Source of the DNA: an uncultured Candidatus Saccharibacteria bacterium
GTDB taxonomy: Bacteria; Patescibacteriota; Minisyncoccia; UBA11713; 2-01-FULL-45-33
Direction of reading: 5' to 3'
Assembly (NCBI GenBank): GCA_964640425.1
Contig: CAZXFC010000023.1
Coordinates: forward strand, 1 to 17,396
DNA: 17,396 bases
Program-made: the position numbers and the translations under genes
Notes under the pieces: generated by a model
The model's database searches: none
Told to the model about the DNA's origin: nothing
Seen by the model: the letters and a program-made list of their open reading frames with translations, nothing else
Part shown: positions 1-17,396 of the stretch, in pieces
How the letters are laid out: the number at the start of each line of letters is the position of its first letter
Numbering within the stretch: position 1 is the stretch's first letter

Positions 1-2
1 TT

Positions 3-3000
3 TTATATCCTCCTTATCTCCTCGGCGATTATGGAAGGCGAGTCGTTGCGGAAAGAATAATTTCCCGTGACCATGACGCAATTGTTTTCGATTATATTTT
101 GGCCGTATTGCTGGAGGGTGCGCGGGAAAACGACGCATTCGATCTCGTCAGTCATGTCCTGAAGCTTTAAGAAGAGCATCGATTCTCCCTTTTTGGTCGT
201 TATACGGCGCGAGGTCAAAATAAGCGCGGCGACGGAAGCCTGCGGTCCGTAAGTGCCGCCTTTTTTTATTTTGAAGGAAGATATGGGAATTATGTAACCG
301 TTTTTCCCATTCTTTTTGTTGTCGTTATTGAATTTTTCGAGAGGATGCCCGGAAACATAAACTCCGAGGAGCTCGCGTTCCCAAGCAAGCTTTTCCTCAA
401 GCGTTGCTGGTAAGGTTTTTGATAGTTTAAGTTGCGGGAGAGTTGATTTATCAGACATTTCTGAAAAAAGCGATGACTGGCTGTCGTTCGAACTTTTGCG
501 GTGCGCTTTTGCATATTCCAAAATTTTATCCATATTTTTGACGACCTCGTTCCTTTCGGCAAATCCGTCCAAGGCCCCGGCTTTGGCCAGCGATTCGAGT
601 GATCTTTTGTTTAAGTCTTTTGAGTCGACCCTTTCCAGAAATTCGGCGAGCGACGTGAAAGATCCGTTTTTATCGCGTTCCACAATTATCGCTTCAACGA
701 TATTTTCCCCGACATTTTTTATCGACGTGAGCCCAAATCTGATTTTTGGCGGTTCACCCGCCGCTTGGCGGTCCGACTGCAAAGCGGGTATGGAAAATAT
801 TTTATTGCTTTGGTTGATATCCGGAGGCAAAACGGAAATCCCCATTTCTTTGCATTCCTTGATCAGCATTGCGATGCGTTCGGTATCTTTTTTATCGTTG
901 TTGAAAAGCGATGTCATGAATTCGAGAGGATAATAATATTTAAGCCAGGCTGTCTGAGCCCCGATTATCGCGTATGCGGCCGTATGCGCCTTATTGAAAC
1001 CGTATCGCGCGAAAGGCTCCAGAAGTTCTCCCAATTCTTGGGCTATTTTCGCATCAATGCCGTTTTTTATCATTCCGCCGACGAATTTTTCTTTTTGCTC
1101 TTCGAGAAGACTTCTTATTTTCTTACCGATGGCTTTGCGCAAAATGTCGGCTTCGGCGAGAGTAAACCCGGCCATTTCCTGCGCAATCTGCATCATTTGC
1201 TCCTGATAGATCGTCACTCCGTAAGTCGGCGACAATATTTTTTCCAATTTAGGATGGATATAAGTGACTTTTTCTTTGCCGTGCTTTCGCAAAATAAATG
1301 AGGGGATAAGCTCCATCGGGCCGGGGCGGAAGAGCGATATCATGGCGATGATGTCTTCAATGTCGTGCGGCTCCAGCTCCACTAAATATCTTGTCATTCC
1401 CGAACCTTCAAGCTGGAAAACTCCCACGGTTTTCCCTTCGCGGAGCATTTTGTAGGGTTCAGGATCGTTTACGTCGATATTTTGAATATCTATTTCTTTG
1501 CCGTACCTTTCTTTTATCAAATCGATGGTATTTTCCATTATCGATAGGTTTTTCAATCCGAGAAAATCCATTTTGAGAAGTCCCAAGTCGACGATGCCGT
1601 GCATATCGTATTGCGTTACGATCGCCTCATGCCTCGCATCGTCGTCTCCCCGCACGGCGGCGCGCTGCAACGGCACCATGTCTGTGAGAGGATTTTTTGT
1701 GATAACAACTCCCGAAGCGTGAACCGAAGCATGGCGGCATACGCCTTCCAGTTTCATTGCGGCGTCTAACATTTTTTTCGCGTCCGGGCTCGTCTCATAA
1801 ATGTTTTTAAGTTCAGGAACTTCTTTAAGGCATTTTTCCAGATATCCTTCTTTTTCTCCCTGATTCGGGTTGAAAGGTATCATTTTTGCGGTTTGGTCGG
1901 CCAATGCGAGTGAGATGCCCAAGGCCCGCCCTGCGTCGCGAATCGCCGCGCGGGCCGCCATTGTGCCGAAAGTGATAATTTGCGCAACATGATCCCTTCC
2001 GTATTTTTGGGCGACATATTCAATTACTTCGTCCCGCCTCGTATCCGCAAAATCCATATCGATGTCGGGCGGCTCCACGCGCGCAGGATTTAAAAATCTT
2101 TCGAAAATAAGATTGTATTTTATCGGGTCGACGTTCGTTATTTCCAAAACGTAAGAGACGATTGAGCCTGCCGCCGAGCCTCTTCCCGGGCCGACCGCGA
2201 TTTTTTGTTTTTTTGCCCAATTGACGAAATCCCACACCACCAAAAAATATTCAACGAACCCGGTCGTTTGCAAAACCGAAAGCTCGTAAGCAAGGCGCTT
2301 TTCTATTTCTGCGCCGGGTTTTTCACCATATCGTTTTATCAGTCCTTCTTCGCAAAGTTTTTCGAGGTACGAAAATGCCGTTTCGCCTTCGGGAAGAGGA
2401 AAGCTCGGTATTTGGATTTTACCCAGTTCCATTTTCAGATCGCACATCTCTGCGATTTTCAGCGTATTTGTAATTGCCTCGGGCGTATCTTTGAAAAGTT
2501 CAGCCATCTCTTCAGGCGCGCTGAGCGAATAATCGTCGTCTTTCATCGTGAGCCGGTCCTCGTCGTCGAGCCTTGTATTGGTTTGCACCGCCAAAAGCAC
2601 GTCGTGGGCCGACGCGTCATTTTTTTTTAAATAATGGATGTCTTGGGTCGCGACAAGCCCCACGCCGTGTTTTTTAGCGAAAGCTACGAGGTCGGCCATC
2701 AGCTTATTATAATTCGGCACTGAAGGATGGCTGCCTATTTCGATGAAAAAATTTTCTTTGCCCAAAATCTCCTGATATTGCGCCAAAAGTTCATCTGCCC
2801 TTGCTTCGTCGTTGTTCAAAAGAGCGCGCGGAATTTCGCCCGTCATGCATCCGGAGAGAGCGACGAGGCCGGCCGAATACTTTCTCAAATTTTCTTTATC
2901 TATTCTCGGCTTGTAATAGAAACCCTCCAGATGGGCGAGCGTCACGAGCTTCACGAGGTTTTTGTAACCCTCCAGGTTTTTTGAAAGCAATATCAAATGA

Positions 3001-3257
3001 TATCTTTTGTCGTCTATGCCGGGGCGTTTTTCATAAAGAGAACCGGCGGCGACGTAGGCTTCAACTCCGATGATCGGCTTTATTCCCGCTTTTTTACAGG
3101 CTTTGTAAAATTCTATCGCGCCGTAAAGATTGCCGTGATCGGTTATCGCCAAGGCGGGCATGCCCATTTTTTTTGCTTCCTTAACAAGGCCGTCAATTTT
3201 TGCAAGGCCGTCCAAGAGCGAATAATGCGAATGAGTATGTAGGTGAACGAATGACAT
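3..3257 (-). CDS. dnaE: DNA polymerase III alpha subunit (replicative polymerase), compact 1084-aa form
   Basis: Single uninterrupted ORF. The N-terminal PHP-domain signature MSFVHLHTHSHYSLLDG...ITDHGNLYG and a polymerase core are conserved throughout. ATG at 3255-3257 (reverse strand), stop at 3-5. No SD is visible upstream. Confidence 0.9.
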   Translation of the reverse strand: MSFVHLHTHSHYSLLDGLAKIDGLVKEAKKMGMPALAITDHGNLYGAIEFYKACKKAGIKPIIGVEAYVAAGSLYEKRPGIDDKRYHLILLSKNLEGYKNLVKLVTLAHLEGFYYKPRIDKENLRKYSAGLVALSGCMTGEIPRALLNNDEARADELLAQYQEILGKENFFIEIGSHPSVPNYNKLMADLVAFAKKHGVGLVATQDIHYLKKNDASAHDVLLAVQTNTRLDDEDRLTMKDDDYSLSAPEEMAELFKDTPEAITNTLKIAEMCDLKMELGKIQIPSFPLPEGETAFSYLEKLCEEGLIKRYGEKPGAEIEKRLAYELSVLQTTGFVEYFLVVWDFVNWAKKQKIAVGPGRGSAAGSIVSYVLEITNVDPIKYNLIFERFLNPARVEPPDIDMDFADTRRDEVIEYVAQKYGRDHVAQIITFGTMAARAAIRDAGRALGISLALADQTAKMIPFNPNQGEKEGYLEKCLKEVPELKNIYETSPDAKKMLDAAMKLEGVCRHASVHASGVVITKNPLTDMVPLQRAAVRGDDDARHEAIVTQYDMHGIVDLGLLKMDFLGLKNLSIMENTIDLIKERYGKEIDIQNIDVNDPEPYKMLREGKTVGVFQLEGSGMTRYLVELEPHDIEDIIAMISLFRPGPMELIPSFILRKHGKEKVTYIHPKLEKILSPTYGVTIYQEQMMQIAQEMAGFTLAEADILRKAIGKKIRSLLEEQKEKFVGGMIKNGIDAKIAQELGELLEPFARYGFNKAHTAAYAIIGAQTAWLKYYYPLEFMTSLFNNDKKDTERIAMLIKECKEMGISVLPPDINQSNKIFSIPALQSDRQAAGEPPKIRFGLTSIKNVGENIVEAIIVERDKNGSFTSLAEFLERVDSKDLNKRSLESLAKAGALDGFAERNEVVKNMDKILEYAKAHRKSSNDSQSSLFSEMSDKSTLPQLKLSKTLPATLEEKLAWERELLGVYVSGHPLEKFNNDNKKNGKNGYIIPISSFKIKKGGTYGPQASVAALILTSRRITTKKGESMLFLKLQDMTDEIECVVFPRTLQQYGQNIIENNCVMVTGNYSFRNDSPSIIAEEIRRI

Positions 3258-3375
3258 ATTAATAATTTGATTCTAGCAATTATTTTAGGTTTTGCTAATA
3301 TATATTCAAAAATGCGGGAAAAAACTTGTAGCAACTGGCTGCCCGCCATTTATCAACCCCGGAGGTTCAGATTTT

Positions 3376-3405
3376 TAACTGTCATACTAAGGCAGTTTTT
3401 TCTTT
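3376..3405 (+). terminator. Terminator-like hairpin (aactg-11 nt loop-cagtt, then T-tract) just outside the 3' hairpin of IS-like element A
   Basis: Stem 3377-3381/3393-3397 followed by tttttctttt. No plus-strand gene ends here, so it may be an insertion-target structure rather than a functional terminator. Confidence 0.25.
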
Positions 3406-4076
3406 TATTCCAGCATTAATGTTAGAAGCTCGGTGTCTAACAATTTTGCCGTGCTGGATTTTACAAAACCGAGGTATTCCACTTTGTTTGCGAATTGGTC
3501 CAGGACGATATCCGGCAGCAAAAGAGGTCCCCATCGATTTGTCACAGTATAGTCCTGATAGCTGGACCACGTATATACGTGGTCTTTTTGTTTCCACTCT
3601 TTCATTTCTCGCGGATTACGGTGAATATATGCTGAAAGATGTAGAAGCTGCCGATCATCTTCGACATGTACAATTTTATACGGACCTTGGAACAAATGGC
3701 CGGATTTATTATATTTTGTATTGAAATATTTTGTGTATGCCGTAAGAACTCTTTGCATATATTGCGAAATACCGCCTTCAATGCCTTCTTTTATGGTCAG
3801 ATGAAAATGATTTGGCATTAAAGCAAAATTTACTAATTCCACAGAGCGATTTTTTATAATTTCGGCAATCATTGATTTATCGATGTTAAAAGCTCGGTGT
3901 CTAACAAATCTAGACACGTATCGGCCGATGTTATAGAGAATTTCCGGAGATTGGAAATATAAAATCAAGAATAAGAAGCGTGCCTTGTCTTTTTCGTCAA
4001 GAAAGATTTGCTGTTTATTATTGCCGCGATTGAAAAGATGGTAATACTCTCCGGGCGCGATAGGTGTTGTTCTCAT
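3405..4076 (-). CDS. tnpA: Y1 (HuH) tyrosine transposase, IS200-like / REP-associated (RAYT-like, COG1943-type), 223 aa
   Basis: N-terminal G-E-YYHLFNRG motif, HuH motif LMPNHFHL, and C-terminal catalytic-Tyr helix LSAYIHRNP. Paralogous (roughly 35-40% identity by eye) to the CDS at 5201-5836. Confidence 0.8.
   Translation of the reverse strand: MRTTPIAPGEYYHLFNRGNNKQQIFLDEKDKARFLFLILYFQSPEILYNIGRYVSRFVRHRAFNIDKSMIAEIIKNRSVELVNFALMPNHFHLTIKEGIEGGISQYMQRVLTAYTKYFNTKYNKSGHLFQGPYKIVHVEDDRQLLHLSAYIHRNPREMKEWKQKDHVYTWSSYQDYTVTNRWGPLLLPDIVLDQFANKVEYLGFVKSSTAKLLDTELLTLMLE
3419..3447. repeat. Element A terminal hairpin repeat, 3'/RE side (atgttagaagctcggtgtctaacaatttt). Stem tgttaga/tctaaca, loop agctcggtg.
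   Basis: Exact 29/29 match to 4094-4122. It lies inside the last 14 codons of tnpA-A. Confidence 0.85.
3883..3911. repeat. Element A internal copy of the terminal hairpin (atgttaaaagctcggtgtctaacaaatct), same orientation, 26/29 identity
   Basis: It lies inside the tnpA-A reading frame and encodes FVRHRAFN. An overlapping alternative stem gtgtcta/tagacac is also present. Hairpin centre is 211 nt from the 5'-side copy and 464 nt from the 3'-side copy. Confidence 0.8.
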
Positions 4077-4093
4077 ATGTGCATCAAGCTAGC

Positions 4094-4122
4094 ATGTTAG
4101 AAGCTCGGTGTCTAACAATTTT
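4094..4122. repeat. Element A terminal hairpin repeat, 5'/LE side, 18 nt upstream of the tnpA-A start
   Basis: Exact 29/29 match to 3419-3447. Confidence 0.85.
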
Positions 4123-4171
4123 ATATTCTATGTATTTTATGCTCCAATGCCAATAGATAAATAAGGCAGAG

Positions 4172-5116
4172 ATGCTTTTTAAGCTCCTTGCAAATATTTA
4201 TACGGCCGGACGCACATTCGGTGAAGCGAAGCCCAGGATTGATGCGCTTACAAGGCGAGGTTTTAGCGTGACGAGCGATATTTTGGGTGAATTTAACAAA
4301 GATCGAGAGAGAATTGAACAAGCGGTTGACGAGTATTTACTGCACATGCAGGTACTGGGCTTACTGCAAAAAGCCAAAGGAACCGGAAATATTGTAAGCC
4401 TGGCCGTTAAGCCGTCGCGTATCGGGCTTGAACATTCATATGGGGTTTTCCAAAAAAATCTTCATATTATTGCCGAAGCCGCTAAAAATGCGGGAATATT
4501 TCTTTGGACTGACGCTGAAAAAAAGAAAGACCGAGAAATAGTTACCGTCTCGAATATAAGAGAGCGTGCCATGGGCTTCGATAATATAGGGCAGGCAATT
4601 CAATGTGTCCATTCCGATGCCGAAAAATTTATTGAAGAACTTCTTAAATGGAATATTGGTATTCGTTTTGTGAAAGGCGCGTATACTGACGGAGACCTGA
4701 AAAAAGACACGGACATTGTCCAAAATTTTAAAAATTGTTTTTGGTCAGCGCTTTTTCATTTCAGAAATTCAAAGGAAAAAGCTACTATAGCCGCGGCTAC
4801 CCACGATAGCAGGCTCATCGATTATGCGCTCAGGTTCAGGGAAATAGATCCGGATCTCGCGCAATTTATCCAGATTCAGATGCTATATGGTATCCGCGTG
4901 AAGCTGTGGTTTGAGCTTATAAGGAAAGGGGTTGATCTTTTGATATACGTCCCTTGGGGACCCGACCGGATCGGCTTCTTAAAGCGCCGACTCAAAGAAG
5001 GCATCCAGCCGGGCGCCAAATGGCTTTTTATCAGGAATATTTTCGAAGCGTGGTTTTATAGATTTTCTGATGACTATCCTTACGGTTTTGGAGAAGATAC
5101 TTTTAATAAAAAATAA
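4172..5116 (+). CDS. Proline dehydrogenase (monofunctional PRODH, PutB-like), 314 aa, N-terminus about 20 aa shorter than typical homologues
   Basis: Motifs conserved in the PRODH barrel: IGIRFVKGAY (compare LRIVKGAY), AAATHD (compare VATHD), FIQIQMLYGIR (compare FQMLYGMR), YVPWGP, and FLKRRLKEG (compare MRRLAERP). SD-like aagg lies 6 nt upstream of ATG 4172. An in-frame upstream stop at 4154 fixes the start. Confidence 0.8.
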   Translation: MLFKLLANIYTAGRTFGEAKPRIDALTRRGFSVTSDILGEFNKDRERIEQAVDEYLLHMQVLGLLQKAKGTGNIVSLAVKPSRIGLEHSYGVFQKNLHIIAEAAKNAGIFLWTDAEKKKDREIVTVSNIRERAMGFDNIGQAIQCVHSDAEKFIEELLKWNIGIRFVKGAYTDGDLKKDTDIVQNFKNCFWSALFHFRNSKEKATIAAATHDSRLIDYALRFREIDPDLAQFIQIQMLYGIRVKLWFELIRKGVDLLIYVPWGPDRIGFLKRRLKEGIQPGAKWLFIRNIFEAWFYRFSDDYPYGFGEDTFNKK

Positions 5117-5123
5117 CATTTCA

Positions 5124-5156
5124 TCCGGCGTCAATGGCGCCGGATTTGTTTTTTTT
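5124..5156 (+). terminator. Rho-independent terminator of the PRODH gene
   Basis: Stem tccggcg (5124-5130) / cgccgga (5138-5144), 7-nt loop, followed by tttgtttttttt. Confidence 0.75.
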
Positions 5157-5162
5157 ACAGTC

Positions 5163-5188
5163 ACTTGGCTTCCCGAGACCTAAGTGCT
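5163..5188. repeat. Element B 5'/LE hairpin (acttggc-ttcccgaga-cctaagt, stem with a 1-nt bulge)
   Basis: Shares ttcccgagacctaagt(N)tgct with the 3' copy. Confidence 0.8.
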
Positions 5189-5200
5189 ATATTGCGCGGC

Positions 5201-5836
5201 ATGAGAAAATCAAAATTTGTAAATGGGGAATTTTATCATATTTATAATCGCGGAACCGACAAAAGAGTAATTTTTTCCGATCAATACGACTTTGAGCGCT
5301 TTCTTCGGGCTATGAACGAGTTTAACTCAATCAAGCCGGTTGGCAGCCTTTACGAAAATTCTTTTCGCGACCGACTTAGGTCTCGGGAACCTAAGTTGGT
5401 AAATATCGTTGCTTATTGTCTAAATCCAAATCATTTTCATATTATTTTAGAGCAAATGAAAAACGGCGGGATAAGTAATTTTATTCAAAAACTTGGAGGT
5501 GGGTATGCTAATTATTTTAACGCTAAATACAAAAGGTCGGGAACTCTTTTTCAAGGAAGATTCAAATCAAAGCATGTGGATTCAAATGAATATTTATTGC
5601 ATTTAAGCGTATACGTAAATTTAAATAATAAAGTTCATAAAATAAAAAATCAGAACTTCAGATCAAGTTGGGATGAATATATGAGAGATAACAAAACAAG
5701 CTTGTGCGGGACAAAAATAATTTTGGATCAGTTTAAGAATTCAAAAGAATACAGGATTTTTTCCGAAAGCTCTTTGGTGGATATATTACAAAGGAAGGAA
5801 ACGCACAAGGAGATAGAAAATCTGTTGCTAGAATAG
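5201..5836 (+). CDS. tnpA: Y1 (HuH) tyrosine transposase, IS200-like / RAYT-like, 211 aa from ATG 5201
   Basis: MRKSKFVNGEFYHIYNRG aligns with MRTTPIAPGEYYHLFNRG of the paralogue. HuH motif LNPNHFHI and catalytic-Tyr helix LSVYVNLN are present. The ORF-track start at TTG 5165 was rejected in favour of ATG 5201 on the strength of this alignment. Confidence 0.8.
   Translation: MRKSKFVNGEFYHIYNRGTDKRVIFSDQYDFERFLRAMNEFNSIKPVGSLYENSFRDRLRSREPKLVNIVAYCLNPNHFHIILEQMKNGGISNFIQKLGGGYANYFNAKYKRSGTLFQGRFKSKHVDSNEYLLHLSVYVNLNNKVHKIKNQNFRSSWDEYMRDNKTSLCGTKIILDQFKNSKEYRIFSESSLVDILQRKETHKEIENLLLE
5374..5396. repeat. Element B internal hairpin (acttaggtctcgggaacctaagt), the exact reverse complement of the 23-nt 3'-end hairpin
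   Basis: It lies inside the tnpA-B reading frame and encodes LRSREPKL. Hairpin centre is about 211 nt from the LE hairpin and about 465 nt from the RE hairpin. Confidence 0.8.
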
Positions 5837-5838
5837 TT

Positions 5839-5867
5839 ACTTAGGTTCCCGAGACCTAAGTAGTGCT
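5839..5867. repeat. Element B 3'/RE hairpin (acttaggt-tcccgag-acctaagt, then agtgct), 3 nt after the tnpA-B stop
   Basis: Perfect 7-bp stem. The loop contains CCGAG, as in the element A loops when read in element orientation. Confidence 0.8.
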
Positions 5868-5952
5868 CATTCGGGCGTTAATTGCGCCTGACTCTATGTT
5901 TTTTTTAGGAATATGCTATCTTAATTTAAGAATGTTTTTGTAGAGGCGTATT

Positions 5953-6207
5953 GTGGTTGCTTATATTTTATTGGCAGTTATTGCTGTTGTTTTGGATTAT
6001 TTTTTTGGCAAAAATGCTTTCACGAGTTGGTTTGGCTGGTACTTATTTCTAAGCGTTGTCATTTGCATGCCGGCGCACATGTATTCTTACATTCTACAAC
6101 TTACGTTAGGAAGCGAGGAATTCGCAAAAAAATACCCAAATCCCGAAGAATATCTAGCTTCGCATAAAACTTTTTTGTTTGCAATATTTTACAGCTTATT
6201 TCTCTAA
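5953..6207 (+). CDS. Small hydrophobic (2-TM) hypothetical protein, 84 aa, GTG start
   Basis: The ORF runs two hydrophobic stretches and is followed by a terminator-like hairpin. No recognisable motifs and a weak start context. Confidence 0.3.
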   Translation: MVAYILLAVIAVVLDYFFGKNAFTSWFGWYLFLSVVICMPAHMYSYILQLTLGSEEFAKKYPNPEEYLASHKTFLFAIFYSLFL

Positions 6208-6231
6208 TTTTGGTGGAAATGGCTTTAAATA

Positions 6232-6258
6232 ACGCCCGCAATTTTGAGGGCGTTTTCT
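6232..6258 (+). terminator. Hairpin acgccc-10 nt loop-gggcgt, then tttt
   Basis: Seen directly. The T-tract is short. Confidence 0.4.
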
Positions 6259-6274
6259 ATTTGTCAGGAATATT

Positions 6275-6910
6275 ATGTATTATTTATGTGTGGTTAAATA
6301 CATCATTGGAATCGACGAGGTTGGGAGGGGACCGTTGGCCGGGCCGATGATGGTCGGCGCCGTTGCGATTGCCGGAGAGCCGCCGGACGCCGGATTTTTG
6401 AGAGGAATAAAAGATTCTAAGAAACTGACAAAACTCCGGCGCGAGAATTGGAGCAAGAAAATTTGGGCGGAGAAAAACCGGCCCAAGGCCGGCCAGCCTG
6501 GGGCTGGCGAAATTAAAATTGCAATTGTCTCTATTGGTCCGTCCGTTATCGACAAATACGGGATATCTGCATCATTAAAACTCGCGGTAGCCAAGTGTCT
6601 TAAGATTTTGGTTAAAACCGATGACGAGTGCGAAATATTTCTCGATGGCTCGCTTTATGCGCCTGAGCAATATAAAAATCAACAAACAATTATAAAAGGA
6701 GACGAAAAGTTTCCGGTAATTTCCGCGGCTTCGGTGGTGGCCAAAGTTTACCGCGACAAAATAATGCAAAAACTTTCGATAAAATATCCCGAATATGGTT
6801 TTGACAATCATGTCGGCTATGGCACCGCCGCCCACATCGCGGCGATAAAAAAACACGGCCTCTCGGCCGTCCACCGCAAAAGTTTTTGCAAAAAAATTCT
6901 TATTGATTAA
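6275..6910 (+). CDS. rnhB: Ribonuclease HII
   Basis: Signature IIGIDEVGRGPLAGP...DSKKLT, a catalytic DxxD... region, and a full-length 211-aa product. GC-rich relative to its neighbours. Confidence 0.9.
   Translation: MYYLCVVKYIIGIDEVGRGPLAGPMMVGAVAIAGEPPDAGFLRGIKDSKKLTKLRRENWSKKIWAEKNRPKAGQPGAGEIKIAIVSIGPSVIDKYGISASLKLAVAKCLKILVKTDDECEIFLDGSLYAPEQYKNQQTIIKGDEKFPVISAASVVAKVYRDKIMQKLSIKYPEYGFDNHVGYGTAAHIAAIKKHGLSAVHRKSFCKKILID
6848..6875 (+). repeat. 28-bp perfect direct repeat, copy 1 (aaaaaacacggcctctcggccgtccacc), inside the 3' end of rnhB; contains the palindrome acggcc-tctc-ggccgt
   Basis: Identical to 7636-7663. Confidence 0.9.
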
Positions 6911-6911
6911 T

Positions 6912-7637
6912 ATGAAAGGTATGAACGAGCAGTCTTCACGGTCAGAAACTCCCCAAGAACTAAACGAACTATTGCAGGAACCCGGCAAGGATTATAGTCA
7001 TTTAATCAGGAAGATAGAAAAATTTGACGGGAAGTACGCTGAAATTCTTAGGACAAACTATTCTGAAATTTGGGATGATTATATTTTTAAAAGGACAAAT
7101 GCGGATATTAATATTGACTCCCTTTTTCAAAAGGCTTTACCGGATGAAACACTTGTTGATTTGGGTGGGGCGGCGGGGAGGCTAAGTGAGCTGGCTGGAA
7201 AATATAAGGCTAAGATGTATTTAGATGCTGATTTATATCCTTACGGAGCTGATGATCCGGAACCCGCTGACCCCACTAAAGGAAATATAAATATTAACGA
7301 TTATTATGATGTGATAACAAATACAAAAATGTTTGAGGGTAGCATAAAAAAATTAATAGTTAGAAGCGATATGCTTGATTTCGCGAGCCGAATAAAAGAC
7401 GGATCCGTAAACCTTACGCTAAACGGCATTGATTCATTTATTATTAAGGACCCAAAATATCACGAGGCATTGGCAAATGAAATTGCCCGGGCGGCCAAGC
7501 CGGGTGGTATTATATTCGGTAATCATTCAACTAGCTTAATGATGCTCGTTAAGATGATAGAAGGTGGGCCACTACGAGACAAATTTGAAATAGCAAAGAA
7601 TCATCAGGGTATGATTGTCATCCAAAAGAAAAACTAA
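6912..7637 (+). CDS. Putative class I SAM-dependent methyltransferase (substrate unknown), low GC
   Basis: Motif I-like LVDLGGAAGRL followed by the acidic YLDAD, plus a post-I AKPGGIIFG motif. There is no DPPY/SPPY DNA-methyltransferase motif. The start could be ATG 6912 or ATG 6921. Confidence 0.45.
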   Translation: MKGMNEQSSRSETPQELNELLQEPGKDYSHLIRKIEKFDGKYAEILRTNYSEIWDDYIFKRTNADINIDSLFQKALPDETLVDLGGAAGRLSELAGKYKAKMYLDADLYPYGADDPEPADPTKGNININDYYDVITNTKMFEGSIKKLIVRSDMLDFASRIKDGSVNLTLNGIDSFIIKDPKYHEALANEIARAAKPGGIIFGNHSTSLMMLVKMIEGGPLRDKFEIAKNHQGMIVIQKKN

Positions 7638-7663
7638 AAAACACGGCCTCTCGGCCGTCCACC
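7636..7663 (+). repeat. 28-bp perfect direct repeat, copy 2, immediately after the methyltransferase stop
   Basis: Identical to 6848-6875. Confidence 0.9.
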
Positions 7664-7689
7664 ACCGCTCATTTTGTAAGAATATATAA
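7636..7689 (+). pseudogene. Ghost duplicate of the rnhB 3' end (encodes KKHGLSAVHHRSFCKNI* against rnhB KKHGLSAVHRKSFCKKILID*)
   Basis: The first 28 nt are identical to rnhB. The remainder has diverged at synonymous/conservative positions (cgc/cgc, agt/tca Ser, ttt/ttt, tgc/tgt, aaa/aag) and carries its own stop. Confidence 0.7.
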
Positions 7690-7800
7690 GACTATTGTGT
7701 CTAAAATTTACGATCGTGCAAAGTAGGCACTATAAGCGTAAGAATAATCGGCAGACGCTTATTTTATCGAAATATAATTTATGCTATTTTAAAGTAAGAT

Positions 7801-8244
7801 TTGGCGGATAATTTGGATTATAGGATCAAAAGAAATCTTGTATCGGCTTGTCTTGAGATGATTGACACAATGTTTACAAAGGAAAAACTTTCGGGAACCG
7901 GCGCGTCAGAGGAGCTTATTTTTGCGGCGCTTGCCGAGATAACGAATGCGCATTGCGAGTTTGAACAGGATGCGGAATTTATGGTACATCTCGTAGTTGA
8001 TAATTATTTAAGTCCTTTAAAAAGCCTTATGCCGCAAGCGGTAAATTTGGCACCAATATTTGTTGTGTTTTGCAAAAACAATAAATTTCATTATGAGCTT
8101 AAAATGGTAAACTCGTATGAAATGAATGAACTGATCTGGGCCGGAAAAACCGATATGGATCCGCGAATAAGCGTCATCGAAAATTGGGGATTATTGGTGA
8201 GAATGGATTGGACCCCAAGGCTATTACCGAAACCGCGAAATTAA
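7801..8244 (+). CDS. Hypothetical protein, 147 aa (start uncertain: TTG 7801 or ATG 7858)
   Basis: ORF with a downstream intrinsic terminator. AT-rich like the adjacent methyltransferase. No recognisable motif. Confidence 0.4.
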   Translation: MADNLDYRIKRNLVSACLEMIDTMFTKEKLSGTGASEELIFAALAEITNAHCEFEQDAEFMVHLVVDNYLSPLKSLMPQAVNLAPIFVVFCKNNKFHYELKMVNSYEMNELIWAGKTDMDPRISVIENWGLLVRMDWTPRLLPKPRN

Positions 8245-8260
8245 GTCTGCTTGCAGGCAG

Positions 8261-8289
8261 AAGCCTGCACTTGCAGGCTTTTTCTTTTT
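8261..8289 (+). terminator. Rho-independent terminator (aagcctgc-actt-gcaggctt, then tttttcttttt)
   Basis: 8-bp GC-rich stem plus T-tract. An alternative overlapping stem gcaggc-agaa-gcctgc lies just upstream. Confidence 0.7.
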
Positions 8290-8307
8290 GTGCTAAAATC
8301 TAGCATT

Positions 8308-8565
8308 ATGACAGTAAGGATGCGTCACACGCCGTCTCACACGGCAAACAGGAGGAGTCACCATGCGTTATCAGGCGTGGTCTCGGTAAAATGCGCCAAA
8401 TGCGGAATTGATGTCCTGCCTCACCGCGTTTGCGCAAATTGCGGCTTTTATAAAGGCAGAGAAGTCGTGGATGTGCTTAAAAAATTGACAAAAAAAGAAA
8501 AGAAAGCGAAGCAAAAAGAGATAGATGCACATACCCACGAAGTGGGAGAACCGGAAAATAAATAA
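8308..8565 (+). CDS. rpmF: 50S ribosomal protein L32 with a zinc ribbon and a Lys/Glu-rich C-terminal extension
   Basis: RRSHHAL...CAKCG...HRVCANCGFYKGREV matches L32 (RRTHFKL...CPSCG...HRVCKACGSYNGKDI). Start taken at ATG 8308. The ORF-track start 8251 overlaps the upstream terminator and was rejected. Confidence 0.75.
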   Translation: MTVRMRHTPSHTANRRSHHALSGVVSVKCAKCGIDVLPHRVCANCGFYKGREVVDVLKKLTKKEKKAKQKEIDAHTHEVGEPENK

Positions 8566-8633
8566 AAATTCAAATAGATTCTCTCTCGGCAAAAGCATCT
8601 TAACAATTCAACCATTTAACCACTCAACGACTT

Positions 8634-9551
8634 ATGGCAAACAGACACTTATCCAGATCAATCGCGATGCAGTCGCTTTTTGAATTGGATTTTTACGGTC
8701 GCCTCGGAGGGAAAATGGCCGCAAAGAAAAAAGAACTGGGAGAGATACTTCTGCGCACTATAGAGGAATTCGGACCCGGGCTCGACGACGGAAGTTTTGC
8801 CAAAAAAATCGCCATGGGAGTTTTGGAAAAACAGGAAGATATCGACGATATCATACAAAAAGCGGCGCCCGAATGGCCCATCGCGCAAATCGCTCCCGTA
8901 GACAGGAATGTCCTGCGCGTCGGGCTTTATGAATTGCTTTTTGGCGAAAGAAAAGAAGTCCCGCCAAAAGTGGCCATAAATGAATCAATCGAGCTTGCCA
9001 AAAGTTTTGGAGGGGATTCCTCAGGTAAGTTCGTTAACGGAGTTCTGGGAACGGTTTACAGGGAACTCGGCGAGCCGGGTAAAGACGACAAGGGCAAAAA
9101 AGGCGAGCTGTTGGATTTAAACAAGCTTCCCAAAGAAGAGCTAGGAGGCGCGGTGGTGATACGCCGCGAACGCGACAATGTTTTATTTGCCATGGTGCAC
9201 GACGTTTTTGGTCGCTGGACCTTTTCAAAAGGGCACCTGGAAAAAGACGAGACCATTGAAAACGGAACTTTACGCAAAATAAAAGAGGAATTCGGGATAA
9301 CAAATCTGAAACTGCTCAAAAAAATTGGCGAGAACGAATACATCGCTTCTGACCCTGATACCGGACCTACAAGGAGGCACGTGAGCTACTTTCTGGCCGA
9401 GACGAAAGACAAAGTGCTCAAAGTTGACAGGTCGGGTGGGTTGGACGACGCCCGCTGGTTTGATTCCGAAGAAGTTCACGGACTTAAAATGTACGACGAC
9501 ATAAAGCACCTTTTGGACGAAGCTGAGGAGGCTCTAAAGATCGTAAAATGA
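8634..9551 (+). CDS. nusB: NusB (transcription antitermination factor) fused in one ORF to a C-terminal Nudix hydrolase domain, 305 aa
   Basis: N-terminal NusB motifs (RHLSRSIAMQSLFELDF...RNVLRVGLYELLF...INESIELAKSFGG..KFVNGVLG). After a Lys/Gly linker comes GHLEKDETIENGTLRKIKEEFGI, which fits the Nudix box Gx5Ex7R[E>K]UxEExGU with one substitution. Confidence 0.8.
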   Translation: MANRHLSRSIAMQSLFELDFYGRLGGKMAAKKKELGEILLRTIEEFGPGLDDGSFAKKIAMGVLEKQEDIDDIIQKAAPEWPIAQIAPVDRNVLRVGLYELLFGERKEVPPKVAINESIELAKSFGGDSSGKFVNGVLGTVYRELGEPGKDDKGKKGELLDLNKLPKEELGGAVVIRRERDNVLFAMVHDVFGRWTFSKGHLEKDETIENGTLRKIKEEFGITNLKLLKKIGENEYIASDPDTGPTRRHVSYFLAETKDKVLKVDRSGGLDDARWFDSEEVHGLKMYDDIKHLLDEAEEALKIVK

Positions 9552-10249
9552 TGAATTTTGAAGAGTTTGAAAAAAATATAGGTGTTGAGTTTAAAGACAA
9601 GGATCTTTTAAGGATAGCACTCACGCACAGATCTTTTTTGAATGAGAACCCTGCGGTTGCGGGGGAAAAAAAAGAGCACAATGAACGCTTGGAATTTTTA
9701 GGAGATGCCGTTTTGGAGCTCGTCATAACCGAACATTTATATAAATTCTTTCCGGACAAGCCGGAAGGGGATCTTACCAGTTTCCGCGCTTCACTGGTGA
9801 ATGCAAACATGCTTGGCGAGGTGGCGCGCGACCTTAATTTTAATAAATTCTTATTGTTGTCGCGGGGAGAAGCCAAAGATGTGGGCCGCGCCCGTCTTTA
9901 TATATTAGCGAACGCTTTTGAATCGGTAACGGGCGCGATTTACCTCGACCGCGGATACGACATGGTCAAAGATTTTATTTTGCGGGTTTTGGAGCCGAAA
10001 ATCGGCGAGATCGTCGAAAAAAAATTATATCGTGATGCCAAAAGTTTTTTTCAGGAGGAGGCACAGGAAAGGGAAAGTGTCACGCCTACATATAAAGTCA
10101 TCAAAGAATGGGGCCCCGACCACGACAAGCATTTTATTGTCGGGGTTTATCTTGGCAAAGAACTTATCGCCGAAGGCGAAGGACCTTCAAAACAACAGGC
10201 TCAGCAAATGGCCGCCGAGGGGGCGTTAAAAACAAAAGGCTGGGAATGA
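9548..10249 (+). CDS. rnc: Ribonuclease III
   Basis: RNase III signature ERLEFLGDAVLELVI and a C-terminal dsRBD. 4-nt ATGA overlap with the upstream gene. Confidence 0.9.
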   Translation: MMNFEEFEKNIGVEFKDKDLLRIALTHRSFLNENPAVAGEKKEHNERLEFLGDAVLELVITEHLYKFFPDKPEGDLTSFRASLVNANMLGEVARDLNFNKFLLLSRGEAKDVGRARLYILANAFESVTGAIYLDRGYDMVKDFILRVLEPKIGEIVEKKLYRDAKSFFQEEAQERESVTPTYKVIKEWGPDHDKHFIVGVYLGKELIAEGEGPSKQQAQQMAAEGALKTKGWE

Positions 10250-10277
10250 CCGAAACTAAGTTTCGGACAAATTCAAA

Positions 10278-10304
10278 AACCTCTATTTGCGTAGAGGTTT
10301 TTTG
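10278..10304. terminator. Bidirectional intrinsic terminator between convergent rnc and the Nudix operon (aacctcta-tttgcg-tagaggtt, flanked by A- and T-tracts)
   Basis: 8-bp stem with aaaa on its 5' side and tttttt on its 3' side. The stop codon and last 6 codons of the minus-strand Nudix gene lie within it. An extra hairpin ccgaaac-taa-gtttcgg sits at 10250-10266. Confidence 0.7.
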
Positions 10305-10756
10305 GTAAAAAAATCGCGGATAATTTGCTGGTGCGAATAGAATAAATTTCGCGGGATGGCCGAAAGCTTGAACCATTGCGGCGAATTGCCGCCTGACGGT
10401 GTTTTATTTTCAAGCATTTGCCCGCCCGTGATCTCAACCAAATAAACGTACCGCACGAATTTGTTTCCGCGTTCTTGATTTTCCAGCTCTTCAAAAGAAA
10501 CTAAGTTTTTCAGCTTTGAATCAAATCCTGTTTCTTCTTTAAATTCCCTTTGTACGGTCGTTGCCGGATTTTCCCGGCAGCAGTCTTTTTCAAGCCATTT
10601 ATTATCGCAGCACTTGCCGCCGGACAAAGACCAGCGCCATTCGTCCTTTGCGTCATATCTGTTTCCATTGCCTTCGCAAACCAGCAGAACTTCCGTATCG
10701 TAAATTCCTTTTTCAAGGTTTTTGAAGCAAAGCGCCAGAACAGCATGTTTTGACAT
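10283..10756 (-). CDS. Nudix hydrolase, 157 aa, with a Cys-rich insertion in the Nudix box
   Basis: Perfect REFKEETGF (REUxEExGU) preceded by GGKCCDNKWLEKDCCRENPATTVQ. An AAGGAG SD lies 6 nt upstream. The start overlaps the upstream stop as TGATG, consistent with translational coupling. Confidence 0.75.
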   Translation of the reverse strand: MSKHAVLALCFKNLEKGIYDTEVLLVCEGNGNRYDAKDEWRWSLSGGKCCDNKWLEKDCCRENPATTVQREFKEETGFDSKLKNLVSFEELENQERGNKFVRYVYLVEITGGQMLENKTPSGGNSPQWFKLSAIPRNLFYSHQQIIRDFFTKKPLRK

Positions 10757-11808
10757 CAGAGCTCCTTCTTTCTGTCGGCGAATTCTACGAAATTGTTTTT
10801 CTTTGTGAATTCATCCCACATTTTTTCGTCCGGCAAGTCAAACGACGGCATTACTACTGAAGGAGCCTGTCTAAGCATCGGGCACGGCGGGAATGTGGTC
10901 TCAAGATGTTTCAGTGGCTCGTCGTATTTAACCCAGCCGAAGTCTCTTACGAATTTGCGCAAGAGGTACATTAGTCCATGTGCGTGCTTGTTGTAAAAGT
11001 TACCGGGATTCAAAGAGAGTATCGGCAAAATTTCCGGCGGTTCGGTTTCCTCGGGCACGCCTACAGTGTTCAATTCACCGTCCGGGTATTTGATTTCGAA
11101 AAAGAAAACTTCGTGGTCTACTGTCTGGTTGTCCGGGTCGTTCCTGTCGTATTGGTAGAAGCGCACCAAGCGCTCAAAAAGCGGTTCGCAAACAGCGTGG
11201 CCGCCTGCGTTCGTTTTTTTGCGCACGGCCACAAGTCCCGTCTCTTCGACGAATTCTCTGGCAAGCGCGTAATCGGAATAATGCTCGCCGGGAGCGCCGT
11301 ATTCAGTGCCGCTTTCAAAGAGTTCTTTCATCTTGGCGCTTGAGTAGAACATCGCTTTCGCGCTCTCATCATGATCAAACTGTTCTATCTTGCCGAAAGG
11401 AAGTCCATACATGTCCGGCTTCGGAGCCCAATACATTCCGGCGGGGTAGGCGAGCTTCGTAATCCAGTTGGGAAAGTGCCGCCGAGCGGACATCTCTGCG
11501 ATGCGCGCTTCTTTTTCTTCTTCGGGGCAATTGCGCAATCTTTCTTTTACGAGTTCCAGATGCGGCGGATGCCAAATTTTTTGTATCCCGGTTTCCGTAT
11601 TTCTCATTTCCCAATATCCGTAAATCCAATTCACTTGGCCCGTTTTTCTCTTGGTATTCCACGGGCTTACGATATTGAATCCTTTTTCAAGGAGCTCTTG
11701 TGTTACGACTATCTCGCGCTTGTTTGCTGAACGCCTCAAACCTTCTTGAACCAATGCATCCGTAAGCGGGGGCAGGTAGAGGCCTCCTACAGAACTTGAA
11801 GTTATCAT
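10756..11808 (-). CDS. Nudix-domain protein with an approximately 180-aa N-terminal domain of unknown function, about 350 aa from ATG 11808
   Basis: Central AREFVEETGL Nudix-box core (REUxEExGU). A strong AGGAGG SD lies 5 nt upstream of the internal Met (MITSSS...), so 11808 is preferred over the ORF-track start at 11835. Confidence 0.7.
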   Translation of the reverse strand: MITSSSVGGLYLPPLTDALVQEGLRRSANKREIVVTQELLEKGFNIVSPWNTKRKTGQVNWIYGYWEMRNTETGIQKIWHPPHLELVKERLRNCPEEEKEARIAEMSARRHFPNWITKLAYPAGMYWAPKPDMYGLPFGKIEQFDHDESAKAMFYSSAKMKELFESGTEYGAPGEHYSDYALAREFVEETGLVAVRKKTNAGGHAVCEPLFERLVRFYQYDRNDPDNQTVDHEVFFFEIKYPDGELNTVGVPEETEPPEILPILSLNPGNFYNKHAHGLMYLLRKFVRDFGWVKYDEPLKHLETTFPPCPMLRQAPSVVMPSFDLPDEKMWDEFTKKNNFVEFADRKKEL

Positions 11809-11946
11809 AAAATCCTCCTGCCTATAAATCAGCATTAATTATTTGTGTTGTATAGATTGACAAAAGAACTACAAGTGTCCTTATGAAATTCAGATGAAGA
11901 TGCTTCATATAACTTCATCTTGACCACATCTTCACTTTTTTTATTT

Positions 11947-11975
11947 TTGCGATTTTGCTATAGTTTTACTAATAT
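11947..11975 (+). promoter_or_regulatory. Candidate sigma70-like promoter for smc (ttgcga-N17-taatat)
   Basis: Hexamers and spacing were read directly from the sequence. This leaves an approximately 80-nt leader containing the hairpin ccagg...cctgg (11981-12012). Confidence 0.3.
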
Positions 11976-12057
11976 TATGCCAGGTAGTGAAACTTCGTAT
12001 GACTGTCCTGGCAAGGTATTATTTACTAAGATTTAATGCGAAGTTCTACTATCTGGT

Positions 12058-14241
12058 ATGCTGCTTAAACGTTTAGAGATAAACGGGTTTAAATCGTTCG
12101 CCAAGGCGGCGGTTTTGGAGTTTCCCACAAAAATTACGGCGATCGTAGGGCCCAACGGCTCCGGAAAATCCAATGTCGCCGATTCTTTGCGTTGGGTCTT
12201 GGGAGAGCAATCAATGAAAAGTCTTCGCGGAAAAAAAGGCGAAGACTTGATATTCGCGGGAACCCCGCAAATTGCCCGCATGGGCAAGGCGTCGGTGTCT
12301 TTGGTTTTCGACAACAGAAAGAAAATTTTCCCGGTTGAATTTGACGAAGTGGCGATTTCACGGAGGATCTATCGCGACGGTTCAAATGAATATGTTTTGA
12401 ACGAAAGCCAGGTGCGTCTGAAGGATATTATCGAGCTCCTCTCCAAAGTCGGCCTGGGGGCTTCCCAGCACCACATAATCGCTCAGGGCGATGCAGACCG
12501 AATACTATACGCTTCGCCAAAAGAAAGAAAGTCCATGATAGAGGAAGCGCTTGGACTCAAAATTTTTGAACTTAAAAAAACGGAAGCCGAGAGAAAACTT
12601 TCGTCAACGGCAGAGAATATTAAGCAGGTGGAATCTCTGCGCCGCGAGATATTGCCGCACCTTAAATATTTGGACGAGCAAGCGCGAAAGATGAGAAATG
12701 TTTCGGAACTTAGGCGGGAGCTTGAAGCGCTAATGGCCGAATATGTTGCAAGGGAAATAAAAACTTTGGCTCTGGAAGAAGGCGCTTTAAAAAAAGAAAA
12801 GGTTCCGCTTGCCGATAAGCTGAAAAAACTTGAGTCGGCTCTTAGCGAGGCAGAGGAGATTTTGGGCAAAGAATCTGGTGTTTCCTCCACGCAGGCCTTT
12901 TTTGAAGACCAAAAAAAACTTGATTCCTCGCTTACCGCGTTGGCAATGAAGCGAAGAGAGGCGGAACGCGACATCGCTAAAATGGAAGCGGCTTCTTTGC
13001 GTCCCCGCGAAGCAAAGGAAGATTCGCTGCCCAAAGATAAAGTCAAGTCCATGCTTTTGGAGCTTGCGGATAATTTGGAATCGGCTTCGCGCTCCGGGAC
13101 AATGGAACTGATAAGGAACACGATATTTGCCGCAACTCAAAAAATTTACAAATTTCTTGAATCGCTTGGGGAGGGCGGATTTACTCCGGCGCAGGAAAAT
13201 ATTTCACAGGAACTGAAGAGGCGCGAAGCGGAGCTTGCAAAGATCGGGAAAGAGGAAGAAGAATTATTGCAAAAAAAGAAGATATTGGAAAAAGATTATT
13301 CCGAGAAAGCGGAACGCGTGGCACGCGAAGGCGCGCTTTTCCGGCAGAAGACCGAAGAGATAGCGCGTACGCGCGATGAACTCAGGAATTTAGCATCCGG
13401 AGAAGAACGCCTTTTGGCGGCAAAAAAAGAATTCGAGCTTGATTTCGGCGCTATGCTCGCGAAAACGGAACCGAATGGTGAAATTTTGTCGGAAAACGAA
13501 AGGGTACAGATGAGGAAGAAAGTTGAGAGGCTAAAGATCCGCCTGGAAGAAGCCGGCGGAGTGGACGAGAATGTTTTGAAAGAATATGACGATACCAAAA
13601 AACGCGACGAATTTTTGGCGAAAGAACTGGAAGATCTGAAAAAGGCGTCAGAAAGCCTAGGTTCGGTTTTCGGAGATCTGGCGGAGCGTATTGAAAAAGA
13701 TTTTGACGGGGGCCTTTCAAAGATAAATAAACTTTTCGGGGAATTTTTCCATGAAATTTTCGGCGGCGGTAAGGCGGAAATAAAACTTATGAAGCCCGCC
13801 AAGAAAAAGCCAGCTATCGATGACGAGGAATGGGAATCCTCCTTCGCCGAGGCTTCGGAGGACGAGGAGGAAGAGGGGATCGAGATAATAGTTGATATTC
13901 CGAGAAAACGCATCAAAAGCCTGAACATGCTTTCCGGGGGCGAGCGCGCGCTTACTTCGATAGCGCTGCTTTTTGCCATGTCCACGGTTAATCCTCCTCC
14001 GTTTCTGGTGCTAGATGAGACGGACGCCGCGCTGGACGAGGCCAATTCTAACCGTTATGCTTCTATGCTCCGGGAGCTCGGTAAAAAAACCCAGCTTGTG
14101 GTCGTAACCCACAACCGGGAGACGATGAAAGCCGCCGATGTGCTGTACGGCGTAACAATGGGCAACGACGGCGTGAGTAAATTGTTGTCGATTAAATTTG
14201 AGGAGGCGGAAGATGTTTTAGCGAAAAAAAAAGCGCCCTAA
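12058..14241 (+). CDS. smc: SMC chromosome condensation ATPase, unusually short (727 aa) and apparently hinge-less
   Basis: N-terminus LEINGFKSF...ITAIVGPNGSGKSNVADSLRWVLGEQS (Walker A) and the conserved FDEVAISRRIYRDGSNEYVLN match canonical SMC. C-terminus has LFGGGKAEIKL, signature LSGGERALTSIALLFAM, Walker B LVLDETDAALDE and VTHNRETM. Rnc-smc synteny is conserved. The middle is coiled-coil-like (E/K/R/L-rich) with no recognisable hinge glycine motifs. Confidence 0.8.
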   Translation: MLLKRLEINGFKSFAKAAVLEFPTKITAIVGPNGSGKSNVADSLRWVLGEQSMKSLRGKKGEDLIFAGTPQIARMGKASVSLVFDNRKKIFPVEFDEVAISRRIYRDGSNEYVLNESQVRLKDIIELLSKVGLGASQHHIIAQGDADRILYASPKERKSMIEEALGLKIFELKKTEAERKLSSTAENIKQVESLRREILPHLKYLDEQARKMRNVSELRRELEALMAEYVAREIKTLALEEGALKKEKVPLADKLKKLESALSEAEEILGKESGVSSTQAFFEDQKKLDSSLTALAMKRREAERDIAKMEAASLRPREAKEDSLPKDKVKSMLLELADNLESASRSGTMELIRNTIFAATQKIYKFLESLGEGGFTPAQENISQELKRREAELAKIGKEEEELLQKKKILEKDYSEKAERVAREGALFRQKTEEIARTRDELRNLASGEERLLAAKKEFELDFGAMLAKTEPNGEILSENERVQMRKKVERLKIRLEEAGGVDENVLKEYDDTKKRDEFLAKELEDLKKASESLGSVFGDLAERIEKDFDGGLSKINKLFGEFFHEIFGGGKAEIKLMKPAKKKPAIDDEEWESSFAEASEDEEEEGIEIIVDIPRKRIKSLNMLSGGERALTSIALLFAMSTVNPPPFLVLDETDAALDEANSNRYASMLRELGKKTQLVVVTHNRETMKAADVLYGVTMGNDGVSKLLSIKFEEAEDVLAKKKAP

Positions 14242-14252
14242 GCGCTTTTTAA
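14231..14252. terminator. Intrinsic terminator overlapping the smc stop (aagcgc-cctaa-gcgctt, then ttttt), A-tract upstream, probably bidirectional
   Basis: Seen directly. It also lies at the 3' end of the minus-strand ORF 14249-14566. Confidence 0.6.
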
Positions 14253-14566
14253 GAAGTGTAGTCTTTGCTTATCTTTGCCAAGCGGGATCCGAATATATAC
14301 GCAAAAATAATTGCTATCATGGTGGTTGCGGCTTTGAATTGCAGGCAGGCCGAGCTATAAGCTGCATAGTCGAAGATGCTTTTCTCAAAATCAGCATCGC
14401 AGTCGGTTCCAACGAACAGCATTGCTATTGATAAGAAAATAATTACTGTGCCTGATCCAACCATAAAAAAAGAGCTAAACCAAAGTAAATTTTCCGAAAA
14501 ACTACCATTGAAAAGCTCGCACTGCATTTGCCGAGACTTTTTTATATAACTCCAAATAAACTGCAT
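14249..14566 (-). CDS. Small membrane protein, hypothetical, 105 aa
   Basis: Good SD: AAAAAGGAGAG lies 3 nt before the ATG on the minus strand. Two or three hydrophobic segments. No known motif. Confidence 0.45.
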   Translation of the reverse strand: MQFIWSYIKKSRQMQCELFNGSFSENLLWFSSFFMVGSGTVIIFLSIAMLFVGTDCDADFEKSIFDYAAYSSACLQFKAATTMIAIIFAYIFGSRLAKISKDYTS

Positions 14567-14651
14567 ATGCTCTCCTTTTTCGAATGGGTCTAAAACAAAA
14601 GTAGCGCTTTTGCGCTATTTTGTCAAGCCATTCCTTCCTGCACAAGTAATC

Positions 14652-14680
14652 TTGACATGTTTTCTAAATTATTCTATAGC
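14652..14680 (+). promoter_or_regulatory. Candidate promoter (ttgaca-N17-tatagc) for the SPFH/flotillin-like gene; an AAGGAGG RBS lies at 14719-14725
   Basis: Perfect -35 hexamer with 17-nt spacing. A strong SD sits 7 nt upstream of ATG 14733. Confidence 0.35.
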
Positions 14681-14732
14681 TTAGGAAGGTTTATTGTTGA
14701 ATAATTCGTTGAAAAAATAAGGAGGTTCCGAA

Positions 14733-16901
14733 ATGATCACGTATTTAGTAGTTTTTCTGGCGATAATATTGTTTTTGACAGTTGTTCTGGCGCTTCTAGC
14801 ATGGCCGCAATTATATATGAATCTTATTCATATTATCGGGCCTACGCAAATGGGCGTGGTCAGGAAGACGATTTCCGGTCCCATTTCTTTTTCTATTTCG
14901 TCTTTATTTTCAAGTTTAGACAAAGGAGCCTCGGGCGTACTGCAAGAGCACGGTGAAGCCGGCTATCAAATAGACTATCTGCCGACCGGCTGGTATATTA
15001 AACCATGGCCTTTCTACATTGTAGAGAAGCATCGGTGGCCGCAGATTCCCGCAGACGGTAAGGGAATTGTGCATGCGCAAATCGGGCTCCATTTGGACCA
15101 GGGTGCTAAGTCCGCGGTTTACAAAGAGGAATTCGGAAAATTCCAGGATGTCCGCGCTTTTTTACGGAACGGCGGACAGCAGGGACCGCAGCGCTTATTA
15201 CTAGGTCCGGGTGAAACTTTGCCGATACATCCAGTCGCATTTCTCGTTATAACGCATGAACGGGTATTCGGAATTCCGTTGGCTCCGTACCTTCGCACAA
15301 AACAGCTGAAAGGTACTTTAACGTACCGCGATTTCGGTTACAAAGAAGAAGAAATGAAGCTTCTCTCCATCCAGCCCCTGCCGAGTACGGCGAAAAGTCC
15401 GCCGGTCGACCGGATAGGCGTAGTTGTTATTGATGACGGGCCAACGCTTGCTTCAGGCATGATGGCCTGCCGGATAGATGATACTCCCGGTGAAGGCGGA
15501 GACGAAAGCCACGAAGGTTTTGATGATATTAGGAAAATGGAAAGTGAGTGGGTGAGTACCGATGACCTGCCGCTGGTCCGTGAATTTAATAAAAAATTGC
15601 TGTCGACAATTTTGCGGAACAAGAATAATCTCCACAACAGCTACCAGGCGCTCCAGACTTTTTTTGATAAAAAGGGGCGCATGGGATTGCAGCATGACAC
15701 ACTACCTCATGGTTTGTATAATCTGCACCCTCTGGTGAATGTGCACCTCGAACCGATGTTCGAAGTTCCGGCGGGTAATGTGGGTGTTGTGAAAGCGAAT
15801 ATCGGCCTTCCGCAGGAAGATATTTCAGATGATATGAGAAGGCTCCTGCATTTCGAAAAGCTATCGCGTGCGGAAAGTACGGCATCTGCAGCCGGCGGAA
15901 AATACCGCTCAACCGCTCTTGTTCGGCCTGGGCATGTTGGAATTTGGGTAGAACCTTTAGGACCGGCAAAATATTCGCTCAACCCGCATACATACAGTCT
16001 CGAAAACATAGTCACGGAAGTTATGACTCTTGACTGGGGCAAAGCCGTTTCAACGGCTCATACATTGGACAAAGATCTTTCCGCCATTGAAGCTATCACA
16101 AAAGACAGGTTGAGCTTCAAGATAGACGTACAACTAATACTGAGGATAACACCGGAAGCAGCTCCTTTCATCGTCGCAGACTTCGGGAACATAAAAAATA
16201 TGGTTGTGAATGTTATTACGACGCTTATCGGCAATATTTTCCGCGGCGTGCTATTGAAATACACCGCCGACGAGTTTATGGATAATCTTTTGGATGTACA
16301 GAAAGAATCTCTCGATGAAGTCCGCGGAGCTCTGGAGAAATATGGAATAACGGTCATTGATCTTTGCGTAATGAACCGCCAGGCGCCTCCTGAAATAGAA
16401 AAGCTATGGCTGGACAAAGCAAAGGCCGTTGAGAATCAAAACGTATTTGCGGCTCAGGAAATTTCCGAGACCGCACGCATTTTAACGGAAAAAGCAAGAG
16501 CTTTGGCGAACGGACAAAAAGTTTTAGCGGACGCGGAGCTCCGGCAAGCTGCAGCAGCATTCATAGTTGAGGCAATGAAGAAAGAAGCGGAAGGCGAAAA
16601 TGCCTTGCTCGACATTCGTGAAAAGTCATTGGGCAAGCCGCTTGCCGCGTTGCTGGTCGGCGTTGATCAGGCAGGAAAGTTCAATCAAAAGCTTTTGCCG
16701 GAAGTCCTTGTTATGGGCGGAGAGAATAGCGGAGTCATGGGGCTCCTCGGCAGTATCAGGGAACTTTTGAAAAAATATGACGAAAATACGAAACCCCTGA
16801 AAGAAGAGCCGAGAAAAGAATACAACAAAAACAACAAGGATGCGGCTACAAAAACCGGCATAGACCTTGACGACATAGCAAAGCTGTTTGGTGCAAAATG
16901 A
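14733..16901 (+). CDS. Membrane-anchored SPFH (band 7)/flotillin-like protein, 722 aa, with a long insert-rich N-terminal half
   Basis: N-terminal TM helix (LVVFLAIILFLTVVLALLAW). The C-terminal half resembles SPFH/flotillin (LEKYGITVIDLCVMN..PPEIEK...AQEISETARILTEKARALANGQKVLADAELRQAAA, an Ala/Glu-rich flotillin-like tail). Assignment rests on pattern similarity only. Confidence 0.5.
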   Translation: MITYLVVFLAIILFLTVVLALLAWPQLYMNLIHIIGPTQMGVVRKTISGPISFSISSLFSSLDKGASGVLQEHGEAGYQIDYLPTGWYIKPWPFYIVEKHRWPQIPADGKGIVHAQIGLHLDQGAKSAVYKEEFGKFQDVRAFLRNGGQQGPQRLLLGPGETLPIHPVAFLVITHERVFGIPLAPYLRTKQLKGTLTYRDFGYKEEEMKLLSIQPLPSTAKSPPVDRIGVVVIDDGPTLASGMMACRIDDTPGEGGDESHEGFDDIRKMESEWVSTDDLPLVREFNKKLLSTILRNKNNLHNSYQALQTFFDKKGRMGLQHDTLPHGLYNLHPLVNVHLEPMFEVPAGNVGVVKANIGLPQEDISDDMRRLLHFEKLSRAESTASAAGGKYRSTALVRPGHVGIWVEPLGPAKYSLNPHTYSLENIVTEVMTLDWGKAVSTAHTLDKDLSAIEAITKDRLSFKIDVQLILRITPEAAPFIVADFGNIKNMVVNVITTLIGNIFRGVLLKYTADEFMDNLLDVQKESLDEVRGALEKYGITVIDLCVMNRQAPPEIEKLWLDKAKAVENQNVFAAQEISETARILTEKARALANGQKVLADAELRQAAAAFIVEAMKKEAEGENALLDIREKSLGKPLAALLVGVDQAGKFNQKLLPEVLVMGGENSGVMGLLGSIRELLKKYDENTKPLKEEPRKEYNKNNKDAATKTGIDLDDIAKLFGAK

Positions 16902-17396
16902 CTTCAGACAAGTCAAGAGAGGGCTGCATAGTATGCGGCATTGTTGCAGGCCGCGTTCCGTCAAAAAAGGTTTATGAAGATGAATTAGTCATGGCTGTGC
17001 TTGATGTTAATGGCTCCAACCCGGGCCACTGCTTTGTCATTCCCAAAAACCATTACCCAATCATAGAGCAGGTGCCTGACCATGAGATAGGAAAATTATT
17101 CCAGATATCAAACAAAATTTCTACGGCAATTTTTGAGTCTCTTGGGGCCCAGGGAACAAACATTTTTGTTGCAAACGGTATTCCTGCAGGACAGACAGTT
17201 GCTCATTTCACGATAAACGTGATTCCGAGAAAAGAGAATGACGGCATAAATCTCCAGTGGCAGCCAAAGCAATTGGATGAAGAGGAGATGTCAACTGTGG
17301 AGATTAAATTAAAAGAACAGTCAAAGAACATAGGCAATTTTGATAGGGAAAAGAAAGCTGCGAAAATCTCTGTTGCAAAGCCTGTTGAGATCTCCG
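16898..17396 (+). CDS. HIT-superfamily protein (partial, continues beyond the window) with a degenerate histidine triad
   Basis: CIVCGI (CxxC) at the N-terminus, HCFVIPKNH, and NGIPAGQTVAHFTINVIP where canonical Hint has GGQSVYHVHLHV (H-x-H-x-H becomes H-F-T-I-N). ATGA start/stop overlap with the upstream gene. Confidence 0.65.
   Translation, partial: MTSDKSREGCIVCGIVAGRVPSKKVYEDELVMAVLDVNGSNPGHCFVIPKNHYPIIEQVPDHEIGKLFQISNKISTAIFESLGAQGTNIFVANGIPAGQTVAHFTINVIPRKENDGINLQWQPKQLDEEEMSTVEIKLKEQSKNIGNFDREKKAAKISVAKPVEIS

Follow-up and report, generated by a model that had tools for sequence, protein, structure and literature searches.

Two RAYT/TIRYT-like Y1 nuclease genes, each with its own palindromes, flank a proline dehydrogenase gene in a CPR genome

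Two units of about 0.7 kb stand on either side of a proline dehydrogenase gene in the 17.4-kb stretch of DNA analysed here (the window), each encoding a single Y1/HUH protein and each with its own palindrome at its bounds, which raises the question of whether they are insertion sequences, the ends of an element that carries PRODH, or residents of another kind. Unit A spans 3405-4122 on the minus strand and unit B 5163-5861 on the plus strand. Gene A (3405..4076, minus) encodes 223 aa and gene B (5201..5836, plus) 211 aa, or 223 aa if translation starts at a TTG at 5165, inside the upstream palindrome. PRODH (4172..5116, plus; PF01619) lies between them, and both Y1 genes are transcribed away from it. 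An earlier note on this DNA had described two tnpA-only units of RAYT-like length with palindromes at their ends, placed divergently around PRODH (A on the minus strand, PRODH and B on the plus strand), and this description holds. The interpretation that we favour, with a probability of about 0.6, is that both are self-contained REPtron/TIRtron-like modules, semi-domesticated residents rather than active insertion sequences, with PRODH only a neighbour.

Both proteins match the Pfam family Y1_Tnp (PF01797; E 2e-12 for A, 1e-8 for B), as the earlier note had anticipated, and its view of them as divergent paralogues is borne out by a protein identity of 35% and by unrelated palindromes. In the gene A protein, the HUH motif is NHFH at residues 89-92, followed by FQG, by Y150 in YIHRNP and by WSS at 170-172; gene B encodes NHFH, FQG, YVNLNN and SSW, with N-N replacing the N-P that is conserved across the A clade. 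Among 28 homologues compared, which are 211-228 aa long, NHFH, FQG, YIHRNP and WSS are invariant or nearly so, and the catalytic HUH histidines and tyrosine are invariant. A and B are 60-70 aa longer than IS200 TnpA and share a conserved C-terminal extension of about 70 aa that includes the WSS and QF motifs. The AlphaFold model of the gene A protein (pLDDT 82) has as its best fold match in the PDB the E. coli TnpA-REP structure 4ER8 (Foldseek E 3.5e-5, TM 0.67 on the target), at a sequence identity of 15%, followed by the TnpA proteins of IS608 and ISDra2. Scores against the NCBIfam model NF047646 (REP_Tyr_transpos) were 30.8 bits for A and 26.9 bits for B, far under its 80-bit cut-off, and a Pfam search detected no HTH or Bac_DnaA_C domain in either protein.

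The earlier note had assigned both units to IS200/IS605. The motifs of IS200 subclass 1.1 are Y-x-x-x-Q (Y[IV]ENQ) and an HUH of the form D-H-[VI]-H (PMC6006769), whereas the window encodes YIHRNP and YVNLNN. Because of the Y---NP or Y---NN motif, the WSS motif and the best structural match to TnpA-REP, the proteins are, as judged from motifs and predicted fold, RAYT/TIRYT-like and not IS200-like. Homologues are abundant, with more than 3,500 for A at 60-75% identity and more than 3,200 for B, and 7,154 clusters (50% identity) fall within E<=1e-10; the family is very common in the ultra-small CPR bacteria. We regard A and B as two paralogues in a clade of RAYT/TIRYT-like proteins, predicted to be Y1 HUH single-strand-DNA nucleases, that is very large and extends across the CPR (Patescibacteria).

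Unit A carries a 29-nt repeat at 3419-3447 and 4094-4122 whose copies are 100% identical and direct, and unit B a 23-nt palindrome, also direct, at 5163-5185 (2 mismatches) and 5839-5861. A third copy of each motif, missed by the earlier note, lies within the unit's own coding sequence. Each motif thus occurs three times in the window, where 200 shuffles gave an expectation of 0.00, and no further A or B copies occur elsewhere in its 17.4 kb. The upstream copy of unit A (A-H1, 4094..4122, minus; sense strand AAAATTGTTAGACAC-CGA-GCTTCTAACAT) is centred 30 nt 5' of the ATG. A promoter-like site that is a consensus match only (TTGGCA-17-TAGAAT, 4125..4153, minus) ends 3 nt before it, so that, given this predicted promoter, A-H1 would either coincide with the start of the transcript or belong to its 5' UTR. 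The downstream copy (A-H3, 3419..3447, minus) is identical to A-H1 and overlaps the last codons of gene A, where it encodes KLLDTELLT. The intragenic copy (A-H2, 3883..3911, minus) has one mismatch in its 21-nt core, shares the orientation of the flanking copies and encodes, in frame, F-V-R-H-R-A-F-N-I; the CGA triplet at its centre coincides exactly with codon 61 (3894-3896), within the sole low-confidence internal loop of the AlphaFold model (residues 51-62).

In unit B, the upstream copy (B-H1, 5163..5185, plus; ACTTGGCT-TCCCGAG-ACCTAAGT) is embedded in a promoter-like site (5165..5193, plus) with a TTGGCT -35 in the left arm, a 17-nt spacer and TG-n-TATATT; the ATG of gene B follows 8 nt past the predicted -10, so that the gene is apparently leaderless. 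The intragenic copy (B-H2, 5374..5396, plus) has 0 mismatches, encodes R-L-R-S-R-E-P-K-L in frame and has its loop inverted relative to B-H1 and B-H3, and the downstream copy (B-H3, 5839..5861, plus) begins 3 nt past the stop codon. In both units H3 lies at or just past the stop codon, ahead of terminator-like hairpins. The palindromes of the window make modest DNA hairpins (dG between -2.4 and -9 kcal/mol, z between -1.3 and -4.7); what gives them significance is that they recur and covary in relatives, not how stable they are in the window.

About 80 CPR relatives have the same layout. Among 95 genes with complete flanks, 85 have a 16-mer (<=1 mismatch) common to the upstream and downstream sides. 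The flanking copies are direct in 53 of these and inverted in 32, and the centre flips as well; direct orientation, which the earlier note had described for the hairpins, is correct for the window and is not supported as a family trait. Of 82 A-clade genes, about 50 have the H2 centre at nt +181, in codon 61, and one B-clade member has a second intragenic copy after the Y motif. The palindrome is 23 nt long, with a 10-bp stem, a locus-specific middle and an invariant apex C-CGA-G (consensus TGTTnnACAC-CGA-GTGTnnAACA), and this asymmetric apex is the most conserved portion of the site. When the relatives' copies were compared, no conserved positions were found outside this consensus, neither a GTAG/GTGG foot nor a sequence able to serve as a cleavage or guide site. 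Across 1.28 Mb of loci, 171 of 183 palindromes lie at Y1 genes (shuffles gave 0-1), which leaves 12 solo copies in the loci covered.

The flanking copies, which are 88% paired, covary: both sides have changed in 9 of 11 pairs, and the score was reached by 0 of 500 shuffles. The same holds for the intragenic copies alone (93.6% paired, 6 of 10 pairs changing on both sides, 0/500 shuffles), where the compensatory changes alter the encoded peptide. Arms of copies from one locus have an identity of 0.92-0.95, against 0.68-0.74 for copies from different loci; the three copies of a locus evolve in concert. In the B orthologue of relative L163, for example, CCCGAC replaces CCCGAG in all three copies, and H2 is flipped relative to the window, encoding L-R-F-P-T-P-K-L. 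The 3-nt centre flips independently at each site (CGA versus TCG).

A palindrome that serves as a symmetric double-stranded operator for a dimer should show compensatory change just as much. In a rival explanation the palindromes are ordinary operators: a protein whose nuclease function is lost in practice would sit on H1, H2 and H3 as a dimer, as an autoregulator or a roadblock, and the covariation would be half-site co-evolution rather than a sign of hairpins. The same promoter-like geometry, with the -35 in the left arm and the TG/-10 just past the right arm, was present in 4 of 4 B-clade loci examined, so that H1 overlaps the site in each; the centre seems free to take either orientation at H2 and H3, which a symmetric reading of both strands would predict; and G.T and A.C mismatches are equally frequent. 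We nevertheless consider this explanation quite improbable. The catalytic residues are invariant in the 28 homologues, the best-conserved part of the site is an asymmetric apex that a symmetric dimer would not normally contact, every relative with a solved structure binds a folded single-stranded hairpin, and DNA transactions at these sites are suggested by the way in which the copies flip and are homogenised, together with homology breakpoints at their outer feet (see below).

Alternatively, the hairpins might act as RNA, as stem-loops in the 5' UTR, within the gene and at the 3' end that stabilise or attenuate the mRNA, as for some REPs, whose effects on mRNA stability are known (PMC3733652). 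The position that A-H1 would have at the transcript start and that of H3 around the stop codon, ahead of terminator-like hairpins, would suit such a role. It is, however, a very improbable one: the CGA/TCG flips at every site and the often inverted flanking copies would change the RNA loop and leave the DNA palindrome unchanged, the sense strand shows no excess of G.U-compatible over A.C mismatches, H1 of the B clade lies upstream of an apparently leaderless start and would not be transcribed, and no Rfam family matched.

Two Y1 genes in inverted orientation around PRODH invite the idea, raised in the earlier note as a composite-transposon-like layout, that A and B are the ends of a composite element mobilising PRODH. 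Only the layout of the window speaks for it, and four relatives have other layouts of the same dnaE-rnhB interval: dnaE|PRODH|B|rnhB without A in L163 and L171, dnaE|B|rnhB without A or PRODH in L172, and dnaE|A|rnhB without B or PRODH in L001. These differing combinations imply that A, B and PRODH were gained or lost independently, and a composite transposon fails this synteny test. Given also the 35% identity of the proteins, their unrelated palindromes and the terminator-like hairpin that PRODH keeps as its own, contiguous with B-H1 in the window and in L163, we find a composite element extremely improbable. Since PRODH accompanies B without A in L163 and L171, and since neither B in L172 nor A in L001 has it alongside, it is a neighbour of the units and not their cargo.

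The relatives also delimit the modules. Homology across the window, L163, L171 and L172 runs from the left foot of B-H1 to the right foot of B-H3, and the A-less site of L163 aligns as far as the outer foot of A-H1; because homology stops at the outer feet of the palindromes, the units are discrete modules. The suspicion that no extra copies or empty sites exist is also answered by the A-less site in L163 and L171. The indel that removes A there additionally takes the 147 nt past A-H3 (3258..3404, from the gene A stop to the dnaE start), a spacer with promoter-like sites pointing toward dnaE, and is therefore not a hairpin-to-hairpin excision. In L001, the A orthologue lies between rnhB and dnaE and is 75% identical, where DnaE is 52% and RNase HII 53% identical; in this distant comparison the conservation of A matches that of the best-conserved neighbours (75% vs 52-76%), and the reason could be that A was replaced laterally, not that it is under constraint. 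In L172, what may be a solo palindrome of the A type adjoins B.

Might both units nonetheless be autonomous, currently active minimal single-strand transposons of the IS200/IS605 type, with H1 and H3 as left- and right-end hairpins, inserted independently beside PRODH? The Y1/HUH fold, the hairpins at both ends, direct in the window, the discrete module, the presence or absence of A at an otherwise conserved site, the dispersal of diverged paralogues in one genome and the possible solo palindrome beside B in L172 would all agree with this. We still judge it unlikely. Among 133 genes and 117 close pairs (>=85% nucleotide identity), no near-identical copies were found in different contexts: 113 of the 117 pairs share both flanks and 4 are borderline, in a survey of metagenome assemblies, which collapse or break at identical repeats and could hide recent duplicates. 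Three clusters (P0003, P0086, P0105), on 14-24 contigs each, always occupy one context. No relatives were found in viral contigs, and plasmids yielded only 8 distant matches (<31% identity). The Y motif, the additional 60-70 aa and the WSS tail motif differ from IS200 TnpA (PMC6006769), the inverted flanking copies in 32 of 85 relatives fit poorly with a strand-specific pair of left and right ends, and A has kept its place in the interval between genomes that share no more than 52% identity in DnaE. In an active peel-and-paste element, moreover, a conserved end-like hairpin within the gene would give self-destructive excisions. Current mobility, implied by the earlier note's view of the units as transposons, finds no support: the absence of near-identical copies in different contexts and the rarity of solo palindromes leave no sign of recent transposition, and the genes behave much like non-mobile RAYTs. 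One 0.65-Mb genome, on the other hand, holds several diverged paralogues at unrelated loci with palindromes at the same relative positions, which implies that the module moved as a unit in the past, so that 'domesticated' may be too strong a word.

How do the modules relate to known systems? IS200/IS605 elements (IS200, IS608, ISDra2) resemble them in the fold and catalytic chemistry predicted for A and B and in the tnpA-only unit of about 0.7 kb with hairpins near both ends; their Y---Q motif, TnpA length of about 150 aa, several near-identical copies per genome and frequent plasmid location (PMC6006769) do not hold for A and B. The tests of TnpA-REP class 2 yield HUH with Y-x-x-x-N-P (in A; N-N in B), a fold closest to TnpA-REP and the REPtron arrangement. 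Within this class, TIRYT/TIRtron corresponds to TnpA-Y1 subclass 2.1 and to RAYT group 1 (Di Nocera 2013, PMC3733652; Quentin 2018, PMC6006769; Bertels 2017, PMC5581495), with the motifs NH[YF]H, FQ (or W[EQ]), a Y[IV]HLNP-like motif and a serine pair after the Y, and a median length of 238 aa (PMC6006769). The A/B clade shares NH[YF]H, FQ, Y[IV]HxNP and the serine pair after the Y motif, a length class of 210-240 aa, low copy number with diverged paralogues per genome, and a gene bracketed by its own repeats; by motif inspection, A and B fit class 2 and probably its subclass 2.1. Distant relatives (L028, from Aminicenantes, and L037) carry inverted repeats, of which that of L028 starts GGGGTCAG, fitting the published GGGGWSAS consensus. 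The CPR clade differs in having short self-complementary palindromes with a C-CGA-G apex instead of long terminal inverted repeats, a third, in-frame copy in the gene and, by Pfam, no HTH-type C-terminal domain in A or B; REP-like structures alongside subclass 2.1 genes were not found by Quentin et al. (PMC6006769).

The best structural match, E. coli TnpA-REP (RayT/YafM; REPtron, subclass 2.2; 4ER8; PMC3479197), likewise combines HUH with Y---NP, a single gene flanked by cognate palindromes and mostly vertical inheritance. The canonical GT[AG]G foot is missing from A/B-clade palindromes, however, and an E. coli genome has hundreds of REPs, against 12 of 183 solo copies in the sampled CPR DNA, while the CPR clade has several paralogues per genome and an intragenic copy. 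An in-frame palindrome within the coding sequence, in a peripheral, structurally permissive region, is shared with subclass 2.4 (RAYT group 4; PMC6006769). Membership of that subclass was rejected, and the likeness is a functional analogy only: the main CPR copy lies N-terminal of the HuH motif at a fixed codon (61 in the A clade), and subclass 2.4 has WQ, YIxNNP and GT[AG]G or double-foot REPs, in contrast to FQ, YIHRNP and no GTAG. The earlier note had also suggested an undescribed IS200-like subgroup; full-text literature searches found no published description of the CPR clade and its palindrome layout, and what fails is the IS200 likeness, given Y---NP and Y---NN.

In the reading that we favour, each gene forms a self-contained module that ends on either side at the outer foot of its own 23-nt palindrome, and this palindrome sits at the promoter-like site or 5' end (H1), at the stop codon (H3) and, in frame, in what is predicted to be a disordered surface loop (H2). 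By analogy with the biochemistry of E. coli TnpA-REP and of IS608 and ISDra2 TnpA, the protein would recognise the DNA hairpin that its palindrome forms when single-stranded or extruded, and cleave and rejoin there. Rare strand exchanges between copies could homogenise and flip the palindromes; now and then they could also shift, remove or exchange DNA at the outer feet, and the breaks in homology at these feet would be explained. By binding at H1, which in the B clade appears to lie between the -35 and the -10 of a leaderless gene, the protein would probably repress its own promoter. Cleavage, autoregulation and nuclease-driven homogenisation are what we infer from these parallels; the data show the anatomy and its recurrence in relatives, the compensatory change of the arms, the concerted evolution of the three copies, the independent flips of the centre, the lack of recent duplicates among the genes compared and a long stay in a dnaE-rnhB interval that is syntenic yet variable, and A and B look like old, mostly inherited residents of this spot.

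The Y1/HUH nuclease genes A (223 aa; 3405-4076, minus strand) and B (211 aa; 5201-5836, plus strand) flank a proline dehydrogenase gene (PRODH; 4172-5116, plus strand) and lie between dnaE (3-3257, minus strand) on one side and a small ORF (orf84) followed by the RNase HII gene rnhB (6275-6910) on the other. The Pfam search proposed in the earlier note matched Y1_Tnp in both proteins, which are 35% identical to each other; an exact-protein look-up of the gene A product returned no record. We confirmed the outer repeat pair described for each unit and found a third, intragenic copy in each gene. The 29-nt motif of A and the 23-nt palindrome of B each occur three times in the window, where chance predicts none, and the copy within the coding sequence lies at 3883-3911 in the same orientation for A and at 5374-5396 with an inverted loop for B. 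We refer to the three copies of one gene as H1 (upstream or in the promoter), H2 (in frame within the gene) and H3 (at or after the stop codon). An alternative TTG start of gene B at 5165 would fall within its H1. Terminator-like GC hairpins with T-runs sit just outside both outer palindromes of B, one at 5123-5145 (the PRODH terminator, 18 nt before H1 and conserved in the related locus L163) and one at 5871-5891 (10 nt after H3). A 28-nt sequence with a GC-rich inverted repeat, AAAAAACACGGCCTCTCGGCCGTCCACC, unrelated to the Y1 palindromes, occurs in two identical copies, in the stretch encoding the C-terminal part of RNase HII (6851-6878) and directly behind the stop codon of the ORF that follows (6903-7637; repeat at 7639-7666). 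Neither Rfam families nor tRNA genes were found in the window, and a role in defence was rejected since PADLOC gave no match.

The informative structural comparison was a fold search with the AlphaFold model of A (pLDDT 82), in which the complex of E. coli TnpA-REP with a REP hairpin (4ER8) ranked best, followed by the TnpA proteins of IS608 and ISDra2. At the sequence level, a PDB search with the single protein gave no match, and the sole match of a PDB profile search was ISDra2 TnpA (E 0.008). The NHFH motif containing the HUH histidines, FQG, the tyrosine of YIHRNP and WSS were invariant or near-invariant across 28 aligned homologues; the score against the NCBIfam RAYT equivalog was far under the cut-off. 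The classification by Quentin et al. (PMC6006769) takes Y---NP as the mark of class 2 (TnpA-REP-like) and Y---Q as that of IS200. Based on the motifs, the fold match and this classification, A and B are RAYT/TIRYT-like and not IS200-like. The IS200 framing of the earlier note is thus not supported, whereas its suggestion of a RAYT-like, possibly undescribed subgroup is; literature searches found no description of this CPR clade. By motif match alone, the best candidate assignment would be subclass 2.1 (NH[YF]H, FQ, Y[IV]HxNP, a serine pair, ~238 aa), whose members Bertels et al. call RAYT group 1 and Di Nocera et al. call TIRYTs; REP-like structures are, however, reported to be absent from subclass 2.1 (PMC6006769), whereas the CPR clade has palindromes.

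Close homologues (60-82% identity) number >3,500 for A and >3,200 for B and occur in Giovannonibacteria, Zambryskibacteria, Levybacteria, Tagabacteria, Paceibacterota and other CPR lineages; an exhaustive search (E<=1e-10) yielded 7,154 clusters at 50% identity. We fetched 63 loci from reference genomes, 80 from metagenomes and others via exact-protein look-up. Of 95 genes whose flanks were complete, 85 had an upstream 16-mer that reappeared downstream with no more than one mismatch, in direct orientation in 53 and inverted in 32. The A clade (82 genes) has a palindromic site with the consensus TGTTnnACAC-CGA-GTGTnnAACA. The centre of H1 precedes the ATG by 22-58 nt, that of H2 falls precisely on codon 61 (nt +181) in some 50 loci, and H3 mostly lies 5-87 nt past the stop codon; in a few members, A among them, it overlaps the final codons. 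The 1.28 Mb of fetched DNA contained 183 such palindromes compared with 0-1 in shuffles; 171 were located at Y1 genes and 12 were solitary, with no Y1 remnants or pseudogenes beside the latter.

Several relatives showed further arrangements. A solitary cognate palindrome 1.8-1.9 kb upstream of H1 (L002, 8103-9951; L098, 1190-2990) is conserved in L002, L086 and L098, and in L002 and L098, where the genes were examined, the two copies of the same palindrome enclose a pair of genes without annotation (326 and 245 aa). Y1 paralogues also cluster: a pilin/prepilin-peptidase gene group lies between two that are separated by 3 kb (L075, 157-4494), and one Giovannonibacteria contig has three within 13 kb (L006, 2646-13294). 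Relatives outside the CPR carry classical repeat arrays, with eight copies beginning GGGGTCAG, among them an inverted pair flanking the gene, in Aminicenantes (L028, 8446-16591), and 11 flanking-repeat copies of alternating orientation within 3 kb in Cyclobacteriaceae (L036, 9465-12407).

Sequence variation among the palindromes suggests that the palindrome itself is under selection. The palindromes have an invariant C-CGA-G apex and conserved outer TGT/ACA, and their mid-stem positions vary with compensatory changes. In the flanking copies 88% of cells were paired and 9 of 11 pairs changed on both sides, a score reached in 0 of 500 shuffles; the intragenic copies alone gave 93.6% paired cells, two-sided changes in 6 of 10 pairs and again 0 of 500 shuffles. 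Compensatory changes in H2 alter the encoded peptide (e.g. FVKHSVFNI, FVKNRAFNI, FVQSRALDN, GGQSSALTM), which falls within residues 51-62, the only low-confidence internal stretch of the A model. G.T and A.C mismatches were equally common, which, together with the flipping of the centre described below, argues for an element that acts at the DNA rather than the RNA level. Position-wise information profiles of 64-66 flanking copies revealed no conserved sequence outside the palindrome, including any guide or cleavage tetranucleotide or GTAG foot.

The copies of one locus resemble each other more than those of other loci, with an arm identity of 0.92-0.95 within and 0.68-0.74 between loci. The centre triplet reads CGA or TCG and nearly all H1/H2/H3 combinations were seen, with a bias in H1 towards sense-strand CGA (53 of 64); a flip of H2 toggles codon 61 between Arg and Ser. 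The clearest case is L163, whose B orthologue (77% protein identity, DnaE 87%) carries CCCGAC in place of CCCGAG in all three copies and has H2 in the opposite orientation, turning S-R-E into F-P-T; L171 is intermediate, with GAC in H1 and GAG in H3. In a complete genome of 651,549 bp (CP066687.1), B-clade paralogues at two dispersed loci have separate stems each, and a third B-clade protein is recorded for that contig. At one of these two loci (L167, 10001-10645) the gene carries, besides its palindrome copy near nt +185, a fourth one that lies in frame at +452, where it separates the Y motif from the SSW motif.

The earlier note had pointed to a composite-transposon-like layout. Five dnaE-rnhB intervals exclude a composite element, because A, B and PRODH come and go independently of one another: between dnaE and rnhB, the window contains A, PRODH, B and orf84; L163 PRODH, B and orf176; L171 PRODH, orf91, B and orf175; L172 B and orf96; and L001 orf165 and A. 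PRODH is only 60% identical to its counterpart in L163 (9001-9912), against 76-88% for the neighbouring genes, reflecting either fast evolution or replacement. In L172, which lacks gene A, a degenerate A-type palindrome (ATGTTAAAAGC-TCG-ACTTCTAATAT; 4775-4799) lies ~15 nt past the H3 of B; its first 14 nt equal H2 of A on the plus strand of the window, and it could be the remains of an A module since lost. Homology among relatives starts at the left foot of H1 of B and ends at the right foot of its H3, and at sites lacking A the alignment runs up to the outer foot of H1 of A. Because homology stops at these feet, the module between them is a discrete unit with the feet as breakpoints. The A indel also takes in 147 nt beyond H3 and is therefore not a clean hairpin-to-hairpin event. 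This spacer (3258-3404) showed no blastn or tblastx similarity to the 165-aa ORF beside A in L001 and was thus rejected as its remnant; the AT-rich likeness of the two junctions around A was too weak to claim a target-site duplication.

Several findings speak against current mobility. Three well-sampled relatives (P0003, P0086, P0105) always occurred in one context in exact-protein look-ups, and an all-against-all comparison of 133 genes gave 117 close pairs, of which 113 shared both flanks and four were borderline, with no convincing case of similar genes in different flanks; recent mobility was rejected on these grounds. Carriage by phages or plasmids was likewise rejected, as IMG/VR held no relatives, plasmids gave eight distant matches only and PHROGs one marginal transposase match. 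Moreover, an A orthologue persists in the dnaE-rnhB interval across genomes whose DnaE proteins are 52% identical; the 75% identity of A could reflect strong constraint or lateral replacement.

A tentative reading, whose probability we put at roughly one in four, is that the palindrome triplets are substrates of in vivo hairpin cut-and-rejoin by the encoded Y1 nuclease, which would continually copy, homogenise and flip the three sites in a chromosomal flip/flop that we liken to the HUH-driven hairpin resolution of parvoviruses, with the in-frame copy at a fixed codon as a selectively protected master copy and/or self-limiting switch. The mechanism that we consider likely draws on analogy to TnpA-REP and IS608 TnpA: in single-stranded form the palindrome should fold into a hairpin that the protein binds, and the protein would recognise the apex and the stem particular to its locus before cleaving and rejoining. 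Rare exchanges among the three copies would homogenise them, and since the arms are self-complementary, exchange could pair copies in either orientation and so flip the centre. Events at the outer feet would account for the turnover of neighbouring DNA. In the B clade, H1 lies inside a promoter-like site in 4 of 4 loci examined: its left arm provides TTGGnn, followed by a 17-nt spacer and TG-n-TAWAWT after the right arm, with the ATG 8-10 nt further on and the gene apparently leaderless. Because of this position, occupancy of H1 should repress the gene. In A, the promoter-like site ends 3 nt before H1. Candidate roles for H2 at its fixed codon are a roadblock, a self-limiting target or a protected template regenerating H1 and H3.

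The A/B system works like a REPtron or TIRtron but differs in several respects: its hosts are CPR bacteria, its palindrome is of a non-GTAG type whose CGA apex does not vary, the in-frame copy sits at a fixed N-terminal position, dispersed palindrome copies are nearly absent, a tiny genome has several orthogonal paralogues, and concerted evolution and centre flipping are documented. To our knowledge, no RAYT-type nuclease has been described from CPR/Patescibacteria, and we know of no established cell function for such nucleases. These bacteria have tiny genomes and are expected to lose selfish or useless DNA; in them we found thousands of conserved members. A 0.65-Mb genome has several paralogues, mutually orthogonal and each tied to a private palindrome present in triplicate, with one copy inside the gene's own reading frame. 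For annotation, 'transposase' calls on these genes are not evidence of active insertion sequences or composite transposons. A compact, easily synthesised protein and a 23-nt site make it possible to test how a Y1 nuclease reads hairpin stems, whose specificity positions covary, whether it homogenises its own sites and whether it drives local gene turnover, as at dnaE-rnhB. If the cut-and-rejoin reading is true, the CPR clade would represent a distinct, self-referential Y1 class in which the nuclease gene holds its own target in frame, with several orthogonal paralogues in genomes of <1 Mb, and the system would mark gene-turnover hot spots, of which the dnaE-rnhB interval is an example.

Follow-up and report, generated by a model that had tools for sequence, protein, structure and literature searches.

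Two genes for proteins of the Y1 (HUH) class, here called A and B, lie in a 17,396-nt stretch of DNA from an uncultured Candidatus Saccharibacteria bacterium (GCA_964640425.1, CAZXFC010000023.1:1-17396), hereinafter the window. Each gene has a 23-nt hairpin sequence upstream and another downstream, and each contains one more copy of the same hairpin in frame within the coding region. What keeps a copy of the flanking repeat inside the gene, and does it serve the gene or simply persist there?

Hairpin copies in the window

The coordinates are collected in Table 1. The hairpin of A, TGTTAGAAGCTCGGTGTCTAACA, is exact in the upstream and downstream copies; the internal copy has a single mismatch to them, a G:T in the stem. 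The three copies lie on one strand, their starts being 464 and 211 nt apart, and the downstream copy is read in a frame different from that of the internal one. The hairpin of B, ACTTAGGTTCCCGAGACCTAAGT, is exact downstream and has two mismatches upstream, and the internal copy is its exact reverse complement, that is, the loop is flipped; the spacings are 211 and 465 nt. No further copies of either hairpin are present elsewhere in the window, and 0 of 200 shuffles yielded any match. The matches thus bear out what the preliminary description had reported, an in-frame internal copy in both genes, direct in A and inverted in B.

Table 1. Genes A and B, their hairpin copies and the polymorphic segment (positions in the window)
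Feature	Position	Strand	Description	Basis
Gene A	3405..4076	minus	223-aa Y1 HUH protein, RAYT-like by its features	ORF, PF01797
A upstream copy	4095..4117	minus	41 nt before ATG	
A internal copy (site 1)	3884..3906	minus	codons 57-64, FVRHRAFN, in frame, orientation as in the flanks	
A downstream copy	3420..3442	minus	inside the ORF at its 3' end, codons 212-219, LLDTELLT	
Gene B	5201..5836	plus	211-aa Y1 HUH protein	ORF, PF01797
B upstream copy	5163..5185	plus	2 mismatches, in the 5' arm	
B internal copy (site 1)	5374..5396	plus	codons 58-66, RLRSREPKL, in frame	
B downstream copy	5839..5861	plus	starts 2 nt past the stop codon	
B-family site 2	5627..5665	plus	after the catalytic Tyr helix, before SSW	
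Segment absent in a relative	3258..4117	minus	860 nt: gene A, three hairpin copies and 162 nt beside dnaE	

Folding of the copies as ssDNA gave an uneven picture. The B copies reach -4.3, -9.0 and -6.3 kcal/mol (the internal one -9.0, z = -4.0) and the terminal copies of A -3.5 and -4.9 kcal/mol, whereas the internal copy of A has -0.7 kcal/mol, on par with shuffles. Taken alone, the A internal copy is thus a weak hairpin, which corrects the preliminary description. The two mismatches in the B upstream copy create a -35-like TTGGCT, with TATATT 17 nt further on. The flanking hairpins find no support as intrinsic terminators: a consensus scan places GC-rich terminators elsewhere, at 5123-5145 and 5871-5891. 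No Rfam family scores above the threshold in the region 3200-6100.

Protein family

Both proteins match Pfam PF01797 (Y1_Tnp), with E-values of 2.4e-12 for A and 1.3e-8 for B. Protein A has NHFH (HFH at residue 90) and YIHRNP at residue 150; protein B has NHFH (HFH at residue 78) and YVNLNN (YVNLN at residue 138), so that Y-x3-NP is present in A and its Pro is substituted in B. In both, FQ replaces WQ/WE, the SS motif is present and there is a C-terminal extension. Compared by eye, these motifs resemble the subclass 2.1 row in Table 1 of PMC6006769.

The preliminary description had assigned the genes to IS200/IS605 tnpA. They look RAYT-like rather than classic, because Y-x3-NP occurs in A, the top PDB fold match is 4ER8, the RAYT-REP complex, the same palindrome stands at both ends in random relative orientation, and P0003, a close homologue of A, is found in a single context in 24 of 24 contigs. 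P0123 likewise has a single genomic context in the contigs examined. Foldseek also matches TnpA of ISDra2 and IS608 (E about 1e-4), and the NCBIfam model REP_Tyr_transpos (NF047646) gives 30.8 and 27.1 bits, far under its cut-off of 80. The family has thousands of members in genomes of the candidate phyla radiation, mostly named just 'transposase' by the naming sources; a literature search for RAYT in this radiation returned nothing relevant.

The internal sites probably encode surface-exposed loops; the quality of both structural models is moderate (mean pLDDT 63-65, with a low-confidence C-terminal region). Site 1 precedes HFH in both proteins; in A it falls within residues 49-64 of the model, with pLDDT below 50, and in B it is coil. 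Site 2 follows the Tyr motif and in B lies in low-confidence residues 143-158.

Related loci

The related loci are the best 160 matches, all from Patescibacteria; the counts below refer to 82 loci for the A family and 79 for the B family. They are collinear across essentially the whole protein, and about three quarters of them (approximately 120) have cognate flanking hairpins together with an in-frame internal copy. In the A family the internal hairpin is found in 64 of 82 loci, mostly at +170 from the ATG, with a few lying as much as about 15 nt away. Of the 79 B-family loci, 60 contain a cognate copy, 18 of them at site 1 only, 20 at site 2 only and 22 at both; in total, site 2 holds an in-frame cognate hairpin in 42 of 79 loci, while window gene B itself has none there (NKVHKIKNQNFRS). 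The typical hairpin of the family has a 10-bp stem and a 3-nt loop. Outside the genes, 14 extra cognate copies occur in 145 kb of DNA beside A-type genes.

Conservation of the internal copy is thus supported: its position is constant across two families that share only 35% identity, and most relatives carry it there. Two details of the original account need correction. Being coding, the internal site keeps to about +170 in the family, but the place of the upstream copy varies between -33 and -62 and that of the downstream one between about +630 and +705; the near-identity of the spacings 211 and 464-465 in the two window genes is partly a coincidence. The CCGAG centre, found in six of six window copies, is a typical feature of the A type, with 44 of 60 hairpins, whereas only 10 of 68 B-type hairpins have it.

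About a quarter of the relatives have lost the internal copy with the ORF and the flanking hairpins intact; L014, L045, L050, L075, L081 and L097 are such loci.

Agreement between internal and flanking copies

The stem sequences vary between loci, and the internal copy matches its own flanks. In the A family, internal copies show 244 mismatches to their own flanking copies, the null being 770 +/- 27 (z = -19), and in 37 of 64 loci no foreign flanks fit the internal copy better; the same permutation for the B family yields z = -21. Both z values are from tests that ignore the phylogenetic relatedness of the loci. Covariation, proposed earlier as a check, is seen in the stems: double changes occur in 9 of 10 stem pairs, with 96 double-change cells against 27.7 in shuffles, a value reached in 0 of 500 shuffles.

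One may ask whether a conserved peptide simply forces the match. In the A family the recurrent motif is FV[KR]x[RS]xFN, whose usual codons pair with one another: TTTGTTAAA...TTTAACA, one possible coding sequence for F-V-K...F-N, is in itself an inverted repeat. However, the variants FVKHRVFN, FVQHRVLD, FVRHRVSH and FTKHRVFS each fit the hairpins flanking their own genes, as FVQSPALD also does, and these flanks are non-coding; in the B family the peptide is the unrelated LGxxxxK, found at site 1 and again at site 2. With the permutation scores added, such a coincidence retains almost no credibility, and we reject it, in agreement with the opinion voiced in the preliminary description. The peptide follows the DNA, and not the reverse. 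A DNA-contacting role of the hairpin-encoded peptide was also considered; the segment is modelled with pLDDT below 50, and the peptides of the B family are not basic.

Further observations concern the features that pairing does not explain. In L044 the arms are asymmetric, and this asymmetry is reproduced exactly in its upstream copy; in L015 and in window A, non-pairing features are common to all copies of the locus. Between window B and its orthologue L163 one loop base differs, GAG against GAC, in three of three copies. In L143 and L155, which are 85% identical, both internal sites encode QLGCGAPKL in one locus and QLGSSASKL in the other. Since asymmetric imperfections are shared and a loop base has changed in all three copies between orthologues, these data point to copying of sequence between the copies, and not only to selection for pairing. 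The initial suggestion of selection on structure thus stands in so far as the palindrome is kept through changes in both arms, but the shared imperfections and the loop substitution indicate sequence copying.

The internal loop is also flipped between window B (TCTCGGGAA) and L163 (TTCCCGACA), the internal copy of the latter being in direct orientation. A loop within a perfect inverted repeat may flip by template switching at a quasipalindrome, with the stem unchanged; the difference between the two orthologues resembles this process, which is a candidate mechanism only. Fast phase-variable flipping in populations was considered and rejected: L161-L164 and L165-L169, each set having the same protein in different samples, have identical flanking copies, the flanks alone being informative here because these loci were found by exact protein match.

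The two arm substitutions of the B upstream copy are present in L163 as well. As they are conserved despite the change of the loop base, this copy may act in expression.

DNA or RNA

Sense-strand G:T pairs number 18 against 13 A:C, thus there is no G:U bias. All eight combinations of loop orientation occur, and the relative orientations of the flanking copies are distributed as 20 (+,+), 11 (-,-), 17 (-,+) and 10 (+,-). The random loop orientation and the absence of the G:U bias indicate that the feature acts at the level of DNA, and for the same reasons we rejected an RNA-level element as the main reading. The autoregulation on mRNA suggested in the preliminary description is, accordingly, unsupported.

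In its broader form, autoregulation would mean that the enzyme binds the internal hairpin, in mRNA or in ssDNA exposed in the transcription bubble or on the lagging strand, and thereby limits its own expression, selection for recognition keeping the match to the flanks. The position fixed at 35% identity and the perfect flank matches in many loci would be expected then, and the B upstream copy both overlaps the -35/-10-like pair and retains its arm substitutions in L163. There is also a parallel in IS200, which is tightly down-regulated by structures in its 5' end. On the other hand, about a quarter of the relatives dispense with the internal copy while keeping the gene and the flanking hairpins; the hairpin in window A is thermodynamically negligible; an RNA element with a defined loop does not agree with the strand and orientation data; and recognition selection alone would not predict non-pairing imperfections and loop bases common to the copies. 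We consider a selected autoregulatory site unlikely.

The perfect dyad, the random loop orientation and the lack of strand bias fit a duplex equally well. The 23-bp palindromes could be double-stranded operators bound by a dimer, e.g. via the helical C-terminal domain, with the internal copy as an extra operator and the B upstream copy overlapping the promoter-like site. The motifs would agree with this in that they resemble subclass 2.1, which, according to PMC6006769, has HTH-like C-terminal domains and terminal inverted repeats in place of REPs. But the characterised Y1 enzymes of this fold, including the top matches 4ER8, IS608 and ISDra2, all recognise ssDNA hairpins, Pfam finds no HTH domain in A or B, and the C-terminal region is modelled with low confidence. 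Such an operator seems to us quite improbable.

Presence, absence and mobility

GCA_001778595.1, a relative with 92% identity in DnaE, lacks segment 3258-4117; this is one case only. One boundary of the segment coincides exactly with the outer foot of the A upstream hairpin, 4117, and the other lies 162 nt past the downstream hairpin. There is no significant target-site duplication, the AT-rich matches at the insertion amounting to 7 of 12. Given the exact coincidence with the polymorphism boundary, hairpin feet may be break points.

This boundary, as well as the equivalence of the copies in sequence, would also suit an alternative transposon end, the internal hairpin serving as a second left or right end that mobilises sub-elements of about 240 or 490 bp, as had been proposed for this locus. 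However, a tblastn search with A and B as queries revealed no truncated gene fragments or mini-elements in the 160 loci with 1.5-kb flanks, the best 160 matches are collinear over nearly the whole protein, and the gene would not survive if its internal copy were used as an end. We regard this variant as very unlikely. The sole extra tblastn match is a full-length tandem duplicate in L048.

Proposed explanation

We suggest that A and B are two diverged paralogues belonging to a family of RAYT-like Y1 (HUH) predicted ssDNA endonucleases that is very large in Patescibacteria, and that the copies belonging to each gene behave as one repeat family. Sequence would be repeatedly transferred between the copies, in either orientation, so that stem variants, imperfections and loop bases spread to every copy; the encoded peptide would change along with the flanks because the coding sequence is partly overwritten, and purifying selection on the protein would restrain a few positions, such as that of Phe, whose codon TTT stands against TCT in the flanks. 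By analogy with E. coli TnpAREP and IS608 TnpA, relatives that are only 13-17% identical to A and B, the enzyme is predicted to bind and cut these hairpins as ssDNA. Homogenisation could be driven by an enzyme acting preferentially on DNA beside its own gene or, otherwise, by template switching at palindromes during replication. As a best guess, we take continual renewal in tolerant loops to be the main reason why the internal copies persist, which appears more likely than a requirement by the protein or its regulation; about a quarter of the relatives do without them.

Several observations fit this explanation poorly. Retention of site 1 at 35% identity and the perfect flank matches could equally mean functional selection; the 23-nt repeats exchanging sequence stand 200-470 nt apart, and for this distance only a candidate mechanism can be offered; the A internal copy barely folds as ssDNA; the hairpins have no GT[AG]G foot, and the NCBIfam RAYT score is far below the cut-off. 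On balance, we hold the combination of paralogy and concerted copying, taken as a whole, to be moderately probable.

A stronger version is that the Y1 enzyme acts in cis and repeatedly writes the hairpin that is its substrate, in one orientation or the other, into two loops of the gene encoding it; this we put forward as a tentative idea with rather less than even prospects. If it is true, the gene carries a heritable, self-renewing master copy of the recognition site, a mobile DNA repeat dictates a part of the protein sequence, and the 700-bp units are the smallest self-contained system in which a RAYT-like enzyme could be watched copying REPs. The way in which enzymes of the RAYT type disperse REP hairpins and keep them alike is still an unsolved question of the field. 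With three or four cognate hairpins packed in about 700 bp, and with sequence moving between the copies down to single loop bases and loop flips in orthologues, these genes would allow a compact assay for such spreading. They also offer a clear example from nature of correlated amino-acid changes that a constraint on the DNA forces on a protein.

Comparison with known systems

With IS200/IS605 elements (IS608, ISDra2, IS200) the two units share a Y1 HUH transposase gene of about 700 bp bounded by hairpins. A presence/absence polymorphism was seen in one case, with one of its two boundaries exactly at a hairpin foot. Ends of IS200/IS605 are distinct left and right subterminal imperfect palindromes on the same strand, whereas here the same palindrome stands at both ends, in random relative orientation. 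Nor is there near-identical multi-copy spread: the pair in the window shares 35% identity, and P0003 keeps to a single context. Class 1 TnpA, as given in Table 1 of PMC6006769, has the Y-x3-Q motif and a core-only protein of about 150 aa, unlike YIHRNP and YVNLNN in proteins of 223 and 211 aa.

Short palindromic repeats translated within functional proteins and tolerated in loops are also known from unrelated genes, into which they are inserted in frame; examples are the Rickettsia RPEs and REPs within ORFs (Di Nocera et al. 2013, PMC3733652). The difference is that here the host gene encodes the presumed acting enzyme, and the copy stays matched to the flanks.

The layout, a gene with its own flanking cognate hairpins, resembles that of a REPtron, a tnpAREP gene with cognate REPs. 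As in RAYT/TnpAREP REPtrons (E. coli yafM, PDB 4ER8), the protein is a Y1 HUH enzyme, with Y-x3-NP in A, palindromes proper to the gene stand on both sides of it, and the hairpin type differs from paralogue to paralogue. The hairpin size is similar to that of group 3 REPs of S. maltophilia, where the REPtron has an 8-bp palindrome with a 3-nt loop (PMC8266576). Unlike REPtrons, there is no GT[AG]G foot, A-type hairpins starting with TGT and B-type ones with ACTTGG or ACTTAG; extra copies number only 14 in the 145 kb beside A-type genes, with none elsewhere in the window; there are several divergent paralogues per genome; and the proteins are longer (211-223 aa).

The preliminary description knew of no internal cognate hairpin. 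A precedent exists in TnpAY1 subclass 2.4, where tnpAREP genes have REPs within them that leave the frame open (Quentin, Siguier, Chandler, Fichant 2018, PMC6006769, Figs S6, S10). There, too, cognate hairpins both flank the gene and sit inside it with the reading frame kept, and the peripheral loop concerned is judged in that paper to be of little effect on activity. The subclass 2.4 REPs are described there as long, of the GT[AG]G or the 'double foot' type, with hosts mainly in Cyanobacteria and Bacteroidetes. In the present family the hairpins are 23-nt perfect palindromes without GTAG, the hosts are Patescibacteria, the proteins have FQ rather than WQ, and the sites are fixed, one preceding the HUH strand and one following the Tyr helix, in a loop different from that of subclass 2.4. 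In-frame internal hairpins are thus known from one earlier report, on another branch of the enzyme family, and the Patescibacteria genes carry them at a different site.

Hairpin copies of genes A and B

The two genes for Y1 HUH proteins, A and B (35% identity between the proteins), are each accompanied by three copies of their own 23-nt hairpin. The six copies described at the outset and their spacings, 464/211 in A and 211/465 in B, were reproduced by repeat and pattern searches. These searches found no seventh or later copy in the window, and none of 200 shuffles gave one. The internal copies encode FVRHRAFN in A (codons 57–64) and RLRSREPKL in B (codons 58–66). The three-copy layout stands as to the number of copies, but the downstream copy of A does not lie outside the ORF: it is translated, in a frame different from that of the internal copy, as LLDTELLT (codons 212–219). 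The closest homologues of A have the same ending, with the downstream hairpin within the ORF.

Folding as ssDNA gave divergent results. The internal copy of B is the most stable of the six (−9.0 kcal/mol, z −4.0), whereas that of A (−0.7 kcal/mol) is no better than shuffled sequence.

In the upstream hairpin of B (5163–5193), two arm substitutions create a −35-like TTGGCT, followed after 17 nt by TATATT just 5′ of the ATG. The B orthologue locus of GCA_001778595.1 (L163) keeps both substitutions despite a changed loop base. GC-rich terminator-like hairpins are present after the proline dehydrogenase gene and after the downstream hairpin of B; the hairpins of the A and B families were not picked by a terminator scan of the window.

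Features of the A and B region
Feature	Position	Strand	Remarks
DnaE	3–3257		large ORF
Extra segment relative to GCA_001778595.1	3258–4117		
Gene A	3405–4076	minus	223 aa; Pfam Y1_Tnp match
A hairpin, downstream	3420–3442		23-mer; repeat and pattern search
A hairpin, internal	3884–3906		23-mer, 1 mismatch; repeat and pattern search
A hairpin, upstream	4095–4117		23-mer; repeat and pattern search
Promoter-like site	4153–4125	minus	TTGGCA-17-TAGAAT
Proline dehydrogenase gene	4172–5116		Pfam Pro_dh; A and B divergent, one on each side
Intrinsic-terminator-like hairpin	5123–5145		GC-rich, T tract
B hairpin, upstream	5163–5185		23-mer, 2 mismatches; repeat and pattern search
Gene B	5201–5836	plus	211 aa; Pfam Y1_Tnp match
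B hairpin, internal	5374–5396		23-mer, exact reverse complement; repeat and pattern search
B hairpin, downstream	5839–5861		23-mer; repeat and pattern search
Intrinsic-terminator-like hairpin	5871–5891		GC-rich, T tract
RNase HII	6275–6910		

Internal hairpins in related loci

The hairpin observation is confirmed and extends far beyond what could be seen in the preliminary description. Over 3,500 relatives were found for A by protein search and over 4,600 for B, the named source organisms being Patescibacteria lineages, e.g. Giovannonibacteria, Zambryskibacteria and Paceibacterota; three homologues, P0174, P0187 and P0199, lie on one 651-kb Giovannonibacteria contig. The loci retrieved (L numbers) comprise 80 of the A type, taken from genomes, and 80 of the B type, taken from metagenomes; the source metagenomes include the Rifle and Hainich groundwater sets.

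An internal hairpin is present in 64 of 82 A-type loci, and in 58 of these both flanking copies are within four mismatches of it. In most loci its start is at +170 relative to the ATG, and it typically has a 10-bp stem and a 3-nt loop, e.g. TGTTAAACAC-CGA-GTGTTTAACA; the same sequence is found again 33–62 nt 5′ of the ATG and close to the stop codon. Hence the conservation of spacing proposed earlier holds in part: the internal site is mostly fixed in the A type, but across the family the flanking copies shift by tens of nucleotides, so that the near-identical 211 and 464–465 of A and B are partly chance.

The B-type hairpin, ACTTGG-NNNN-loop-NNNN-CCAAGT, occurs at the same position as in the A type, before HFH (site 1), and also after the catalytic-Tyr helix, VH-LGxxxSK-SW (site 2). 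Among 79 B-type loci, 22 have both sites, 18 only site 1, 20 only site 2, and 19 neither. Gene B of the window has the hairpin at site 1 only, with none at site 2 (5627–5665).

AlphaFold models of moderate quality (mean pLDDT 65 for A and 63 for B) place site 1 of A in a segment with pLDDT<50 (49–64), between the first helices and the helix–strand unit leading to HFH. In B, site 1 is the coil before strand 67–75, and site 2 lies in a low-confidence segment (143–158) after the Tyr-bearing helix. Such positions, in low-confidence or coil segments, suggest that both sites are probably tolerant loops outside the HUH–Tyr core.

Hairpins in inverted doublets, similar to REPINs (paired inverted REPs), are seen in the flanks of L012, L022, L025, L051, L068 and L113, the last also having one doublet within the gene, at site 1. 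Extra solo copies near the genes number 14 in 145 kb. Two full-length A-type genes stand in tandem in L048 (1501–3344), with hairpins at each. As this tandem is the sole secondary gene match among 160 loci, the mini-elements suggested earlier find no support.

Covariation and probable transfer between copies

The covariation expected of a maintained stem was found. In 81 A-type internal sites, nine of ten stem pairs have changes on both sides, the double-change cells number 96, compared with 27.7 in shuffles (0/500 reach the observed values), and pairing collapses to 32–47% in slid registers. Since the internal site is coding, the encoded peptide changes along with the stem: each of FVKHRVFN, FVQHRVLD, FVRHRVSH, FTKHRVFS and FVQSPALD goes with a stem of its own.

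Internal copies resemble the flanks of their own locus. The A type has 244 mismatches in total, where reassigning the flanks at random between loci gives 770 ± 27 (z = −19), and the B type yields z = −21, both permutation scores ignoring kinship among loci. Independently of any correction for kinship, several observations point to sequence transfer between copies. Imperfect, asymmetric palindromes are repeated without change by a second copy at their locus (L044, L015 and, in the window, the hybrid loop of A). In two B-type loci 85% identical outside the sites, L143 and L155, both internal sites of one locus encode QLGCGAPKL, and both of the other QLGSSASKL. Finally, the loop base differs (GAG vs GAC) between the B orthologues in all three copies (window 5163–5861, L163:3459–4170), CCCGACACC being found in 3/3 copies of L163 and CCCGAGACC in 3/3 copies of B in the window. 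The internal copy is direct in L163 and loop-inverted in the window, the peptide changing from LRFPTPKL to LRSREPKL.

At loci with AGA...TCT in the flanks, the internal copy often retains TTT (Phe), hence a G:T pair (L003, L005, L011, L013, L025, and A in the window). This looks like protein-level selection against full homogenisation. The conserved position had been taken as an argument for selection on structure; it is indeed conserved and non-random, but copying between copies accounts for the internal–flank match at least as well.

Level of recognition

A role in RNA, also proposed initially, gains no support. Sense-strand mismatches in the internal copies are about equally G:T (18) and A:C (13), all eight of eight loop-orientation combinations occur, and Rfam gave no match. 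Together these results speak for a palindrome at the DNA level rather than for an mRNA element whose loop is defined. Dyad symmetry by itself fits both an ssDNA hairpin and a dimer-bound duplex site and cannot separate them. The predicted recognition as an ssDNA hairpin is favoured over a duplex site, since among solved structures the nearest fold is 4ER8, followed by ISDra2 and IS608, all of them Y1 enzymes whose crystals contain ssDNA hairpins.

Genomic context

A homologue of A with 75% identity occupies the same RNase HII–DnaE interval in a distant Giovannonibacteria genome, this being the single context in 24/24 contigs read. In L001 and L165–L169, loci with this homologue, the neighbours are only 56% (DnaE) and 53% (RNase HII) identical to those of the window, which suggests either unusually strong constraint or horizontal exchange at a conserved site.

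The close relative GCA_001778595.1 (DnaE 92% identical; L163:2420–2540) lacks gene A together with its hairpins, and its empty site reads CAT|ATTTTAT. One end of the extra segment in the window coincides exactly with the outer foot of the upstream hairpin of A; the other lies directly against the start codon of dnaE. Just outside the segment there is a promoter-like site, and the corresponding stretch in the relative is directly 5′ of dnaE; hence gene A may lie between dnaE and its former promoter.

The other identities to this relative are 60% for proline dehydrogenase, 76% for RNase HII and 77% for B; the locus is mosaic. The entire block of proline dehydrogenase and B is missing in the more distant genome of L001.

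Comparison with known systems

The elements resemble RAYTs more than classic IS200/IS605, the family to which they had been assigned. Shared with RAYTs are the Y-x3-NP motif of A (the Pro is lost from the B version), a hairpin type particular to each paralogue, and REPIN-like doublets beside some genes, with a few solo copies nearby; the E. coli RAYT is also the best match in fold. Unlike RAYTs, the hairpins have no GTAG foot, and both proteins fall well short of the NCBIfam RAYT cut-off. On the other hand, IS200 has a different Y motif, Y-x3-Q, and the ends have no distinct strand-specific palindromes of the classic IS200/IS605 kind. By eye, the NHFH, FQ, YIHRNP and SS motifs are similar to those of subclass 2.1 in Quentin et al. 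(2018, PMC6006769), for which REPs were reported to be lacking.

REPs within ORFs are known (PMC3733652), and the internal cognate hairpin, first noted without a known precedent, does have one: in tnpAREP genes of subclass 2.4, REPs inserted in frame were reported (PMC6006769). A literature search on RAYT-like genes in the candidate phyla radiation turned up no paper. From the known cases the present one differs in lineage, in hairpin type and in position, with two fixed loops outside the HuH–Y interval, as well as in the demonstrable concerted change and the loop flips. The main value of these loci is that of a compact system for studying the copying of REP-type hairpins.

Follow-up and report, generated by a model that had tools for sequence, protein, structure and literature searches.

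Elements that insert at the 3′ end of a gene and supply it with a substitute end are known from icd of E. coli, the target of phage 21 and e14; elements of this type are kilobases long and encode their integrase beside the attachment site. Genes can also be gained by homology-facilitated illegitimate recombination, in which one junction lies in a homologous anchor and the other join forms at a microhomology of 3–10 nt. This process reportedly operates during natural transformation, and is said to have been described in 2002 by de Vries and Wackernagel and by Prudhomme and co-workers. A third class is long target duplication, in which one or a few genes, orphan methyltransferases included, are flanked by direct repeats of tens of bp (Nobusato et al. 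2000, Gene 259:99; Furuta, Abe & Kobayashi 2010, PMC2853133). Inserts of this class carry neither transposase nor integrase, the repeat is present once in a relative that lacks the insert, and the repeats often span the stop codon, which leaves the target gene intact (PMC2853133). Their mechanism is unknown, and most examples come from naturally competent species (PMC2853133).

Here we analyze a single gene inserted at the 3′ end of rnhB, the gene for RNase HII, in an uncultured bacterium of Giovannonibacteria-like affinity. The window is a whole contig of 17.4 kb, the only contig of its genome in the analysis. With moderate confidence, we interpret the structure as a recombination scar rather than a self-mobile cassette, left by homology-guided and illegitimate recombination between related lineages.

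Structure of the locus

An exact 28-mer, AAAAAACACGGCCTCTCGGCCGTCCACC, occurs once inside rnhB and once at the end of the inserted gene (hereafter the cargo), at a spacing of 788 (28/28 nt; Table 1). These are its only matches in the window even with three mismatches allowed, against an expectation of 0 from 200 shuffles. Its core is the palindrome ACGGCC-TCTC-GGCCGT, formed by the rnhB codons for H-G-L-S-A-V and folding with -10.5 kcal/mol (z = -4.6). Two substitutions (TCG and GTC), carried by both copies, create this perfect palindrome and were seen in 0 of 106 related loci. Repeat, spacing and palindrome thus agree with the first-pass annotation, which had also raised the possibility of a dispersed repeat; the 106 related loci and IMG/VR contain no match to either the 28-mer or the 16-nt palindrome. 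The same annotation placed the second copy directly after the methyltransferase stop; more exactly, the repeat shares 2 nt with the TAA (7635–7637).

Table 1 Features of the rnhB–rpmF region in the window
Feature	Position	Strand	Evidence or remark
rnhB (RNase HII), live gene, substitute tail at its end	6275..6910	+	Pfam RNase_HII, E=1.3e-33
28-mer, copy 1	6848..6875	+	codons KKHGLSAVH in rnhB; 16-nt palindrome at 6855-6870
Live (substitute) rnhB tail RKSFCKKILID-stop	6876..6910	+	comparison with tails of relatives
Cargo, 241-aa protein, predicted class I SAM-methyltransferase fold	6912..7637	+	fold model, Pfam, composition
28-mer, copy 2	7636..7663	+	2-nt overlap with cargo stop codon
Ghost (displaced) rnhB tail HRSFCKNI-stop	7664..7689	+	C-terminus HMM, closest L014
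ORF147, divergent member of the small "ORF155" family	7801..8244	+	alignment; family adjoins rnhB 3′ end in empty-site relatives
Strong terminator-like hairpin plus T-run, 3′ of ORF147	8243..8282	+	-23.9 kcal/mol, z = -3.65
rpmF (ribosomal protein L32), conserved right-hand anchor of the variable interval	8308..8565	+	read from sequence

Copy 1 reads KKHGLSAVHRKSFCKKILID up to the rnhB stop, and copy 2 continues as KKHGLSAVHHRSFCKNI and a stop (7636–7689). Over 50 nt the copies match at 80%, but past the 28-mer they are only ~59–71% identical and represent different tail types; over the first 26 nt beyond it they are separated by at least 7 substitutions plus two indels of 3 nt each. The 788-bp unit consists of the substitute rnhB tail and one gene without spare bases, the cargo ATG lying 1 nt after the rnhB stop.

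The RNase HII of the window is 71–80% identical to Candidatus Giovannonibacteria-like RNase HII. Its gene ends in …HRKSFCKKILID and a stop; this live tail keeps the conserved HR.SFC motif, ends 2–3 residues later than usual, and in its first 14 nt equals the rnhB tail of the related lineage L094 (14/14 nt). The continuation of copy 2 was the only significant extra match (E=1e-6) when an HMM of RNase HII C-termini was run over the six-frame window and ~105 related loci. This ghost, which has His in place of the invariant Arg of the HR motif, matches the KNII type of L014 at 44/50 nt and, within the tail, at 18/22 nt with the same TCA Ser codon. Ser is encoded by AGT in the live tail and TCA in the ghost, and the Cys (TGC/TGT) and Lys (AAA/AAG) codons also differ. 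Because Ser is still encoded by both tails, decay in place cannot explain AGT versus TCA; both tail types, moreover, occur in live rnhB genes of relatives. These comparisons bear out three earlier claims: that the downstream copy runs on as a diverged rnhB ghost, that both ends evolved as coding sequence, and that an insertion at the 3′ end supplied a replacement tail while the other was left behind.

Similarity did not decide which tail is native, the tail of L014 matching the live tail at 16/22 nt as against the figure given above for the ghost, and the 60 nt upstream of the 28-mer were no more decisive. A hairpin at 7732–7762, considered as a terminator after the ghost, is no more stable than its shuffled versions (z = -0.74). 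We also considered, and rejected, a frameshift that would fuse the cargo to the ghost.

The cargo gives a weak Pfam match (Methyltransf_23, E=0.007, below cut-off). Its AlphaFold model (pLDDT 91.2) was compared with the PDB by Foldseek; apart from a few uncharacterised proteins, almost all of the best 50 matches (E about 1e-5 to 2e-4, TM 0.32–0.46) are SAM-dependent methyltransferases or spermidine synthases. Class I SAM-dependent methyltransferases have a Rossmann-like seven-strand fold and a glycine-rich SAM-binding loop, and the cargo contains the motif LVDLGGAAG. The model thus supports a predicted class I SAM-methyltransferase fold, in keeping with the methyltransferase first assigned to the unit. 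The cargo family has 413 members; the closest homologues of the cargo are 42–43% identical and lie in unrelated contexts, and the cargo has no match in IMG/VR. Its composition is foreign to the locus, and the low GC suspected at first sight was confirmed: GC is 38.6% and GC3 36.4%, against a window GC of 44.2% and core genes at 45–49% (GC3 48–56%). The cargo and rnhB proteins were each found on one contig.

Empty sites, rnhB mosaicism and a second insertion in relatives

The empty site anticipated for related genomes is present in four lineages (L013, L016, L095 and L106), where the rnhB stop is followed after 31–36 nt by the start of ORF155 and then by rpmF; in L003, ~95 nt separate the rnhB stop from rpmF. 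The ancestral order in the clade appears to be rnhB, ~31–36 nt, a small ORF of the ORF155 family, and rpmF.

Along the 636 nt of the window rnhB, the nearest relative switches between L095/L016, L013, L003, L001 and L013/L014, and identity to L013 varies from 50% to 93%. The gene is therefore a mosaic of lineages, and recombination between lineages is therefore common at rnhB. L013, L014 and L106 have an identical 28-nt block yet differ in their tails, so that a sharp boundary at this point is normal for rnhB.

Insertions were found in two cases, the window and L001 (GCA_030648495.1). The rnhB gene of L001 carries a foreign RNINLS-stop tail, of a type otherwise found in P0021 and P0029 (68% and 51% identical, respectively, to the RNase HII of the window). 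Behind it lies an unrelated gene of 166 aa, encoded on the opposite strand and with a GC of 51% versus 43.6% for the locus. Then comes a ghost, GFCRKFI-stop, which aligns at ~85% with L013 and L016 over their rnhB tail, intergenic region and ORF155 start. The junction shares only TTTTGCAGAAA (~11 nt) and lies 9 codons further downstream than that of the window. L001 is thus a second, independent insertion at the same gene end, with another cargo and another junction. Too short to be found by HMM, regex or self-blastn, its ghost was recognised by aligning it with its neighbours. A search for further ghosts over ~105 loci with the rnhB C-terminus HMM, two regexes and self-blastn returned only the window ghost as significant. 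In L014, "VHRGSFC" (position 2190, behind an inserted IS) looked like a third ghost but proved to be part of the repeated GGGCTCAT motifs of the IS ends. No homologue of the L001 cargo adjoins rnhB, and a search of genome contigs with the rnhB protein returned distant relatives only (34–37% identity).

On the far side of the variable interval, the terminator-like hairpin overlaps a conserved rpmF promoter-like region (8269–8315; 89–91% identity to L003 and L095), and the orthologous neighbours in L001, L003 and L095 are called Ribosomal_L32p. A conserved TTGCAG-N16-TGnTAnnCT motif, read by eye and not called by the promoter scan, extends over the rnhB tail and intergenic region of L013, L016, L095 and L106 and over the L001 ghost. 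That a promoter might be the reason for a ghost's retention is speculative, and the window ghost has no convincing equivalent.

Origin of the structure

For the recombination scar that we favour, the donor would be another Giovannonibacteria-like lineage with a methyltransferase-fold gene immediately 3′ of rnhB, and what was imported would be a foreign rnhB tail with its neighbouring gene, which displaced the native tail. The left junction would be homologous and in frame, within the highly conserved rnhB codons for KKHGLSA(V/I)H, so that the live gene runs into the donor tail and, 1 nt later, into the donor's neighbour gene. The right junction would be illegitimate and join the cargo stop (…AAAAACTAA) to the A-run that opens the same conserved block (ATAAAAAAACACGG…), so that the resident block and its own tail stay downstream as an untranslated ghost; this junction would lie at TAAAAAA / ATAAAAAAA. 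The insertion would be tolerated because rnhB keeps a complete, functional-looking C-terminus, and the cargo is probably expressed through read-through and translational coupling from rnhB. Which of the two flanks came in is an inference, as is the enzymology, RecA-type homologous pairing combined with a microhomology join. Such an exchange may have followed DNA uptake, as homology-facilitated illegitimate recombination, or a Campbell-type single crossover may have taken place inside the 28-bp identity.

A unit with neither spare bases nor a recombinase looks like a piece of chromosome, and the patchwork of rnhB points to general recombination. Since both copies of the repeat have the same lineage-specific bases, an origin from independent lineages calls for a close-kin donor, for gene conversion afterwards, or for a crossover or duplication inside the 28-mer; the simplest one-sided model accommodates these shared bases less well than a Campbell-type or att-type event does. 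No genome was found in which rnhB ending in KKILID is directly followed by the methyltransferase without a ghost.

The first-pass annotation had instead read the 28-mers as the attL/attR core of a site-specific recombinase, while pointing out that the unit contains no integrase. A tyrosine or serine recombinase would then reside elsewhere or have been lost by deletion, and the element might have been a small circle whose attP mimics the rnhB 3′ end. The footprint is indeed the classical one: an exact core sits within the end of the gene, one tail is a substitute and the other has been displaced. The empty site exists in relatives, the palindrome within the core is perfect, and the two cores are identical down to their lineage-specific bases. 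However, 17 of the window's larger ORFs, which take up most of the contig, yielded no tyrosine or serine recombinase in Pfam scans, and neither the unit nor the 17.4-kb contig holds an integrase, as stated for the unit from the start; the only recombinase-type genes are two Y1_Tnp genes (3405–4076 and 5165–5836) 0.4–3 kb upstream. With the cargo stop flush against the core, and the cargo start against the substitute tail, no room is left for arm sites, and decay of a larger element would require a deletion ending exactly at the stop codon and the core edge. In addition, the L001 insertion at the same gene end has no common core, the palindrome is missing from the orthologous site in all relatives, and neither the 28-mer nor the cargo has a counterpart in IMG/VR. 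With no tyrosine or serine recombinase found in the contig, no space for arm sites, a palindrome made up of rnhB codons, a different junction in L001 and a patchwork rnhB, the att interpretation was upheld only in part, and not in its specific claim that a site-specific recombinase formed attL and attR; we regard site-specific integration as unlikely.

A true long target duplication, in which ~54 nt of the resident rnhB end were duplicated and diverged in place, would match in form the class described for restriction-modification and orphan methyltransferase genes (PMC2853133) and would account for the lineage-specific bases common to both 28-mers. The first 28 nt would in that case have been held identical by selection or gene conversion. 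The distribution of differences makes such an origin improbable: there are none in the 28 nt, against the substitutions and indels of the following 26 nt, and the chance that ~9 events, uniform over 54 nt, all fall in the last 26 nt is ~0.001. A decaying copy is also not expected to land on another Ser codon, and the live tail matches the tails of other lineages, as with L094.

We consider it very unlikely that CPR bacteria have a minimal, integrase-less, single-gene cassette system that is directed at the rnhB 3′ end and mobilised in trans, and for which the 28-mer, with its genome-specific perfect hairpin, would be the true recombination site. The mover might be, for example, the neighbouring Y1/HUH transposases acting on a folded single strand, or an unseen recombinase; if such a system existed, the cassette would include the substitute tail, and the target gene would survive in this way. 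The specific version in which one of the two Y1 (HUH, IS200-like) transposases acts in trans on the palindrome as a single-strand recombination site is scarcely credible, even though each of these nearby genes has its own hairpin repeats, a stable hairpin stands at each end of the 788-bp unit, and the palindrome is specific to the genome of the window. The palindrome's loop and stem also have CCGAGA (minus strand) in common with the hairpins of the 5165–5836 element (~5% chance expectation), but the resident Y1 hairpins (stems ACTTAGGT and TGTTAGA) are otherwise unlike that of the 28-mer. Transposition of the IS200/IS605 type makes no target duplication and leaves unexplained the in-frame rnhB tail after the right-hand hairpin. 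In L002–L004, which lack an insertion at rnhB, the same Y1 gene resides stably and in synteny, and L001 has a ghost without a Y1 gene in the locus.

An assembly chimera of two co-occurring strains joined at a shared k-mer, with the duplication present in no single genome, is hardly plausible: although the contig comes from a MAG and was seen once, with the cargo and rnhB proteins on one contig each, and although such samples contain related strains side by side and the rnhB gene is mosaic, real reads must still link the cargo stop to an rnhB-like 28-mer, which puts a ghost in some genome, the 28-bp repeat is shorter than the final k-mers of usual metagenome assemblers, and the same kind of structure is found in L001, another assembly.

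Significance and comparison with known systems

CPR bacteria have tiny genomes with few recognisable mobile elements, and their gene gain is poorly documented. The locus provides a clean example, at base resolution, of an accessory gene placed behind a housekeeping gene with a spare gene end brought along. The locus suggests that the rnhB–rpmF interval is a small recombination hot spot in Giovannonibacteria. Ghost gene ends could serve to detect such insertions, and for annotation the locus is a caution that not every such repeat is an att site. As a scar of horizontal gene transfer, it is real but fairly ordinary.

Three known systems were considered and set aside. An integron cassette would need an attC site (an imperfect palindrome of about 57–141 nt with R and L boxes) and an intI/attI platform, whereas the only palindrome here is 16 nt long and consists of rnhB codons, and there is no integrase. 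For an IS200/IS605-type (Y1) element or a derivative of one, the hairpin is unlike those of the resident Y1 genes and the right end continues as an in-frame rnhB tail. As to a diversity-generating retroelement, in which the repeats would differ only at adenines of the template, the same Pfam scans found no reverse transcriptase, and the differences between the repeats include indels and every base type.

Closer parallels exist with the phage 21 and e14 type of integration, in which the core likewise lies in a gene end, the substitute tail shows mostly synonymous-type differences and the displaced native end is found at the far junction. Unlike those elements, the insert of the window is 788 bp long, has one unrelated gene and is accompanied by no integrase within 17.4 kb, and the second insertion, in L001, uses another junction. 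Long target duplications resemble the locus in that the insert has no mobility gene and that L013, L016, L095 and L106 lack it. They differ in that the repeat of the window, at 28 bp exact, falls just under the 30-bp threshold of the class (PMC2853133), that the copies past the 28-mer are different rnhB tail types instead of near-identical duplicates, and that the cargo is recognised by its predicted class I SAM-methyltransferase fold rather than as a DNA methylase or member of a restriction-modification system. With homology-facilitated illegitimate recombination, the locus would share the proposed conserved anchor and T/A-run join, and the gain of a gene without mobile-element function; the classical outcome, however, deletes recipient DNA, whereas here a perfect 28-bp duplicate was left. 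In conclusion, the locus reveals no new mechanism.

Gene order and host lineage

The window, 17,396 bp long, is an entire MAG contig; the cargo protein and the RNase HII each occur on one NCBI contig, equal to it in length. The closest homologues of the RNase HII encoded in the window (71–80% identity) carry Candidatus Giovannonibacteria-like names, by which we judge the host to be probably Candidatus Giovannonibacteria-like (Parcubacteria/CPR). Synteny with relatives spans dnaE, proline dehydrogenase, rnhB, rpmF, nusB-NUDIX and rnc, and the single ORF joining NusB to a NUDIX hydrolase domain recurs in the related loci L001–L003, L094, L095 and L100. The two IS200-like Y1 transposase genes each have three copies of their own hairpin repeat, located upstream, ~200 nt inside the listed ORF and at the 3' end. 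L002–L004 have the second gene in syntenic position; L001, L094, L095 and L106 lack it.

Features of the window and of related loci
Feature	Locus	Coordinates	Strand
dnaE	window	3-3257	-
IS200-like Y1 transposase gene	window	3405-4076	-
First Y1 gene with its hairpins	window	3405-4122	
Hairpin TGTTAGA-N9-TCTAACA	window	3419-3447, 3883-3911, 4094-4122	
Proline dehydrogenase	window	4172-5116	+
Second Y1 gene	window	5165-5836	+
Second Y1 gene with its hairpins	window	5144-5861	
Hairpin ACTTAGGT-N7-ACCTAAGT	window	5163-5185, 5374-5396 (inverted), 5839-5861	
Small ORF	window	5953-6207	+
rnhB	window	6275-6910	+
28-mer copies 1 and 2	window	6848-6875, 7636-7663	
Cargo gene	window	6912-7637	+
Ghost	window	7636-7689	+
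ORF147 (small-ORF family)	window	7801-8244	+
Terminator-like hairpin with overlapping rpmF promoter-like motif	window	8243-8315	
rpmF	window	8308-8565	+
nusB-NUDIX fusion	window	8634-9551	+
rnc	window	9548-10249	+
NUDIX genes, smc, SPFH protein	window	downstream of rnc	
Tail-swap region	L001	6553-7357	
166-aa gene	L001	6676-7176	opposite to rnhB
Ghost	L001	7331-7357	
Small ORF	L001	7387-7851	
Small ORF	L013	1511-1975	
Small ORF	L016	4632-5099	
Small ORF	L095	4655-5080	
Promoter-like motif region	L001	7334-7386	
Promoter-like motif region	L013	1450-1510	
Promoter-like motif region	L016	4575-4631	
Promoter-like motif region	L095	4598-4654	
Promoter-like motif region	L106	1755-1806	
Insertion sequence	L014	866-2937	
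Cargo homologue P0002	L005	6001-6711	

An insertion between rnhB and rpmF

Empty sites of the kind anticipated in the first-pass annotation occur in four lineages (L013, L015/L016, L095/L096 and L106), where the rnhB stop is followed after 31–36 nt by a small ORF of ~141–155 aa and then by rpmF; in L003, rpmF comes ~95 nt after rnhB. Compared with the ancestral layout, the 788-bp unit is thus an insertion. By alignment, ORF147 is a divergent member of the small-ORF family, which evolves fast, is present in most relatives (absent from L003) and has no Pfam match; the window copy is 16–21% identical to those of relatives.

A promoter-like motif, TTGC(A/C)G-N16-TG(C/T)TA(C/G)(T/C)CT, is conserved across the last rnhB codons and intergenic DNA of relatives; no clear counterpart is seen in the window ghost. 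The strong terminator-like hairpin 3' of ORF147 (-23.9 kcal/mol) overlaps an rpmF promoter-like motif, TTGCAG-N17-TAAAAT, 89–91% conserved between the window and L003 and L095. In L014, an insertion sequence with GGGCTCAT-type terminal repeats and two putative transposase-like ORFs (427 aa, -; 224 aa, +) lies ~30 nt after the rnhB stop, another sign of insertion tolerance at this spot.

Two rnhB tails behind one repeat

Copy 1 of the exact 28-mer encodes KKHGLSAVH, after which the live gene runs on as RKSFCKKILID-stop, and copy 2 runs on as HRSFCKNI-stop. When a profile of the RNase HII C-terminus was searched against six frames of the window and related loci, this ghost was the sole significant extra match (E = 1e-6), bearing out the earlier description of a perfect repeat followed by a diverged rnhB end. 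Copy 2 had also been placed directly after the cargo stop; the two do adjoin, but two bases of the TAA (7635–7637) lie inside the repeat. With up to 3 mismatches allowed, the window holds no further match (none is expected by chance), and neither IMG/VR nor any of the 106 related loci compared contains the 28-mer; it is therefore not a dispersed repeat. Read on the minus strand, each copy is a hairpin with a T-run after it, and the terminator scan calls both.

Both tails retain the conserved HR.SFC motif region, and similar tails exist in living relatives: L014 matches the ghost at 44/50 nt and shares its unusual TCA serine codon, and L094 is identical to the live tail over the initial 14 nt. 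Because of these matches, and because the conserved serine is AGT in one tail and TCA in the other, which decay in place cannot explain, we conclude that the tails evolved apart and were joined by inter-lineage recombination. An identical 28-nt block precedes three different tails in L013, L014 and L106, and the abrupt change from 28/28 identity to divergent tails is a property of rnhB itself. The gene is a fine-scale mosaic: when it was compared with L001, L003, L013, L014, L016 and L093–L095 in 60-nt windows, its closest relative switched five or six times, changing every 60–150 nt; identity to L013 ranges from 93% (alignment codon columns 35–54) to 50% (columns 130–149). Recombination between these lineages is evidently frequent.

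A second tail swap in a relative

A comparable arrangement is found in L001 (GCA_030648495.1, contig JAUSHV010000004.1), whose RNase HII is 80% identical to that of the window. Its rnhB ends RRSFCRNINLS-stop, a tail type otherwise seen in the more distant homologues P0021 and P0029. Behind it come a terminator-like hairpin and an unrelated gene of 166 aa on the opposite strand (GC 51% vs 43.6% for the locus). Beyond this gene, 29 nt ahead of the small ORF, lies GGC TTT TGC AGA AAA TTT ATT TAG (GFCRKFI-stop); since L013 and L016 align to this stretch at ~85%, from the rnhB tail and stop across the intergenic region to where the small ORF starts, we read it as the ghost of the original L001 rnhB end. 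It starts just upstream of the TTGCAG of the promoter-like motif, which could be the reason for its retention. The live and ghost copies have only TTTTGCAGAAA in common, and the junction sits nine codons further downstream than in the window. Thus two different cargos have entered the same gene end independently, at two different points, each with a foreign tail.

Origin of the insertion

The structure is genuine and clearly resolved. A single nucleotide separates the rnhB stop from the cargo ATG, the cargo stop forms the junction, and the unit, which holds nothing else, looks like a slice of chromosome rather than an element. The right junction falls within an A-run (…AAAAACTAA / AAAACACGG and …GCGATAAAAAAACACGG, slash at the junction), seemingly the kind of microhomology that illegitimate joins use. 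In the most economical model, the incoming DNA would have recombined by homology at its rnhB side and been joined illegitimately at the opposite side. This would have imported a donor rnhB tail with its downstream gene and turned the resident tail into a scar; such an insertion would be tolerated because rnhB retains a full C-terminus. The incoming flank could be tail and cargo from the left, or ghost and ORF147 from the right. The length of the 28-mer is about the minimal RecA substrate size.

Both copies carry two bases (in TCG and GTC) that every relative lacks and that complete a perfect 6-bp stem. This is not expected under the simplest one-sided model and calls for a donor closely similar in this stretch, later gene conversion, or crossover or duplication within the 28-mer, the last being a Campbell-type single crossover or a site-specific event. 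Owing to this misfit we regard the general-recombination scar as only moderately probable and keep two rivals. Site-specific integration with the 28-mer as core, the attL/attR footprint proposed at first, would account for the shared bases, and its substitute tail, ghost and empty site are all present; however, the 17.4-kb contig yielded no integrase gene and the L001 junction shows no reused core, so that we consider this origin doubtful. A long duplication of the rnhB end in place, one option for the same bases, is rather improbable given the AGT/TCA serine codons. An assembly chimera is unlikely, as an assembly path from cargo stop into the 28-mer must rest on real reads across that junction, and the L001 case stems from another assembly. 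We rejected an integron cassette (no attC, no IntI), a DGR (no reverse transcriptase, differences not adenine-specific) and a Y1/IS200-type element (transposition in this family duplicates no target sequence, what would be the right end reads as an in-frame gene tail, and the hairpins of the resident Y1 genes differ from that of the 28-mer).

The cargo gene

The cargo family comprises 413 proteins. Its designation as a methyltransferase finds only weak matches among Pfam models; the fold is supported by a confident structure model (pLDDT 91) whose structural neighbours are nearly all SAM-dependent methyltransferases or spermidine synthases. The low GC noted earlier is confirmed (38.6%, GC3 36%; core genes 45–49%, GC3 48–56%). 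In L005, a homologue at 33% identity (P0002) lies within a deoxynucleotide-metabolism cluster (dCMP deaminase, dUTPase, thyX, P0002 gene, dNK/thymidylate kinase), a context that hints at a nucleotide-related substrate for the family.

Comparison with known systems

The locus adds a new example to a kind of scar already known, and the modest added interest lies in the CPR setting and in the fact that a relative shows a further event at this gene end. The window resembles the classical footprint of integrases targeting gene 3' ends, without integrase or reused core. Its nearest counterpart in form is insertion with long target duplication, known from restriction-modification and orphan methyltransferase genes, mostly in naturally competent bacteria and by a mechanism not known (PMC2853133). 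There, an insert without mobility gene is flanked by direct repeats, tens to hundreds of bp long, which often span a stop codon and thereby keep the target gene intact, and relatives have an empty site (PMC2853133). Unlike in that class, the two copies in the window are different tail types beyond 28 bp.

Follow-up and report, generated by a model that had tools for sequence, protein, structure and literature searches.

What a Nudix domain does on NusB, a core factor for transcribing rRNA that is universal in bacteria, is the question raised by a gene at positions 8634..9551 (+ strand) of the window, the whole 17,396-nucleotide stretch of DNA analysed here, which comes from a candidate-phylum (Parcubacteria) bacterium. 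A preliminary description of this stretch had proposed that a complete NusB continues through a Lys/Gly-rich linker into a Nudix domain with an altered Nudix box, and that this domain may remove 5' pyrophosphates or caps from nascent RNA. We evaluated the architecture, the distribution and genomic environment of the gene, the conservation of its catalytic and nucleotide-binding positions, and the roles that could be assigned to the second domain.

Architecture of the NusB-Nudix protein

The gene is a continuous open reading frame of 305 aa plus a stop codon, and its translation, read directly, contains no internal stop. Pfam searches placed both domains above their cutoffs, NusB (PF01029) at aa 7-143 (8652..9062, + strand; E = 3.6e-32, 112 bits for a cutoff of 23.1) and NUDIX (PF00293) at aa 173-289 (9150..9500, + strand; E = 7.5e-16, 58.8 bits for a cutoff of 21.1). 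The N-terminal 145 aa also passed the NCBIfam equivalog model for nusB, TIGR01951 (120.2 bits, cutoff 88.35). In the structure model, this half is all-helical, with seven helices predicted within aa 2-145, and fold searches matched it to the NusB-NusE-BoxA complexes 3r2c and 3r2d at TM 0.88-0.89 (0.88 for the Aquifex NusB of 3R2C) and to 1tzv and 1eyv at TM 0.79-0.83. For the modelled C-terminal domain (aa 165-300), the matches were about 40 structures of the Nudix fold, all with a probability of 1.00, the best being 3i7u (TM 0.85-0.91). Sequence profiles and predicted folds therefore bear out the claim that a complete NusB runs into a Nudix domain, and both domains are confidently modelled. 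Compared with an ordinary NusB, the protein bears an additional 160 aa, comprising the linker and the Nudix domain.

The linker, GEPGKDDKGKKGELLDLNKL (aa 146-165; 9069..9128, + strand), is rich in Lys and Gly and is predicted to be disordered or flexible. Its pLDDT is below 50 over aa 147-160 and the pTM of the whole fusion model is 0.59, so no fixed orientation of NusB relative to the Nudix domain is predicted. The GEPGK motif of the linker is nonetheless invariant among the near family. The public gene call for this protein (P0001, 278 aa) begins at Met28; the alignment of homologues reaches back to the ATG at 8634 and indicates that the call should be corrected to that start codon. The Arg-rich N-terminus, MANRHLSRS, is nearly invariant.

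We infer that the fusion is the cell's own NusB. A precedent for its layout is RsmB, the 16S rRNA m5C967 methyltransferase, which likewise combines a NusB-fold RNA-binding domain with a catalytic domain acting on rRNA. In RsmB, however, the fused domain is a methyltransferase and the NusB-like part is not the antitermination factor. RsmB models matched aa 49-148 of the window protein with 50 bits, far under their cutoff of 319.

Distribution and genomic environment of the fusion

The preliminary description did not recognise this architecture and suggested a survey of NusB-Nudix co-occurrence. Both Pfam domains were present in all of the best 120 homologues collected from NCBI, ENA, JGI and Logan assemblies, and the full-length fusion was found in at least 80 species-level Parcubacteria genomes (80/80 GTDB species loci); clustered at 50% identity, the proteins with this architecture make up about 60 groups. 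Distant members share 35-37% identity and still keep the fusion and the gene order, and a related lineage has an unfused NusB at the same operon position. The impression of novelty held in one respect, as we found no paper describing a NusB-Nudix architecture in full-text literature searches; the architecture is not rare, and fusion entries are abundant in public databases, where they are labelled just "NusB". The fusion is lineage-wide in Parcubacteria and apparently undescribed. That two neighbouring genes were joined artificially, by misassembly into a chimera, a frameshift or an overlooked stop codon, is an explanation to which we give practically no credence: nothing speaks for it beyond the general caution owed to metagenome contigs, whereas the stop-free frame and the counts given above stand against it. 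Hundreds of independent assemblies show the continuous two-domain frame, so that neither a frameshift nor a chimeric contig can account for it.

Analysis of the gene environment showed an operon. A terminator-like hairpin (8259..8292, + strand; a 10-bp stem followed by a T-run) closes the unit upstream of rpmF, which encodes ribosomal protein L32 (8308..8565, + strand; PF01783) and with which the operon probably begins. The fusion gene follows, and its stop codon overlaps the start of rnc (9548..10249, + strand; Pfam Ribonuclease_3 and dsrm) by 4 nt (ATGA), an overlap that recurs in close relatives. RNase III is the product of a translationally coupled gene just downstream of the fusion. The order rpmF, nusB-nudix, rnc is constant in the 80 species-level loci wherever the contig shows the neighbours. 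The rpmF gene was found upstream in 78 of the 80, the remaining two starting too near the fusion gene, and rnc downstream in 77, which represent every locus reaching far enough; rnc is mostly directly adjacent and directly follows the fusion in distant members too. The position directly upstream of RNase III, which the preliminary description had pointed out, is therefore conserved from close relatives to distant members. Pseudomonad nusB, by comparison, sits in a ribH-nusB neighbourhood.

The fusion gene's leader contains a tentative candidate for a BoxA-like element, GCATCTTAACAATT (8595..8608, + strand). It is kept as GCAACTTAACAATT in two of four close relatives, and among more distant loci the motif G[TC]TCTTT occurs upstream of nusB in 18 of 79, with 1 or 0 occurrences for the neighbouring genes. 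The boxA consensus is GYTCTTTAANA. A promoter scan detected no sigma-70-like promoter on the + strand between 7600 and 10400, and scanning the window for Rfam families and tRNA genes gave no matches.

Two Nudix genes at 10283-11835 were considered as paralogues or as a source of the fused domain, and BLASTP showed no significant similarity. Another candidate, P0236, at first appeared to be a stand-alone Nudix relative; its gene begins 39 nt from a contig end, and it is therefore most likely a truncated fusion.

Subfamily, Nudix box and nucleotide pocket of the second domain

By sequence and predicted fold, the Nudix half belongs to the Ap4A/Ap6A-hydrolase group (aq_158, Ndx1, CT771, NUDT2). 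Searched as a single sequence against solved structures, it matched CT771 (4.3e-09), Ndx1 (4.3e-08) and NUDT2 (1e-05). With a profile built from the Nudix halves of the family, aq_158 was the best match (3.5e-20), followed by CT771, NUDT2, Ndx1 and the C. elegans enzyme, and the top 8 matches were all ApnA hydrolases. The domain has the W-T-x-x-K-G motif in common with Aquifex aq_158 (3I7U), Thermus thermophilus Ndx1 (1VC8), Chlamydia CT771 (4ILQ) and human NUDT2 (3U53), and its sequence suggests that it also shares their phosphate-binding Lys and two adenine-stacking aromatics. It differs from these enzymes in being fused to NusB, in having Lys for the "RE" Glu at a position that is unstable across the fusions, and in belonging to a family of which many members lack the EE pair.

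The lead idea of the preliminary description, a tethered remover of caps or pyrophosphate of the RppH or NudC type, was not supported by these comparisons. The RppH equivalog models were not reached (NF001936, 22.7 for a cutoff of 118; NF001937, 20.0 for 139; NF001934, 15.6 for 241), nor was that of NudC (NF001299, 26.8 for 158), with which the match covers the Nudix core alone. RppH has the Nudix fold, acts on RNA 5' ends and also binds Ap4A; it needs its box glutamates to hold three Mg2+ (PMC9283932), whereas the equivalent residues are unprotected in the fusions.

The Nudix box, as read from the sequence, is GHLEKDETIENGTLRKIKEEFGI (aa 200-222; 9231..9299, + strand) and fits GX5EX7R[K]UXEEXGU, in the form G200-X5-E206-X7-R214-K215-I-K-E218-E219-F-G221-I. 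Glu206, Arg214, Glu218, Glu219 and Gly221 are present; the complete box GX5EX7REUXEEXGU is not, Lys215 (codon AAA, 9276..9278, + strand) taking the place of the Glu of RE. The change from RE to RK noted beforehand is therefore real. Lys215 corresponds in the alignments to Glu46 in Ndx1 and to Glu58 in human NUDT2, the catalytic "RE" Glu of ApnA hydrolases. Human Glu58 is the residue changed to Ala in deposited complex structures: the mutant chains 4ick/4ijx and 1xsa have Ala at the Lys215-equivalent position, and 4ijx is titled "E58A mutant".

The substitution is, however, no peculiarity of the window protein. Among its nearest 120 homologues, of which 116 could be scored at position 215, 75 have Glu, 30 Lys, 5 Arg and 6 another residue, and the residues seen there across the fusions examined are E, K, R, A, V, I, G, Q, T or L. 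Other parts of the box are well kept in this near family, with EE in 118 of 120 members, Arg214 and Glu206 above 90%, and a canonical box in 70 of 120, on which grounds metal binding, and possibly catalysis, may survive in the subfamily of the window protein. The canonical G-E-RE-EE-G box was found in only 9 of 57 diverse representatives of the 50%-identity clusters and EE in 23 of them; among 257 fusions, 47 lack EE. Nowhere in the Nudix domain is conservation across the fusion family lower than at the catalytic Glu positions.

We estimated the minimum number of changes at individual positions by parsimony on a neighbour-joining tree of the 257 fusions; because the tree is crude, absolute counts are inflated and the comparison between positions alone is reliable. 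Position 215 was the most changeable of those tested, with at least 58 changes, followed by Glu218 with 31 and Glu219 with 12. The corresponding counts elsewhere in the domain were 4 for Lys199, 11 for Tyr236, 7 for Trp275 and 9 for Tyr287. Compensation for Lys215 was sought by comparing members with Glu and members with Lys or Arg column by column in 200 sequences, and no column tracked the switch; the best total-variation distance between the two groups was 0.53, at variable surface positions. Lys or Arg at 215 might be tolerated, or might alter activity without abolishing it.

The nucleotide pocket presents the opposite pattern. Its residues were assigned by alignment to solved Ap4A hydrolases, in which Lys42 and Tyr82 touch the P1 phosphate site and the adenine stacks on Tyr82 and Phe128 (human enzyme numbering; PMC4734340, PMC2425470). 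Lys199 (9228..9230, + strand) aligns with human Lys42, the phosphate-binding residue (PMC4734340), Tyr236 (9339..9341, + strand) with the adenine-stacking Tyr82, and Tyr287 (9492..9494, + strand) with the second stacking residue, Phe128. In this alignment the window protein carries the whole ApnA-type signature, that is, the Lys of the PKG motif, a stacking Tyr after the box and a second Tyr or Phe. Among the 257 fusions, Lys is kept at 199 in 253, Tyr or Phe at 236 in 251 and Tyr at 287 in 248, and the 47 fusions without EE retain them in 44, 44 and 42 cases, respectively. Trp195, Thr196, Tyr252 and Trp275 are also among the most conserved positions, and may merely be residues of the fold core. 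Even the distant member P0174, which has neither RE nor EE and no Pfam NUDIX match, is predicted at pLDDT 92.6 to consist of NusB and an Ap4A-hydrolase-like Nudix domain (3i7u, TM 0.84).

Possible roles of the tethered Nudix domain

A pocket retained without a protected catalytic centre points mainly to a tethered reader. The explanation that we favour, and hold as a quite possible one, is that the Nudix domain, descended from an ApnA hydrolase, provides NusB with a tethered module that binds a nucleotide or an RNA 5' end, hydrolysis being weak or dispensable. The NusB half would have its ordinary role, binding BoxA on nascent pre-rRNA together with S10 and building the antitermination complex, which would also aid processing by RNase III; the enrichment of BoxA-like motifs upstream of the gene in related loci is an indirect hint of such binding. 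The Nudix half, with the fold of ApnA hydrolases and the putative pocket of Lys199, Tyr236 and Tyr287, and with Lys215 at the site of the metal-binding "RE" Glu in a catalytic centre that appears unprotected, would bind a purine nucleotide borne on a polyphosphate, with slow hydrolysis or none. Candidate ligands are the 5' end of the BoxA-bearing transcript (ppp or an Np4 cap) and a free signal of the ApnA or NTP type. Binding would make the NusB complex depend on the ligand for its assembly or its stability, and would in this way link the elongation and processing of rRNA to that ligand. The preliminary description had itself allowed that the domain could be a binding module or catalytically altered, and the lability of the catalytic positions across the family favours this caveat.

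Non-catalytic Nudix readers such as CFIm25, NrtR and the NUDT9-H domain of TRPM2 form a functional class and not a homologous family, and the window protein resembles them in having a degenerate-box Nudix fold (Lys215) attached to another module (NusB). In NrtR and TRPM2 NUDT9-H, a degenerate box is combined with ligand sensing that controls the attached DNA-binding or channel module, and in TRPM2 NUDT9-H the box reads RIL in place of REF. These proteins differ from the fusion in their ligand, ADP-ribose, in belonging to the ADPRase subfamily, and in their partners, a wHTH domain or an ion channel; the NrtR Nudix domain (3gz8) was among the fold matches of both the window protein and P0174. 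CFIm25 (NUDT21), of the mammalian cleavage factor Im, is a Nudix fold without the "RE" Glu in an RNA-processing machine, where it binds Ap4A (Kd 2.4 uM) and also ATP without hydrolysis (PMC2425470). It lacks two box glutamates where the window protein lacks one; it is a dimeric eukaryotic protein without a fused NusB, and there is no detectable specific sequence relationship. Non-hydrolysing ligand binding by the Nudix half is suggested by the kept pocket together with the eroding catalytic residues.

Two other roles were weighed against a binding module. An active tethered enzyme, an ApnA or RNA 5'-end pyrophosphohydrolase or an Np4-decapper, could be delivered by NusB to BoxA-bearing nascent RNA, so that rRNA leaders, or its own mRNA, would have their 5' ends processed co-transcriptionally beside RNase III. 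Its closest relatives are genuine ApnA hydrolases, the near family keeps Gly200, Glu206, Arg214, Glu218 and Glu219 and often the canonical box, the operon and the translational coupling to rnc are conserved, and RppH-type enzymes remove Np4N caps and bind Ap4A at the same site (PMC9283932). Nevertheless, the Lys at the Glu58-equivalent position, the repeated changes at position 215, the loss of EE, the few canonical boxes among diverse representatives and the low RppH and NudC scores argue that family-wide selection does not act on catalysis. We regard this role as rather unlikely, and less likely than a binding module; efficient enzymes would make up at most a subset of the fusions, and the window protein probably lies outside that subset.

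The Nudix fold could instead be a structural scaffold, a module that purely contacts protein or the body of the RNA and stabilises the antitermination complex. The parallel is SuhB, which has the fold of an enzyme and associates with NusB/E at BoxA: in Escherichia coli, SuhB locks the rrnTAC, its recruitment stabilises the residence of NusB/E, and co-transcriptional cleavage by RNase III is improved (bioRxiv 10.64898/2026.03.17.712431). SuhB differs in having an inositol monophosphatase fold and in being a separate polypeptide. The dispensability of the catalytic residues across the fusion family would suit such a role, as would the model of P0174, whose linker is predicted to be a rigid helix (pTM 0.72), suggesting a fixed two-domain body. 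The related lineage that gets by with an unfused NusB in the same operon further suggests that the Nudix domain is accessory. However, the invariant residues line the nucleotide pocket of Ap4A hydrolases and form no arbitrary surface patch. A pure scaffold is possible, if improbable in our estimation. In its more specific form, the favoured binding module would make the fusion a nucleotide-sensing antitermination factor of Parcubacteria, reading a 5' ppp or Np4 cap or a free signal of the dinucleoside-polyphosphate or alarmone type and thereby gating the rRNA antitermination and RNase III-processing complex; we put this forward as a doubtful, speculative extension.

Throughout one of the major lineages of the candidate phyla radiation, NusB is joined to a Nudix domain of the Ap4A-hydrolase type, and its operon, shared with the genes for ribosomal protein L32 and RNase III, has stayed fixed across very deep divergence. 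No earlier description of a NusB with an enzyme-derived domain was found in the literature searched, and this second domain lies hidden in hundreds of public entries named "NusB". With its catalytic residues eroding and its pocket preserved, the domain illustrates in nature how an enzyme may become a reader. Should it bind RNA 5' ends or nucleotides of the ApnA type, non-canonical caps or alarmones would be tied directly to rRNA antitermination and processing; such a link is not known in model bacteria. If the nucleotide-sensing reading is true, bacteria with minimal regulatory repertoires would control the elongation and maturation of rRNA directly through a small molecule or the RNA 5' end.

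Domain organization and genomic context of the nusB-nudix gene

Analysis of the window recovered every feature of the preliminary description, which had reported a NusB domain continuing into a Nudix domain with an altered Nudix box. The open reading frame at 8634-9551 (plus strand) is uninterrupted, with no stop codon between the domains, and encodes 305 amino acids. Pfam profile searches placed a NusB domain at residues 7-143 (E 3.6e-32) and a NUDIX domain at residues 173-289 (E 7.5e-16), and the protein passed the NCBIfam nusB equivalog model (120.2 bits, cutoff 88.35). The Nudix box, GHLEKDETIENGTLRKIKEEFGI (residues 200-222), departs from the consensus GX5EX7REUXEEXGU only at Lys215, in place of the Glu of RE. 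The linker between the two domains, GEPGKDDKGKKGELLDLNKL, is rich in Lys and Gly. Directly downstream, rnc (RNase III; Ribonuclease_3 and dsrm by Pfam) starts at 9548, its ATG overlapping the TGA of the fusion gene; this 4-nt overlap is also present in all four close relatives. The public NCBI gene call for the fusion (P0001) has 278 amino acids and begins at Met28. Homologues align from Met1, and all of them back the 27 N-terminal residues (8634-8717), including a near-invariant MANRHLSRS motif, so the deposited start is probably wrong.

AlphaFold2, run with a 39-sequence alignment, predicted two confident domains. Because the linker is disordered (residues 147-160, pLDDT < 50) and the pTM is 0.59, no fixed orientation of the domains is predicted. 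By fold search, the N-terminal half matches NusB of the NusB-NusE-BoxA complex (3r2c, TM 0.88), and the C-terminal half matches Nudix structures.

The order dnaE (opposite strand), rnhB, rpmF, nusB-nudix, rnc, smc was found in 80 related loci and is essentially invariant where the contig reaches far enough. In P0168 and P0174, which are very distant fusions (35-37% identical), rpmF, nusB-nudix and rnc are retained. A terminator-like hairpin (8259-8292; 10-bp stem and T-run) lies 5' of rpmF, so that rpmF, nusB-nudix and rnc likely form the transcription unit. The mechanical L32 frame (8251-8565) is over-extended at its 5' end and includes this hairpin; the likely start of rpmF is the ATG at 8308. 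The encoded L32 has a Lys-rich C-terminal tail. Upstream, a 147-aa frame (7801-8244, plus strand) has no Pfam match, and in three close relatives (L087-L089) a comparably sized and placed gene (141-155 aa), also with no Pfam match, lies between rnhB and rpmF. On one related metagenomic contig, an unfused NusB of 144 aa, 59% identical to the NusB half of the window protein, is located between rpmF and rnc. The rpmF-nusB-rnc arrangement is thus the older one, to which the Nudix domain was added in a lineage-specific manner.

In 18 of 79 related loci, the 60 nt preceding the fusion gene contain a BoxA-core-like motif, G[TC]TCTTT (BoxA consensus: GYTCTTTAANA); upstream of other genes it occurs at 1/77 (rpmF), 1/35 (rnhB), 1/62 (smc) and 0/76 (rnc). 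A TATACT hexamer similar to a -10 element often comes before it (12 of 79 loci vs 0.9 expected). In the window, the candidate BoxA-like element is GCATCTTAACAATT (8595-8608); it is kept as GCAACTTAACAATT in two of the four close relatives (L088 and L089, not L087 or L090). Nus-factor genes are known to be autoregulated via boxA (PMC5725501), and the enrichment of the motif suggests that nusB-nudix may be as well. Should these be genuine BoxA sites located a few nucleotides from where the transcript begins, its 5' end could be within physical reach of a domain tethered to NusB.

Between rnc and smc, on the minus strand, sit two extra Nudix genes, neither of them a paralogue of the fused domain. 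One (10283-10756, 157 aa) has a Cys-rich insertion (CC...CC) within its Nudix box, and a 156-aa gene of this type occurs in close relatives L089 and L090; the other (10756-11835, 359 aa) has a canonical REFVEETGL. Most related loci have smc immediately after rnc or separated from it by a short gap. The SMC homologue (12058-14241, plus strand) has 727 aa vs 1181 positions in the TIGR02168 model, and its matches cover the head regions, implying a coiled coil of strongly reduced length. The tblastn matches to smc are limited to its two ends in many of the related loci as well. A 105-aa frame at 14249-14566 (minus strand) has no Pfam match. Two diverged IS200/REP-associated tyrosine (Y1) transposase-like genes of 223 aa each (3405-4076, minus strand; 5165-5836, plus strand; 35% identical) lie on either side of a proline-dehydrogenase-like gene (4172-5116). 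Relatives of the Y1 genes are also found near the cluster in L002, L036, L054 and L078.

Distribution of the fusion

Both Pfam domains were present in 120/120 of the best database homologues (59-100% identity), whose source name, where given, is merely "NusB". A scan of GTDB, with one genome per species and search patterns taken from the NusB half, revealed at least 598 stretches encoding relatives. The best 80 of these are all fusions (81/81 with the window), and all but one span both halves in the alignment. Their hosts (Giovannoni-, Niyogi-, Ryan-, Lloyd-, Kaiser-, Nomura-, Adler-, Taylor-, Vogel- and Zambryskibacteria, and "Paceibacterota/Minisyncoccia") are all members of the Parcubacteria group within Patescibacteria; the closest relatives of the window are Giovannonibacteria-like. 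An exhaustive HMMER search of 50%-identity cluster representatives gave about 60 clusters of full-length fusions, with identity down to 32%. Co-occurrence of the two domains is thus widespread, and the two-domain homologues, GTDB loci and clusters together make an artefactual origin of the fusion vanishingly improbable.

Ancestry and conservation of the Nudix domain

The preliminary description had named RppH and NudC as examples of Nudix enzymes. The NCBIfam equivalog models of both scored far under their cutoffs against the window protein, and its Nudix domain is not an orthologue of either. Dinucleoside-polyphosphate (ApnA) hydrolases match instead. By fold, the C-terminal half matches the Aquifex Ap4A hydrolase 3i7u (TM 0.85-0.91), as well as Ndx1 Ap6A hydrolase, CT771 and the C. 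elegans and human Ap4A hydrolases. The closest solved relatives by single-sequence search are CT771, Ndx1 and NUDT2. With a profile built from the Nudix domains of 34 diverse fusions, the top match is aq_158 (E 3.5e-20), then CT771, NUDT2, Ndx1 and the C. elegans enzyme, with Dcp2 and MutT1 behind these. Together with the low RppH and NudC scores, these matches show that the Nudix domain descends from the ApnA hydrolase branch.

Lys215 aligned to Glu46 of Ndx1 and Glu58 of human NUDT2. The equivalent of Glu58 is Ala in the deposited mutant chains 4ick/4ijx and 1xsa (4ijx is titled "E58A mutant"), mutants reportedly made for trapping ligand complexes. Among the 120 nearest homologues, position 215 (116 scorable) is Glu in 75, Lys in 30, Arg in 5 and another residue in 6. 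No columns co-varying with the Glu/Lys switch were found. EE is kept in 118/120 of the nearest homologues, 68/79 GTDB species loci and 23/57 diverse 50%-identity cluster representatives, and the box is fully canonical in 70/120, 31/79 and 9/57, respectively. At most two acidic residues remain at the four Glu positions in 29 of the 57 diverse representatives. When 257 fusions were placed on a single neighbour-joining tree, the minimum-change counts were 58 for position 215, 35 for Arg214, 31 each for Glu218 and Glu206, 12 for Glu219, 11 for Tyr236, 9 for Tyr287, 7 for Trp275 and 4 for Lys199; tree error inflates the absolute counts, and comparison between positions on this same tree is reliable.

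Across 60 diverse representatives, the Nudix-domain positions at which one residue reaches a share of 80% or more are Gly172, Asp190, Trp195, Thr196, Lys199, Tyr252, Trp275 and Tyr287; Tyr236 reaches 76%. Profile alignment equates Lys199, Tyr236 and Tyr287 with Lys42, Tyr82 and Phe128 of human NUDT2. In Ap4A hydrolases, Lys42 and Tyr82 touch a sulfate at the P1 phosphate site, and the adenine is sandwiched by a conserved Tyr and a Tyr/Phe, the latter being human Phe128 (PMC4734340); Nudix Ap4A hydrolases are described as commonly having a stacking Tyr/Phe past the box (PMC2425470). Even in the 47 fusions lacking EE, Lys199 (44/47), Tyr/Phe236 (44/47) and Tyr287 (42/47) are kept. Selection among the fusions thus guards the pocket for the nucleotide more strongly than the site of the catalytic metal. 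The distant fusion P0174 (L083, 6001-6900) lacks RE, EE, a recognisable Nudix box and a Pfam NUDIX match. It is nonetheless predicted, at very high confidence, as NusB plus an Ap4A-hydrolase-like Nudix fold (pLDDT 92.6, pTM 0.72; 3i7u, TM 0.84), with a helical, apparently rigid linker vs the disordered one of the window protein.

Possible roles and classification

Our best reading, a tentative one, is that the NusB half works as NusB and the Nudix half is mainly a tethered nucleotide reader. With S10, the NusB half would sit on BoxA within the rRNA antitermination complex, which also helps RNase III processing; this would explain why coupling to rnc is conserved. The Nudix half would read a purine nucleotide on a polyphosphate. 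Candidate ligands are the 5' end (ppp or Np4 cap) of a transcript that bears BoxA and a free signal of the ApnA/NTP type. Hydrolysis by the Lys215 protein of the window would be slow or nil. Binding without hydrolysis has precedents among Nudix domains in TRPM2 NUDT9-H and in NrtR, which is among the fold matches. Another is CFIm25, which lacks two box glutamates including that of RE, binds Ap4A (Kd 2.4 uM) and has a role in RNA 3' processing (PMC2425470).

A tethered, catalytically active hydrolase of ApnA or 5' ends appears rather unlikely given Lys215 and the erosion of catalytic residues across the family, although Glu206, Arg214 and Glu218-Glu219 are well conserved in the near family and the Nudix enzyme RppH has Np4-decapping activity. 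Dispensable catalysis and the rigid two-domain prediction for P0174 would also fit a SuhB-like structural subunit, a role that leaves the retention of pocket residues in particular unexplained and that we consider improbable.

The window protein is a NusB by the tests applied and a Nudix superfamily member by profile and fold. Because its Nudix box is incomplete, classification as a canonical Nudix hydrolase or Ap4A hydrolase is not appropriate. RsmB, whose models hit the window protein far below their cutoffs, is a precedent for a NusB fold joined to an rRNA-directed enzyme domain. The preliminary description had not recognised the architecture as a described one, and our literature search, thin on subscription journals, found no report of a NusB-Nudix fusion; the combination is certainly present in domain-architecture databases. 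NusB-Nudix is an apparently undescribed, lineage-wide architecture built from known kinds of parts, whose second domain appears to be en route from enzyme to reader.
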